Assembly: GCF_006345805.1 (NCBI RefSeq)
Contig: NC_043000.1
Location: 154,938,001 to 155,002,000 of the forward strand
Length of the DNA: 64,000 nt
Direction: 5' to 3'
Origin: Octopus sinensis
Taxonomy: Eukaryota
Every line of letters starts with the position of its first letter. Within the stretch, counting starts at the first letter, position 1. Shown here piece by piece: positions 1 to 64,000 of the stretch. The position numbers and the translations under genes were made by a program. The notes beneath the pieces were generated by a model. The model worked only from the letters and a program-made list of their open reading frames with translations, was not told the DNA's origin and made no database searches.

Positions 1-18
1 CAGATGTAGATGTACAAT

Positions 19-330
19 AAACTAGCTAACAACCTGACATGTGGTATTTTGAAAACATTAAACTAAAGACTAGATCGTCGCACATGTGGTAATACTTTTC
101 TGATGTCTAATTAATTTTTTTCCAGTTGTTTGATTTTCTTTTTCATTATTGGAAATTAAAGATGAATTGGTGACACCCGCATTGTTCCCGAGCTCGTTTT
201 TACATAGTATATAGTAAATTAAATATTCACGGTACTTTGACGTATTGGAAAAATCCGAAATTCAGATGGCAGAGGTCGACAATGTAAAAACTTGTGGTAA
301 GTTTGTATGTGTTTCTTATCAGAAACCAAT
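19..330. repeat. Diverged copy 1 of a ~310 bp segmental duplication (partner 2300-2633)
   Basis: Colinear shared blocks, e.g. GGTAATAC(T/C)T(T/C)TCTGATGT, TTATTGGAAA(T/C)TAAAG, AAATATTCACGGTACT(T/C)TGA, AGTTTGTA(T/C)GTGT, AAACCAAT. Confidence 0.85.
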
Positions 331-982
331 TTTCAATGAATATAATTTCTGTAATAGAGGGACAACGTCACTTCATTCCAAGGATCAGAATAAAGATGTA
401 TATTTATTCTGAAGATGGATTAAGAAATTTTGCTGTTCTAGAAATCTACAAAGAACACTTTCGAAAATATGAAACAAAAAGTCTAGATAAAAAAGACAAA
501 ATTGGAAAGCGTCCGTACTTTAGATAAAATTTTTCGGAGTGCAAAACAGATCCCCACCTCTCTGTCTCTTTCTCTTGTTTTTTATGGCTCTTTCAACATA
601 TAGACACAGAATGAGTGAGCGAACGAGAGAAAGAGAGAGAGGGGGAGAGAGAGAGAGAGAGAAAAGAAAGAAAGAGAAATAGATAACTAGATAGGTATCT
701 AAACAGATAGATTATTCGGATCACCTCTCTCCGAGAACTGTTTTTAAAAATATGGCTGCCTTCCCGTTTTATCTTCTTTTTTTATCAAGATATTTTCAGT
801 TTGTGTTCTTTGTAGTTTATTTAGAACAATAGAATTTCTAAATCCATCATGAAAATGTTTATACATCTGTATTCTGATCTTCAGGATGAAGTGATATTGC
901 CTTTTTATTGTAAGCAGAAGCAATGTAATCGATATAGATATTATCGCAATTTGAAGTATACATACGCAATGACCCTAATTCC

Positions 983-1367
<385 letters not shown>

Positions 1368-1714
1368 TGCATTATTATCAGAAAGAGACGGGCAGGAAGT
1401 AATTTGATTGAAGATGTGAATATTTAGATATGAAATCTGATCGTAAACAAAGAGAGCAATTACATAAAAGTATATATTTGTAAAGCTTTTATATAATTCA
1501 TTCGATAAAATATGTACAACATCTAGATGTTGTTTAAAATTTCATGATATTTTACAAATAAAACCACATTAGTTTAAATACAAAATATATAGTATTTGAA
1601 ATATAACATGATTATAAAAAATACATTTTACTGACTGCTCAGGAAGTTTAGGGTGTCTGTCGAAAACGCTACGGTCATGAAAATAAAATTCCCTGAAACT
1701 GGGTTCGGCTATTA

Positions 1715-2588
1715 CTATGCGAAGAAAATATCTAATCACTGTTGCTTATTGGTGGTGTTTCTTTGATTTTGCTAGTGATTGCATTTGACAAACATGTATT
1801 AGCTTACAGGTATTAACTTCGTCTTGTGCTTCATATCACACCATGATAAGTTAGAAGGCATTGATAGTTTAGTTGGTGGGGAGTGGAAATGGTGTCGGTA
1901 TATTTTTCCTTTTACCATCCACAGAGTCCTTTACTCCATCACATTCTGAAGGGTTTTCTTTTTAATGCATGTAAAATGAAATTTTGTTTGATAAATTTCT
2001 CAAATGCCACTGTTGCTTTCTTGATGTTGGACATCATTGCTTTTATAACACTGTGCCCTGGTGCAAACCTCAACGCATATTCGCAACGACCCAGGTGCTG
2101 TAAATGTTTGCATTTCTGTTCCACTGTCAAAGGCTTTCGATTTCTCTTTAAAGTTAGTGTAACAGCAATAAAGTAGTTTATGTATTCCGACATGTAATGG
2201 AAACTCCATTGATTTTTGCTATGCTTTTAAAACCTTCAGATATAAATCATTTTTATGTGTTAACATTATTTTGACAATTTAATGTGACTGACTAAGATCA
2301 AACTAGCAAACCGACCAATACGTGGTACTTTTGATAACAGTAAACCGAAGATGCGATCATCGCACTAATATTGGTAATACCTCTCTGATGTGACGTTTTT
2401 AGATGTTTCCAGTAGGTCGATTTCATTTTTAATTATTGGAAACTAAAGTCGAAATGGTAGCATCAGTATTATTTCTGAGTTCGTTTTACACACTATATGG
2501 TTAATCAAATATTCACGGTACTCTGAAATATTGTCAGAATAATTTAAAATTCAGAATATTATTTTCGGATAATAGAGGTTTGACTGTA
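1715..2588 (-). mobile_element. Decayed, internally deleted pogo/Tigger-like DNA transposon
   Basis: Minus strand starts TA|CAGTCAAACCTCTATTATCCG (2588-2566), a pogo-type TIR. ORF 2193-1939 reads KRNRKPLTVEQKCKHLQHL...HSVIKAMMSNIKK, resembling the CENP-B/pipsqueak HTH. NKQQ*LDIFF near 1750-1720 resembles the Tigger C-terminal QxxLxxFF motif. Confidence 0.65.
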
Positions 2589-2918
2589 TTAAAAATTGCT
2601 TTCAGTTTGTACGTGTGTCTAACTGTAAACCAATCAAAATGCTCTATAATATGTAGCTGTAGAGGGGAAGAAGAAAGTAAGGAAAGAAAAGAGTGTGTGC
2701 GCGAAAGAAAGAAAATGCGTGTACATTATGTCCCTGAGTGGGTTTAGCAGGTGATAAAGAGAATCTCTAACGGAGAGAGAACGCGAGAAGAAAATAATGA
2801 TTGAGGTCAATAAATTACATTCCACTCACAACTCCTCGCACACTGACACACAACCACACTCTATGCATACGTCAACAGAATACACTCCACGCACAAACAC
2901 ACATAGAAAAATCATCTT

Positions 2919-2981
<63 letters not shown>

Positions 2982-4119
2982 AATAAAGATCCATGTAAAG
3001 GTTAACTCAGTAATAAAAAACATGACTTTTTCCTTTTACATCATTGTCAATTTTTTTCTTTTATCACTTGCTTAAAAATGTAGCATTTATCATAGTCTTT
3101 TCTCTCCGTATTTCATCTTCGAGAGTGAGTGACACTGTGCAACAAAAACAGAGAATTGTGTGCGAAAGAGAAAAAGACAGTGTGGGAGAATTAAAAACGG
3201 AAAGAAGGGTAAAACAAGTGCGAGTACTTTTCCCTCTGCTTTAATTCATTCACACTCTGACCATATACATAAATCTAAATAAATATATTCTACTTGCATA
3301 TATGATTAATTTTCATCTTGAAACAAGTAAAAAGCTTTTTTCATATTAATTTCCTCATCTCACTCGCGATAAATTTTATAAGTTATAGTTTCTTGGAGCC
3401 ACTAACTTTTAGCTATAACAGTTTGTTCTCTGTGCACCATTATTAGTAATATGAAAATTGCTTTGTTATTTATTGATAATATCAAAAGTTTTATTATAAA
3501 ATGGATCAAACAGTATTCACCCATCAAACATGTTGCGTAAAATGTTGTCAAATACATCCGATCTGTTGTTTTTAAATAACTCTCACCACATAACATTATC
3601 TGAATTGCGAAGAACTGAAATTTTAACAAATTTTGCGGAAGGACGATATTTGGAGATGATGATAAAAAGTGTTTAACATATTTGATTTGACGAAAACATA
3701 TGTTACTTATTACAGTCAGATGTAATTTCTAAAATGTCTATATAAAATTACTTTTAACTTAGAAAGACCAAGTGATTATTCAAAATTAATGACTTAAGTC
3801 ATGAAATTCACTAAAAGTACTGTGGGTTAAAGAAGGTGAAAATGTAATTTATATAATAAAACAAAAGAGTTGTTAAAATTAGCAGGAATATTTTCAATAA
3901 TTAAATGAAATAGGAGGACAATTATTGATCACGAAAACTCAATAGTGACCAGAAACCAATTCTTTATTTGCTTATATAATTTCTTAAGTTTATATTTCCA
4001 CACATTTAGTAAAAATAAATTTTTCTACGCAATTTAGAATTCCACCCCTTTCAAAATGGAAATATCAATGAAAGTAGGCAGGCTTAATTTTAAACGAAGG
4101 TATTAATCATAAAATATAG

Positions 4120-4164
<45 letters not shown>

Positions 4165-4356
4165 AACACAAACTTGCCACCAGTCCCTCATAAAAAGGGA
4201 CATGTCTCTCATGTGAGTTCACCGCGTTTGCCTTTCTGGTCTATGTTGTTGGAGAGAAAATGGCCACTCCGAGGTGCATGCATCTAGCAATCTGGTCGGG
4301 GTGACAGTGAATGGCTTTCGTACAGATGCCTCAGGCATATTCGGAGTATGTCACCC

Positions 4357-4390
<34 letters not shown>

Positions 4391-5966
4391 TGTGTGTGTG
4401 TGTGTGTGTATGTGTGTGTGTGTACCGTATCAAGTGAAATGGAATGCGTATTGAACCCAAGTACATGATAGAGGTAATCGTCATGTGCACTTGTGAAATT
4501 CTGTATATTTCACAAATTACACGATGTAAACTTTAGTCATTACCGTTTTGCACAATACCTGGTATTTCGCGCTTTTTCCATGCGGGTTGTACGGGTTTTG
4601 TTAAAATCAGTCCATTTCTGAATTATTTTCTGAAGTTTTATTGGTCTGTTTTGTTTCCCATAAAACCTTTCGAAAATAATATTGAATAAACTTTCTTTAC
4701 TACATCTGTTGGTAGAAAAATGTATCTTTTCTATTAATATCCATATTTGCAGTAAAACATTTTTCTATGTACAACCCTGAATTAATTTACAACACATAAG
4801 CTTTGCTTCATGAATATGATGTAAAAGTGATGTAAAATTTTATTTTATTGATTGATTGTATCAATGTAAATAGAGAAACAAATAGAAAGTATGTGCGATA
4901 AGTTTCTAAAGAGTAAAACGCCAGAAGGTAATAAAGAATTGACGAAGGGAGAATAATTTAAAGAAAAAGATAAAGAATTGACGAAGGGAGAATAAGTTAA
5001 AGAAAAGATAGCTTTGAGAATAAAGAAATATGACAGGGTGGAGAGGGTAGATATAAAAAATTGTTAAAAGAAATGCGACAGCGAAAAAGAAAGACATTTG
5101 TTGTAAGTTTATTCTATTTCGTTTTATATACTAGAGACCACAGACGGACAAAAGCAAGTGACTTCATTACATTTGTAACCAATCAAAACTTGAGCCGTTA
5201 CCATAAAACCTATATACACAAAGCAATTTCAGCTTAAGCAGATCAAGCTCTCCCCAGTAAAACCAGCGTCGAAGGATCCTCCTTCATGTACTTACGACAG
5301 AAATTGTGAAAAAAAATTTTCATTCTTTCTTTTCTATTCTTTTACTCTTTTGAAAACTTCATATGTGACTGTTATGAATTCATCGAACATTTGAACTTGT
5401 ATTACTGTCTATCTCCGAGAAAATCATTGAAATATTGGAATTTGTATGAAAATTTGATGTTTTAGGGATGTTCCTAATTTTCCCTTGTACATTCTATGTC
5501 TCATGAACTTTTTTTATTTAAAATTGGTAAACGAAAGCCAAAAATGCCGAAATCGGTTTGGCATTTTAATAAATTTGTTACAAAGGTTAAAAACTACAAT
5601 ACGTTTTAAAATTCAGGTTCATTATCAACCAAACCAGTTTCCGATACGTACGTACACACACACATACACATACATATGTATATGTGTGTGTGTATTTATA
5701 TCTTTGTCTTTTTACATGTTTTAGTCATTAGACTGTGGCCATGTTGGGGCACTGCCTTGGGAGATTTAGTCGAACAAATCGATCCCAGTATTTACTTTTA
5801 AGGCCTTGTACTTATTCTGTCGGTGTATTTTTACCCAATTACTAAGTTAAGGGAGTATAAAGAAACCAACACCGATTGCCAAGTGTAGGTGAAGTGAAAC
5901 ACAAACCCAGAGGCATACACACATAGACATTAATACGTACAAACTTGCATACTAAACACATACATA

Positions 5967-6013
<47 letters not shown>

Positions 6014-6015
6014 AT

Positions 6016-6063
<48 letters not shown>

Positions 6064-6102
6064 CAGACAAACATACATAATACATACACACACACATATA
6101 TA

Positions 6103-6255
6103 TCAGCCGAAATTGCAAAGATAATCTGGAACTCGACTGAGGATAGAAAACTCCGAATGACCCGTCCTTGTTTTCTTTGTATCGTCTATCTGGATGTTTT
6201 GTTGTCCCTTTCTTGTATAACCTGTCTGGATGTTTTGCGTTCCTGTCCCATTATG
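6103..6255 (+). mobile_element. Possible Penelope-like terminal-repeat fragment with a degenerate hammerhead-like motif
   Basis: Short insert between TA/CA tracts containing CTGAGGA...CCGAAT...GTC followed by a T-rich tandem segment; the core is imperfect. Confidence 0.3.
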
Positions 6256-8679
6256 TATTTATATATATATGTGTATACATATATATGTGTAAGTGTATAC
6301 ATATATATGTACGTATGTATATGAATGCATGCATGTATGTGTGTATGTATGCCAATGTATGGAGGATGTGTATGTGTATGAGGCTGTAAGTATTTATGAG
6401 TATGTGTGAATATTTATACATACATACGAAAACGCATGAACACAAAAAATAAACTTTTGCGGGACATTAATACAACTTGAATATTAATGCCATTTGAATA
6501 TTCTATTAAGGCGTGAAATAAGAATCGCCATTAATTTTCTCCACATACAGAGCAGGTATTAGACACACACACACATATATATATGTATTAAAAAAGAAAT
6601 TACCTGGAGAATTCATAACCTCTTACTATAATATTCATATTCGCATTTTAGTTTTTATAATATGAAGTTTATGCTTTCTTATTCATTTACGTTCCACACT
6701 CCCGAGTAGTTTCGTTTTCATTAAATTTTCTGGTTTTTATTATAATTATATAGAGCAAAGTCCTCATGGTTATTTCTATCGAGATCCTACCTACTGAAGG
6801 AAGTAATTATTTGTCGCCTTTTAAAAAGAAGATGGATTTTTCAACTTATGATTAAAAAATTATGGCTGCAGGATATTGGAATGGAGGCCGAAAAAAATTA
6901 ACCATTTCCTTTACCACTATGCATAGAAAAGTGTATTGGAATCATGAAAGTCACCATCTTAAAAAACAGAAGTACTCACTGATGCAAAGTCTATATTGCT
7001 AGATTTTTCAACAGAAGCAAACATTTATAAAGAACGAAATCGATAAGAAATCCTCTACGTTGTCACACGACCTGCTACAAATAGCAACCAAAGCTAGAAT
7101 GCTTTTCGTCATTGGTCTGTTCAAAAACCTCGTGCTACAGAAGAACAGAGTACATACAAACGGTTACGTCTTAATATGCTGATGATTTAGCAAGGAGTTT
7201 ACTTGAATGTAACCTGATGCCATGTAAAGAGTATAATCCACTTTTATACTTCCGTGTTTTAAAATGAATCGTAGAAGTACTGAAAGAAACATCTCCCAGC
7301 TGTGTGGCGTTGGATGCCCGATAAAACAAAGGGTAAAATAATCTGTTTGAACTCCCCTAAAGCAGTTATCTGAATTGCTTATTTACCAAAGCTTCGTCGT
7401 CTTATCGAACTTAGTTTCACATTTTTGATTACATAGTTTTGCTTGTACTCACAATCTAATATTTTTAACGTCTGCAATTTGTCTTTATCCCACAAGAAAG
7501 AGATTATATTTCTTTGAGATATTTCTGCATCAAGTTCGTTCCATTTTCTTTCCTCCAACTAATTTCAATATTTTATTTTCTCAGGTTTTAATTGTTGTGG
7601 AAAAAGGTTGATTTTTTTAATGCAGATATTTTAAAAATAATCTGATGTCTTTGTTTTCGTCTTTGTGTATATAAATTCCTAATTAATGGTCTTCACTATG
7701 AATAAGATTATGAATTATCTAATTATATAACCTATTTTATACTAAAAAATCAATAAAGGATGTTTAATTAAAGGAATAGAAACGAGTATTATTTTATTCT
7801 ATTTAGATATGAAGGACACCTGTTTAATTGTATAAAATACTACATCAATATTGATTTCTTTTGACTAGGCTAAAGACCTTACAATTTTGTTTTATATCCA
7901 TAACTATCGGAACAAAAAAGAAGTAAGCTTAGAAAACGCAAACATCTAAAAAATTATATTCAGCTATATGTAAATTATATTCGTATCGATAGTGAAATTA
8001 ATTGGGTAAAAATCTAAACACATTTATCTGACATTATATGAATATAACAGGAAGAAGAAAATCCTGAAAACAAATTTAAATTCAAATATCCAGGAGAGGA
8101 ATGTCAAGCTTCTTTTGTACGTCTTGAGCAAAATACTTAAAGATATTTTCTATGCAGTCGTTGTGGTACGAGACTAATTGTTATTATCGCATCGTAATTC
8201 CATTAGTAAGATCACGAGAAGTATACGGATGCAATCTCGATAGGGTATTTTTAGCGTTAGTATCAAGCAAATATATGAATGTTGCATTAATAAGTTCAAT
8301 TTGGTATTTTAGTATCTTACGTATTTTGGAGGTTTTCGTCAACTTCGCGATAAGAAGTCAGAATGAATAAGATGGATGTACAATGCATAGAGAACTGTCA
8401 AATGTAATCGTGATAACCATGATAACAAGGAATGCATGTTATTACAAATCCTATTGTAATTAATTTTCGGCAGTATATGAGCCTCTCAAGTGAGATATAG
8501 ATGACATATGCAAGTGACCAAAAGTTAATAGTTAATCCTTCAGCATAAAGTTCTCGTTATATTGTCATACATGTCGCCAACACATCGCATTAACTTCGAA
8601 CGAAGTTAGACTACGGGATATCTCTTAAAACCCGTAGGTGAGAATGTTACTAGCTTCTCCAAGCTTGAAATGAGCCAAG

Positions 8680-8916
8680 TCATCTTATTAAAAAGTAGTC
8701 TTTATGTTGCTACATGAGAAACTGGATGATGGTACATCAATAAAAAGTATTGCAGATTTCTTTTTCAATCAAGTTAACAAACATTTTTCAAGTTTCAATC
8801 ACAGTAGAGCGCGCGCGCGCGTGTGTGTGTGTGTGGGGGGTGTTCGGTATATATTAATGAATATATGTACAGTTTGTATATATATTAATGCTGATATATA
8901 CCTTGTTTTTGTAATG

Positions 8917-8954
<38 letters not shown>

Positions 8955-9029
8955 GCAAGTACATGTGTGTATGTCTGTATTTATCTATCTCTCTATCTGC
9001 CTACCCACCTCGTTCTCTCTCTCTTTCTT

Positions 9030-9063
<34 letters not shown>

Positions 9064-9653
9064 ATATATGAGTGTGTGTGTGTGAGAGAGAGAGAGAATC
9101 AATTTATTTCTGCACGCACGCACGCATCCTTCCAACCTATTTCAAAACATAGCGACGTTAGAAAGGCAACGTAAATAAGTGATACAGTTTTTGCGTGGTG
9201 GATAACTTTTTGTAGTTCTTAAAGCATGCTCACTTCTTGATGTAAAGATATAAATGATAGGAACAACTCTCCATGTAGAAGAGGTAACAATTATATAACA
9301 AAGAAACCAGCTTTCAATGTTCTTTCTCCAAAACGTGCATCTATGAAGAATTTACATCACCACAAGAATCACACGGTTTCAAAAAGTGTGTTTATTTTTT
9401 GACGTATATACAGAAATAATTCAACAGATGAAACAATTCTACAGATAAAACAGTAACCAAATATGTTTCAAAGATGTTCTCACCTAAGTTTGCATTTCTA
9501 GTGGACTTTACATTATTTCAAGAATAAAACTTTCTGGAAAAATACAATTTAATCAAAATATACAATTTCAAAAGAGATTTCATGGTTCTCTTTAAACTTC
9601 AATTACCTTATTGTTTTCGAAATAACGAAACATTTTCACAAATGTCACTAGCT

Positions 9654-9718
<65 letters not shown>

Positions 9719-10093
9719 GACAATATCATGGTATCAACTAGACTACTGGATGTTGTTATAGACCACTGGTCATAATGTGATTTCCCACATTGTTGTAACT
9801 TTCGAATGATGCTTCCCCATTGACTAGGCTGGTAGGCTAACTTTTCCCCTGAACAGAACGCCTATCCATCGCTGTGTTCCCTATTTACAGCTGAGTGGAC
9901 TCAGAACACAACCCACTGGCAATCGAAACCATGAAATTGTGTACAACATCATAACCATTATGCCATGCACCTTCCCAGTATAAATAAATAGTTTTGGAAA
10001 ATAATAATTCCTGCATTAAAATAACTATATATATTTTATATATACTTTCACTGGGCGTACATCCATGTTACTGACAGAAATGAATAATATTAA

Positions 10094-10142
<49 letters not shown>

Positions 10143-10990
10143 CACTCCTGCCTTAGCACGAGAACGTTAATTTCCAAAGCACCGAGTGTCTACCGATAAC
10201 AGAAGAAAGATAACTGACAATATTCAATCGGTCTTTCGATGTGAAGCATCTGGATACTTGAAAATACTCAAACTTTAGAATAAAATATTGGCTATTAAAT
10301 TCATTTAGGAGCTATAATAGTATTTATGATAGGAATTTTATGGGAAAATGTAGTGTTGTGGGGACAGGAGTAAACGTCAATGATAGTGCAGAAGCCAGTT
10401 ATTTCATTGTATTGAAAAGTATTATTGAAGCTTATAGGCATATTGATGAGCTAAAGTATTTATTTTGGAAATGAATACTTAAAAATATCTTTCTTGCCAG
10501 ATAAAGAAACAATACTACTTGCGGTTACGATTGTCTTAACAGAAACCATTCAATTTTGCTTATATCTGGGAACGAGTAAAATGGCCGACGATAATGTCAG
10601 AGAAATGCATGTCTAACACGTAGAACTCAATGTCGAAGACCATTTAAATACATGGCAGCGAAGTGCACAGGATGAGGATGATCACCAAGGCGGAACAGAT
10701 GAATGTGAAATACAAGCAAAAGAATTCTCAATTAAGAACTCGATGCTATTTTTAGAACTGTTAGAAGTTGGAAAGCACATGACAACTGATGCAGATCTAA
10801 ATGGAGTGAGAGACAGATAGATAGAAAGATAGATAGACAGATAGACAGAGAGAAAGAGAGAGAGAGACAGAGCGATGGAAGAGAGGGAAAGAGAGTTATG
10901 CAAGCCAGAAGACAAATTGAAAATGCACTCAACTGCTATAGGGTCATGTACAAAGAGAACAAATAAAATCGAAACTAGCAACCTTTTTAC
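8680..10990 (+). mobile_element. Fragmented Tigger-like transposase relic interrupted by microsatellites and a SINE
   Basis: ~8704 LHEKLDDGTSIKSIADFF (HTH-like, weak). ~10410-10500 LKSIIE...DELKYLFWK*ILKNIFLAR (cf. DETGLFWK..P.RTFI). 10581-10810 DDNVREM..H.ELNVED...KEFSIK...DADLNGVR and ~10920 ENALNCYRVMYKENK resemble the Tigger1 C-terminus. Many stops. Confidence 0.6.
9730..9975 (-). mobile_element. Old SINE: CORE-like head H2 with tail T3
   Basis: Minus strand has GTTGTGTTCTGAGTCCACTCAGCTG, then a degenerate match to the tail of the 47752-48037 copy (TTCGAAAGTTACAACAATG...CATTATGACCAG). Confidence 0.65.
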
Positions 10991-12051
10991 ATTTAAAAAA
11001 AGTTCAAAACAATAAAAACAAATATCTTTTTTTTAAATATGCTGATTCAAGTCAATAAAGTTGTAAAAGATAAAATTGCATCCGATTAATATATTTTCCG
11101 TTTTTTTTTGCATCGATTTTCATACGGTTTTTCCGTAAAGTGTTTTGAAAAATTAAAAATTTTTCTTTTTCAAAGTCAATCGACTATTTTAAATGTATTT
11201 ATATATTCGAATACTGTGCTCTTCTCGCGATATGCATTACCCGCAATAATGGGAGCTTTCCGGTATATAAAAATAACTATGTAAAAGTTCATATATATAT
11301 ATATATATATATATACTACACACATGCCCATTTTATTTTATTTCATTGATGTGAAATTTGAATCTTTTATATTATGTTTAATACTTTATAAATTGTTATA
11401 TGAAGAAACATTTATGCTACATCTGCCAAATATTCCTGAAAGTAATGTTCTTATAACCCCGACCTGCTTCTCAATTTAATTAATAATCTTTGATTCGGAA
11501 GGTTGAGCAATTCTAAGTGTATATGTTTTACACATAGATTGAATTTCAGTTTTCTCGATTTTCGATGAGATATACACAAACAAGTAACGCTTTCATTCTC
11601 ATAGAGATTACGTTGTATTTACACATCCTGATAGATTTTATATATACATTCTATTATCATTTTATATATGCATTGAATTTTATTTATAAATTCTACTGAA
11701 AATATGAATAGCATGTCCGGGAAAAGGATATTAAAATATTTGCTTCAATTTCCATGTGACGTTCCGTTATTTTTAGATATTTATTTCAAATATTTGGCAC
11801 TCGAGAAAATATTCTCGTTAACCTTTGAAATCTTCATTATGATTTTCAGTCAAGTTACACACACACACACACACACACATACACACACACACATACACAC
11901 ACACACACGCACACACACACACACACACTCGCACACATACATGTACAATTGCCTGTGGTACAACATGTTGACGAAACTTCAATTTGTGAATGTGAATAAT
12001 GTATAATATTCAGAGAGAGAGAGAGAGAGAAAGCGAGAGAGAGAGAGAGAG

Positions 12052-12098
<47 letters not shown>

Positions 12099-12102
12099 AT
12101 AT

Positions 12103-12216
<114 letters not shown>

Positions 12217-13178
12217 AGAGAGAGAGAAATCTGTAATTTCGCTCCAAAGATCTTCCATATGGATTTCTTTACAGAAATGAAGAAACAAAAGCATTAATAA
12301 AATATATTTGAACAAAATTGACTTGAACTAGTACCAGTAAGCTGTCCTTTTTATAATTCAAATCTGTATTTTCTTACTATAAAAGTTACAACACTCCCCT
12401 GAATAAACATTAATCTAGGTTAATTTAAACATTTCAAAAATTGCTACATAAAAGATATCTATTGGTAGTTTCTAGTAGATGTGATAGGTATATTCATCTT
12501 CATTAAGCAGAGTCAAAGCGAATGTTTTGCCTAACTACGAATCCTTAAATTTATCGACTTCTCTATCATACCATTTCGTTAGCTTAAAATGTACACACTA
12601 CATACACATGTACATATGTATATGTATTGGAAAGACACATGGTCTAAAGGTTAAGATTTCAAGCTCATTATCATAAGGTCGTTGTTTTTTTTCCTGAACT
12701 GGGCAACGCATGGAATTCTTAAGCAAGGCACTTCATTTTCCACTTCTTTTACCTCCTCAGCCTAAATGAGTATCTTCCGTGTACGGCTGTAAGCTCCACT
12801 CTTACTGAAGCTGTCCTATTCTCAATTTCCCACAAGTTAGTGTGCACATGCTTTACACCAGTCATACTCGATTATGAGTGATGTGAAGTGGGCATTAGAT
12901 ATGACTACATCGATGTTCCGGGCCTAAGTGTTCTGATGGCAATGCCAGTTACGACACCGGTGTTAAGTATATTATTAGTCTTCGTCTTTGATTCCACGTG
13001 AATGTGAAGAGAGGAGACATGCTTTTATGGATAGCTATTGACCCCGATTAGAAAAAGAACAAAAATAACTGACACAATCCTGATTTTACATGATACACGG
13101 AGACCTGAATATATATATATATATGTATATACATGCACACATACATAGATACGAATATATACATTGCACGCGCGCACG

Positions 13179-13209
<31 letters not shown>

Positions 13210-13230
13210 TTATAAAGTATTCGTATGTTG

Positions 13231-13274
<44 letters not shown>

Positions 13275-13289
13275 AAGTTAATCCAAACA

Positions 13290-13460
13290 TGAAAACACAA
13301 ATAGAAAACACAACAACGCGAGGACGTGGAACAAATATAGTATTACTGGACGCTCAGGAAGGAAGGGAAGAAAGAGGGTTTAACGTTTCGAGCGGAGCTC
13401 TTTGTCGGAAACATAGGAGAAAGAAAGATCCAGAGAAGGGAAGACAGAGGAAAAAGAATG
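13290..13460 (-). mobile_element. Penelope-like terminal-repeat fragment (paralog at 16380-16585), decayed hammerhead
   Basis: Shares CAACAACGCGAGGACGTGG and flanks with the 16.4 kb copy. Minus strand TTT-CCGACAA-A-GAGC-TCC-GCTC-GAAACGTTA-AA. Set in (TA)n. Confidence 0.65.
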
Positions 13461-13502
13461 TATATGTATATATATATTTGTATTTTTGTGCTTTCTGAGT
13501 AT

Positions 13503-13561
13503 ATTCCACTGATGAAGGCAGAGCATTTCTTATACAGAGCCAGAAATCCGGGATCTGGAAT
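13503..13561 (+). ncRNA. Candidate minimal type I hammerhead ribozyme
   Basis: ATTCCA-CTGATGA-AGGC...GCCA-GAAA-TCCGGG-ATC-TGGAAT. Perfect 6-bp stem I, intact CUGAUGA and GAAA boxes, AUC triplet. A-A mismatch at the base of a weak stem II. Confidence 0.6.
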
Positions 13562-13706
13562 TATCCAGTATTTTTTTTGCTAACTTATTTTGTCTCTTTG
13601 TCTTCTCTCTTGGTGCTGTATGAACATTTAACGTCGTTTTAGAATCAAGTTTTGGCTGCTATTTCCAGCGTGGTAGTATCTCTTAGATACCCTAAATTAT
13701 AATTTT

Positions 13707-13746
<40 letters not shown>

Positions 13747-14360
13747 ATAATAGAAATATAATCGTAGAACATCACACTCATTTGATTATTTCGACGAAAT
13801 TTATTGCTGTTATATATATAGACAATCAATTTTGAAACCAAATCCAATTATTATCACAGTGCAACATTATTATATTTTCATGTCACCAAGCAATATTCGA
13901 TTATTAACCGAATGAACTTTTATTGACTATGATACTTCTATTTTCGGCAAATATTTTGATATGCTGTAAATTCATCTCTTATTATTACTATGAAAGATTG
14001 AATTGTTAGATTAGCTTGCTAGAATAGCGACCACACCATATGTTACACGGTATCTGATGATTCAACTGGGGAACCTGTACGGGGTTCTTTAACTTACCAC
14101 TTATAGCCGCCAAATAGTCCTAAAATCACATATTTTCTCAAATAAGGAAAAGACGCATTAGTCTTATAAACTGAGGGAATGTCTACGACTCGAGTGGCTT
14201 TGATCCTATGTCTTCCTGGACATTTTTTGATCTGGCGCAAAACAATATCAAATGATATGTCGACACAGGTTTAATGCTGACCAAGCTAAATCTATCGTCA
14301 AAGGTATTCGAGTCATAATTATCCCCTTTCAAGAGAAAGCAGAGCAACATTATCTAATGC

Positions 14361-14580
14361 AGTGGTTCTCAATTGTCTTTTTCTATAGGGACCTTTGCTT
14401 CCTGTTTCACTCGGATGGACCCCTATAGCCATTCAATATTTAAAACAATCCTATTATATTTTTTATAATTAAATATTAAGAATTATATCAAAAAATTATC
14501 AAAATATTTAGTGTATTGTAGAAGTATAATCGATTTATTACACATAATTGTTAACATCTAAACCTTATAAAACCCCTCAA
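14361..14580. mobile_element. hAT/Charlie-like MITE fragment (related to 37931-38360)
   Basis: Starts CAGTGGTTCTCAA; shares GATGGACC and the AT-rich body with the 37.9-38.4 kb copy. Confidence 0.55.
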
Positions 14581-14734
14581 AGAAGGTAGGTTATTCAGTG
14601 AGCTGATTCATACCCCGAATTGCATTTTAAATGACATTACGAGGCATTCAGAAAGCAATGATCTTATTTGTCTATTTATTTAAGCAAGATTGTACCAAAT
14701 AGTTAACCCGACTATCTCATCACCAAAATGGTTC

Positions 14735-15014
14735 CTTCTCAAGCCATGCCTGGCTCATAAGGGCCGGTTTCCCGGATTCCTTGGCGTATAGGTTCCCCAC
14801 CTGGCCGGGACGCCGGTCCATCGTAGGTGAACTACAAGATGCAGGAAAAAGAGCAAGAGAAAGTTGTGGCGAAAGAGTCAGCAGAAGTTCGCCATTACGT
14901 TCTGCTGGAGTCGCGTGGAGCGTAGGTGTTCGCATATCGCCCAATCTGAGATTCGAAACCGCGATCCTTTGACCGCGGGTCCGCTGCTCTAAACACTAGG
15001 CCATGGGCCTCCAC
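14735..15014 (-). mobile_element. tRNA-derived SINE, head H1 + tail T1
   Basis: A box TGGCCTAGTG and B-like GGTTTCGAATC on the minus strand; 14-bp TSD CACCAAAATGGTTC at 14721-14734 and 15012-15025. Confidence 0.93.
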
Positions 15015-15274
15015 CAAAATGGTTCTTATTCTCCAAGTTCGTATCATGATCGCTATTGTTTATATTCTAAATAAATATTTACCCAGGTTATATACTCTTT
15101 TACTTGCTTCAGTCACTGAACTGCGGCTATGCTGGAGCACACCTTGAAGGAACTTTTGTCGACTCTACTACTTATTTATCATGTCGACTCTACTACTTAT
15201 TTTTGAGTGTAGTACTTGCTAATGCCGTATTTCAAGTGGTGCCAACATAGAGGCAGTCATGTAGGCGTGCGCGA

Positions 15275-15334
<60 letters not shown>

Positions 15335-15710
15335 TACCAAAATAATAAATTGGACAATTAAATAATTGAATCATTAAATGATAAATTGAATTCAATTTTA
15401 TGATGTTATACAACCAAATGACACCTCAAGTAAATTACTGCTGTTTCTACAACATTAATAAAAACAGTTTTTCAAGAATAATAAAATACCGTTTCCTCAG
15501 ACATATCTTCTTAAATATCTTATTAAAACTAGCAATTTATATTTATATATTGATAAAATGTACGTTTATTTTATTCATGTATCTACCTATTTGTTATGAC
15601 CGTTAGTTCATAACATTGTTATATAGGTAAAAAACCCATTAAATTCTTTGGATATTTAATATTCCTTAGGTAGTTATTTAACACCTAACTAAATTTATAT
15701 ATAACAGTTG

Positions 15711-16325
15711 AGGTGGCTAGACGTAATTTAAAACCAAAACCGTAAAAGATTCACCGTCACTAAAAAGTTACTAAGAGTGCAGGGCAGCAACGGCATTGCT
15801 AGAAACAAGAGTCAAAAACTCTTTAGCCGCAAACAAAACACGGTTCTATGTATGACAAGGGAGACAATCTCCCAACAGCAAGCAAGGAATCAAATTGGTA
15901 GGCCAATTTCGTATGAAAATAATGGTCATCGGTTATGCTACTCCATTGCCGGTGGCGAAGCTGAATTCCACATGGCCGTATTTAAAGAATTTACCATAGG
16001 AATCAATGGCTGGTTCAGCAAAATGATAATATGAAATATTATATATAAAATAATTAAGGTGGCCCGACGCAATTTAAACCAAACAGGAAAACATTCACCG
16101 TCACTAAAAGTGACTATGAGTGCAGGGCAGTACCAGCATTATTAGAAACAAGAGCCAAACACTCTATATTCTCGAACAAAACACTGTTCTATGTACTGAC
16201 AAGGGAGCCGACCTCCACACAGCAAAGGACGCCATCAGATTGGCAAACCAATTTTGCATGAAAATAACACTCATCGATGATACTACTGGTGGTGAAACTG
16301 AATTCCAAATTGCGTCTAGCAACCT
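15711..16325. repeat. Diverged tandem duplication, period ~346 bp
   Basis: 15711-16040 vs 16057-16325 share ATTCACCGTCACTAAAA, GAGTGCAGGGCAG, TAGAAACAAGAG, GTTCTATGTA, TGACAAGGGAG, CTGAATTCCA. Confidence 0.9.
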
Positions 16326-16340
16326 AAATTAGTATATATA

Positions 16341-16379
<39 letters not shown>

Positions 16380-16585
16380 TAATGAAAAAGAGAAGGAAAA
16401 AAATGTACAACAAAAAATAAACAACAACGCGAGGACGTGGTACATACAAAGTATTAAAAGACGCTCATGGAAGGAAAGAAAGGTTGTTTTATGTTTCAAG
16501 CAAAGCTGTTCTTCAGAAACAGGTGACAGAGGAAAGTCCAAGAGAAAAGGAAGATAGAGGGGAAAAAATCGCCAACAATCCACAT
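16380..16585 (-). mobile_element. Penelope-like terminal-repeat fragment with decayed hammerhead
   Basis: Minus strand 16520-16486: GTTT-CTGAAGA-A-CAGC-TTT-GCTT-GAAA-CA-TA-AAAC; follows a (TA)n tract. Confidence 0.6.
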
Positions 16586-17059
16586 TTAGTTATATTTTGG
16601 GGGACACCCTCACAGTTTTCTTCTATCAATTGCACTCACAAGACATTGGTCTGCCTGGGGTTATAATCGAGAACCTTTATCCAGGGTGTCACACAGGATG
16701 ATCGCATCCGACACATCATGGTTGTAGAGTCAACTTCTTAACCTCGTAGCTATACTGAGAAAATATTTCTTCTATTTTTATAGAAGTAAATCTATTCTTT
16801 TTAATTCTTGAAACGAGCCACAACGTTGGCGGCCTTCCCACGAACGACTGCGATTAAATTTCATTGAAACAATAAAGATTCTATTTTTTTTATCATCTCA
16901 ACTGTCAGGAAAGCCAAGTTACACTTATATTTAAAATGTAAACAAATAAAACGAGTTTAACTTATATGTTATAATTTTCCGTAAACATTTAACGAAGGCC
17001 ATTTTTAAGTGATGCTTGGTTAGTCTAGAAAAGTTTCTGTCAAAATATTGGCTTCAGAT

Positions 17060-17526
17060 TTTGAATGAAGGCCAGCAATTTCGGGGGACGGCTTAAGTCG
17101 ATTACAGTACTCAACTGGTACTTATTTTAACGAAAGTATGAAAGGCAAAGTCGGCCGCGGTGGAATGTGAACTCGGAACGTAAAGACAAACGAAATTCTG
17201 CTAAGCACCTGGTGCGGTGTGCAAACGATTCTGCCAGTTCACAGCCTTACTTTCTGCCAAGAATATATAAAAATAAAAATACTGCCGATGGGAGGTATCC
17301 AAGTGTCACTCAGCCACAATATAGCTCTCTTATAGCCATTATTTTTCCGTTCTTTCTAATGCAGCGAGTTGGTAGAATAGTTGGTACGTCGGAAAAAATG
17401 CTTAGCGACATTTTGTCCGGCTCTTTATATTCTGACTTTCAAGTACTGCCGAAGTGAACTTTGCCTTTCATCCTTCGACTGACCCCTTCCTTCGAAAATT
17501 CTTGGGTTTGTGCCAAAATTTGAAAC
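17060..17526. mobile_element. Two degenerate family B SINEs, head to head (17060-17248 minus; 17362-17526 plus)
   Basis: ATGAAAGGCAAAGTCG in the first copy and its complement ACTTTGCCTTTCATCC in the second. Confidence 0.8.
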
Positions 17527-17702
17527 CATTATTGCTTTTCCATTCTTTCAGAACAGTGATAGAATACCTGAAGGCAACCGACTTTCAGTAATATTAGCAT
17601 ACGCTGCAACGATTTGAAACGCACACGCATATACATACACAATATAATGTTCGTTCCGCTGCTGCCTGGCAAGCAATAAAATATTTGTACTATCTCGCCC
17701 AA

Positions 17703-18057
<355 letters not shown>

Positions 18058-18540
18058 CTTTACTGGTTGAAAGATTAGGTGAAGGCCTATCGTTGACTTA
18101 ATTTAGAGTACAAATATGTTGGAGACGCATGAAAGAGGGACTAGATATGAATTAAATAAATGATTTGCTAAGTCACCGAGTTTCAATTCGTCTACGTTCA
18201 ATGAATGACGAGAGGAAATGAAAATGTTACGTAACACTTAATGGGCTATTGGGTCAGAAGCGAAGAATTCATCTTCATGCAGTGTGTAAAAACCAAGTCA
18301 GCATGGCAGAATGTTTCCTTCTCCAGGCTATTAACTACAGCCAGATATAGCAGCTAGAAGGAGTGCGTGAAACGGATCGGTTCAACAGAGAATCAAACAT
18401 GTTTTTCACCGTATCTGTTCGCATGGAACTTGGGTATAAATATACAGTTACAATAAAATGTAATATCCACCTCCATATTCATCTCAGAAAACCTGATTCC
18501 AATCGAGAAATACACTGAATAAACACAGATCATCACATGC

Positions 18541-18794
18541 GAGGGACCGCGGGTTCGAATCTCAGACCGGGCGATGTGTGTGTTTATGAGCGAAACACCT
18601 AAGCTCCACGAGGCTCCGGCACAAGGTATTGGCGAACTTCTACTGACTCTTTCGCCACAACTTTCTCCCACTCTTTCCTCCTGCATATTGCAGCTCACCT
18701 GCGACGGACCGGCGTCCTGTCCAGGTGGGGAACCTATACGCCAGGGAAACCGGGAAACCGGCCCTTATGAGCCAGGCATGGCTCGAGAAGGAAC
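18541..18794 (+). mobile_element. SINE H1+T1, 5'-truncated
   Basis: B box GGTTCGAATC, then a near-identical match to the 32200-32492 copy. Confidence 0.92.
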
Positions 18795-19061
18795 AACTCT
18801 GGTCCATGCAACCACCCAGCCAAAATGATCCATCCATCCGTCCGTCCGTCCGTCCGTCCATCCGTACGTACATATACACATAGGCATACATATATGCTAG
18901 CAATTTATCAGTGATTATAATAGCTGCCGCTATCATATGTGGGTGTATCTATGCGCACACGAAGAGCTTCCAGACAATTTCAGCTCATTAAATTCCGTTT
19001 ACAATGTATGTACATACACTCGTAAACCACACAACACATATCTTTTAATCATTAACATATA

Positions 19062-19455
19062 GGCGCAGGAGTGGCTGTGTGGTAAGTAGCTTGCTTACCA
19101 ACCACATGGTTCCGGGTTCAGTCCCACTGCGTGGCATCTTGGGCATCGGGCCGACCAATGCCTTGTGAGTGGATTTGGTAGACGGAAACTGAAAGAAGCC
19201 TGTCGGATATATGTATGTATATATATATGTATGTGTGTGTATATGTTTGTGTGTCTGTGTTTGCTCCCTAGCATTGCTTGACAACCGATGCTGGTGTGTT
19301 TACGTCCCCGTCACTTAGCGGTTCGGCAAAAGAGACTGATATAATAAGTACTGGGCTTACAAAAGAATAAGTCCCGGGGTCGAGTTGCTCGACTAAAGGC
19401 GGTGCTCCAGCATGGCCGCGGTTAAATGACTGAAACAAGTAAAAGAGTAAAAGAG
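19062..19455 (+). mobile_element. Family A tRNA-derived SINE with internal TA/TG microsatellite
   Basis: GGCGCAGGAGTGGCTGTGTGGTAAG (A box), GGTTCAGTCCC (B box), tail (GTAAAAGA)n; short internal deletion. Confidence 0.95.
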
Positions 19456-20390
19456 ATATGTGATGGTATTACTTGGTGTTCAATCAAAAAGCTAGATAAT
19501 TTGAGGGTTTAAGATAACGAAACAGGACATCTAACACGTATTCTGTAAGCAGATCAGAATTTGCAAGCGGAACAGTAGTATTATGTAAGACGTTTCGAAA
19601 GTTTCGCTAGTATCATGAAACGTTGTTGATTTCTAAATAGTAATTATTAAGCTTTGTTTCTTTGGTTGAAAGAAAACGTCTTCATCCATCCATCCATTTA
19701 TCCATTAGCATATCTTAAGTATTAAGACATCATGTACTTTGTAAGAGAAATATACGTTTGCTTTTATAAGACAAATATTTTTAAACGATAGTGAGCTATG
19801 TTTATTCAGATAATCTAGAAAATGTGATATAGATAGAAATAATGTATAAATATAAATAGCATCAACGATCACACGCATGTATAAAAGCATACTTACGCAC
19901 ATGCACACTGAGAAGCATACACATATCTAATGTTTATTTACAATAGTGAAGTGAGAGATAAGCATGCAGAAGTTTTACTGATAATTCCAGTGATCACAAG
20001 GATATTTGAAATATGTACAAAGATGAAGATGACAAACTCTACAGTGTGATAGATGAATTAAAGTGCAGTACTATAAATTTCTACTATTTCTACTACTCAA
20101 TTTTTTAATATAAAAATTAATGAATAATAGCATAATTTCAAATTGCTTTACTGCAGTTTTGGTCAAAGGAATGACAAGGGAGTATCGGTAACTTGGTGCA
20201 AGTCATATATCGCGAAGGACTCTGCCTAAGGGTAACGGTTTTTCAGGTTTCTTGCCGATCATCAGTTTTTGTTGATGGCTGTGTTTGTATTCGTCGATGA
20301 AAGGCGGATGAACGCATATACGCAGAAGCGTACACAGATGTACACACAGTACAAGCCGCTTATTGTGGTCACTTCGGAACGAATTATTTT

Positions 20391-20709
20391 GTGGAAGTGC
20401 ATGGCCTAGTAGTTAGAGCAGCGGACTCGCGGTCGAGGGATCGCGGGTTCGAATCTCAGACCGGGCGATGTGTGTATCTATGAGCGAAACACCTAAGCTC
20501 CACGCAGCTCCGGCAGAAGGTAATGGTGATCTTCTGCTGACTCTTTCACCACATCTTTCTCTCTCGCTCTCTTTCCTCCTGTATCTTGCAGCTCACCTGC
20601 GACCGACGGACCGGCGTCCCGTCTAGGTGAGGAACCTATACGCCAAGGAAACCGGGAAACCGGCACTAATGAACCAGGCATGGCTCGAGAATGCACAAAC
20701 AAAAAAACC
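20391..20709 (+). mobile_element. SINE H1+T1, full length
   Basis: TGGCCTAGTAGTTAG and GGTTCGAATC boxes; TSD AATTATTTT at 20382-20390 and 20710-20718. Confidence 0.93.
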
Positions 20710-21435
20710 AATTATTTTAGATATAAATAAGAGTCTGATAACACTTAAACGATGACATCAACGAGTGATGCTTCATTAGAGAACAGCGGTCATCATCATT
20801 TGATATGCATTTGTACAACCCGTAAATCACAAATGAATTTGTACTAACGTCGGATGCAAAGTGACTATCTTAAGGCAGCCTTCGATAAGACTGAAACTTT
20901 TATTGTGCAATTATTGTAGTTTGTTTTACTTATACAAAGTGAAAATAAGTATAAAAATTACCGTTAAGAAAAAGTGACATTTCTTTGCTTTTGCTCGTTT
21001 GGCAAACACATTCATGCAATTCTTTCCCGCCGTTTAAGGGTTAATCAAGGGATATAACAATATTTTAGAAATGTTTGAGATTCACTCATTTGGTAACAAA
21101 ATCCGGTTGATAAATTTATCCGTGATTATACGAACGACCAATACCACACCATGCGCTTCCTTACAATTTCTATTGATCAAATACCATTTGCAAGGAAGTG
21201 GTAAACCCAAGGCTAAGAAAGGAGACACTAGCCCGAAAGTGACACAGAGTGGAATCGAATTGAACCCAGAACAAAATGGTTACGAAACGAAATTCTTAAC
21301 CACACATCCAATGTATGGTTTCAAATTCGTTTGAAGTAGCGAGAGATGTTGTGGAGTTGCCAATACCATTCCTGGTTAAATGAATATCATATACCTAAAA
21401 TAGTTACGTCTTTGTATGATCAATAGTGACTTTGC

Positions 21436-21735
21436 TTCATCATCATCATCATCTTTATCATTATCAGCATCATCATCATCACCACCACCACCACCACCAT
21501 CACCGTCATCATCATCATCATCAACGTCGCCACAACCATCACCATCACGACTCCCACCACTTTCATCACCACCACGACCACCATCATAATCTCGTTTTTG
21601 TTATCATCATCATCATCATCATCGACACCACCACCACCACCACCACCACCACCACCGACACCGTCATTGTCGTCGTGGTCATCATCATCATCATCATCAT
21701 CATCGTAGTCATCGTCGCTGCCACTACCATCAACT
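21436..21735. repeat. Degenerate (CAT/CAC)n array
   Basis: Read directly; the poly-His ORF is an artefact. Confidence 0.93.
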
Positions 21736-21896
21736 TGGCTTCATGTATTCTTTGTTAAATATTCCTGCCGCAGATGTACGATCTCATTAAAGACGACATG
21801 ATTTGAAAACACGAGAATGAGGTAGCAGTACGAAAATAACAAAACTAAAATAAAAATATACTGTCTATAATTTTGTCTTCTATTTTCAGCAGTAGT

Positions 21897-21958
<62 letters not shown>

Positions 21959-22468
21959 GAGAGAGAGAAAGACAACGAATAGACATCAGCAGCATATTTT
22001 ATTTATTATTTATCGTAGAACCATCAAAGAAACCGGCCTTGCACTTCTCTGATGATTTCCAAACCAGCAGAATCGCTGCTTCACTGTTTATTATTTATTT
22101 ATTTATCAGCCTCTTTCAATGATGTAATGCACTAAATCAATAAATTAATTTCCGTCCAAATTTAAGCTAAACAGGATTCTTTTGTTGAGACATGTCAAAG
22201 AAAGCTAAAGACGAAGAATGCCGGCAGCAAACAACATCAGATACATGAATTCGTATATAAAGTGCTTGCAACCCCTATATTTGTATATATATGTAAATAT
22301 CAATTGTGTATACAATACTATATTATAATCCCATTTCACCCGACCTTTCAATGGGCTTTGGGCACGAAGAAAAAAAACAACTCAACACTCATCAGAGCTG
22401 ATCGTAAAAGTATGACAAATTTCTTTGCCAGTGGAGGTCGGAAAGTGACATAAAAGCTAACATTAATA

Positions 22469-22524
<56 letters not shown>

Positions 22525-22526
22525 AC

Positions 22527-22581
<55 letters not shown>

Positions 22582-22601
22582 ACTGTCAGAATGTTGTAAA
22601 C

Positions 22602-22644
22602 GACTCTGATGAGAAACCAGTAAGGTTCGAAAATCGATTAAGGC
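22602..22644 (+). ncRNA. Candidate minimal hammerhead (partly decayed) in a Penelope-like fragment 22580-22710
   Basis: GACT-CTGATGA-GAAACC-AGTAA-GGTTC-GAAA-ATCGAT-TA-AGGC. Intact boxes and palindromic stem III; one mismatch in stem I. Directly after (TA)n. Confidence 0.55.
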
Positions 22645-22720
22645 TCTTCATCATTTTTTCAGTTTGCGGAGAAATAGCTAAAATTTGCCCGGCTAATAAT
22701 TATACCATATGTTACACACA

Positions 22721-22801
<81 letters not shown>

Positions 22802-22828
22802 TGCATTAATATATATATATACATATAT

Positions 22829-22957
22829 ACGACGGGCTTCTTTGGTCGGCCCGTGGCTATAGCAGAAGACACTTGCCCAAGATACCACGCAGTGGGACTG
22901 AACCCGGAACCATGTGGTTGGTAAACAAGCTACTTACCACACAGCCACTCCTGCGCC
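22829..22957 (-). mobile_element. Family A SINE, left half only, internal deletion
   Basis: Matches the family A head (CCACACAGCCACTCCTGCGCC on the plus strand). Confidence 0.92.
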
Positions 22958-23666
22958 TCATATATATATATAGATATATATATATATTATATATATATAT
23001 ATATATAAAATAATATGACAAAAGGGAAACCTTTGTTGCAGCGCATTTAATTAGTGCTCAATATGAACAAAATATAACAAAACTCAAAGTGGATGACAGA
23101 TTTTCGTAGGTCAAGTTCCTTTATCATGGGAATACAAAATACATACGAAATTCATTAAGAAGTTATGTTTCAAGCGCTCCAATATTACAATCCAAACAAA
23201 ATCAGTATTCCAAAACCTTACGATAGTTTCGATCGTTATAAATATATATATATATATGCATGTACGTATATATATGGATGCATAGATACGTTTATACATA
23301 CATGTCACAAGGGAATTAAAACGTCTCACACAGTTGCCATTATACCTGTGTGACTGAAATCGTCAAATTGAAAACTAAATATTCTGTAATGTATAATATA
23401 ATACTAATTACACCCGCTTGCGCACCACATGCAAACAAATTCATAAACGTAGCGTATTTCGTAGTTTATCAAAACCCTCCTCTGAATTTAATTATTGTGT
23501 GATTCTGAAAATAGGGCACTTTGAAATTTAAAAGTGTCGATTGGTTCGAATGGTTATAAAAGTCGTTGTAATATCAACGAATATGAAAATGTATAACGCC
23601 CCTTTACTGGTCACTGTATTACTTGGAAATGAAGGTCAAGTATTCATATTCATTTAAATATCATAT

Positions 23667-23712
<46 letters not shown>

Positions 23713-24165
23713 ATATTATATTTTTATATATATAAAATATTTTATATATATTTACGTACATATATATATATACATACAAGTTCAATTTTATTCCTGTAAT
23801 TATTGCGCCTAAATACCAGTCTTGAGAAATTAGGCTTCTCAAAACCAGAAAGGAGAAAGCTAATTCGAAGTCTACAGATCCAATCCATCACTGGAACAGT
23901 AAAAGTCTGTAAAACTTTCCAGAAGTTTATCATTTAAATATATATGGGCATGCCTAGATATTCAACTATATGAATGACAATAACCTAACGTTGATGTTGA
24001 AATTCCAATGATGGGGCCTTGAATCTAGTTTAGAAACCTGCTTTTTTCCTGTTTGCAAGAAATCTTGAAATAAAACTGAACAATGACATACATATATGTA
24101 TACATATATACATACATACATACATACATACACACAAACACACGCACACATATAAATAAAAAATA

Positions 24166-24398
24166 TGCGCCATTTTAAAGCCTAGCCAGGCTTATGGGCC
24201 CTGTTTCCCGGTTTCTATTGCGTATGTGTTCCCCAGCTGGACGGGACGCCAGTCCATCGCAGCGTTACTCATTTTTGCCAGCTGAGTGGACTGGAGCAAC
24301 GTAAAATGAAGTGTTTTGCTCAAGAACACAACGCGTCGCCCGGTCCAGGAATCGAAACCACAATCTTACGATCATGATGCCGACACCTCAACCACTAG
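24166..24398 (-). mobile_element. SINE: CORE-like head H2 + tail T1
   Basis: Minus strand GTTGTGTTCTTGAGCAAAACACTT...TGCTCCAGTCCACTCAGCTG, then CTGCGATGGACTGGCGTCCCGTCCAG...GAAACCGGGAAAC. Confidence 0.9.
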
Positions 24399-24586
24399 TC
24401 CGGTTTCACATATATATATGGGAACATATATATATATGAAGAGAGTTATAGGTGGGGAAAGATGCTGAGAGATACAGACAGATAAATATGTAGCTAAGAG
24501 AAAAATTAACGACAGGTGTCAGAGTAAATGTAAGATAGAAATAATCCGAAAAGCGAAAGATATACACTCATACTCAAGACATATAC

Positions 24587-24818
24587 TTATTTCTTTACTA
24601 CCCACAAGGGGCTAAACATAGAAGGGACAAACAAGGACAGACAAAGGGATTAAGTCGATTACATCGACCCCAGTGCGTAACTGGTACTTAATTTATCGAC
24701 CCCGAAAGATGAAAGGCAAAGTCGACCTTGGCGGAATTTGAACTCACAACGTAACGGCAGACGAAATACCGCTAAGCATTTCGCCCGGCGTGCTAACGTT
24801 TCTGTCAGCTCGCCGCCT
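24587..24818 (-). mobile_element. Family B SINE (Meta/MESC-like central domain), full length
   Basis: GGCGGCGAGCTG head, GAGTTCAAATTCC B box, GACTTTGCCTTTCATC(C)TTTCGGGGTCGATAAATTAAGTACCAG body. Domain name is recalled, not searched. Confidence 0.92.
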
Positions 24819-25264
24819 TCATTTTCAAGGCATATACCAGCACATATACATATGCACGTGTGAATGAGTGTGTGTGTGTGTGTGTGTGTGTGTGCGCCAG
24901 TTCGAAAATAAGAGAGGGAGAGAGGGGGGAAGGAAAAAAGGGACGGCGAGGGAGAGAAAGGTTGAGAAAAAGATAGTGAGCAGGAAAAGCAAAGCTTCAA
25001 GCCAATGGAACCGCAATAAGCACTTTCGACGCCGAATTTATTATGGATCTTCGTTTATACGGATAATTAAGAAGTACTGGAGCGTAATTTATTCCTGTGT
25101 AACTAGTTGACTGGTTAATAGACTGTTTTTTTCGTACGGTCTTGAAAATATAAATAGCCTATGAATCTTTCGTTCACTTTTCAATCTCATTCCTATTCAT
25201 ATTTTTGTTTCCATGTCTTACAACTGACCGTGAAATGGAAAATTATATTACTTATGACAATTAT

Positions 25265-26110
25265 TTCTACTAGAGGCACAAGCCTGAAATTCAAGCCTAA
25301 GGGATTAATCCATTACATTGACCCCACTGCATAAGTGGTACTTATTTGATCGACCCCAAAAAGATGAAAGGCAAGGTCGACTTCGGTGGAATTTGAACTC
25401 AGAACGTAAAGAAAGTCGAAATGTTATTAGTATTTTGTTCGATGCGCTTATGATTCTTTCTACTATTGGCACAAAGACAGAAGTATGGGGGTGGGGGTGG
25501 CAAGACGATTAGATCGACCCCCAAGGTTCAACTGGTAACTATTTTATCGACCCCGATATCGGCCTCAGCGGAATTTGAACTCAGAACCTAAAGACGGACG
25601 AAAATGTTGCTAAGCATTTTGGTCCAGTGTGCTAGCAGTTCTACCAGTTTACTACCTTATTCTGGAATAATAATTTTCAAATATTGGCACAAGGCCAGCA
25701 ATTTCGGCGGAAGGACAAATCGATTAGATCGACCCTAGAACTCATCAGGTACTTATTTTATCGACCCCAAAAAGGATAAAAGGTAAAGTCGGCAGAACGC
25801 GAAGCCGGACAAAATACTGCTAAGCATTTCACCCGGCGTGCCAACGATTCTGCCAGCTCACCGTTTTATTCTTGAATAATAATAATTCTTTCAAATTTTA
25901 GCATGAAGCCAATAATTATGAGGTTAGTGGGTGGGTGTGGGGTTGTAAGTCGATTACTGGTACAGTGGCTTAAGGTCCACTACAGTGGTTAAATGCAAGT
26001 GCTTGCTCCGGAAGAATGGGTGGTAAAGTCAAACCTGTCAGGATTCGAGTTATTAACACAAAGGGAAGCAACTAAATTCTAAAAAGTATTTTGTTTTAGC
26101 GTTCTACCGG
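25265..26110 (-). mobile_element. Head-to-tail array of four diverged family B SINEs
   Basis: GGCACAA...GATTA(C/G)AT...CTGGTAC...TCGACCCC...GAATTTGAACTCAGAAC modules recur at ~200 bp spacing; the fourth copy is heavily decayed. Confidence 0.85.
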
Positions 26111-26799
26111 TTCTACACCCTCCACATCCCCAGTTGATGTGTTAGAATAGGAGTAGGTCGTGGAGATATATGAGCAGGAAAAAAATCCTTTCTTTGTGAG
26201 GAGAGATCTATTTTAGAATATATATTATTTTGATTTGAATGATGCAGATTTAAACGCTAAATTTAACGAATATTTACGTGGTAAATATAAGGTATTGCTT
26301 ATGATTTTCTTCTTCTGTCCACAACCGATTCTACCCGCAATTTTTGCGAGAAATTCACGTATCTGTTTTTTATAATTAACGAAGAGACACGTTCGTTTTG
26401 TACCGGAAATATGATTGCCTCAAACGTGGTCAAAAGTGCGATTACCAAACGTGTTCCGTCGCTAAATTGATTTTCCTTTACCAATATCCATAGTGTAAAG
26501 CTAAATGAATTCTTTTCTTTAGCTCTTGGCGAATCGGATCCAGCAGATCAATATTTAAAGGCATTCTAATCCTGACCATCACAACTTATTTATATGGACA
26601 GTGTATCTAAGACCACTCTATACATAATGTCATGCGTTTTTGAAGAGGGTAAAGAATAATTTGAGGAAGATTTGCTTGCTATTTCTACAATATCAGGCGA
26701 CCACATAGTCTTCTGTCTTGGATCGAGGCAAATTATATTTTAACATATGTCAAGAAAAATCTATATCCATTTTCTGTCTACCTATCATTCAATCACACA

Positions 26800-26848
<49 letters not shown>

Positions 26849-27453
26849 GACACACATACATAGATGCGTACGTACGTACACACATACGTAGTACATACAT
26901 GCTTACATCCATACATGCATACAGATATAGTTATATAATTTGCTAGCTTTTCTGAGTGTACTCTTGTTGTTTTGCTGTTTCAATACATTCTTCAGATTCG
27001 GTGGAATTGGTAGAGCGCTGAAGTATATAGTGCTCGAAGTATTAAATTCCGATTTGCTAAGTTTTGAACCCGAATATAGGCAGTATTTGACTTTCTTATA
27101 TATAATTTCAGAGCGAAGGGACTAAGTACTAGAAACATACAATCGACAAATACTCCATCTCCGCTGTACCAAATTTTGTCTTAAACGTAATCCGAGGAAA
27201 ATCATCATATTATAATCTTTCTTTCCTCCTCCTTTCTCTTCTCTCATTCTCTTTCTTACCATTTTATTCTCTCTTTTCTTCCGTCTTTCTCTGTAGAGAG
27301 AGAGAGAGAGAGTAATAAAAAGCACGCACGCATAACATACGCAAGTATTCATACACACGGTGAGGTGGAAACAGATACACAGACACAGATAATAATATAC
27401 AAATCATTGTACGTAGCAGTTCTTCATATTTTACTCAAAGCATCCACATATTA

Positions 27454-27493
27454 ATAAATATTATATAACAACAACAACAACAACAGCAGCAGC

Positions 27494-27524
<31 letters not shown>

Positions 27525-27744
27525 TAATATAATAATAATATAATAATAATAATAATAATGATGATGATGATGATGATAATAAAATGGAGAACGATATATG
27601 GAAGTGGGGAAAACTGCTTCTGCCGTCTGCGGACAGAATTATAATTTCTGACTGTTGGTCGATGGGTGTACGTTGAGAGCACTGACATCACATTTTCTAA
27701 CAGACGTTTGGAAAAATACGAATAGCACCAGCACCAGCGACAGC

Positions 27745-27778
<34 letters not shown>

Positions 27779-27903
27779 GTCTAAGCGGCTAGTTGCATTT
27801 CCATTGCATTCATTATCATCGTCATCCTCATCATCACCATCATCACTATCATTACCATCATCATAATCATCATAATCCTCTCCCTCCTCCTCCTCCTCCT
27901 CAT

Positions 27904-27944
<41 letters not shown>

Positions 27945-28260
27945 CCACCACCACCACCACCACCACCACCGCCACCACCACCACTGCCACCAACACCACT
28001 GCCACCACCACCACCACTGCCACCAACACCACCACCACCACCACCACCACCACCACTGCCACCAACACCATTTTCATTTATACCTCTATTACTTAAATCT
28101 ACACCACCACCACCACCACCACCATTATAATTAGCATTCCCATAATCAACACACCACCATAATCAGTATCACGAGTCAAGACGACTACCACCGCCACCGC
28201 TGCCGCCACCACTACCACCAGCACCATCACAACAACAACAACATCACCAATACTCATAGT
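27454..28260. repeat. Mixed trinucleotide arrays (AAC/ATA/ATG/CAG/CAT/CAC) around short unique islands
   Basis: Read directly. Confidence 0.92.
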
Positions 28261-28683
28261 ACTAGCAGCAAAATGTATTAATATTTTTAAAGTCTAAAGG
28301 TGGCGAAAGACGAAAGAGAAACAGGCGCAAACGAATGGAGAGAGTTAGCTGCATGCAAGAAGCGGTCAGGATCTTCAGCATTTAGTTTCGGCGCTGGAGA
28401 TTCTGATTTCGAATCCTTCCAGCGTTTTTTTTTTTTTTTTTTCTATTTTACTCCTACCAGGATTGATGAAAAAAAACATTACTGCTACATCAGCAGAAAT
28501 TCAATCGATTCTATCCCTACCAGTAGTATTTCACAGAGATCGATTAGGTTCGATTATTCTTCTGAAACACCTGACTTTGTCGTAAGCATTGTTGTAGATA
28601 GTGTAAGAGTTAATCTTGTAATATTTTGAAATTGTCATTCGGTTCAGTTGTTGAGAGAAAGAAAGAAAGAAAGAGAGAGAGAA

Positions 28684-28731
<48 letters not shown>

Positions 28732-28847
28732 CAGGGGATGAACAGACAGACAAACTTAAAATTACTTACACCTCAAAGGTGTTAACTCGACAACTCTAAT
28801 ACTTAAAAACTGCTTTTGTCTTCAATTATTAATATTATTTACTTACA

Positions 28848-29065
28848 AGGCGACGAGCTGGAAGAATCGTTAACACGTCGGATAAGTTACTAAAGCGGAA
28901 TTTCGTCTGTCTTTATTTTCTTAGTTCAAATTTCATCAATGTCGATTCTCCCCTTTTATCCTGCCGGAGTCTATTAAATAAGCACTATTAGAGCACTAGT
29001 GTGGATATAATCGACTAACCCATTCTCTCTAAAATGTCAGGCTTTGTGCCTGGAGTAAAAGGGAT
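28848..29065 (+). mobile_element. Degenerate family B SINE (similar decayed copies at 29875-30065 and 31490-31728)
   Basis: GGCGACGAGCTGGAAGAATCGTTA head and GGCTTTGTGCC tail. Confidence 0.8.
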
Positions 29066-29321
29066 TACTACTATTATTATTATTATTGAAAATGGTGACG
29101 TCTAGAATTTTATTTTGAATTTGAGCTCCCGATTATACGAAGATACGTATCTAATGAAGCAAAACACGTGCAGACAAGAACAAACAATTACTGCGTGATA
29201 TTACTTATTTACTTTAAGTATAGTGACTATCTTTTATAAATGTTTCAAATTGAAGTGTGTTACGAAAATTTCCCAACATTAGCCTTGTCTTTCTAGCGGC
29301 AACAATTTTTGCTTCTCTTTA

Positions 29322-29700
29322 AGCACTCCGTCGGTTACGACGACGAGGGTTCCGGTTGATCCGAATCAACGGAACAGCCTGCTCGTGAAATTAACGTGTA
29401 AGTGGCTGAGCACTCCACAGACACGTGCACCCTTAACGTAGTTCTCAGTGATATTCAGCGTGACACAGAGAGTGACAAGGCCGACCCCTTGAAAAACAGG
29501 AAGTAAGAGTGAGAGAAAGTTGTGGTGAAAGAGTACAGCAGGGATCACCACCATCCCTGCCGGAGCCTCGTGGAAGTTTAGGTGTTTTCGCTCAATAAAC
29601 ACTCACAACGCCCGGTCTGGGAATCGAAACCGCGATCCTATGACCGCGATCCTATGACCGCGAGTCCGCTGCCCTAACCACTCGGCCATTGCGCCTCCAC
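29322..29700 (-). mobile_element. SINE head H1 + tail T2
   Basis: Head GTGGAGGCGCAATGGCCGAGTGGTTAGGGCAGCGGACTCGCGGTC; tail shared with 62370-62552; internal 15-bp duplication CCGCGATCCTATGA. Confidence 0.93.
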
Positions 29701-30108
29701 AGTGGCAGCAATACATATGTGTGAATACGAGTACATAATCCAATCCCGGATAAGAATTATTTGTAGAGATGATTTGTGATTCAGTAGATAAGGCATTTTG
29801 CTACTTTCCTAGATAGGTTCCGTGCTAAAGGCAATATCTAATTCTTAATTTCGAATTCATTTTGCTGTATATAGTTCAGAGCTGACTGAATCGTTACAAC
29901 GTCGGAGAGATGCCTAGCAGTATTTCTTCCAACTCATTACTTCTGAGGTCAACCTTTCCTGTCATCCTTTAGGATTTCATAAAATAAGCACTATCTGAAC
30001 ACTGGGTCGATGTAATAGACTTACACCTCCCGGTAAATTGGTGGACTCGTACCAAAATTTGAAACTATTATAAGCGATGAAAACATGGCGCAATTGTTAA
30101 GCGTTTTC

Positions 30109-30526
30109 TTACTCTTTTACTCTTTTACTTGTTTCAGTCATTTGACTGCGGCCATGCTGGAGCACCGCCTTTGGTCGAGCAAATCGACCCCGGGACTTAT
30201 TCTTTGTAAGCCCAGTACTTATTCTATCGGTCGCTTTTGCCGAACCGCTAAGTAACGGGGTCGTAAACACACCAGCATCGGTTGTCAAGCGATGTTGGGA
30301 GGACAAATACAGACACACAAACACACACACATACACACACACACATATACATATACATACATACGACGGGCTTCTTTCAGTTTCCGTCTAGCAAATCCAC
30401 TCACAAGGCTTTGGTCGGCCCGAGGCTATAGTAGAAGACACTTGCCCAAGGTGCCACACAGTGGGACTGAACCCGGAACCATGTGGTTGGTAAACAAGCT
30501 ACTTACCACACAACCACTCCTGCGCC
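30109..30526 (-). mobile_element. Family A SINE, full length
   Basis: Reverse-complement match to 46945-47368. Confidence 0.95.
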
Positions 30527-30732
30527 TCTTAGTCTGAAATATTTATCGAATTCTCAGTCAGGGAGCACAAATTTGAGAATGGTGAGTTCCATTAGGCTAA
30601 CGTGCCTTGGTTGATAACACAACCCAATGATTTATGGAAGTCAGCTCTATTTGAGTAGAGTTATGACTACGTTTCGGCAGAGATTATCACGTCTTTTCCC
30701 AGCATAGCATATTTAGGTTCCATTATTTTTCA

Positions 30733-31132
30733 CTAGCAGTATCGCCCGGCGTTGCTCGGGTTTGTAAGGGAAATAACTATATAAGCATTTTTAGAGATGT
30801 AAAGTATAATAGCCATCCCAATATGGCTAACCACAAAGGGGGGGGGGGTGTTACTGTAGCTTTTTACGTTCTGAGATTTAATAATACATTTTTAGAGAGT
30901 TACTTCCCTTATATATGCCAAAAATGCATTAAAAACGGGAAAAATTGATGGTAAATTTGTTTTTAAATCGTAGACTCATCGTAGACGCGCGCTAATACCC
31001 AGAAAGGCTCGATATGAATCACGACTATAAAATACCCGGTTTTGGTTACACTGCACCGCAAAATGTGGGAGTAGCTAGGAATCTAAATCGTAGGAGACAG
31101 ACAGCACACAACCTCACTTTTATATATAACGA
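30733..31132 (-). mobile_element. Non-autonomous Helitron-like element
   Basis: Minus strand begins A|TC.TTATATATAAAAAGTGAGG...CTGTCTGTC and ends with the hairpin CCCGAGCAACGCCGGG followed by CTAG|T; no TSD. Confidence 0.85.
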
Positions 31133-31454
31133 TGTACCTTTTTAAAATATTCGTGTGTGATTTGAGGAGAGTCATCAGAAGCTTCTACGTGGCCCCAGGA
31201 TCTTCTGGAAAGAGTGGCTTCAAATCTCTCTCATATCACATCCAACAGTCTTATAAAAAGAGAAATACACATTGGTTAATATAGTTTTAGATATATTTTC
31301 TGAAAAAAAAAAAACTGGCTGGTCATGGCTAGAATGTCTGCGGGTCTTAGGTGTACTCGATTAGGAACTGACAAAACTAAGGACATAGTGGCTTCACCTA
31401 GAAATTTACATAGTAGCAGCGGTAGCAACAGCAGCATCTGTAGTAGTAGTACTC

Positions 31455-31499
<45 letters not shown>

Positions 31500-32199
31500 A
31501 ACGTTTCGAGTTTGACCTTCTTGACATCGCATATTTAGCACTACATTATTCAATATTGCCCTCCGTTGTCTTTACGTTCTGAGTTCAAATTCTGCCGAGG
31601 TCGACTTTGCCTTTCATACTTTCGGGGTCGAAAAATTAAGTACCAGTTGCGTACTGCGGTTGATCTAATCGACTGCCCCCACCCACCAAAAAAAAATTCG
31701 GGCCTTGTGCCTAGAGTAGAAAAGAATATTGCCTTCTGTTTTTTTTCAAGATGGCATTGTGTAAGTTGCGGAATATCTGTTTGCCATTTCTAGTAAGTCG
31801 AGGGAAACACATAGACAGTGTTTCTTTAGTTGTTTGTTGATGTTAGCAGCAATAGCTCAGCTACTAGTGGAGTTAGAATTAGTGATACTGGATGGTTGCT
31901 ATATATGACAAAATGGTTGTGAGGTACAGAATTAATTTTCATTGACACTGATGGAAACTAAGTATAATGACTATATGTGAAGATAAGAATAAAACAAAGG
32001 GAATGATCATTAACAAGGCTTGTTAGTGTTATGTAGCTTCGGGTAAGATCTGATGGGGTAGACCCATGATCAACGATATTCCAGCTGAGGCCATCCATGC
32101 CTAGAAAAGTTTTGAAGAATCATGTTATCAGTGCTCGTATGATGAAAGATAAAACCAGGTAAGGCGTATGATTGAAGAAGTTGTTTAGAGAGTCTATGT

Positions 32200-32492
32200 T
32201 TCTCGAGCAATGTCTGGCTCAAAAGGGCCGGTTTCCCAGTTTCCTTGGCGTATAGGTTCCCCACCTGGACGGGATGCCAGTCTGTCGCAGGTGAGCTGCA
32301 AGATGCAGGAGGAAAGAGTGAGAGAAAGTTGTGGAGAAAGAGTCAGCAGAAGTTCGCCATTACATTCTGCCGGAGCCGCGTGGAGCTTAGGTGTTTCGTT
32401 CATAAACACAAACATCGCCAGGTCTGAGATTCGAACCCGCGGTCCCTCGACCGCGAGTCCGCTGCTCTAACCACTAGGCCATGTGCCTCCAC
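32200..32492 (-). mobile_element. SINE H1+T1, full length
   Basis: TSD AGAGTCTATGT at 32189-32199 and 32497-32507; A and B boxes present. Confidence 0.94.
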
Positions 32493-33407
32493 TTACAGAG
32501 TCTATGTAAATCTGTTACTACTTCATGTGCATACATGTGGCTAGTATATGTAAATACATGTAGCAACCGCATGCCAATAATTGGCTCATGAAGATATAAA
32601 GCTGAAGTGTAAAGAAAAATAATAGTTTCATACAGAGTGAAGGTGATGAAACTTCATGATTGGAAACCTGTGAAGTTACGGCATTAATGTCTTTATTAAG
32701 GATAATAAAAAAATTACATCGTATGAGATTATTGCGTATTGTTCTCTAACACTCTCTGTAAAAATAGTTACGTATAGCATTCATGCGTTAGTCAAGAACT
32801 CTAAGTGACGTAAGTTAAGTGAAATCGTAAGAAACAGAAGTTTAGAAAATGTGGATGTCGTGAGTTTGTTGTTATAAAGCATCAGGGCAGGCCTCGTTTA
32901 TGAGAACACGGATTTGTTTTGCTTACCCCGTCTAAATCCCAAATCTATTTACTACAAACAATGTCTTGCAAACCACACATCCTCTACCCTTCTTTCCTAC
33001 ACGGTAAAATAAAAATAAAGTTAAAAAAAGAAAGATTATTTCGAAATGCTACGAATGCAATTCACTATGAAGTCAGCTTCAGTCCACATAGACATACTAA
33101 ATACATACTCAACGATGCAGGATCATAAAATGTATCAGTAGTACTACAGCACGATACTATGACACCTTTAAAAAAAACCTCTTTCTCTCTCATTCACACA
33201 AACATGCACACACACAGAGAGTCTCTCTCTGTCTCTCTCTCTCTCTCTTGACCGAGTTGTGCATGTTTACACATATATAGACCCAAACTCACACACACAC
33301 ACACACATACACTCTCTCTCTCTGTCTCTGTCCTCTTACATACAGACCCAAACTCGTACACACACACACACACACACACAAATAGCCGCAGCATCGACTA
33401 TCATACA

Positions 33408-33629
33408 TTTATTTCTTTACTACCCACAAGGGGCTAAAAACAGTGGGGACAAACAAGGACAGACAAACGGATTAAGTCCCCACTGCGTAACTGGTGCTTA
33501 ATTTGTCGACCCCGAAAGGATGAAAGGCAAAAATCGACGTCGGCGGAATTTGAACTCACAACGTAACGGCAGACGAAATACGGCTACGCATTTCGCCCGG
33601 CGTGCTAACGTTTCTGCCAGCTCGCCGCC
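33408..33629 (-). mobile_element. Family B SINE
   Basis: Close match to 24587-24818. Confidence 0.93.
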
Positions 33630-33665
33630 TGACTATCATACATATTGGCGGTGCATTACTCTTCA

Positions 33666-34053
33666 CTCTTTTACTTGTTTCAGTCATTTGACTGCGGCCA
33701 TGCTGGAGCACCGCCTTTTAATCGAGCAACTCGACCCCGGGACTTATTCTTTTGTAAGCCCAGTACTTATTCTATCGGTCTATTTTGCCGAACCGCTAAG
33801 TAATGGGGACATAACACACCAGCATCGGTTGTCAAGAAATGCTAGGGGACAAACACAGACACACAAACACACACACGCATATATATATATATACATATAT
33901 ACGACGGGCTTCTTTCAGTTTCCGTCTACCAAATCCACTCACAAGGCTTTGGTCGGCCCGAGGCTATAGAAGAAGACACTTGCCCAAGGTGCCACACAGT
34001 GGGACTGAACCCGGAACCATGTGGTTGGTAGACAAGCTACTTACCACACAGCC
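33666..34053 (-). mobile_element. Family A SINE
   Basis: Close match to 30109-30526. Confidence 0.95.
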
Positions 34054-34652
34054 AGACGCTTGGAATACATCTCTTCTGTGGCTGTTAATGAAACCAAACA
34101 GACCCGACAGTAAACTGAACACTGTATAATAAGTTTTCCAGAATACATCACACATAACACACAATCATGATGTCCAATCTGATCTAATATAAAACAAAAG
34201 TCGAGCAGATCGAAGAGGTAAAAACAGACTATTCTCGTACGTTAGATTGGTTACTCCAGTCATTAATTCAAGTACAGTTGACTGAGCCTACCCAACAATA
34301 GTAATTTACGATAATTATTTTAAAATACTATTTCTTGATATTTAGGCATTAAATTTAATTGAAGATCAATTACATGCCAGAGTCATCCTCAAGAATAGAA
34401 CGTACCAGTAATCAAGTATCCAGTAGCTTAGTAATACTGCAGTATCGAACATATCAAAGTTAATGACTTCTTAATTAGACACGGACGTTGAGGCAGTCAT
34501 TCTTACCATTAAGACAGTGTTGTTGTTACAGTGAAGGTATTTCTATCAGGAATCAAAACCTACTTTCAAGTCAACATTTTCCCAAGAGTTCTCGTTTTGA
34601 TCTGACACACTCCAATCGGCAAAGGAATGAAAAAGATTTCTTATCTCTCTTT

Positions 34653-35021
34653 TATTCTCTTTTACTTGTTTTTTCAGTCATTTGACTACGGCAATGCTGG
34701 AGCACCGTATTTAGTCGAGCAAATCGACCCCAGGACCTATTCTTTGTAAGCCTAGTACTTATTCTATCGGTGTCTTTTGCCGAACCGCTAATTACGGAGA
34801 CGTAAACACACCAGCATCGGTTGTCAAGCGATGTTGGGGGGACAAGCATATACACATATATACGACGGACTCCTTTTCAATTTCCGTCTACCAAATCCAC
34901 TCACAAGGTTATGGTCGTCCCGGGGCTATAGTAGAAGACACTTGGCCGAGGTGCCACGCAGTGGGACTGAAACCCGGAACTATGTGGTTGGTAAGCAAGC
35001 TACTTACCACACAGCCACTCC
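34653..35021 (-). mobile_element. Family A SINE
   Basis: Close match to 30109-30526 with a short internal microsatellite. Confidence 0.94.
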
Positions 35022-35360
35022 TAGAAAAATAAAACATGATATAGACCTCTTTCTCGCTCTCTCTCTCTCTCTCCATATATAATATATATATATATATATA
35101 TACTAATATCAAAACAATACTCTGTAAAAGTTTGATGCGTTTTTAATTCCGAGTTACAAAGATATACATGTAGAAAAGCATGTATAGAATCTTCTATCCT
35201 ATAATGAAACACGTTTAACATGTAATCAAAAATACAACAAATGCTATGTATACCTCATTTAAAATAAAACATGTATATACATACATTTGATAACTGTGAA
35301 CGTGCAAATGTATGTCATGAGAACACTGTATAGATTAGAATCCCTTCTGTATATATATAT

Positions 35361-35790
35361 AAATAAATGAAAGAATGGAGTTGAACGACGAATTAACAAA
35401 ATTCCTTTATTTTATTTTCGACATATGTTTCGAAGGCTGCATATTTCTAATTTCGAAGGAATAAGGGGTGCATTATGCCGCCTTCTCATCAGGAAAAGTA
35501 AGGAACTTATGTCAGCATCAAGATGCACAAAATTTTTTAGATGCACAAAAAATTAGGAATATGCAGCCTTCGAAACATATGTCGAAAATAAAATAAAGGA
35601 ATTTTGTTAATTCGTCGTTCAACTCCATTCTTTCATTTATTTGTATTAACACACAAATTTCCACACGATAGCACGTGATCTCTGCCCTAGGCATGTAGCT
35701 TCAACCGTGTTTTTTCTGACGTGAATTTGCTACCCAGGTATCGGTTAACCGAATTATCCATAATAAGATAATTCATTCAACTACTCAATT
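35361..35790. mobile_element. Penelope-like fragment with a 93-bp inverted repeat (35361-35453 / 35550-35642)
   Basis: Arms are reverse complements with one mismatch; (TA)n on both sides; contains a hammerhead. Confidence 0.8.
35415..35497 (-). ncRNA. Type I hammerhead ribozyme, canonical core
   Basis: TTTTC-CTGATGA-GAAGGCGGCATA-(30 nt)-TATGCAGCCTTC-GAAAC-ATAT-GTC-GAAAA. Stem I 5 bp, stem II 11/12 bp, palindromic CATATG stem III, GUC site (cut between 35420 and 35419). Confidence 0.85.
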
Positions 35791-35829
35791 ATTTATATAT
35801 GTATATATATACACACATACATACATACA

Positions 35830-36056
35830 CGAGAGCGGGTGCTGAAAAGTTCCTGACTTTAAGAATATCGCGAAAGGTCTCTAGCTGGAGGCCCAACGTT
35901 TTTTTACATGTTCTTTTACATGGCTTAGAAAAACTGAAGGACCGGTCCCATAAATGTGTGAACCTTAGAGGGGAATATGTTGAACAAGATCATGATTAAC
36001 TGATCCTCCTCTATTTTCTTTTACCCAAAGCCAGGAACTTTTAAGCTCCACCCTTA
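35830..36056 (+). mobile_element. mariner-derived MITE
   Basis: TIR GGTGCTGAAAAGTTCCTG / CAGGAACTTTT; internal GLEKLKDRSHKCVNLRGEYVE matches the mariner transposase C-terminus. Confidence 0.88.
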
Positions 36057-37211
36057 TATATATATATATATCATACATATAACTCTGAAACAACCGAGAA
36101 CCGTGAAAGTAGTCCAAAGGCCGTTTTGTAATAATTACGAGTAATCATTATAAAAGACTCAATTTTATTCAACGAAAACTACTTCTTTTAAAATTTCAGG
36201 GCCACAGATTTACCAGAATCAAGGATATAATAATAGAGTCTAACATTGGCAGAAAGCCACACGTTCTTCTATTTTTATTTTAGTTAGAGTAGGGTGGGGT
36301 AAATCAACTTTTGTAGTTTACAGATATTTTATTGACTCTCGAAGGGTGTACGCCTGTGGCGAGATTTGATCGCATAAATGGAATGAAGGGTCTGTGATTA
36401 TACTGTAAGGTATTTAACCCATTGATTTAACAATTCGTCTAACACACCACCTTACATTCTGAGAAATAATATCACAAGGCGCTCTTGATTTTGCCAAGAC
36501 CATTAGGAACGTAAGCAGATCAAATTATTACAAACAGAAGACCAAGCGAAACCTTTCAACAGATACGGATCATAGAGAAACTGTCACTTCTCTGCAACTA
36601 TAAACCGAATCCGGTTGAATATAAACATGCGTTCGGGAATATAAATGTGGTTGTCTATGTTTGTGACGGTAACTGAGATATAAATAAATAAATAGAAAGA
36701 TAGCAACTAGCGTAAGAATAGAGAGAAAGATGGTAAAACAAATATAAACAAAGAATAGACATCAAAATGGAGGACACATTGAAGGAAATTAGAAGCTTAT
36801 TAACAATGACATATTAAGCATTTAGTTTCTCTCCTAATACACGTAGATTCACAAATACAAACACACGCGCGTGGTTTTGAGCTAAAGGTAGAGCCTTTAC
36901 GTTTTCGCTCAACAATTTAGAAACAACATCCAGAATAACCCTCAAATAAAACTGTTGCGCCTTAAAATAAGGAAGGAGAAATTGAAGATTTATAGTCTCT
37001 GGCAGGCAAATAGCTAAAATTGTATCGGTTGAATTACATTTGGATCTGAATAAATTTGGCGCTCGTCCTCCTTCTTAACAACAACAACAACAGCAACAGC
37101 AACAACAACATCAACAACAACAACATGCGGCATGAGCTAAACGCTAAACTGAAGCTGAAAACCCGGTCTGGCATTAGTGCAATGTCTCACCTACATACAT
37201 ATATATATATA

Positions 37212-37443
37212 TTTCTTTATTTCCCACAAGGGGCTAAACACAGAGGGGACAAACAAGGACAGACAAAGGGATTAAGGTCGATTACATTGACCCCACTGCG
37301 TAACTGGTACTTTATTTACCGACCCCGAAAGGATGAAAGGCAAAGTCGACCTCGGCGGAATTTGAACTCTGAACGTAACGGCAGACGAAATACGGCTACG
37401 CATTTCGCCCGGCGTGCTAACGTTTCTGCCAGCTCGTTGCCTT
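37212..37443 (-). mobile_element. Family B SINE
   Basis: Close match to 33408-33629. Confidence 0.93.
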
Positions 37444-37689
37444 ACATACATATATACATATCAGTGTGAATAGAAGTGAATGTGTGTGTGTGCGCGTGTG
37501 TGTTTATGTGTGTGTATGTGTGTTTGTGTGTGTGTGTGTATGTGAGTGTGTAGGCATACATACTGGTATACACACATACAAGCTCACACATAATTGATGA
37601 AATAAACACCAAGAGATGCTTTGCTCCACGCAGAAACTACAGGAGCTACTTAATGATATTGCAAGCTTTCTGATAGTAACAAAAGCTAT

Positions 37690-37890
37690 CGCAATGTTGG
37701 AAACCCTTCTGTACGGATATTCGACACCAGCGTTTCGTCCCTTAGCCCGTACGCTTCTTCTGAACTGCAGACCCATCCATTTGGCAATTTCTGTAAGAAT
37801 CTCGTCACGCCTTCACTTGTATCATCCTACTCCAAATACTGTAGGACATCCGGCCAAAATACGATTCGGATGCGAAGAAGAGCACTTATG
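37690..37890 (-). mobile_element. Relic of an R2/NeSL/HERO-type non-LTR retrotransposon ORF (zinc-knuckle region)
   Basis: Minus strand reads RILAGCPTVFGVG*YK*RRDEILTEIAKW, resembling HILxGC...GRYTWRHDxVLxxIA. Confidence 0.6.
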
Positions 37891-37930
37891 AACAAAATTT
37901 AGTGAATTATAAATGGAAGACGATCTAATC

Positions 37931-38360
37931 CAGTGCTTCTCAACCATTTTTTTTTACCCATGGACCCCTTTTATCACTATTTTACTCAGATGGACCATCT
38001 TATTTTCTTGTGGCTCCTCCAGGTCTTCTAATATGAAGCTCTTAAACTACTACGTTTGTGACGTCGTCGGGTGGAAAAGAACCGATCTGCAGCCTTATAA
38101 TTCCAAGAAATCATTGATGGACTTTGTTGTTAGGGTTTGTAATGGAGGATATGTCAGAGGTCGATGTTTAAAAAATCTTATTATAATTTTACAATTATAT
38201 ATTATTAGTAATTGTATAAAGCAAGAAGTTAAAAAACCTTGTATATAGTGGAAGTATAACCAATTTATTGCAGATAAATTTTAACAACAGTATCTTATAT
38301 AACCCCAGGGGTTATATAGACACCAAAGGGTCATATGTGCTCTGGCTGAAAACCATCGAT
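37931..38360. mobile_element. hAT-like MITE containing a Tc1/mariner transposase C-terminal piece (~37995-38150)
   Basis: Starts CAGTGCTTCTCAACC. Insert reads SSRSSNMKLLNYYVCDVV...QPYNSKKSLMDFVVRV (cf. WPPSSPDLNPLDYYVWGVV...HPHNTKDSL). Confidence 0.65.
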
Positions 38361-38459
38361 TAACGTAATGTTATGCAGCATGCGCCAAATCTAAACTTTT
38401 TTTAACACTCTTTCAGACAAATCGATAAAATCAATATGGTATATTTCAATTTGACACCG

Positions 38460-39065
38460 TAAGTGCAAAGCCTTGTTGTGCTCATGGATCTATCCACTAA
38501 CCAAAGCGACTCGAAGATTGTAAAATTCTTGAACGTGGCTGGGCCCTTCTTGTTCAAAGTAGTGGATCAGCTGAAGACCTCTGATGAGCGGTGTCATCCG
38601 TTGTCAAGAGGAAAAAGTCTTATGAGCAATTAGACATTGTCAAAATGACCAAGTTCGTTTGATAAATCTAGAACATCGTCAACCTAAACTCTTAGCCTAA
38701 GAGATCGATGTGAGCCATGGCCAAGCAATCCACGGTGGCCCAGTTAATTAAACAGCTGTGTAGTGCACGAGGATATCAAGTACAATTCCTAATTGACGAG
38801 ATGAGTGCATTTTATGCACACCGAGGTACAGAAAGAGTGATCATATGTGATGCCAAACCTCTCGTGACCCTTCAGGTCTTCTAATGTGACGTTGTCGTGT
38901 TGCAGGTAATCGACCTACAGCCTCACAACCCCAAGGACTCGGTGGAGTCTGCTATTGTGGTTCGTAATGGATGTTAGAGGGGGAAGTCACTTGGTATCGA
39001 GATGAACTCATTACCATCACAGTCTCAAGGCTATAATTGGGTCTGAGGAAGTTTTGTTGAATAGC
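38460..39065 (+). mobile_element. Internally deleted Tc1/mariner (DD37D/maT-like) transposase relic
   Basis: SDSKIVKFLNVAGPFLFKVVDQLKTSD...VKRKK...VVHEDIKY...QPHNPKDSVESAIV...LKAIIGSE..FVE*, with frameshifts and stops. Confidence 0.7.
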
Positions 39066-39203
39066 CTCATATATCTATTTAAATCTTTGGGTCGTTTTCC
39101 TGAGATTATGTTTATATTTTTTGTCTGTTGGCATTCTTTTGCATTGTTTTCTTTCCAAATAGCGTATATATGACACACACACGCACATGCACACGCACAC
39201 ACA

Positions 39204-39256
<53 letters not shown>

Positions 39257-39940
39257 AGGGAACAAATGAAAGAAGGGCACACAATACATGTATTGGGAGT
39301 TATATGTATGGATATTCGCAGCGGTTGATTAGCATCACGCTTGAAATTCTGAGTATCAGCGAATTCGAATCAAATTGTTTTGACCTATATATATATATGT
39401 GTGTGTGTGTGTGCGTGTGTGGTGTGTGTGTGTGTGTGTGTGCGTGTTTGTGTGTGTGTGTGTGCGTGTGCGTGTGCATGTGTGTGTGTGTGAGTGTTTG
39501 TGTGTGTGACTGTCTGTGTATGTGTGTGTGTCTGTGTTCGTCTGTATGTATGTGTGTACATATGGTGCCAATACCTAGCTTGTGATTATGACCTAACGGA
39601 AAAGTACAAAATAACACCTAATATTACTTTGTGTGACATGTCAATGCTGTCGGCTTCACGAATCTATATAAGCCAAGAAACGACACCCCACACTAGCATC
39701 TATAGTTTTTGGAAGACTAAGAAATATAAACTGGAACACGATGTACTGTGCCCGAATTTCCCGAGTCACAGAGTACATCTCGGATAACTGGTCTTAAAAA
39801 CTGGAAAATACACGCAGAAAAATTAAAATGGCGAAGGTCTATACTAGAAGTTACCATTAGGGGACAGGCCCTGACGAGGTATTAAAAAGGATACGCTTAT
39901 AAATTGAATAGGTATACGTATATAATTGTACAGATGTAAG

Positions 39941-39982
<42 letters not shown>

Positions 39983-40067
39983 GCGTATAAAATATACTTG
40001 TATATGAATTTATAAATATATCTTTACGTATATATATATATATAAATATATCTTTACGTATATATAA

Positions 40068-40123
<56 letters not shown>

Positions 40124-40503
40124 GATATATATAGATATATATACATACATAGAGAAAGAGAGAGACAAAGAAAGACAGAGAGTGAGAAAGAGATAGATTC
40201 TTCGCAGTCATTGACAAGAGAAATAAAGACACACACGCACATGCATACACGCACATGCATACACGCACATGCATACACGCAAATAAAAAAAAAGGTCAAC
40301 GAACAAAAAAAAAATTGGAATGTGTGAAGGAAGTGAGGAATAAAGGGATGTATCAGTTATCTTGTATAATGAAACAACTGGAGAATATAGATTTAACGTA
40401 GAACGTCAATAAAATATACGAAGCAATTTTTGAAGAAAAAAATCTTGAGCGTGTTTGTGTGAGTCAATGCGTATGAACGTCTGTCTGTCTGTCTCTCTGT
40501 CTT

Positions 40504-40534
<31 letters not shown>

Positions 40535-40799
40535 GTATGTATGTATATATATATATCTGTGTGTCTGTCTATGTGTGTAAAGCTGTATTAGTATCTGTGT
40601 AGGTGTCGATGTCTGCTTCTTATTGTCGGCATGGGTTTTATTGAAATTAAGATGTTTCTTAACGGTTGCGTATAATTTTTTTTCATAGTATATGTATTTT
40701 TTGTGGTAGTTCGTTCACTTGTTATTGATTCCGGGGTGCAGTGCTACGGAAAGAAAGCGTTCACAAACATACAGTATTTACTGTCTGCCTTTCTGTGTC

Positions 40800-40800
40800 A

Positions 40801-40862
<62 letters not shown>

Positions 40863-41292
40863 TATATGTAAAAATTGGTGTGTTTATATATATTATATGT
40901 ATATATATATATGTGTGTGTGTATATATATATATATGTATATATATATGTGTGTATATAATATATATGTATATATATATGTGTGTGTTATATATATATGT
41001 ATCTATATATATATAGGTGTGGTGTATATAATTATATATGTATATATATAATTATATAATATATATATATGTATGTGTGTTATATATATATAATGTATTA
41101 TCTATATTATATATTATATCTATATATATATGTACATATGTATAATATATAATATATGTATATATATCTATATATATATAATATATAAATGTATGTGTGT
41201 ATATATATATATATGTATATATATATGTATATATATATATTGTATATATATATGTGTGTATATATATATATGTATATATATATGTGTGTGTG

Positions 41293-41323
<31 letters not shown>

Positions 41324-41545
41324 GTGTGTGTATATATATATATATGTATATATATATAATATATATATATATATATGTATGTGTGTATATATATATATAT
41401 GTAATATATATATATTATATATATATATTATATATAGTACATATGTATATATATATATAATGTATATATATATATATATAATAATATATTATGTATGTGT
41501 GTATATATATATATATGTATATATATAGTATATATTATATATATC
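40800..41545. repeat. ~750 bp degenerate (TA)n/(TG)n array
   Basis: Read directly; irregularity may partly reflect sequencing error. Confidence 0.95.
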
Positions 41546-42262
41546 AATGAACATTTATAGATAGGTATGTATTTATGTGGGTGTGTTCGTGTGTCTACAA
41601 AAATGCACCATATTACACACACACGCCCTCCCGCACGCACACAAGCACACGCACATACATACTTACCAATACATACTTACATGTACATATGGGATAATAC
41701 ATTTTTCATTTATATATCAATGCAATGTATAGATATGCGTATATGCACTCACACACAAACACACATATATACACATACACATGTTTGTGTTTGTGTGTGT
41801 ATATACATGTACACACATATATATACATATATGTGTATGTATGTATATGTGACTTAAAAACGAAGGGTTTCGTGCAAGACATTTCAAAACTACACATGTA
41901 GATAAAGTTAGGACCCAATACTGAAATACTGAAACAGTTTAGGGTTAAAGGGTGCACAGCGTTTGAATTCCTTGGGGGGAAAAAACAAGCAAAACGAAAC
42001 ATAGAGATCTACAAGGTGCAGAAGTGGATCTGTGCAAAGAACACTTGAGATATCAGATAATCTCCTAACACAGCAAGAGATGCAGATGCGGCTAAGAGTA
42101 GCTTTGTCCAACTTAGTATTTCCCTAACCAGTAGTGTAGGGCCGGGAAGCAAGTTGAAATACACATGTAATCACACAAATAGCGGTGCCCCAGAAAAGCC
42201 CCAGTCCCTGGGTAAAAGTACGTGTCTGTGAGTGTGTGTGTTTATGTATACATGTATATGTA

Positions 42263-42469
42263 CGAGAGAGTGCTGAAATGTTCCTGTCTTTGGATCAAAG
42301 AAAATACAGGAGGATCAGTTAATTATGATTTTATTCAACACATTCCTCTCTCAGATTCACACATTTATTGCAGTTTTTCTAAGCCCTGTTCAAAAACTCG
42401 GAAAGTTGGGCTTCTAGCCAGGTCTTTCGAGATACCCTTAAAGCCAGGAGCTTTTCACCACCCTCCTCG
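42263..42469 (-). mobile_element. mariner-derived MITE
   Basis: TA|CGAGAGAGTGCTGAAATGTTCCTG ... CAGGAGCTTTTCACCACCCTCCTCG|TA. Confidence 0.88.
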
Positions 42470-42623
42470 TATGTATGTATGTATGTAAGATTTACATAAA
42501 AGTAACAAGCTAGACGGTCCTTAAAGTGCGGGAGATTTTTGTAGTTGTCAGGTGTGAACTATTTGTGGTATTACTTACCTTTGGATAACAACGAAGCACA
42601 AAACTTTAAACAACGACAATAAC

Positions 42624-42691
<68 letters not shown>

Positions 42692-43089
42692 CAACTAGTA
42701 TAAATAATTGCAACGGTAATCCAGCGTAATGTTAATTAGAAGTAGGAATTATTATTATATGTGTATAATTGGTTTTGTCATTGTAGAAATTGGTTTATAA
42801 TTCGCTTATCAGTTCGAAACGATTTGATTGTTGTCGTTTTTGAGGTTATTTTATGTCAGTTACGATACCGGCTCGGTGTGTAAATGAAGAGGACATGAGG
42901 CCTGGTCAAGGAAACGACCACGGACGGAGACGGAGACGGCGGCGGCGGTGGCGGTGTCGACGGAGACTGCTCTTAAAGAGGAGAAATATTTGGTTTGTGA
43001 AGTAAACAACTAGCAACGGGTCATTTCACCTTCGTCACAGCTGACGCCACCACCGTCGCCACCGCCTGCCGCCCTTACCATTTACTGTC

Positions 43090-43970
43090 GTCACAACCAC
43101 CACCACCACCACCACTACCACTACCACTACCACCACCGTTACCACCATGACAAATAACGAATTGCAACAATCACAACAGTAATACCTATGGTCCTATTCT
43201 AACAACACATCTACAATCATCACCATCACCGAGTGAACACAGCCGCTGTCTGCGCCACCACAACCACCACCACCACAACCACCACCACAACCACCACCAC
43301 GACTACCACCACCACGACTACCACCACCACCACCGTTACCACCATGACAAATAACGAATTGCAACAATCACAACAGTAATACCTATGGTCCTATTCTAAC
43401 AACACATCTACAATCATCACCATCACCGAGTGAACACAGCCGCTGTCTGCGCCACCACAACCACCACCACCACCACTACCACTACCACTACCACTACCAC
43501 TACCACTACCACTACCACTACCACTACCACTACCACTACCACTACCACTACCACTACCACTACCACTACCACTACCACTACCACTACCACTACCACTACC
43601 ACTACCACTACCACTACCACTACCACTACCACTACCACTACCACTACCACTACCACTACCACTACCACTACCACTACCACTACCACTACCACTACCACTA
43701 CCACTACCACTACCACTGCCACTACCACTACCACTACCACTACCACTACCACTACCACTACCACTACCACTACCACTACCACTACCACTACCACTACCAC
43801 TACCACTACCACTACCACTACCACCACCGTTACCACCATGACAAATAACGAATTGCAACAATCACAACAGTAATACCTATGGTCCTATTCTAACAACACA
43901 TCTACAATCATCACCATCACCGAGTGAACACAGCCGCTGTCTGCGCCACCACAACCACCACCACCACCAC
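43090..43970. repeat. Three identical ~120-bp units separated by CAC/ACCACT microsatellite spacers
   Basis: Unit CGTTACCACCATGACAAATAACG...GCTGTCTGCGCC starts at 43137, 43334 and 43828. Confidence 0.95.
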
Positions 43971-44796
43971 TATCACAGCTATTACCACCACGGCTACTGG
44001 CACTACTACTACTATTTCTGTCAAACAGCTGCTACTACCTCGACGGTCACACAAACAACTACTGCCACCTGTTGTCTGAGTCTTTATCAAATCCGCCATT
44101 TTATTCTTTCACTATAGTCGTGAAATAAAATCACCCAGTTCAGCAGCAGCAGCACTAGCGGCAACAACAGCAGCAGCAACAACAATAAAAGCGACAAACA
44201 ACAGCAGTAAATGCTGCTGCTGTTTTCAATCGCTGCATTGGCTGCAGCTGCTGCCATTGTTGTTGGTGATATTAGCGCAGTAATAGCATGTAACCAGAAC
44301 GGTGATAGGATGTGAAGTGTGAACGTAGGTACAAAGGCAAAGCGAGAAAAACCACCTTGACAAAAGCAACAGAGGGATCGTAACAAAGATAAAACTGTGA
44401 AAACAACAATAAACAAGAGAAGCATCTCTGTAAAGCAAAAAAAAAAAAGATAAAAATTATGACTGCGACGTGACTCAAACAAGAATTGAATTCACAACTG
44501 TTAGGCGCAATGGAGATACAAGAAACTAATGATGATTGATGAAAATGATGACGACGACGATGATGTTGATATGATGACGACGACAGTGAAAAAGCCGAAA
44601 ACATCGTTGAGAAAGACGAAGTAACAACAACGCGGAAAAAAATTTTTTTCTTGCCTCTTTAAGAGTGATTTTTTTCCCTTTTTTTTTGTTATCCTTCATT
44701 TGGTATTCGGTAAATTTTTACAAATAAACCTACACACATACGGAAACACACACATATATAATATAATTATAATATAATATAATATAATATAATATA

Positions 44797-44831
<35 letters not shown>

Positions 44832-44897
44832 TTATATGCATGCAGGGTGGGCCAAAAGTAGGTTTACAGTTATTCAACTATCTCTTTCGCATTCATA

Positions 44898-45302
44898 TAC
44901 TCTTTTACTTGTTTCAGTCATTTGACTGTGGCCATGCTGGAGCACCGCCTTTAGTCGAGAAAATCGACCCCAGGACTTATTCTTTGTAAGCCTAGTACTT
45001 ATTCTATCGGTCTCTTTTGCTGAACCGCTAAGTTACGGTGACGTAAACACACCAGCATCGGTTGTCAAGTGATGTTGGGGGGACAAACACAGACACACAA
45101 ACGTATACACACACATATATATATACATATACATATATACGACGGGCTTCTTTCAGTTTCCGTCTACCAAATTCACTCACAAGGCTTTGGTCGGCCCGGG
45201 GCTATAGTAGAAGACACTAGCTCAAGGTGGCACGCAGTGGGACTAAACCCAGAACCATGTGGTTGGTAAACAAGCTACTCACCACAGAGCCACTCCTACG
45301 CC
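44898..45302 (-). mobile_element. Family A SINE
   Basis: Full-length match. Confidence 0.95.
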
Positions 45303-45474
45303 TGTACTCCTATTAACTCTTTAGATCTTAATTATTAAAAAAAATATGAAAACATTACTCTATGCTAATTTAGTTAATTTGTCAATCTCCCTTTTCAGTT
45401 TGTAAGATAAGAAATTCAAATGTAATAAAATGCTTCAAAAGAAAATTAAAGTGCCTATGTGATAACTTTTGGTT

Positions 45475-45509
<35 letters not shown>

Positions 45510-45554
45510 CATATATAAATAGATAGACAGATGCATGTCCATGATATATATATA

Positions 45555-45620
<66 letters not shown>

Positions 45621-46944
45621 CAAACGTACATACACATACGCAAACACACTCGCACTCACAGATATATGTATCCAACTGTTGCCGTTTTTCAGCGAAAAGA
45701 CCCATTCGGCTGTTGCTATACTATTGTGTAATACTTGTGATTGCACGTATTTCCGCGTGCTTGTGTAATAACTATGCACAAAGAAAGCATTCAGCTTACA
45801 CAAACATACAAATTGTCCTACAAGTGCACACACAGACTAGCACTCACGCGCGTGCGCACGCTCACACACACACACACATGTATACCAAGTGTTAATTTCT
45901 TAAACATTACTGTTCTTCAGACATGTTAATAACAGCCCTTATAAAAAGTCAAAAACGAAGATGGCGGATGTGTTAGTGTGTATTAGTATTAGTGAGTGTG
46001 TGTATACTGACACAAGAACCCCACTAAACCCCAACACCTATAGTTAGGAATATAGCAGCAAACTTTTGAAGAACCCCTGCTGATCCCAAGAGAGGGAAAT
46101 CGCCTCTTACTATTTAGAAGTTCAAACTAAGCGTGCCTTCATTGAAAAGTTTACAAGAACACTCCCAAATCTGTATGTAATGTTATCTGGTTTATTATTC
46201 CCAAATATTTTATAAGAAGCCACAAACATTGTTAGAAACTATTAATCTTTTGTAAGGCACTAAATTGTGATCATATCACCAACTTTTAAACTAACATGAT
46301 ATTAACGTTAGCTGTTCTTGCTTAGATAACATCGTTTCCCAAATTACATACCATATATGCATATGGTGGTTATTTTACTGGGTGTGCTGCCACACCTAAT
46401 GCCACCAAATTTCAAGCAGGAGTGTAAGTGTAACAAAAGTTCCATTAAGAATTGTCATTAAATTAATGAGTAAGGTTAATATTTATAATGAATTTGCCAT
46501 TTTCAATGGGTGTGCAGTGCGCACCTAGCACACCCGGAACATACGCCCCTGAATAGATACATTTGCTGAGCGAACCCCCAGCAATCCATCTGCAAAAGCC
46601 AAAATTGAGCTTCTTAACCGCTGATAGTTTCTTTTCTTTAAAAGTCTGTAGAGTATGGAGCTACACTCCCTCCACTAGATAGTGTCCAGAGGAACTGTAT
46701 GGGCGTATTGCCAACGATATCAAGGATATGTAACCACATGCCTTTAGGTCCTGTTTCTTTTGGAAGCCTGCCCACCAATGACATCATTATAATTTTGAGG
46801 TCCATCGATTACGTAATTTCAGAATCTTCCAGTATGTAAAGCTGCATATTCAGAAGTAACCCGAAGTGTCCCTCAACAGAAAATTCGAAGTAATTTCAAA
46901 ATTTCTGAGTTACTAATAGTTACTAATAGTTACTAAGAGTAATA

Positions 46945-47115
46945 GGCGCAGGAGTGGCTGTGTGGTAAGTAGCTTGCTAACCAACCACATGGTTCCGGGT
47001 TCAGTCCCACTGCGTGGCATCTTGGGCAAGTGTCTTCTGCTATAGCCCCGGGCCGACCAATGCCTTGTGAGTGGATTTGGTAGACGGAAACTGAAAGAAG
47101 CCTGTCGTATATATG

Positions 47116-47146
<31 letters not shown>

Positions 47147-47368
47147 GTGTTTGTGTGTGTGTGTTTGCCCCCCTAGCATTGCTTGACAACCGATGCTGGT
47201 GTGCTTATGTCCCCGTCACTGAGCGGTTCGGCAAAAAGAGACCGATAGAATAAGTACTGGGCTTACAAAGAATAAGTCCCGGGGTCGATTTGCTCGACTA
47301 AATGCGGTGCTCCAGCATGGCCGCAGTCAAATGACTGAAACAAGTAAAAGAGTAAAAGAGTAAAGAGT
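46945..47368 (+). mobile_element. Family A SINE, full length
   Basis: A and B boxes, CORE-like CTTGGGCAAGTGTCTT, internal microsatellite, (GTAAAAGA)n tail. Confidence 0.96.
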
Positions 47369-47751
47369 ACTATCGGTCAATCGATCGAAACTGACGGACA
47401 ATAATGCCAGGGAAATTGTTATTATTGTCGGGAATTACTTAGTTTTGATAAAAGTAATAGTCAGTCAAGTTACTATTTTTGCATTTTAGTAATTCTTTAC
47501 AACTCAATAACTTTACTGTATTATGCAAACATGTGCAAAAGTTTCACTGGGTGAGCCACCTTCTCTAGAGGAAACCTAGTTTACCATCAAGCAAGAAAGA
47601 ACTACATTCAAGAATTGCTAGCGGGTAGGGTTTCTCTAATCGTGGATGTATGATTGATTAGACATGTACTTTCGTGTCTCGGAAACTGAGTAATGATGGC
47701 CACGTCAGTTTTTAACTGCTTGCCACTGATGGATACATACATACATACATC

Positions 47752-48037
47752 ATCACGTGACCGACCAGACCATCAGATGTTGCTACACATCGCTGGTCAC
47801 AATGCGTTCGCATTGTTTTAGCCTTCGAACGACGCCACCCCGCTGGCTAAGCGAGCAGGCCAACAGAAGAAAGAGTGGGAGAAAGAGTGGTGAAAGGGTA
47901 CAGCAGGGATCACCTCCCCCCTGAGGAGCCTCGTGGAGCTTTTTAGGTGTTTTCGCTCAATAAACACACACAACGCCCGGTCTGGGAATCGAAACCGCGA
48001 GTTTGCTGCCCTAACCACTGGGCCATTGCGCCTCCAC
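47752..48037 (-). mobile_element. SINE head H1 + tail T3
   Basis: Head GTGGAGGCGCAATGGCCCAGTGGTTAGGGCAGC; tail GGCCTGCTCGCTTAGCCAGCGGGG...GGTCACGTGAT followed by (ATGT)n. Confidence 0.9.
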
Positions 48038-48353
48038 ACATACATACACATACACATAAATTCACACACGCACACACATACATTACCTACGTTGTCAGTA
48101 GGTATTATTATGCAGCTTACATCGACTAATTTACAGGACATTTTGTTTAAACCGCTATAAATTTATTAATCCTCACGTAGGCAGAAAATGGTCGTTTTTT
48201 TTTTTCTATGAAAAATGTATAGAAGACTAGTACCTAGCAAAAAAATGAAACTTTATCTACCCATTGGGTAGATATATCTGAATTGTAATCACTTAAATTA
48301 TTTCAAAGTGAGGCTAACATTGTATATCTATTAAAAAGATATACCATGCATTT

Positions 48354-48857
48354 TAACATATACTTACCAACTAAATGTGGCGGTCCCATAGAGGACGATG
48401 CTACTGTTGTTTTTAGCTCCAGGAGGTCATCTACAGGTGGCTAACAACACACTGTCTGTGACCGATTAGTATTTGCGAGGGGAAATCATCATTCTTGTCT
48501 CTAGCCTTACGTGATACACACAGACCCGGGTTTCTGAGTAGTAACCTGTCATCAAAATCACGAACTAATGATGGAATTTCATTTCACACGCAAAATGCTA
48601 TTTGCTATTTTCCAGTGACAAGTTTTCGCTGATCTCGAAAAGGGAGAAATAAGCAATATTAAATCTCTGAGCGAGATGTAAACATTAGCAGTACGGAATC
48701 GTAACATATAATTGCCAACTAAATATGGCGGTCCCATAGAGGACGATGCTACTGTTGTTTTTAGCCCCAGGAGAACATCTCCTCCAGCTGGCTAACGACA
48801 CACAGTCTGTGTCCAATTAGTATTTGCGAGGGGAAATCGTTCCCATCTCTAGCCTTT
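48354..48857 (+). repeat. Two ~155-bp direct repeats, period ~348 bp, with pseudoknot potential
   Basis: 48354-48508 vs 48702-48857 share TGGCGGTCCCATAGAGGACGATGCTACTGTTGTTTTTAGC, TGGCTAAC and TTAGTATTTGCGAGGGGAAATC. Confidence 0.92.
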
Positions 48858-49194
48858 AGTCAAAAAGACCGTGTTGCAAAATGTATTAAATTGATAATTT
48901 ATGCTGTCAGCATATGCAAAGTTATGCAAATTACAATGATCAGATTCATTAACTCCTAAATTGTACACCCTATACATATCGATATGTTTCTATTTTCTAC
49001 GTGATCGAAAGATGGCTATCATTTTGTTGATGAATGTCTCAGAAGTCTAGAAAACAAATCATTCGAACTTTTCTTATCCAGGAAGAGTCAGTCAACCGCA
49101 ATGGTATAACCTTTACTCATATTCACACGCATGCGCATACGCACTTTTGTACACACACACACACACACACACGCACAAATACAGAGTCATATTT

Positions 49195-49555
49195 TGTCTT
49201 TTATCTTTTAGACTGTGGCCATGCTGGAGCACCACTTGAAGAATTTTAGTCGAACGAATCGATTTCAGGACTAATTTTTAAAAAAAATCCTGATACTTAT
49301 TCTATCGGTTTCTTCTACCAAATTGTAAAAATACGTCGAAATAAACATACAGAAACCGGTTTTCAAATGGTGGTGGTGGTGGTGGTGGTCGGGGGGGGGT
49401 AAACACACGCACATGACGGCTTCTCTTAGTTTCCTCTACTAAATCCACTCACAAGGCCTTGGTTGGCCCGATGCTATTGTAGAAGATACATGCGCAAGGA
49501 TACTTGTGCATGTAACAGGACTGAACCTGGAACCATGTGGTTGGGAAGCACACAG
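49195..49555 (-). mobile_element. Degenerate family A SINE (other decayed pieces at 5705-5915, 15095-15250, 16610-16755, 21140-21310)
   Basis: GGCCATGCTGGAGCACC, AAATCCACTCACAAGGC and GGAACCATGTGGTTG are retained. Confidence 0.85.
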
Positions 49556-49614
49556 TCACACCATATATGTATGTATGTGTGTATGTATGTATGTATGTAT
49601 GTATGCATGCATGT

Positions 49615-49982
49615 GATGCTCTGGAGCCCCTGCCGGGCCACACTCTTTCAGCTGATGTGGTTCCAGAGTCCTGACATGCAAAGGTACATGAAACCCAGTT
49701 ACAACTACAGCCGGCTATTACCGGTAAAGGTTTTAGCTGCCAATTCTGTACAAGACATTGTGGGATAAAAAGTCACATTCGATCACAGCACCAGTAACAG
49801 TTAAGCTTCATGCAATGGTCATACACGATAACGAGGGAGTAGCCATCATGTATGTATGTATGTATGTATGTATGTATGTATGTATGTATGTATGTATGTA
49901 TGTATGTATGTATGTATGCATGCATGCATGTATGTATGTATGTATGTATGTATGTATGTATGTATGTATGTATGTATGTATG
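49615..49982 (+). mobile_element. 3' end of an RTE-type LINE with (ATGT)n tail
   Basis: Reads GKGFSCQFCTRHCGIKSHIRSQHQ* (C-terminal C2H2-like finger), then TTAAGCTTCATGCAATGGTCATACACGATAACGAGGGAGTAGCCATC and (ATGT)n. Confidence 0.7.
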
Positions 49983-50235
49983 AAATTAATAGACATCGTC
50001 GGTAAGATTTGCGTAAAATAAACGTTGCAATAAAATTTCCCTACGTAACAATATTAAATGTATACAGTCATAGATGCAGACTAAACAAGTCACCTTGAAT
50101 TCTCTCATATTGGTGGCCTAGCATGGGTACTGAACATCTGAAATACTTGGACACAAGTACTAGAAGTACAGAATTCATTTTCTCTGTGAGAGAGAGCTGC
50201 TTCTGAATCCAGAAAACAGTGAGTTGAAATAGACT

Positions 50236-50650
50236 ATAGGCACAAGGCCTGGAATTTTTGGGGAAGGTGACCAGTCGATTAGATCGACCTCAATTACGCA
50301 ACTGGTACTTAATTTATTGACTCCCGAAAGGATGAAAGGCAAAGTCGACCTCGGCAAAACTTGAACTCAGAACGTATGGACAGACGAAATGCCTATTTCT
50401 TTACTACCCACAATCCTGTCTCCATTTGTTGCCGAGTGTATTTCTGACACAGAGAAGACAAACAAGGACATATAAATGGATTAAGTCGATTATATCGTCC
50501 CCAGTGCGTAACTGGTACTTATTTAATCGACCCCGAAAGGATGAAAGGCAAAGTCGACCTCGGCAGAACTTGAACTCAGAACGTAAAGACAGGCGAAATA
50601 CGGTTAAGCATTTCGCCCAGCGTGCTAACGTTTCTGCCAGCTCACCGCCT
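50236..50650 (-). mobile_element. Two adjacent or nested family B SINEs with different tails
   Basis: GAAAGGATGAAAGGCAAAGTCGACCTCGGCA occurs twice (~50325 and ~50535). Confidence 0.9.
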
Positions 50651-51073
50651 TAAATTTGTAATAGATATCACGAAACATCTCGTCAAACACATTCAAGATA
50701 CCCTGTTTCAAAAGATAAAATGATAAACAGAAAGGGAATAAAAGTAAAATTTTGACAATTGTTGTTATAGGGTAAAGTATGTGTACTTTTGTTTTCTTTT
50801 GACAGTTTGCTGAAAAGAACACTGAATCAATAAGACCAGCTGACTTTCAAGAGTCAGTAAAATCTACGAAAGATCTTAAAAATATCTAGTTTCCTGACAT
50901 CAGCTATATGTGTGTTTCAGTACAAACGTACCTGCATGTATTCGTACATACACATTTACCATGTGTACAGACACACAAGAGCACACAGACAAACACACAC
51001 ACACACACACACACGCACACATATTTACACACTTTCTCATAATACATGCATATATATATATATATATATATAC

Positions 51074-51418
51074 ATCTTTTACTCTTTTACATGTTTCAGT
51101 CATTTGACTGCGGCCATGCTGGAGTACCGCCTTTAGTCGAGGAAATCGACCCCCAGGATTTATTCTTTGTAAGCCTAGTACTTATTCTATCGGTCTCTTT
51201 TGCCGAACCGCTAAGTTACGGGGACGTAAACACACCAGCGTCGGTTGTCAAGCGATGTTGGGGGGGGGGACAAACACAGACACACAAACACACACACATA
51301 TATATATATACATATATATACATATATACGACAGGCTTCTTTCAGTTTCCGTCTACCAAATCCACTCACAAGGCATTGGTCGGCCCGGGGCTATAGCAGA
51401 AGGCTCTTGCTTGAGATG

Positions 51419-51420
<2 letters not shown>
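51074..51420 (-). mobile_element. Family A SINE, 5'-truncated
   Basis: Match ends inside the CORE-like segment at a (CA)n tract. Confidence 0.93.
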
Positions 51421-51496
<76 letters not shown>

Positions 51497-51502
<6 letters not shown>

Positions 51503-52106
51503 ATAGTTATCGCCATACTAATATGGCATTCTTATAAAAATAAGAAAAAAGCTGTCCGCCTATTAGCTCCATGAGGCCATCGCCTTAAGTTAGCTATTTG
51601 ATACACAAACTGTATCCATATAACCTTCGAACAAGGGAGGTCAGTCGCTCCACACTACTTGACCGGCAGCTACAGACGCGTTTCGGGGTATTGCCCCTTT
51701 TCAATGCAGCGCAGCCAGCCAGTAGGTGTCGCTTCCGACAATCTCTGTTCGATGGTTTTATTTACCTAGTTTCGGTGGAATACATCCACTTGTTTTCAAT
51801 AATAGAAATATTAAAATAACTAAGTCTCTCTAAAAGAGAACAGCGGCAGCGTTCCCGGAAAATAATAGTTATCGCCATACTAAATTCTTATAAAAATAAG
51901 AAAAAACCTTGTTCGAAGGTTATATGGATACAGTTTGTGTATCAAATAGCTAACTTAAGGCGATGGCCTCATGGAGCTAATAAGCGGACAGCTTTTTTCT
52001 TATTTTTATAAGAATGCCATATTAGTATGGCGATAACTATTATTTTCCGGGAACGCTGCCGCTGTTCTCTTTTAGAGAGACTTAGTTATTTTAATATTTC
52101 TATTAT
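51497..52106. mobile_element. Penelope-like fragment with direct plus inverted terminal repeats
   Basis: 51497-51636 is inverted at 51907-52046; 51799-51858 is inverted at 52047-52106; partial direct repeat at 51859-51906; (TA)n on both sides. Confidence 0.85.
51669..51710 (-). ncRNA. Minimal type I hammerhead ribozyme, U3-A8 core variant
   Basis: GCTGCA-TTGAAAA-GGGG-CAATA-CCCC-GAAA-CGCG-TC-TGTAGC. Stem I 6 bp, stem II 4 bp, palindromic ACGCGT stem III, GUC site. Confidence 0.75.
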
Positions 52107-52780
52107 ATATATATATATATGCGTGTGTATATGCATATATGTACGAATGTTTACAAACATGCATACGTACACACACGTCTATGTATATTTCTACCTAACA
52201 GCCTCATTTGAGCCAACGAGAAACCACATAGGCGGTCAAGGCCGAACAACTCATTGGAAGTTGGAGCTAAATTCTCTCAACTCACAATCTGTAACTTTGA
52301 AAAGACGCAATGGAGTATGCAATCGAAAAGCTGTATAGGGATAGTTGAAATGGTTTTGAACATATCAGTAAAATTGATGCCTGATAACATACAAACTTTG
52401 ACTGCTTAAGATAATATTGTAGATAAATCTATTTCTAGAACTGTTTAAAAGCTAAAAGCAACAAGCAATGGAAATAACGATAAAAAGCAGCCGATGGAAG
52501 TATTTGGACAGTATAAGAATTCAAATCGATTGGATCTAGTTTTTAGATGAATACTAGTTACATTTAATTTTAAAAAAAACAACTTTATAAAGCCTTAAAT
52601 TTATAATAAAAAAATTTCTGCATTAAGTTCAAGCAAAAGTGGCAGATTTCTTCTTAACTTACAGGCATACATACATACATGCACACACACGCACGTACGC
52701 ACGCACGCACGTAGTAACTTTCTTTGAAGTCATTACCTGTCATACCTGTATAGTGCCTACTGATGCCATCGGATGGTATG

Positions 52781-52812
<32 letters not shown>

Positions 52813-52871
52813 TATATATATATAATATATATATATATATTATATATATATATGTATATATGTATATATAT

Positions 52872-53340
52872 TGGCTGACGATATGCGCATCTTTGGTCAT
52901 GAGCAGGCGTAGTGAGGGAGCATCATAGATTAAAATAAATTCTTCAGGTTGAGTTGCCCATCATGCTCAAAAGGTCCCTGTATAAGGGTTGTTTAAGGAT
53001 GTTGACCGAAAGACCCATGTTTCCAAAGGTGAAATATCCAAACCCCAAAAAATTCCTCTCAACACATGGCTATGATGCTCCTCTACTACTTCTGCTCGTG
53101 ATCAGAGATGCACATATCGTCAGCTACTAAGGGACATGCTCAACTGGTTACAGATGGGCTACAGCAAATATTCTACTCAATACCACAGTTAAATTACTGA
53201 CTAGAAAATCTGTGGTATTGAGCAGAATATTTGCTGTAGCCCATCTTTTATACCAAGAGAAAACAATGTACATGGTAACACTTCCAATCAGTTAAGATCA
53301 GAAGCCTTGAGAGCTGCCGGCTGGTACTGCATTAGGGCAT
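52872..53340. mobile_element. Unclassified repeat with two fold-back structures, between (TA)n and (TTA)n
   Basis: Inverted repeats 52874-52928/53070-53124 and 53152-53188/53210-53246. Confidence 0.7.
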
Positions 53341-53378
53341 TATTATTATTATCCTCATTATTATTATTATTATTATTA

Positions 53379-53427
<49 letters not shown>

Positions 53428-53436
53428 GTTGATATT

Positions 53437-53642
53437 GAGGTGTGGTGCTGGCAGAATCGTTAGCACGCCGGGTGAAATGCTTAGCGGGAATTCGCCCGTC
53501 GTTACGTTCTAATTTCAACTTTGCCTTTCATCTTTCCGGTCTCGATAAATTAAGTACCAGTGAAATGCTGGGGACGATATAACCGACTATCCCCCTCCCC
53601 ACAAAATCCAGGCCTATAGTAGTGTGCCTACAGTAGAAAGGA
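53437..53642 (+). mobile_element. Family B SINE (further copies at 54893-55101 plus and 62633-62770 minus)
   Basis: GCTGGCAGAATCGTTAGCACGCCGGG head and GATAAATTAAGTACCAG body. Confidence 0.88.
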
Positions 53643-53726
53643 TTATCATTATTATCATTTTTATTAGCATCTTTCAGTCCTGTTTCCATTTCTCGCCGAA
53701 TGTATTTCTGACACCTAGGGTGTTAG

Positions 53727-54045
53727 TATTATTATTATTATTTTATGTCTGACTTTTGCTTTATATTTGTACAAGTTGGCTCCAAGTCTCACCCAGAGAT
53801 CTCAAGAGACAACAAGTTGGAAGTTCATGTTGGTGTTATGCCTAGGGTGCCATATATTTGGTTTTGTACATAGTGTTGTTCTAGAGAATGTTTAAGAAAC
53901 CGTAAGAAAATTGTGTTTGTTTTGAAACTTGAGATTACATAGAAAGTATTTTGCATAGGATATGGGCAGTCCCCATGAGCACTATCTTTTGAATTTCTGC
54001 CATTTTGGGTTTCCTGGTATCTGAGCTAGGTGGCAATCAGTTCCT
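53727..54045 (-). mobile_element. 5'-truncated R4/Dong-like (RLE clade) retrotransposon inserted in (TAA)n
   Basis: Minus strand reads LAQIPGNPK/MAEIQKIVLMGTAHILCKILSM* (one frameshift; cf. QKxxLLGTAxILRKVL), then ~190 nt 3' UTR; (TAA)n on both sides. Confidence 0.8.
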
Positions 54046-54062
54046 ATTATTATTATTATTAA

Positions 54063-54116
<54 letters not shown>

Positions 54117-54577
54117 GTTTATAGTCCTCATCATCATTATCATCATCATCATCGTCATCATCAGTAGAATAAAGTGAAAGCTATGACAATTTAACCAATA
54201 AATTATTAAGTGTTTCAAAGTGGCATGCTTGCGGCAAAATTATCCAAACATAATTCAGTGTCATTTCACTTCTAAATAGAAAGAAACTCTGAAAGGAATC
54301 CAATTAACAATTTATACAACTTACCTAATTGATTTGTACGGTTAAATTAACCTCTATAATGATAGTCAAACTAAAGCGCTCTACATCACAATCATTTCAA
54401 TTGCATGTAAATCAAGCTTAGGCCTGAAGATTTTCATATTTACAAGACAAGGAAATAGCTCATACAATTCTATAAGGTACAAGTGCGTGACATGTAAGCA
54501 AAAGGAAGGTATTTTATGATTCAATCAGTAATAGTGATTTGGCATTATGAGCAAGCACTAACCCTCACCCCATATTA

Positions 54578-54625
<48 letters not shown>

Positions 54626-55109
54626 TATATATGTGTGTGTGTATGTATATGTATGAATATGTGTGTTCATATCTATCATATATATATATGCACACAAACA
54701 TATAAAAGTTGAGTGATGTTTCTTGGGATTGGGTGTGTATGTATATACAGTCCTGGTGAAAAGTCTGAATACATCGATGGAATTTACTGATTTTCACTTC
54801 TCTGAATACATTTTAAAGATAAAAATCGTTGTAGTTTTTACAAGTGTTTGCATGGAACAAAGTTAATATATATATATATGTGATGTATTAATAGGCGGGG
54901 AGCTGGCAGATCATAAGTACGCCTGGCAAAATGCTTAGTGACATTTCATCTGTCTTCATGTTCTGAGTTGAAATGTCACAGAGGTCGACCTTGTCCTTCA
55001 TCCATTTTGGGGTCGATAAAATAAGTACCAGGTAAAACTGGGGTCGATGTAATAGGCCTATCTCTCCCCTTTAACTGCTGGCTTTGTGCCACAATTTGAA
55101 ATCGGTATA

Positions 55110-55517
55110 TACTCTTTTACTCTTTACTCTTTTACTTGTTTCAGTCATTTGACTGCGGCCATGCTGGAGCACCGCCTTTAGTCGAGCAAATCGACCCCGG
55201 GACTTATTCTTTGTAAGCCCAGTACTTATTCTATCGGTCTCTTTTGCCGAACAGCTAAGTGACGGGGACGTAAACACACCAGCATCGGTTGTCAAGCAAT
55301 GCTAGGGGGACAAACACAGACACACAAACACACACACATATATACATATATATACATATATACGACAGGCGTCTTTCAGTTTCCGTCTACCAAATCCACT
55401 CACAAGGCATTGGTCGGCCCGGGGCTATAGCAGAAGACACTTGCTCAAGATGCCACGCAGTGGGACTGAACCCGGAACCATGTGGTTGGTAGGCAAGCTA
55501 CTTACCACACAGCCACT
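55110..55517 (-). mobile_element. Family A SINE
   Basis: Near full-length match. Confidence 0.95.
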
Positions 55518-55751
55518 ATGAAGTATTATAATATATAAATAATATATCATTTCATAGTTCCCATCGCTTTTTAACATTTGAGATACTACAAGGTACACCA
55601 ATATTTTGCGAATTTATAGAATTGCTTCCTGGAGAGATCAGTTATGAACTCATGCTCAAAAAATATCTCTGTTGAGGTTGTCGATACATATTTGTCGCGA
55701 TTCCTTCAAGAAGATGGATGGACTTCATCTAGCAGATCAGGTAGATTTTTT

Positions 55752-55987
55752 TGACAAATCTCTTGTTGTTGCTGTTGTTGTTAAGCAGCTAGATGGATAG
55801 GGGTGATTAGGTGATGGTCTAGGGCTTAGGGGGCGGGAGACCCCAGACCTTGGAAAAAAGAAAACTTTGGTCGTCTTGTAATCGAGGGCTCTTCGTTGAC
55901 GCCCGACACCACTGGGAGGTGGCCCTCGAAGTCGCTGGAAATGGAGATCTCCAGGTCCAAATTCTTGAACGGCTGACAAATCTCTTG
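55752..55987 (-). mobile_element. Short non-LTR 3' fragment with (CAA)n tail and 14-bp TSD
   Basis: TGACAAATCTCTTG at 55752-55765 and 55974-55987 flanks a GC-rich insert ending in AACAACAACAGCAACAAC on the minus strand. Confidence 0.85.
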
Positions 55988-56806
55988 AAAGAGCTTGCTT
56001 ATTGTGTTGTATCTTCATTTAATTGTATGACAGGCCAAAAAAATTCAGGTGCAGCTCTTATATAATATTTCACCTGTATCAAAATATTCAAGCGAGCTAG
56101 TTGCAAGACGTTCAGCGAAAGAACAAGGCTGATACGGTAAACACCAATGATTGCTTGAAATGGTGCAAGAATAAATTAAACTGTAATAAGGAAGACTACC
56201 TTGTAATTATATTTATTAAAAAAAAATTAATTAGGTTAATTTGCGTCAATTTTCGTTTTAGTTATCATAGTTATTTGTATTATTTGTATGCGATGATTCA
56301 GACTTTTATTTAGTAAAACTTCGACTATATATGGAGTGGAAGATTATTTAATAAATAAAAATAGTTTACTTGAGGTACTAGACCCCATTTTACTCATATG
56401 CCTTTCTAAATGTGATTTTGTGTGTGTGTCTGTGCTATATATATATATATATGTATGTCTGGTGTGTGTGTGTGTGTATGTATGTATACATTTATTTCGC
56501 TTAGGCACTGCGAGACCAATAACTCGGTGTGCAACTCAATATATGTAGGATTCAGAACGAAGTGCTGGCTGAGTATAGAGAGGTAATAGATGAAAAAAAA
56601 AAAAAAACGATTATCTTATGAACTTCAGGTTTATGAGATAATCATTTGTCCCTTGGTGATCTCTCTTTCTTATATATATATATATATATATATGGTCTCT
56701 TTCTCATATATACAAACTTGATTATAAAAGACAAGCGGATCTCCACGTCTCTCTGTCCGTCGCAACATCAATAGAAAAGAAGGAAAGAAGTGGAGGAGGA
56801 AAAGTT

Positions 56807-56848
<42 letters not shown>

Positions 56849-56957
56849 GAATTGTTGTCACCATAGTAACTATCAAGTTTTGATTTCATACGCGGGAATT
56901 TTAAGTGCAAGTAAATACAACGGAACACAAACTTCAGAGAACGACAATACATATATA

Positions 56958-57141
56958 CGAGGGGGTGTTGAAAAAGTTTCTGGCTTTCGGTCAAAGAAAA
57001 TACAAGAATTACGATTTTATTATTCCTCTCTCAGATTCACACACTTATTTCAGCAACCCTGTAAAAGATCTCGGAAAGTTGGGCCTCCAACCAGGTCTTT
57101 TGCGATGCCCTTAAAACCAGGAACTTTTCAGCACCCCTTCG
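56958..57141 (-). mobile_element. mariner-derived MITE
   Basis: TA|CGAGGGGGTGTTGAAAAAGTTTCTGG ... CCAGGAACTTTTCAGCACCCCTTCG|TA. Confidence 0.9.
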
Positions 57142-57251
57142 TATATGAAATATTTTTATTTTTCTCTCTCTCTTTCTGTGTTTCTGTATGACTTTCAACG
57201 TATAGACAAAGCAACATAGATTTCAAAAAATAACTATGTATATATGTATAT

Positions 57252-57786
57252 GTAACCCAGTACAACCTGTTGCATGGTCGGGTCGTCGGCGACTAAACCG
57301 GCAACCCCACCAAGCTTGCTTGGTGAGGAGGGTGTTTATTGGACACCCTCCGGGATGAAAATCAAAACCCATCAAAGGGTGGAGGAACTCTTGAGAGTCA
57401 AAGGCCATCCAATAAATGTCTTAAGGCTGTATCATGCGCGGGGACATAGAAATAATCGGACTGAGTACCCGATCGCGCGGTTAAACCATTAGGAGTGAAG
57501 GACTCCTAGCCTTTGTTAGGGCATCCTTCTAGGAGAAGGTAACTTAGGTAACTGGGATAACTCCGACATAAAACCTGCGGCTCAGTGGTTACCGATGATG
57601 TTGACTTGTTCTTCTTTTCGGATTATGGCTGCTGTTGCTTAGTGAGTGGGATTGACTCAGTGCACAGCCTTTCCTCACTTTAAAAAATATCTTCTTGCAC
57701 AGGCATTGCACAATAACAACATTGATTAAGCTTTGTGCAATGGCCATACTCGATAACGAGGGGGCAGCCACCATGTATGTATGTAT
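57252..57786 (+). mobile_element. Bipartite non-autonomous RTE-derived element (5' UTR-like body + LINE 3' tail)
   Basis: Body contains CTAGGAGAAGG...AACTC...AAACC, recalled as RTE 5' UTR-like; the last ~50 nt match the LINE tail at 49801-49850; ends in ATGT repeats. Confidence 0.7.
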
Positions 57787-58833
57787 AATCTCCTTTTCTT
57801 ATCTCGTATTCTGTTACTAGTGTTGTAAACATCAATCACTCTCTCATGCGCAGTGTATGCGTTTTGCTTGTTCGCCGGCTCGCTGCCGAGTAACGCCTAG
57901 GAGACGACTTTCTCATTATGATGGGTGTTAAAAACACCTGGAAGTCAAAGACAGGCGAGACAACTTGCCTCCGATTCCATTCAGGAATGATGGATACTGA
58001 TATTTCACCATTTTTGTGGCTTATCAACATCAAACACCTGAACCGAACCAGGGACGAATTGAATCGCCTGTAATTATATAAATTGTGTAAAACTCATTTG
58101 CTGGTATGCCACGGCGATGCAAACGTAAGATTAAATAATATCGGATACAAACGCAGAAACACAAAAATAATTTACACACATGGAGGACATGAGTTTACAC
58201 ATATACTCATATTAATATATAAACGCAAAATCTATTTTATTCATTTAATTCCTTCAGTCTCTCTCTCAAATGTTTCTTTCCTTCTCATACACAAATACGC
58301 ATACAAATAACTAGATATATTGATATGTAACAGCTTTTTTTTTTCAAGATAATCTTCACGAAACAAATCAGTTAAGTATTTAGTTTAAATGAAGTATCGA
58401 TTTGCTTCGTTTGGGTTTAAACTTCTTCTGACATTACAAAGCCAATGTTTAAATTAATGGGGATAGGGATAAGTGAATCGATTTGTCAGGCTTTTACAGA
58501 TGCTTATTTCATTTGACTCTAGAAATGGACAAAAGATAACCCCTCTTTGCGGTTTCACCTGAGAACCGAGAAGGTTAAAACAAAATGTGATAGATTTAGT
58601 TCAGCGCTGTGCTACCTCACTTAACTACTGCGCTACCTAGAAACGTTTACAACCCCTGTAGTCAATGGAGTGAGCATCTATGTGGTCGTTCGACCTGATA
58701 GAAGTAGTAGACAAATCTCACTCATATTACATCCCATAATCTTAAAAAGAAACAACACTTTAAACAAATGCAGTCTGAAAAAATTGACGGGATGGCTATG
58801 GTTCGAACTGCTTTTGGTCTTATATCTTCAGAA

Positions 58834-59034
58834 CAGTGGCTTTCAACCAGGGTTCCGCCAGTACAGTCCAGGGGTTCCGCAAGAAGTTACAAAAATGCTA
58901 AAATCGACAGTAATTTTTAGTTCTCCTGTGCAGATATGTGTGCATAAGACAATTAAATTATTGCACAGGGGTTCCTCGAGCCAGTGGAATGTTTCCTTGG
59001 GGTTCCGCTCCAGCAAAAAGGTTGAAAAGCACTG
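58834..59034. mobile_element. hAT (Charlie-like) MITE
   Basis: TIRs CAGTGGCTTTCAACC / GGTTGAAAAGCACTG; 8-bp TSD CTTCAGAA / CTTCAGAC; subterminal GGGTTCC repeats. Confidence 0.92.
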
Positions 59035-60351
59035 CTTCAGACAAAACAACACCAGTATGAAATAACTGAATTAATGCGCACCTCCCAATTTTCCCCTCCA
59101 ATAATATATCTGGTCTTTGAACCTAGTATATAATATAACAAAATACTATCTCCGAGGGAATTAATTTTATCCACTGTTTGTAAAACCGAAGATTTTCAAA
59201 ATGTTTTAGTAAATGATATTTTAGTTAAAACTCATGCATTGATTTTCTTTGTTGTTGCACCGTTGAAAGCGATAAGGTGAGACTTTTGGGTTGCCAACGG
59301 ATCGCCTCAGAGTAATAGTCTAGAGTGGAAAGCTTTGACTCCGCTCTCTACACTATCGAAATACTTATGAAATTTCAGCGCTCCTATTGTTCACATTGTC
59401 GAAACCCTTCTAAACATAGTGCTTAATCGTAGTTATGTAGGCCAAGTAATTGGGAGTTTAAGTCTCATCGTATTGTACGCGACTCATTGCTGCTGGCTGT
59501 TAGTGTTCGATCGATCAGCACTTCGGAATATATGATCTCGAATTGCATCTCTTAACTGGAATATTACAACAAAGCTCTTCGAGAATCACAAATTTTACAT
59601 GCTGTATTTCGTTTAGCTGTTGGAAACAGTCTTAATACCGAAGTTTCATAGCCATGTGATTCATACAAATGTTCACTTTCAAATTAAATTTAATCTAAAA
59701 TCGGAAATTTATGTGCAAAATCAGTTTTTAGTATTTACTTCATTTGTGTATATTTTGTGCTTGTGTGTATAATTAAGTGGGTATTCGCAAGGTCTTCGTC
59801 ACATGAACATATGTACTCTCACAGCTCTTTTCAGAGATTGTGATTATATTTGCGATGAAAAACGACGATCTTTATCGAAGACATAAAAGAAATATACAGG
59901 AGTTATTTATAAAAAGGAGGGCAGCGGCCTCCTAGGAAAATAAGCAGCTGGTAAAAGTCAATTTCTTTAAGAAAAATGTGGACCGAGAAGACACCGGAAA
60001 TCAGATCCGAAAATTTGTTACTGCGTAAAAGGTCACCCAAAGAGTAAGTAGTGGAGTTAAACATGATTTGTGTTAGGCCTACCACACAAAATGGAGATAT
60101 TTTAGTTAAATGATTTATTCTTGTTTTATACAATCTAAGATATGGAAAGGATATGTAACAAAGATTGATTTCCTATATGCAACACACCCAACAGTGTAAA
60201 TTTAACTGATATGAGAAATTAGATATTCATGGTTTTTTTTACAAGGCTTTCGCAAGATCACTAAGGAAAAATTGCTCTCAGTGGCAATATGTAAAAAGAA
60301 AGCGAGTCAGTGTACGGCGTTTTCTCGAAACTGCTGTACAATATAGACATA

Positions 60352-60585
60352 TACTCTTTACTCTCTTTTACTCTTTTACTTGTTTCAGTCATTTGACTGC
60401 GGCCATGCTGGAGCACCGCCTTTAATCGAGCAACTCGACCCCGGGACTTATTCTTTTTGTAAGCCCAGTACTTATTCTATCGGTCTCTTTTGCCGAACCG
60501 CTAAGTAACGGGGACATAAACACACCAGCATTGGTTGTCAAGCAATGCTAGGGGGACAAACACACACACACAAACACACACACGC

Positions 60586-60635
<50 letters not shown>

Positions 60636-60798
60636 CGACAGGCTTCTTTCAGTTTCCGTCTACCAAATCCATTCACAAGGCTTTGGTCGGCCCGAGGCTA
60701 TAGTAGAAGACACTTGCCCAAGATGCCACGCAGTGGGATTGGACCCGGAACCATGTGGTTGGTAAACAAGCTACTTACCACACAGCCACTCCTGCGCC
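60352..60798 (-). mobile_element. Family A SINE, full length
   Basis: Full-length match. Confidence 0.95.
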
Positions 60799-61329
60799 TA
60801 TCTCAAACCTTATAAACCAAAGGAAACCTTGTGTTAAAAAAATCAAAAGCAAATAAGAAAAAATCTGCTGAAGATATAATGAATAAATCACACTTGTTAG
60901 CACATTTGTTGCAAGATTTCTAAGTGTTTTAGGGTTGGATACAAAAACTTACTCGTCTCAACTGGGGAAAATAAGACATATATCTTCTAGGAACGTCATC
61001 GATAAAAAAAATGGATCAATATGCGGAAGCAGATCTGTCTTTCCAATAAGCATCAAAGCTAAGCCACGCACCATTTTTGTAATTCCTCTGGGGCTCGTGG
61101 TGTGTGAATCTATATATTTTGATGTTTAAATGTTTAAAATACTTTAAAAGTTGAACTCACCAGAAAAAATGTATGATTTACATTATAGATGACTTCAATT
61201 TATGTTATATGTACTCCTTCTTTTGATCCACACGCGCAAGCAAGGAATCTGAAAGAAGAAGAAGAAGAATAAAAAGCATTATATATAAATGTAAGTGTAT
61301 TTAAGAAGATAAAAAGCTTAAAAGCTTAC

Positions 61330-61925
61330 CCTTCGCTCGCAAACAAATAGGACCTGATAGCGTGTGCCACGCGTTTTCCTGTTTGCTTTAAGTGTCTACG
61401 CATTCGCGAGCAATCACAAATGCCCTCTCGGCTACCCGACCCTTGACTGAGCAGAAACCAATGTTTTGACAACATGAGAAAGAGAGGGAGAGAGAGAGAG
61501 ACAGAGACAGAAAGAGAGAGAGAGTGTGGGGAGGAAGAGAGAGAGAGTGGGGAGGAAGAGAGAGAGCTGCAGCTGTAGTCAGCAAGTTCTCATTTACTGC
61601 TGAGTAAACTGGGTCAACGTAAAATGATGTGGTCCTTAAGGATACAACACCCCGTCCCTCCCGCCCTTCCCCGCCCTTCTCTGCCCTGATCTCGCCCTTC
61701 CCTACCCTGACCCCGCCCTTCCTTGCCCTGACCCCGCCATTCCCTGCCCTGACCCCGCCATTCCCTACCCTGACCCCACCATTCCCTGCCTTGACCCCGC
61801 CCTTCCTTGCCTTGACCCCCGCCCTTCCCCGCTCTGACCCCGCCTTTCCCCGCACAAGAATTGAATATACAACTTTATGATAGTGACGTGACCACCCTGA
61901 CCATTAGGCATGCAGCGTCACATAA
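61330..61925 (-). promoter_or_regulatory. Possible promoter and non-coding first exon of a minus-strand gene
   Basis: Donor AAGG|GTAAGC at 61330/61329; CpG-richer unique DNA; CCAAT at ~61458; GC-box minisatellite; TGACG half-sites at ~61884 and ~61916. Confidence 0.35.
61650..61852. repeat. 21-bp GC-rich minisatellite, ~9 units
   Basis: Consensus CCCTGACCCCGCC(C/A)TTCCCTG. Confidence 0.95.
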
Positions 61926-62121
61926 ACATACACTAATACACAGGCAAATAGACGTATAAAAGAAAGATAAGAACTCTCCACAATTGTCAGGTGGTTAAAC
62001 ATTTGTACTAAAAGTTTAACTTTTATTTGTTGTATTAGATAATTAAACAGACGATAAAAGCACGTCTGAGATTTTGGATGCAATAATACACACACACGTG
62101 GACACACACACACACACACAC

Positions 62122-62164
<43 letters not shown>

Positions 62165-62234
62165 GTCTATCCTTCCATCTATCTGCATGTTTGCCTGTCT
62201 ATTTACTGATGCATATATACACACATGTGAATGC

Positions 62235-62552
62235 ATGTAGCTTAGTGGTTAGAGTAATCCGCTCGCGATCGTAAGGGCGTGATTTCGATTCCCGGCGGCA
62301 CGTTGCTTCCTTGAGCAAGACACTTTATTTTACGCTGCTCTAGTCCACTCAGCTGGCAAAAACAAGCAGTACCTGTATTTCAAAAAGGCTGGCTTTGTTA
62401 CATTATATGTCACGCTAAATCTCCCTGAAAACTACGTTAAGGCAATGCGTATCTGTGGAGTGCTCAGCCACTTGTACGTTAATTTTACGAGCAGGCTGTT
62501 CCGTTGATCGGATCGAATGGAACCTTCGTTGTCGTAACCGATGGAGCACCAG
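62235..62552 (+). mobile_element. SINE: CORE-like head H2 + tail T2
   Basis: TAGCTTAGTGGTTAG, TTCGATTCCC, CCTTGAGCAAGACACTT...AGTCCACTCAGCTG, then the tail of 29322-29500. Confidence 0.9.
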
Positions 62553-62774
62553 TGCCATATACACACATATATACAAATATATATATATATATATTATATA
62601 CATATATCTACCTATTTACATATATATTTTTTTCTACTCTAGGTACAACGCTCGAATTTCTTTTTTGTTGGGGACAGTCAATTAGATCGAACCTAGTACG
62701 TAAATGGTACTTAATTTATCGAACCCGAAAAGATTAAAGGCAAAGTCGACCTCAGCGGAATTTGAACTCATATT

Positions 62775-62859
62775 TTGCCTCGGGCCAGGCTAAGCCTTGT
62801 GGGTGGATTTGGTAGACGGAAACTGAAAGAAGTTCGTCGTATATATGTATGCATATATT

Positions 62860-62899
<40 letters not shown>

Positions 62900-63110
62900 T
62901 TCTGTGCTTGTCTCCCCACCATATCTTGACAACCGATGTTGGTATGTTTACGTCCCCGTAACATAGCGGTTCCGCAAAAGAACCGATAGAATAAGTACTA
63001 GGCTTACAAAGAATAAGTTCTGCTGTCGATTTCTTCAACTAAAGAAAAACCCTTTAAGGTGATGCTCCAGGATGGTTGCAGTCAAATGACAAACAAGTAA
63101 AAGTAAAATA
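62775..63110 (+). mobile_element. Family A SINE, 5'-truncated, diverged
   Basis: GGATTTGGTAGACGGAAACTGAAAGAAG ... GCAGTCAAATGAC. Confidence 0.9.
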
Positions 63111-63358
63111 AAAGAATATATATATATATATATAATGTTTCAGCCTTGAGGCAGCGACCATGCTGGGGCACCGCCAGTGTAATCATCTTTTAATTGGCCA
63201 ATTCTATTTGTTTGGCTTTTGGTGAAGGAGGGAGTTCGACACACGTGTGTGTGTGTGTGCAATCTTTTTAACCATTCATTAAATTATTGTTTATACTGTA
63301 CATTAGCTTATCTGACCATCAAATCAACGTTTCCCGAAAAGAGACAAATATTTCTTGT

Positions 63359-63400
<42 letters not shown>

Positions 63401-63465
63401 GTAATTATTCATACATGCGTATAAAACAATATATATGTGAGTGTGTGCAAACACACACGTAGAAG

Positions 63466-63519
<54 letters not shown>

Positions 63520-64000
63520 TACAAACATACACGCATATATTTAATCTATATGAAATATATATCGTTTATTATAGGCACAGCATGGAGGAGCGGTCAAGTA
63601 CGTCTCTTTGTAACCATTTAGTTTTTTCAACTTCATCGTTAAAAACATTTACTTTAAATACTAAGCTGGCTTCGTTCAAAATAATCCGGTGAATATTAGT
63701 TCTTATGATGCTATGAGAATGAAAGTGGTTGCTTTAACCAAAATCTGGTTTCCAGTTTACAAAAAGTTGAGAGTTATATATTTTTCAGTAAAAATAAATC
63801 TATTAAGAAATGGTTGTAAAATAGTGCACAATAGAACTCCGTCTAACGTGTGAACTTGTCAATTACTAAAATTCGATTCACCAGTTATTTGAATTCCTAA
63901 GTGACTTCAGCAAAGCATGGCTTTTTACTATTCAGGTGTATCGAAGAGTAATACAAGTGAGTCAGAACAACTAACTGAAAATACACAAGACAGTAATTTT

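What the first reader, a model, noticed from the sequence alone, without database searches (positions are those of the whole stretch)
35361..35642. Canonical hammerhead overlapping one arm of a 93-bp near-perfect palindrome
Seen: a complete minus-strand hammerhead (35497-35415) with a long stem II and a CATATG palindromic stem III. Its 3' half lies in the left arm of the inverted repeat, so the right arm is an exact antisense to it. Known: inverted terminal-repeat arrangements are typical of Penelope insertions. Inference: a read-through transcript has two mutually exclusive folds, an active ribozyme or a 93-bp hairpin that masks it and is an ADAR/Dicer substrate.
Basis: partly seen in the sequence, partly recalled or inferred. 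Interest (0 to 1): 0.72.

Follow-up and report, generated by a model that had tools for sequence, protein, structure and literature searches.

The report
Two-armed Penelope retrotransposon insertion with hammerhead
The palindrome is two back-to-back fragments of the end of an abundant Penelope-type jumping gene that carries a hammerhead motif, and it is likely a scar of how that element copies itself into TA repeats, not an RNA switch.

Summary
In detail: a type I hammerhead motif (predicted cut 35420/35419) and 93-bp arms with one mismatch. But the unit is larger (about 35361-35792). It is one copy of a young, abundant Penelope-like retrotransposon family whose longer copies encode reverse transcriptase plus a C-terminal GIY-YIG endonuclease, most like the Hydra clade. 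The hammerhead is the ribozyme motif of its terminal repeat (pLTR). The palindrome is two 5'-truncated arms joined head-to-head in a TA microsatellite. One arm stops at a fixed short end; the other carries a 150-nt tail. All 45 of 45 two-armed insertions sampled pair one short with one long end. Neither arm type can be a copy of the other, which points to two priming events on element RNA. The switch idea is not supported: in a read-through RNA the hammerhead fold is predicted to lie 50 kcal/mol above the hairpin, and the masking arm is transcribed first. Inverted arms, a one-sided tail and the hammerhead are published Penelope features, and this scan noted the two-end rule in another family of this genome. 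New details: a long tail, and TA targeting without the Hydra linker cysteines.

The parts
35349..35360 (.). Left TA-microsatellite target remnant
   Evidence: Sequence. 120 of 127 family arm ends are followed by (TA)3 or more, versus 9% of random flank windows.
35361..35544 (-). Arm 1: 5'-truncated pLTR copy with the full hammerhead, ending at the fixed short 3' end (...CTTTCATTTAT)
   Evidence: 97-98% to family copies; spans -51 to +129/+131 relative to C3.
35415..35497 (-). Type I hammerhead motif: core CUGAUGA 35492-35486, GAAA 35431-35428, predicted cut 35420/35419; bulged stem I extension to about 35389/35519
   Evidence: Private G-to-A change at 35446 breaks one pair of the distal stem II hairpin.
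35421..35428 (-). Stem III palindrome ACAUAUGU: 2 bp as a monomer, 8-nt self-complementary for dimer formation
   Evidence: Cofold -7.0 kcal/mol. Same palindrome in 71 further genome hits with shorter stem II, versus 0 for the control pattern.
35545..35549 (.). Head-to-head junction filler: part of a 12-nt direct repeat AGATGCACAAAA (35521-35532 and 35539-35550), consistent with a template slip, with A-run microhomology to arm 2
   Evidence: Sequence; junction table; other copies continue differently at 35544 (loose ends).
35550..35642 (+). Arm 2, pLTR part (from +39): 3' half of the hammerhead and downstream pLTR
35643..35792 (+). Arm 2 tail (150 nt here, about 155 nt in other copies), ending at the fixed long end ...CTACTCAATTAT; in full-length copies this is the 5' leader between pLTR and ORF start
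   Evidence: L081, L086; L056.
35793..35810 (.). Right TA-rich target remnant
   Evidence: Sequence.

Best explanation
The locus is a short two-armed insertion of a Penelope-like retrotransposon (Hydra-like clade) into a TA microsatellite, and the palindrome likely arises because the element's enzyme primes reverse transcription from both nicked target strands, at two fixed sites on the element RNA. SHOWN: family identity; an RT + GIY-YIG ORF upstream of the pLTR in longer copies; full-length order pLTR(hammerhead) - tail - ORF; two fixed 3' ends about 155 nt apart; one of each in every two-armed insertion sampled; TA targets. INFERRED: the endonuclease nicks both strands of (TA)n. One 3'-OH primes at the short site and the other at the long site; both sites share CAWTTATTYRTAT, so the TA primer could anneal to UAU. 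The two cDNAs stop early and are joined at their 3' ends through microhomology or a few filler bases. The hammerhead is the element's own pLTR motif, probably active only as a dimer or with the element protein, and the templates were mostly uncut. At this locus it is a passenger, and any read-through RNA would be predicted to fold as the hairpin.
For: 45 of 45 head-to-head pairs among 127 distinct arms (72 long, 55 short) from 111 loci have one long and one short end; about 0.5^45 if partners were random. In 40 closely joined pairs the short arm reaches further 5' in 19, the long arm in 17, and they are equal in 4. Here the short arm reaches -51 and the long arm only +39, so neither can be a copy of the other. 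Arms of one insertion differ at 2.2% (104 of 4,715 sites, 28 pairs) versus 3.9% when partners are shuffled. Shared non-majority letters occur at 0.0066 per site versus 0.0010, maximum 0.0030 in 2,000 shuffles, as expected for one source transcript. 120 of 127 ends abut TA runs. Parent ORF: YRDD, FLDV, DKT; Pfam RVT_1 E 0.0035 and GIY-YIG E 7e-4, both below the curated cut-offs; 69 homologs at E<=1e-20; endonuclease dN/dS 0.06-0.37 in the 5 pairs computed. 99 of 127 arms span the cut site; only 2 of 66 less-biased 5' ends fall at it, p=0.2. Precedent: the Anolis PAc protein nicks and extends both strands and starts RT at two internal sites that define the tail (PMC11167929, parts 1-2 of 4 read).
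Against: No biochemistry was done. Frangieh et al. saw no difference in start site between the two strands, so PAc alone does not explain a strict one-long-one-short rule; they also found no primer homology, whereas TA/UAU microhomology is suggested here. Gene conversion between arms could also give the within-pair similarity. The loci are top-scoring, young copies, not a random sample. 37 of 127 arms had no partner within the pairing rule; one of them (L056) is the leader of a full-length copy, not an end. In 34 of 45 pairs the arms overlap, so a single RNA would need strand displacement; one versus two RNA molecules is not resolved. No copy with a fully intact ORF was found among those fetched (longest open stretch 645 aa).
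Confidence: 0.82

Rival explanations
1. Self-priming (fold-back): one cDNA, or an antisense template, folds back and copies itself to make the inverted arm, and the endonuclease then trims one end to remove the tail.
For: Proposed for head-to-head PLE structures with palindromic junctions in Adineta (PMC3846280, passages read); Craig et al. attribute the tail to endonuclease-mediated resolution (PMC8557442, passages). A few junctions here are near-symmetric (L100 -121/-121, L111 +5/+5, L023). Arms of one insertion are more alike than arms of different insertions.
Against: In 19 of 40 close pairs, including this locus, the short arm reaches further 5' while only the other arm has the tail. In 11 of 45 pairs the long arm barely overlaps or does not overlap the short arm. 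Copying one cDNA cannot give these without a second template.
Confidence: 0.12
2. Selected riboregulatory switch: the host keeps the palindrome to toggle between an active ribozyme and a masking hairpin.
For: The geometry is real: the right arm is antisense to the 3' half of the ribozyme.
Against: Predicted 50 kcal/mol gap, with the masking arm transcribed first. The same layout occurs in 24 of 45 sampled insertions. The locus carries a private stem II mismatch. The arms are about 1% apart, so it is young. I saw no recognisable host coding exon among the window's open frames of 90 aa or more, by eye only.
Confidence: 0.03
3. Assembly or library fold-back artefact.
For: No listed contig bridged the head-to-head junction at 35544/35550 in four DNA-type runs (the list was cut, and such repeats break contigs).
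Against: The arms are asymmetric (tail, one mismatch, filler bases). Both ends sit at biologically fixed sites next to TA runs, and 44 other loci show the same architecture with different junctions. Contigs from 3 studies join the unique left flank to the short end (35115 to 35375-35396; one may be the source sample).
Confidence: 0.03

Closest known systems
Hydra-clade C-terminal EN+ Penelope-like elements (Craig et al. 2021, PMC8557442; passages and supplement searches read)
   Same: Single ORF with RT and C-terminal GIY-YIG; DKT motif; CxxC and CxH around the conserved E/N; no CCHH seen; hammerhead in pLTR; (TA)n insertion; inverted 5'-truncated copy; tail at one end. The RT motifs resemble the Hydra sequences shown in the supplement, by eye.
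   Different: The linker has no CxC zinc knuckle (0 of 15 distinct in-frame linkers; also absent in sister family L175) and is Asn-rich instead, whereas 10 of 12 aligned homologs have it. RW is followed by L/F, not K. About 3.7 kb (estimate) versus generally under 3 kb. Tail about 155 nt versus 30-40 bp. It is not Hydra-1_Obim: the protein and hammerhead differ, and the supplement search found no SLKDIP or GAAACATATGTC.
PAc / Poseidon of Anolis carolinensis (Frangieh et al. 2024, PMC11167929; parts 1-2 of 4 read)
   Same: Two internal RT start sites downstream of the pLTR define the tail; both target strands nicked in AT-rich DNA; uncut RNA is the template; hammerhead needs protein in vitro.
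   Different: Different clade. In PAc the sites lie inside the ORF; here both lie in the 5' leader, about 155 nt apart. A strict pairing of one site per arm is not described in the parts read.
Metazoan PLE hammerheads with a small palindromic helix III (Cervera and de la Pena 2014, PMC4209133; parts 1-2 of 4 read)
   Same: Type I, G10.1-C11.1, long helix II, short palindromic helix III suited to dimers; pairs of motifs on opposite strands 100-700 bp apart already noted in Schistosoma.
   Different: Stem II here carries a 54-nt extension with an inner hairpin; stem I has a long bulged extension.
Adineta vaga Penelope elements (Arkhipova et al. 2013, PMC3846280; passages read)
   Same: Head-to-head inverted pLTRs, tail on one of them, Asn-rich inserts between RT and EN, Inr-like pLTR start.
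   Different: 31-bp tail and target-site duplications there; self-priming proposed, which the arm lengths here argue against.
L1 twin priming
   Same: Two primers from the two target strands give a head-to-head inversion joined by microhomology.
   Different: In L1 the second priming site is variable and the arms do not overlap; here both sites are fixed and 34 of 45 pairs overlap.

Membership tests
Type I hammerhead ribozyme | Core CUGANGA, GAAA and NUH with stems I, II and III | tested here: met
   stem III is 2 bp as a monomer.
Type I hammerhead ribozyme | Stem covariation across relatives | tested here: met
   Stem I 46 of 60 cells versus 26 in shuffles; stem II GAAGG/CCUUC versus GAAGA/UCUUC in a sister family.
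Type I hammerhead ribozyme | Active fold favoured in the isolated RNA | tested here: inconclusive
   The constrained fold is 3.8 kcal/mol above the MFE; the centroid keeps stem II and outer stem I but not inner stem I or stem III.
Type I hammerhead ribozyme | Self-cleavage | not testable with these tools
   Needs an in vitro assay.
EN+ Penelope-like element | ORF with RT and GIY-YIG endonuclease in the parent | tested here: met
   (Pfam hits below curated cut-offs; strong homology to 69 proteins).
EN+ Penelope-like element | pLTR with hammerhead upstream and downstream of the ORF | tested here: met
   L081 and L086: pLTR-tail-ORF; L052, L054, L057: ORF-pLTR-tail.
EN+ Penelope-like element | Inverted 5'-truncated copy and tail at one end | tested here: met
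   45 of 45 pairs.
Hydra clade | DKT motif, CxxC and CxH around E/N, no CCHH | tested here: met
   SDKT, CGVCNSE and CMH in the translations; absence of CCHH judged by eye in alignment A1.
Hydra clade | RWK motif | tested here: inconclusive
   RIRWL/RIRWF: RW kept, K not; some homologs have RWR.
Hydra clade | CxCX5C linker motif before the endonuclease | tested here: not met
   0 of 15 distinct linkers have CxC; present in 10 of 12 aligned homologs.
Hydra clade | Insertion into (TA)n | tested here: met
   120 of 127 ends.
Hydra clade | Phylogenetic placement with published Hydra RTs | not tested
   Published sequences were seen only as paper text; no tree was built, so I file it as Hydra-like rather than as a member.
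Non-LTR retrozyme | Non-coding head-to-tail tandem units, each with a hammerhead | tested here: not met
   The unit belongs to a coding element, and copies are solo or head-to-head; definition from bioRxiv 10.64898/2026.07.22.740005 (part 1 of 5 read).
Conformational RNA switch | Two folds of comparable energy | tested here: not met
   Predicted gap 50.3 kcal/mol.

The most novel reading that the evidence does not exclude
This Hydra-like family records a strictly asymmetric two-primer insertion: one half of the RT-endonuclease always starts at the pLTR end and the other always 155 nt downstream, each primed by a nicked TA strand annealing to a shared UAU-containing motif. Because the family has lost the zinc-knuckle linker that was linked to TA targeting, this primer-template pairing, not the linker, would be what selects TA repeats.
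Probability: 0.35. Interest if true: 0.62.

Novelty: new variant of a known kind. Interest (0 to 1): 0.36.

Why it matters
The locus itself is ordinary transposon debris. The family-level pattern matters more. How Penelope elements make inverted arms and one-sided tails is described as open in the papers read, and this family gives a clean genomic test: two fixed ends, always one per arm, with arm lengths that argue against simple fold-back. It also shows TA targeting without the linker cysteines that were associated with it. Many insertions are ready-made hairpins, which could feed RNA editing or small-RNA silencing if transcribed (untested).

Tried and rejected
Rfam scan of the window: no hammerhead model hit this locus at E<=1. 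Sequencing runs: no holder is on record as RNA. Four runs guessed to be RNA hold family pLTR and tail contigs, but these are contigs laid on another, older copy (L081), so they show neither expression of this locus nor editing; the A>G counts are confounded by subfamily differences. I suspected an intron in the tail (GT...CAG just before the ORF); no such joint was listed, so it is unsupported. Enrichment of 5' ends at the hammerhead cut: 2 of 66, p=0.2, not supported. 5' ends cluster at -81 to -69 (13 of 66 less-biased arms, p=2e-6 against a uniform null; only 3 ends in -140 to -82), but I could not tell a transcription start (Inr-like TCATTA, motif recalled) from an endonuclease or microhomology site (CATTATCGCTAT resembles the 3' end motif). 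dN/dS for the RT domain was not obtained because the script stopped. No empty-site allele appeared among the joints shown (list cut). Paper searches returned no paper describing this family or a strict one-long-one-short rule in the parts I read; most subscription journals, Repbase and Dfam were not searchable, and the bioRxiv supplements were not consulted.

Full report
Observation. The hammerhead motif and the 93-bp inverted repeat are at the stated coordinates, with one mismatch at 35446 and the predicted cut at 35420/35419. Stem I extends beyond the five pairs named, through a bulge. Stem III has two pairs as a monomer inside the 8-nt palindrome ACAUAUGU. Rfam does not detect the motif, probably because of the 54-nt stem II extension (inference).

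It is a repeat. A search of the window's own genome (2.72 Gb, animal; earlier scan notes call it octopus, not tested here) gave 2,194 first-look candidates, and the 40 scored were 97-98% identical apart from the window itself. The DNA beyond the right arm, 35643-35792, is also element sequence: 2,043 candidates, top hits 99%. Candidate counts are not copy numbers.

Parent element. [quoted passage not shown] Pfam hits were RVT_1 E 0.0035 and GIY-YIG E 7e-4, below the curated cut-offs, and 69 database proteins matched at E<=1e-20. Full-length copies read pLTR with hammerhead, then the tail, then about 50 nt, then the ATG (L081, L086, L056). Endonuclease dN/dS was 0.06-0.37 in the five pairs computed. 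No fully intact copy was among those fetched. DKT, CxxC/CxH around E/N, no CCHH and TA targeting match the Hydra clade as described in PMC8557442 (passages; supplement searches). The CxCX5C linker does not match: 0 of 15 distinct in-frame linkers have CxC, against 10 of the 12 homologs aligned out of 69. No tree was built, so I call it Hydra-like.

Why there is a palindrome. I mapped arms in 111 of the 153 loci then held; the short RT-centred loci L038-L049 and the older-subfamily loci L064-L093 were left out. This gave 127 distinct arms that end at one of two sites, +129/+138 (short, 55) or about +285 (long, 72) relative to C3. 45 head-to-head pairs were found, and all 45 join one short and one long arm; 37 arms were unpaired. 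The queries selected one arm per locus, not its partner. 120 of 127 ends run into TA repeats, versus 9% background. Both end sites share CAWTTATTYRTAT, and ends fall after either TAT. The window is a typical case: short arm 35544-35361, long arm 35550-35792, and a five-base filler explained by a 12-nt slip repeat.

Mechanism. Among 40 closely joined pairs the short arm reaches further 5' in 19, the long arm in 17, and they are equal in 4. A short arm cannot supply the tail, and a long arm cannot supply sequence it does not reach, so both arms were copied from a separate template. Arms of one insertion are closer to each other (2.2% over 4,715 sites in 28 pairs) than shuffled partners (3.9%) and share rare letters 6.6 times more often, with 0 of 2,000 shuffles reaching that level. 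This fits one source transcript, though gene conversion is not excluded. The simplest model is priming from both nicked target strands, one at each site, followed by end joining. PAc from Anolis nicks and extends both strands and starts at two internal sites (PMC11167929), but that paper saw no strand difference, so the strict pairing is not explained by it. Self-priming, proposed in PMC3846280 (passages), fits only the few symmetric junctions. One versus two RNA molecules is unresolved; 34 of 45 pairs overlap.

The hammerhead. Stems covary across families in this genome, so the motif is maintained at the element level. PLE hammerheads with a small palindromic helix III are reported to cleave weakly and as dimers (PMC4209133) or with protein help (PMC11167929). 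99 of 127 arms run through the cut site, and 5' ends are not enriched there, which agrees with uncut templates.

The switch idea. Alone, the hammerhead fold is 3.8 kcal/mol above the MFE; in the read-through RNA it is 50.3 kcal/mol above. The masking arm is transcribed first. 24 of 45 pairs have the same masking layout. There is no evidence that this locus is transcribed (searches are uninformative). An artefact is unlikely given the asymmetry, the fixed ends, the 44 like loci and the contigs across the left junction, though no listed contig bridged the central junction.

Novelty. The hammerhead in pLTRs, inverted truncated copies, one-sided tails and TA targeting are published. What this family adds is a tail of about 155 nt, a quantified 45 of 45 rule with an argument against fold-back in a coding family, and TA targeting without the linker cysteines. 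Verdict: real but ordinary at the locus; moderate interest at family level.

Noticed in passing
window 57975-58040, minus strand: A second type I hammerhead-like motif from a different, older repeat family (523 first-look candidates, 82-92% identical). Its core reads UUGAUAA, i.e. U3-A8 in place of C3-G8, in 6 of 6 aligned copies, with stems UGAUG/CAUCA, CCA/UGG and a 3-bp stem III. The U3-A8 variant was described in Schistosoma PLEs (PMC4209133). Weak Rfam HH9 hit, 27.3 bits.
   Followed up: partly
G000 pattern hits L154-L183: Several unrelated hammerhead families in this genome share the same stem III palindrome GAAACATATGTC with different stems I and II (71 hits versus 0 control), so heterodimers between families are conceivable.
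   Followed up: partly
family pLTR, -81 to -69 relative to C3 (just upstream of window 35544; not present in the window): 5' ends of arms cluster sharply at CATTATCGCTAT (13 of 66 less-biased arms): a candidate transcription start or endonuclease site.
   Followed up: partly
L005 1116-2152: Two family copies lie tail-to-tail in the same TA run, suggesting re-insertion into the target of an earlier copy.
   Followed up: no
window 30129-30516, 33751-34054, 34669-35025: Three copies of an abundant SINE-like repeat flank the locus on the left (very high depth).
   Followed up: no
P0046: A database protein named 'GATA zinc finger domain-containing protein 14-like' aligns with the RT of this family and appears to be a mis-named Penelope-like ORF.
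   Followed up: no
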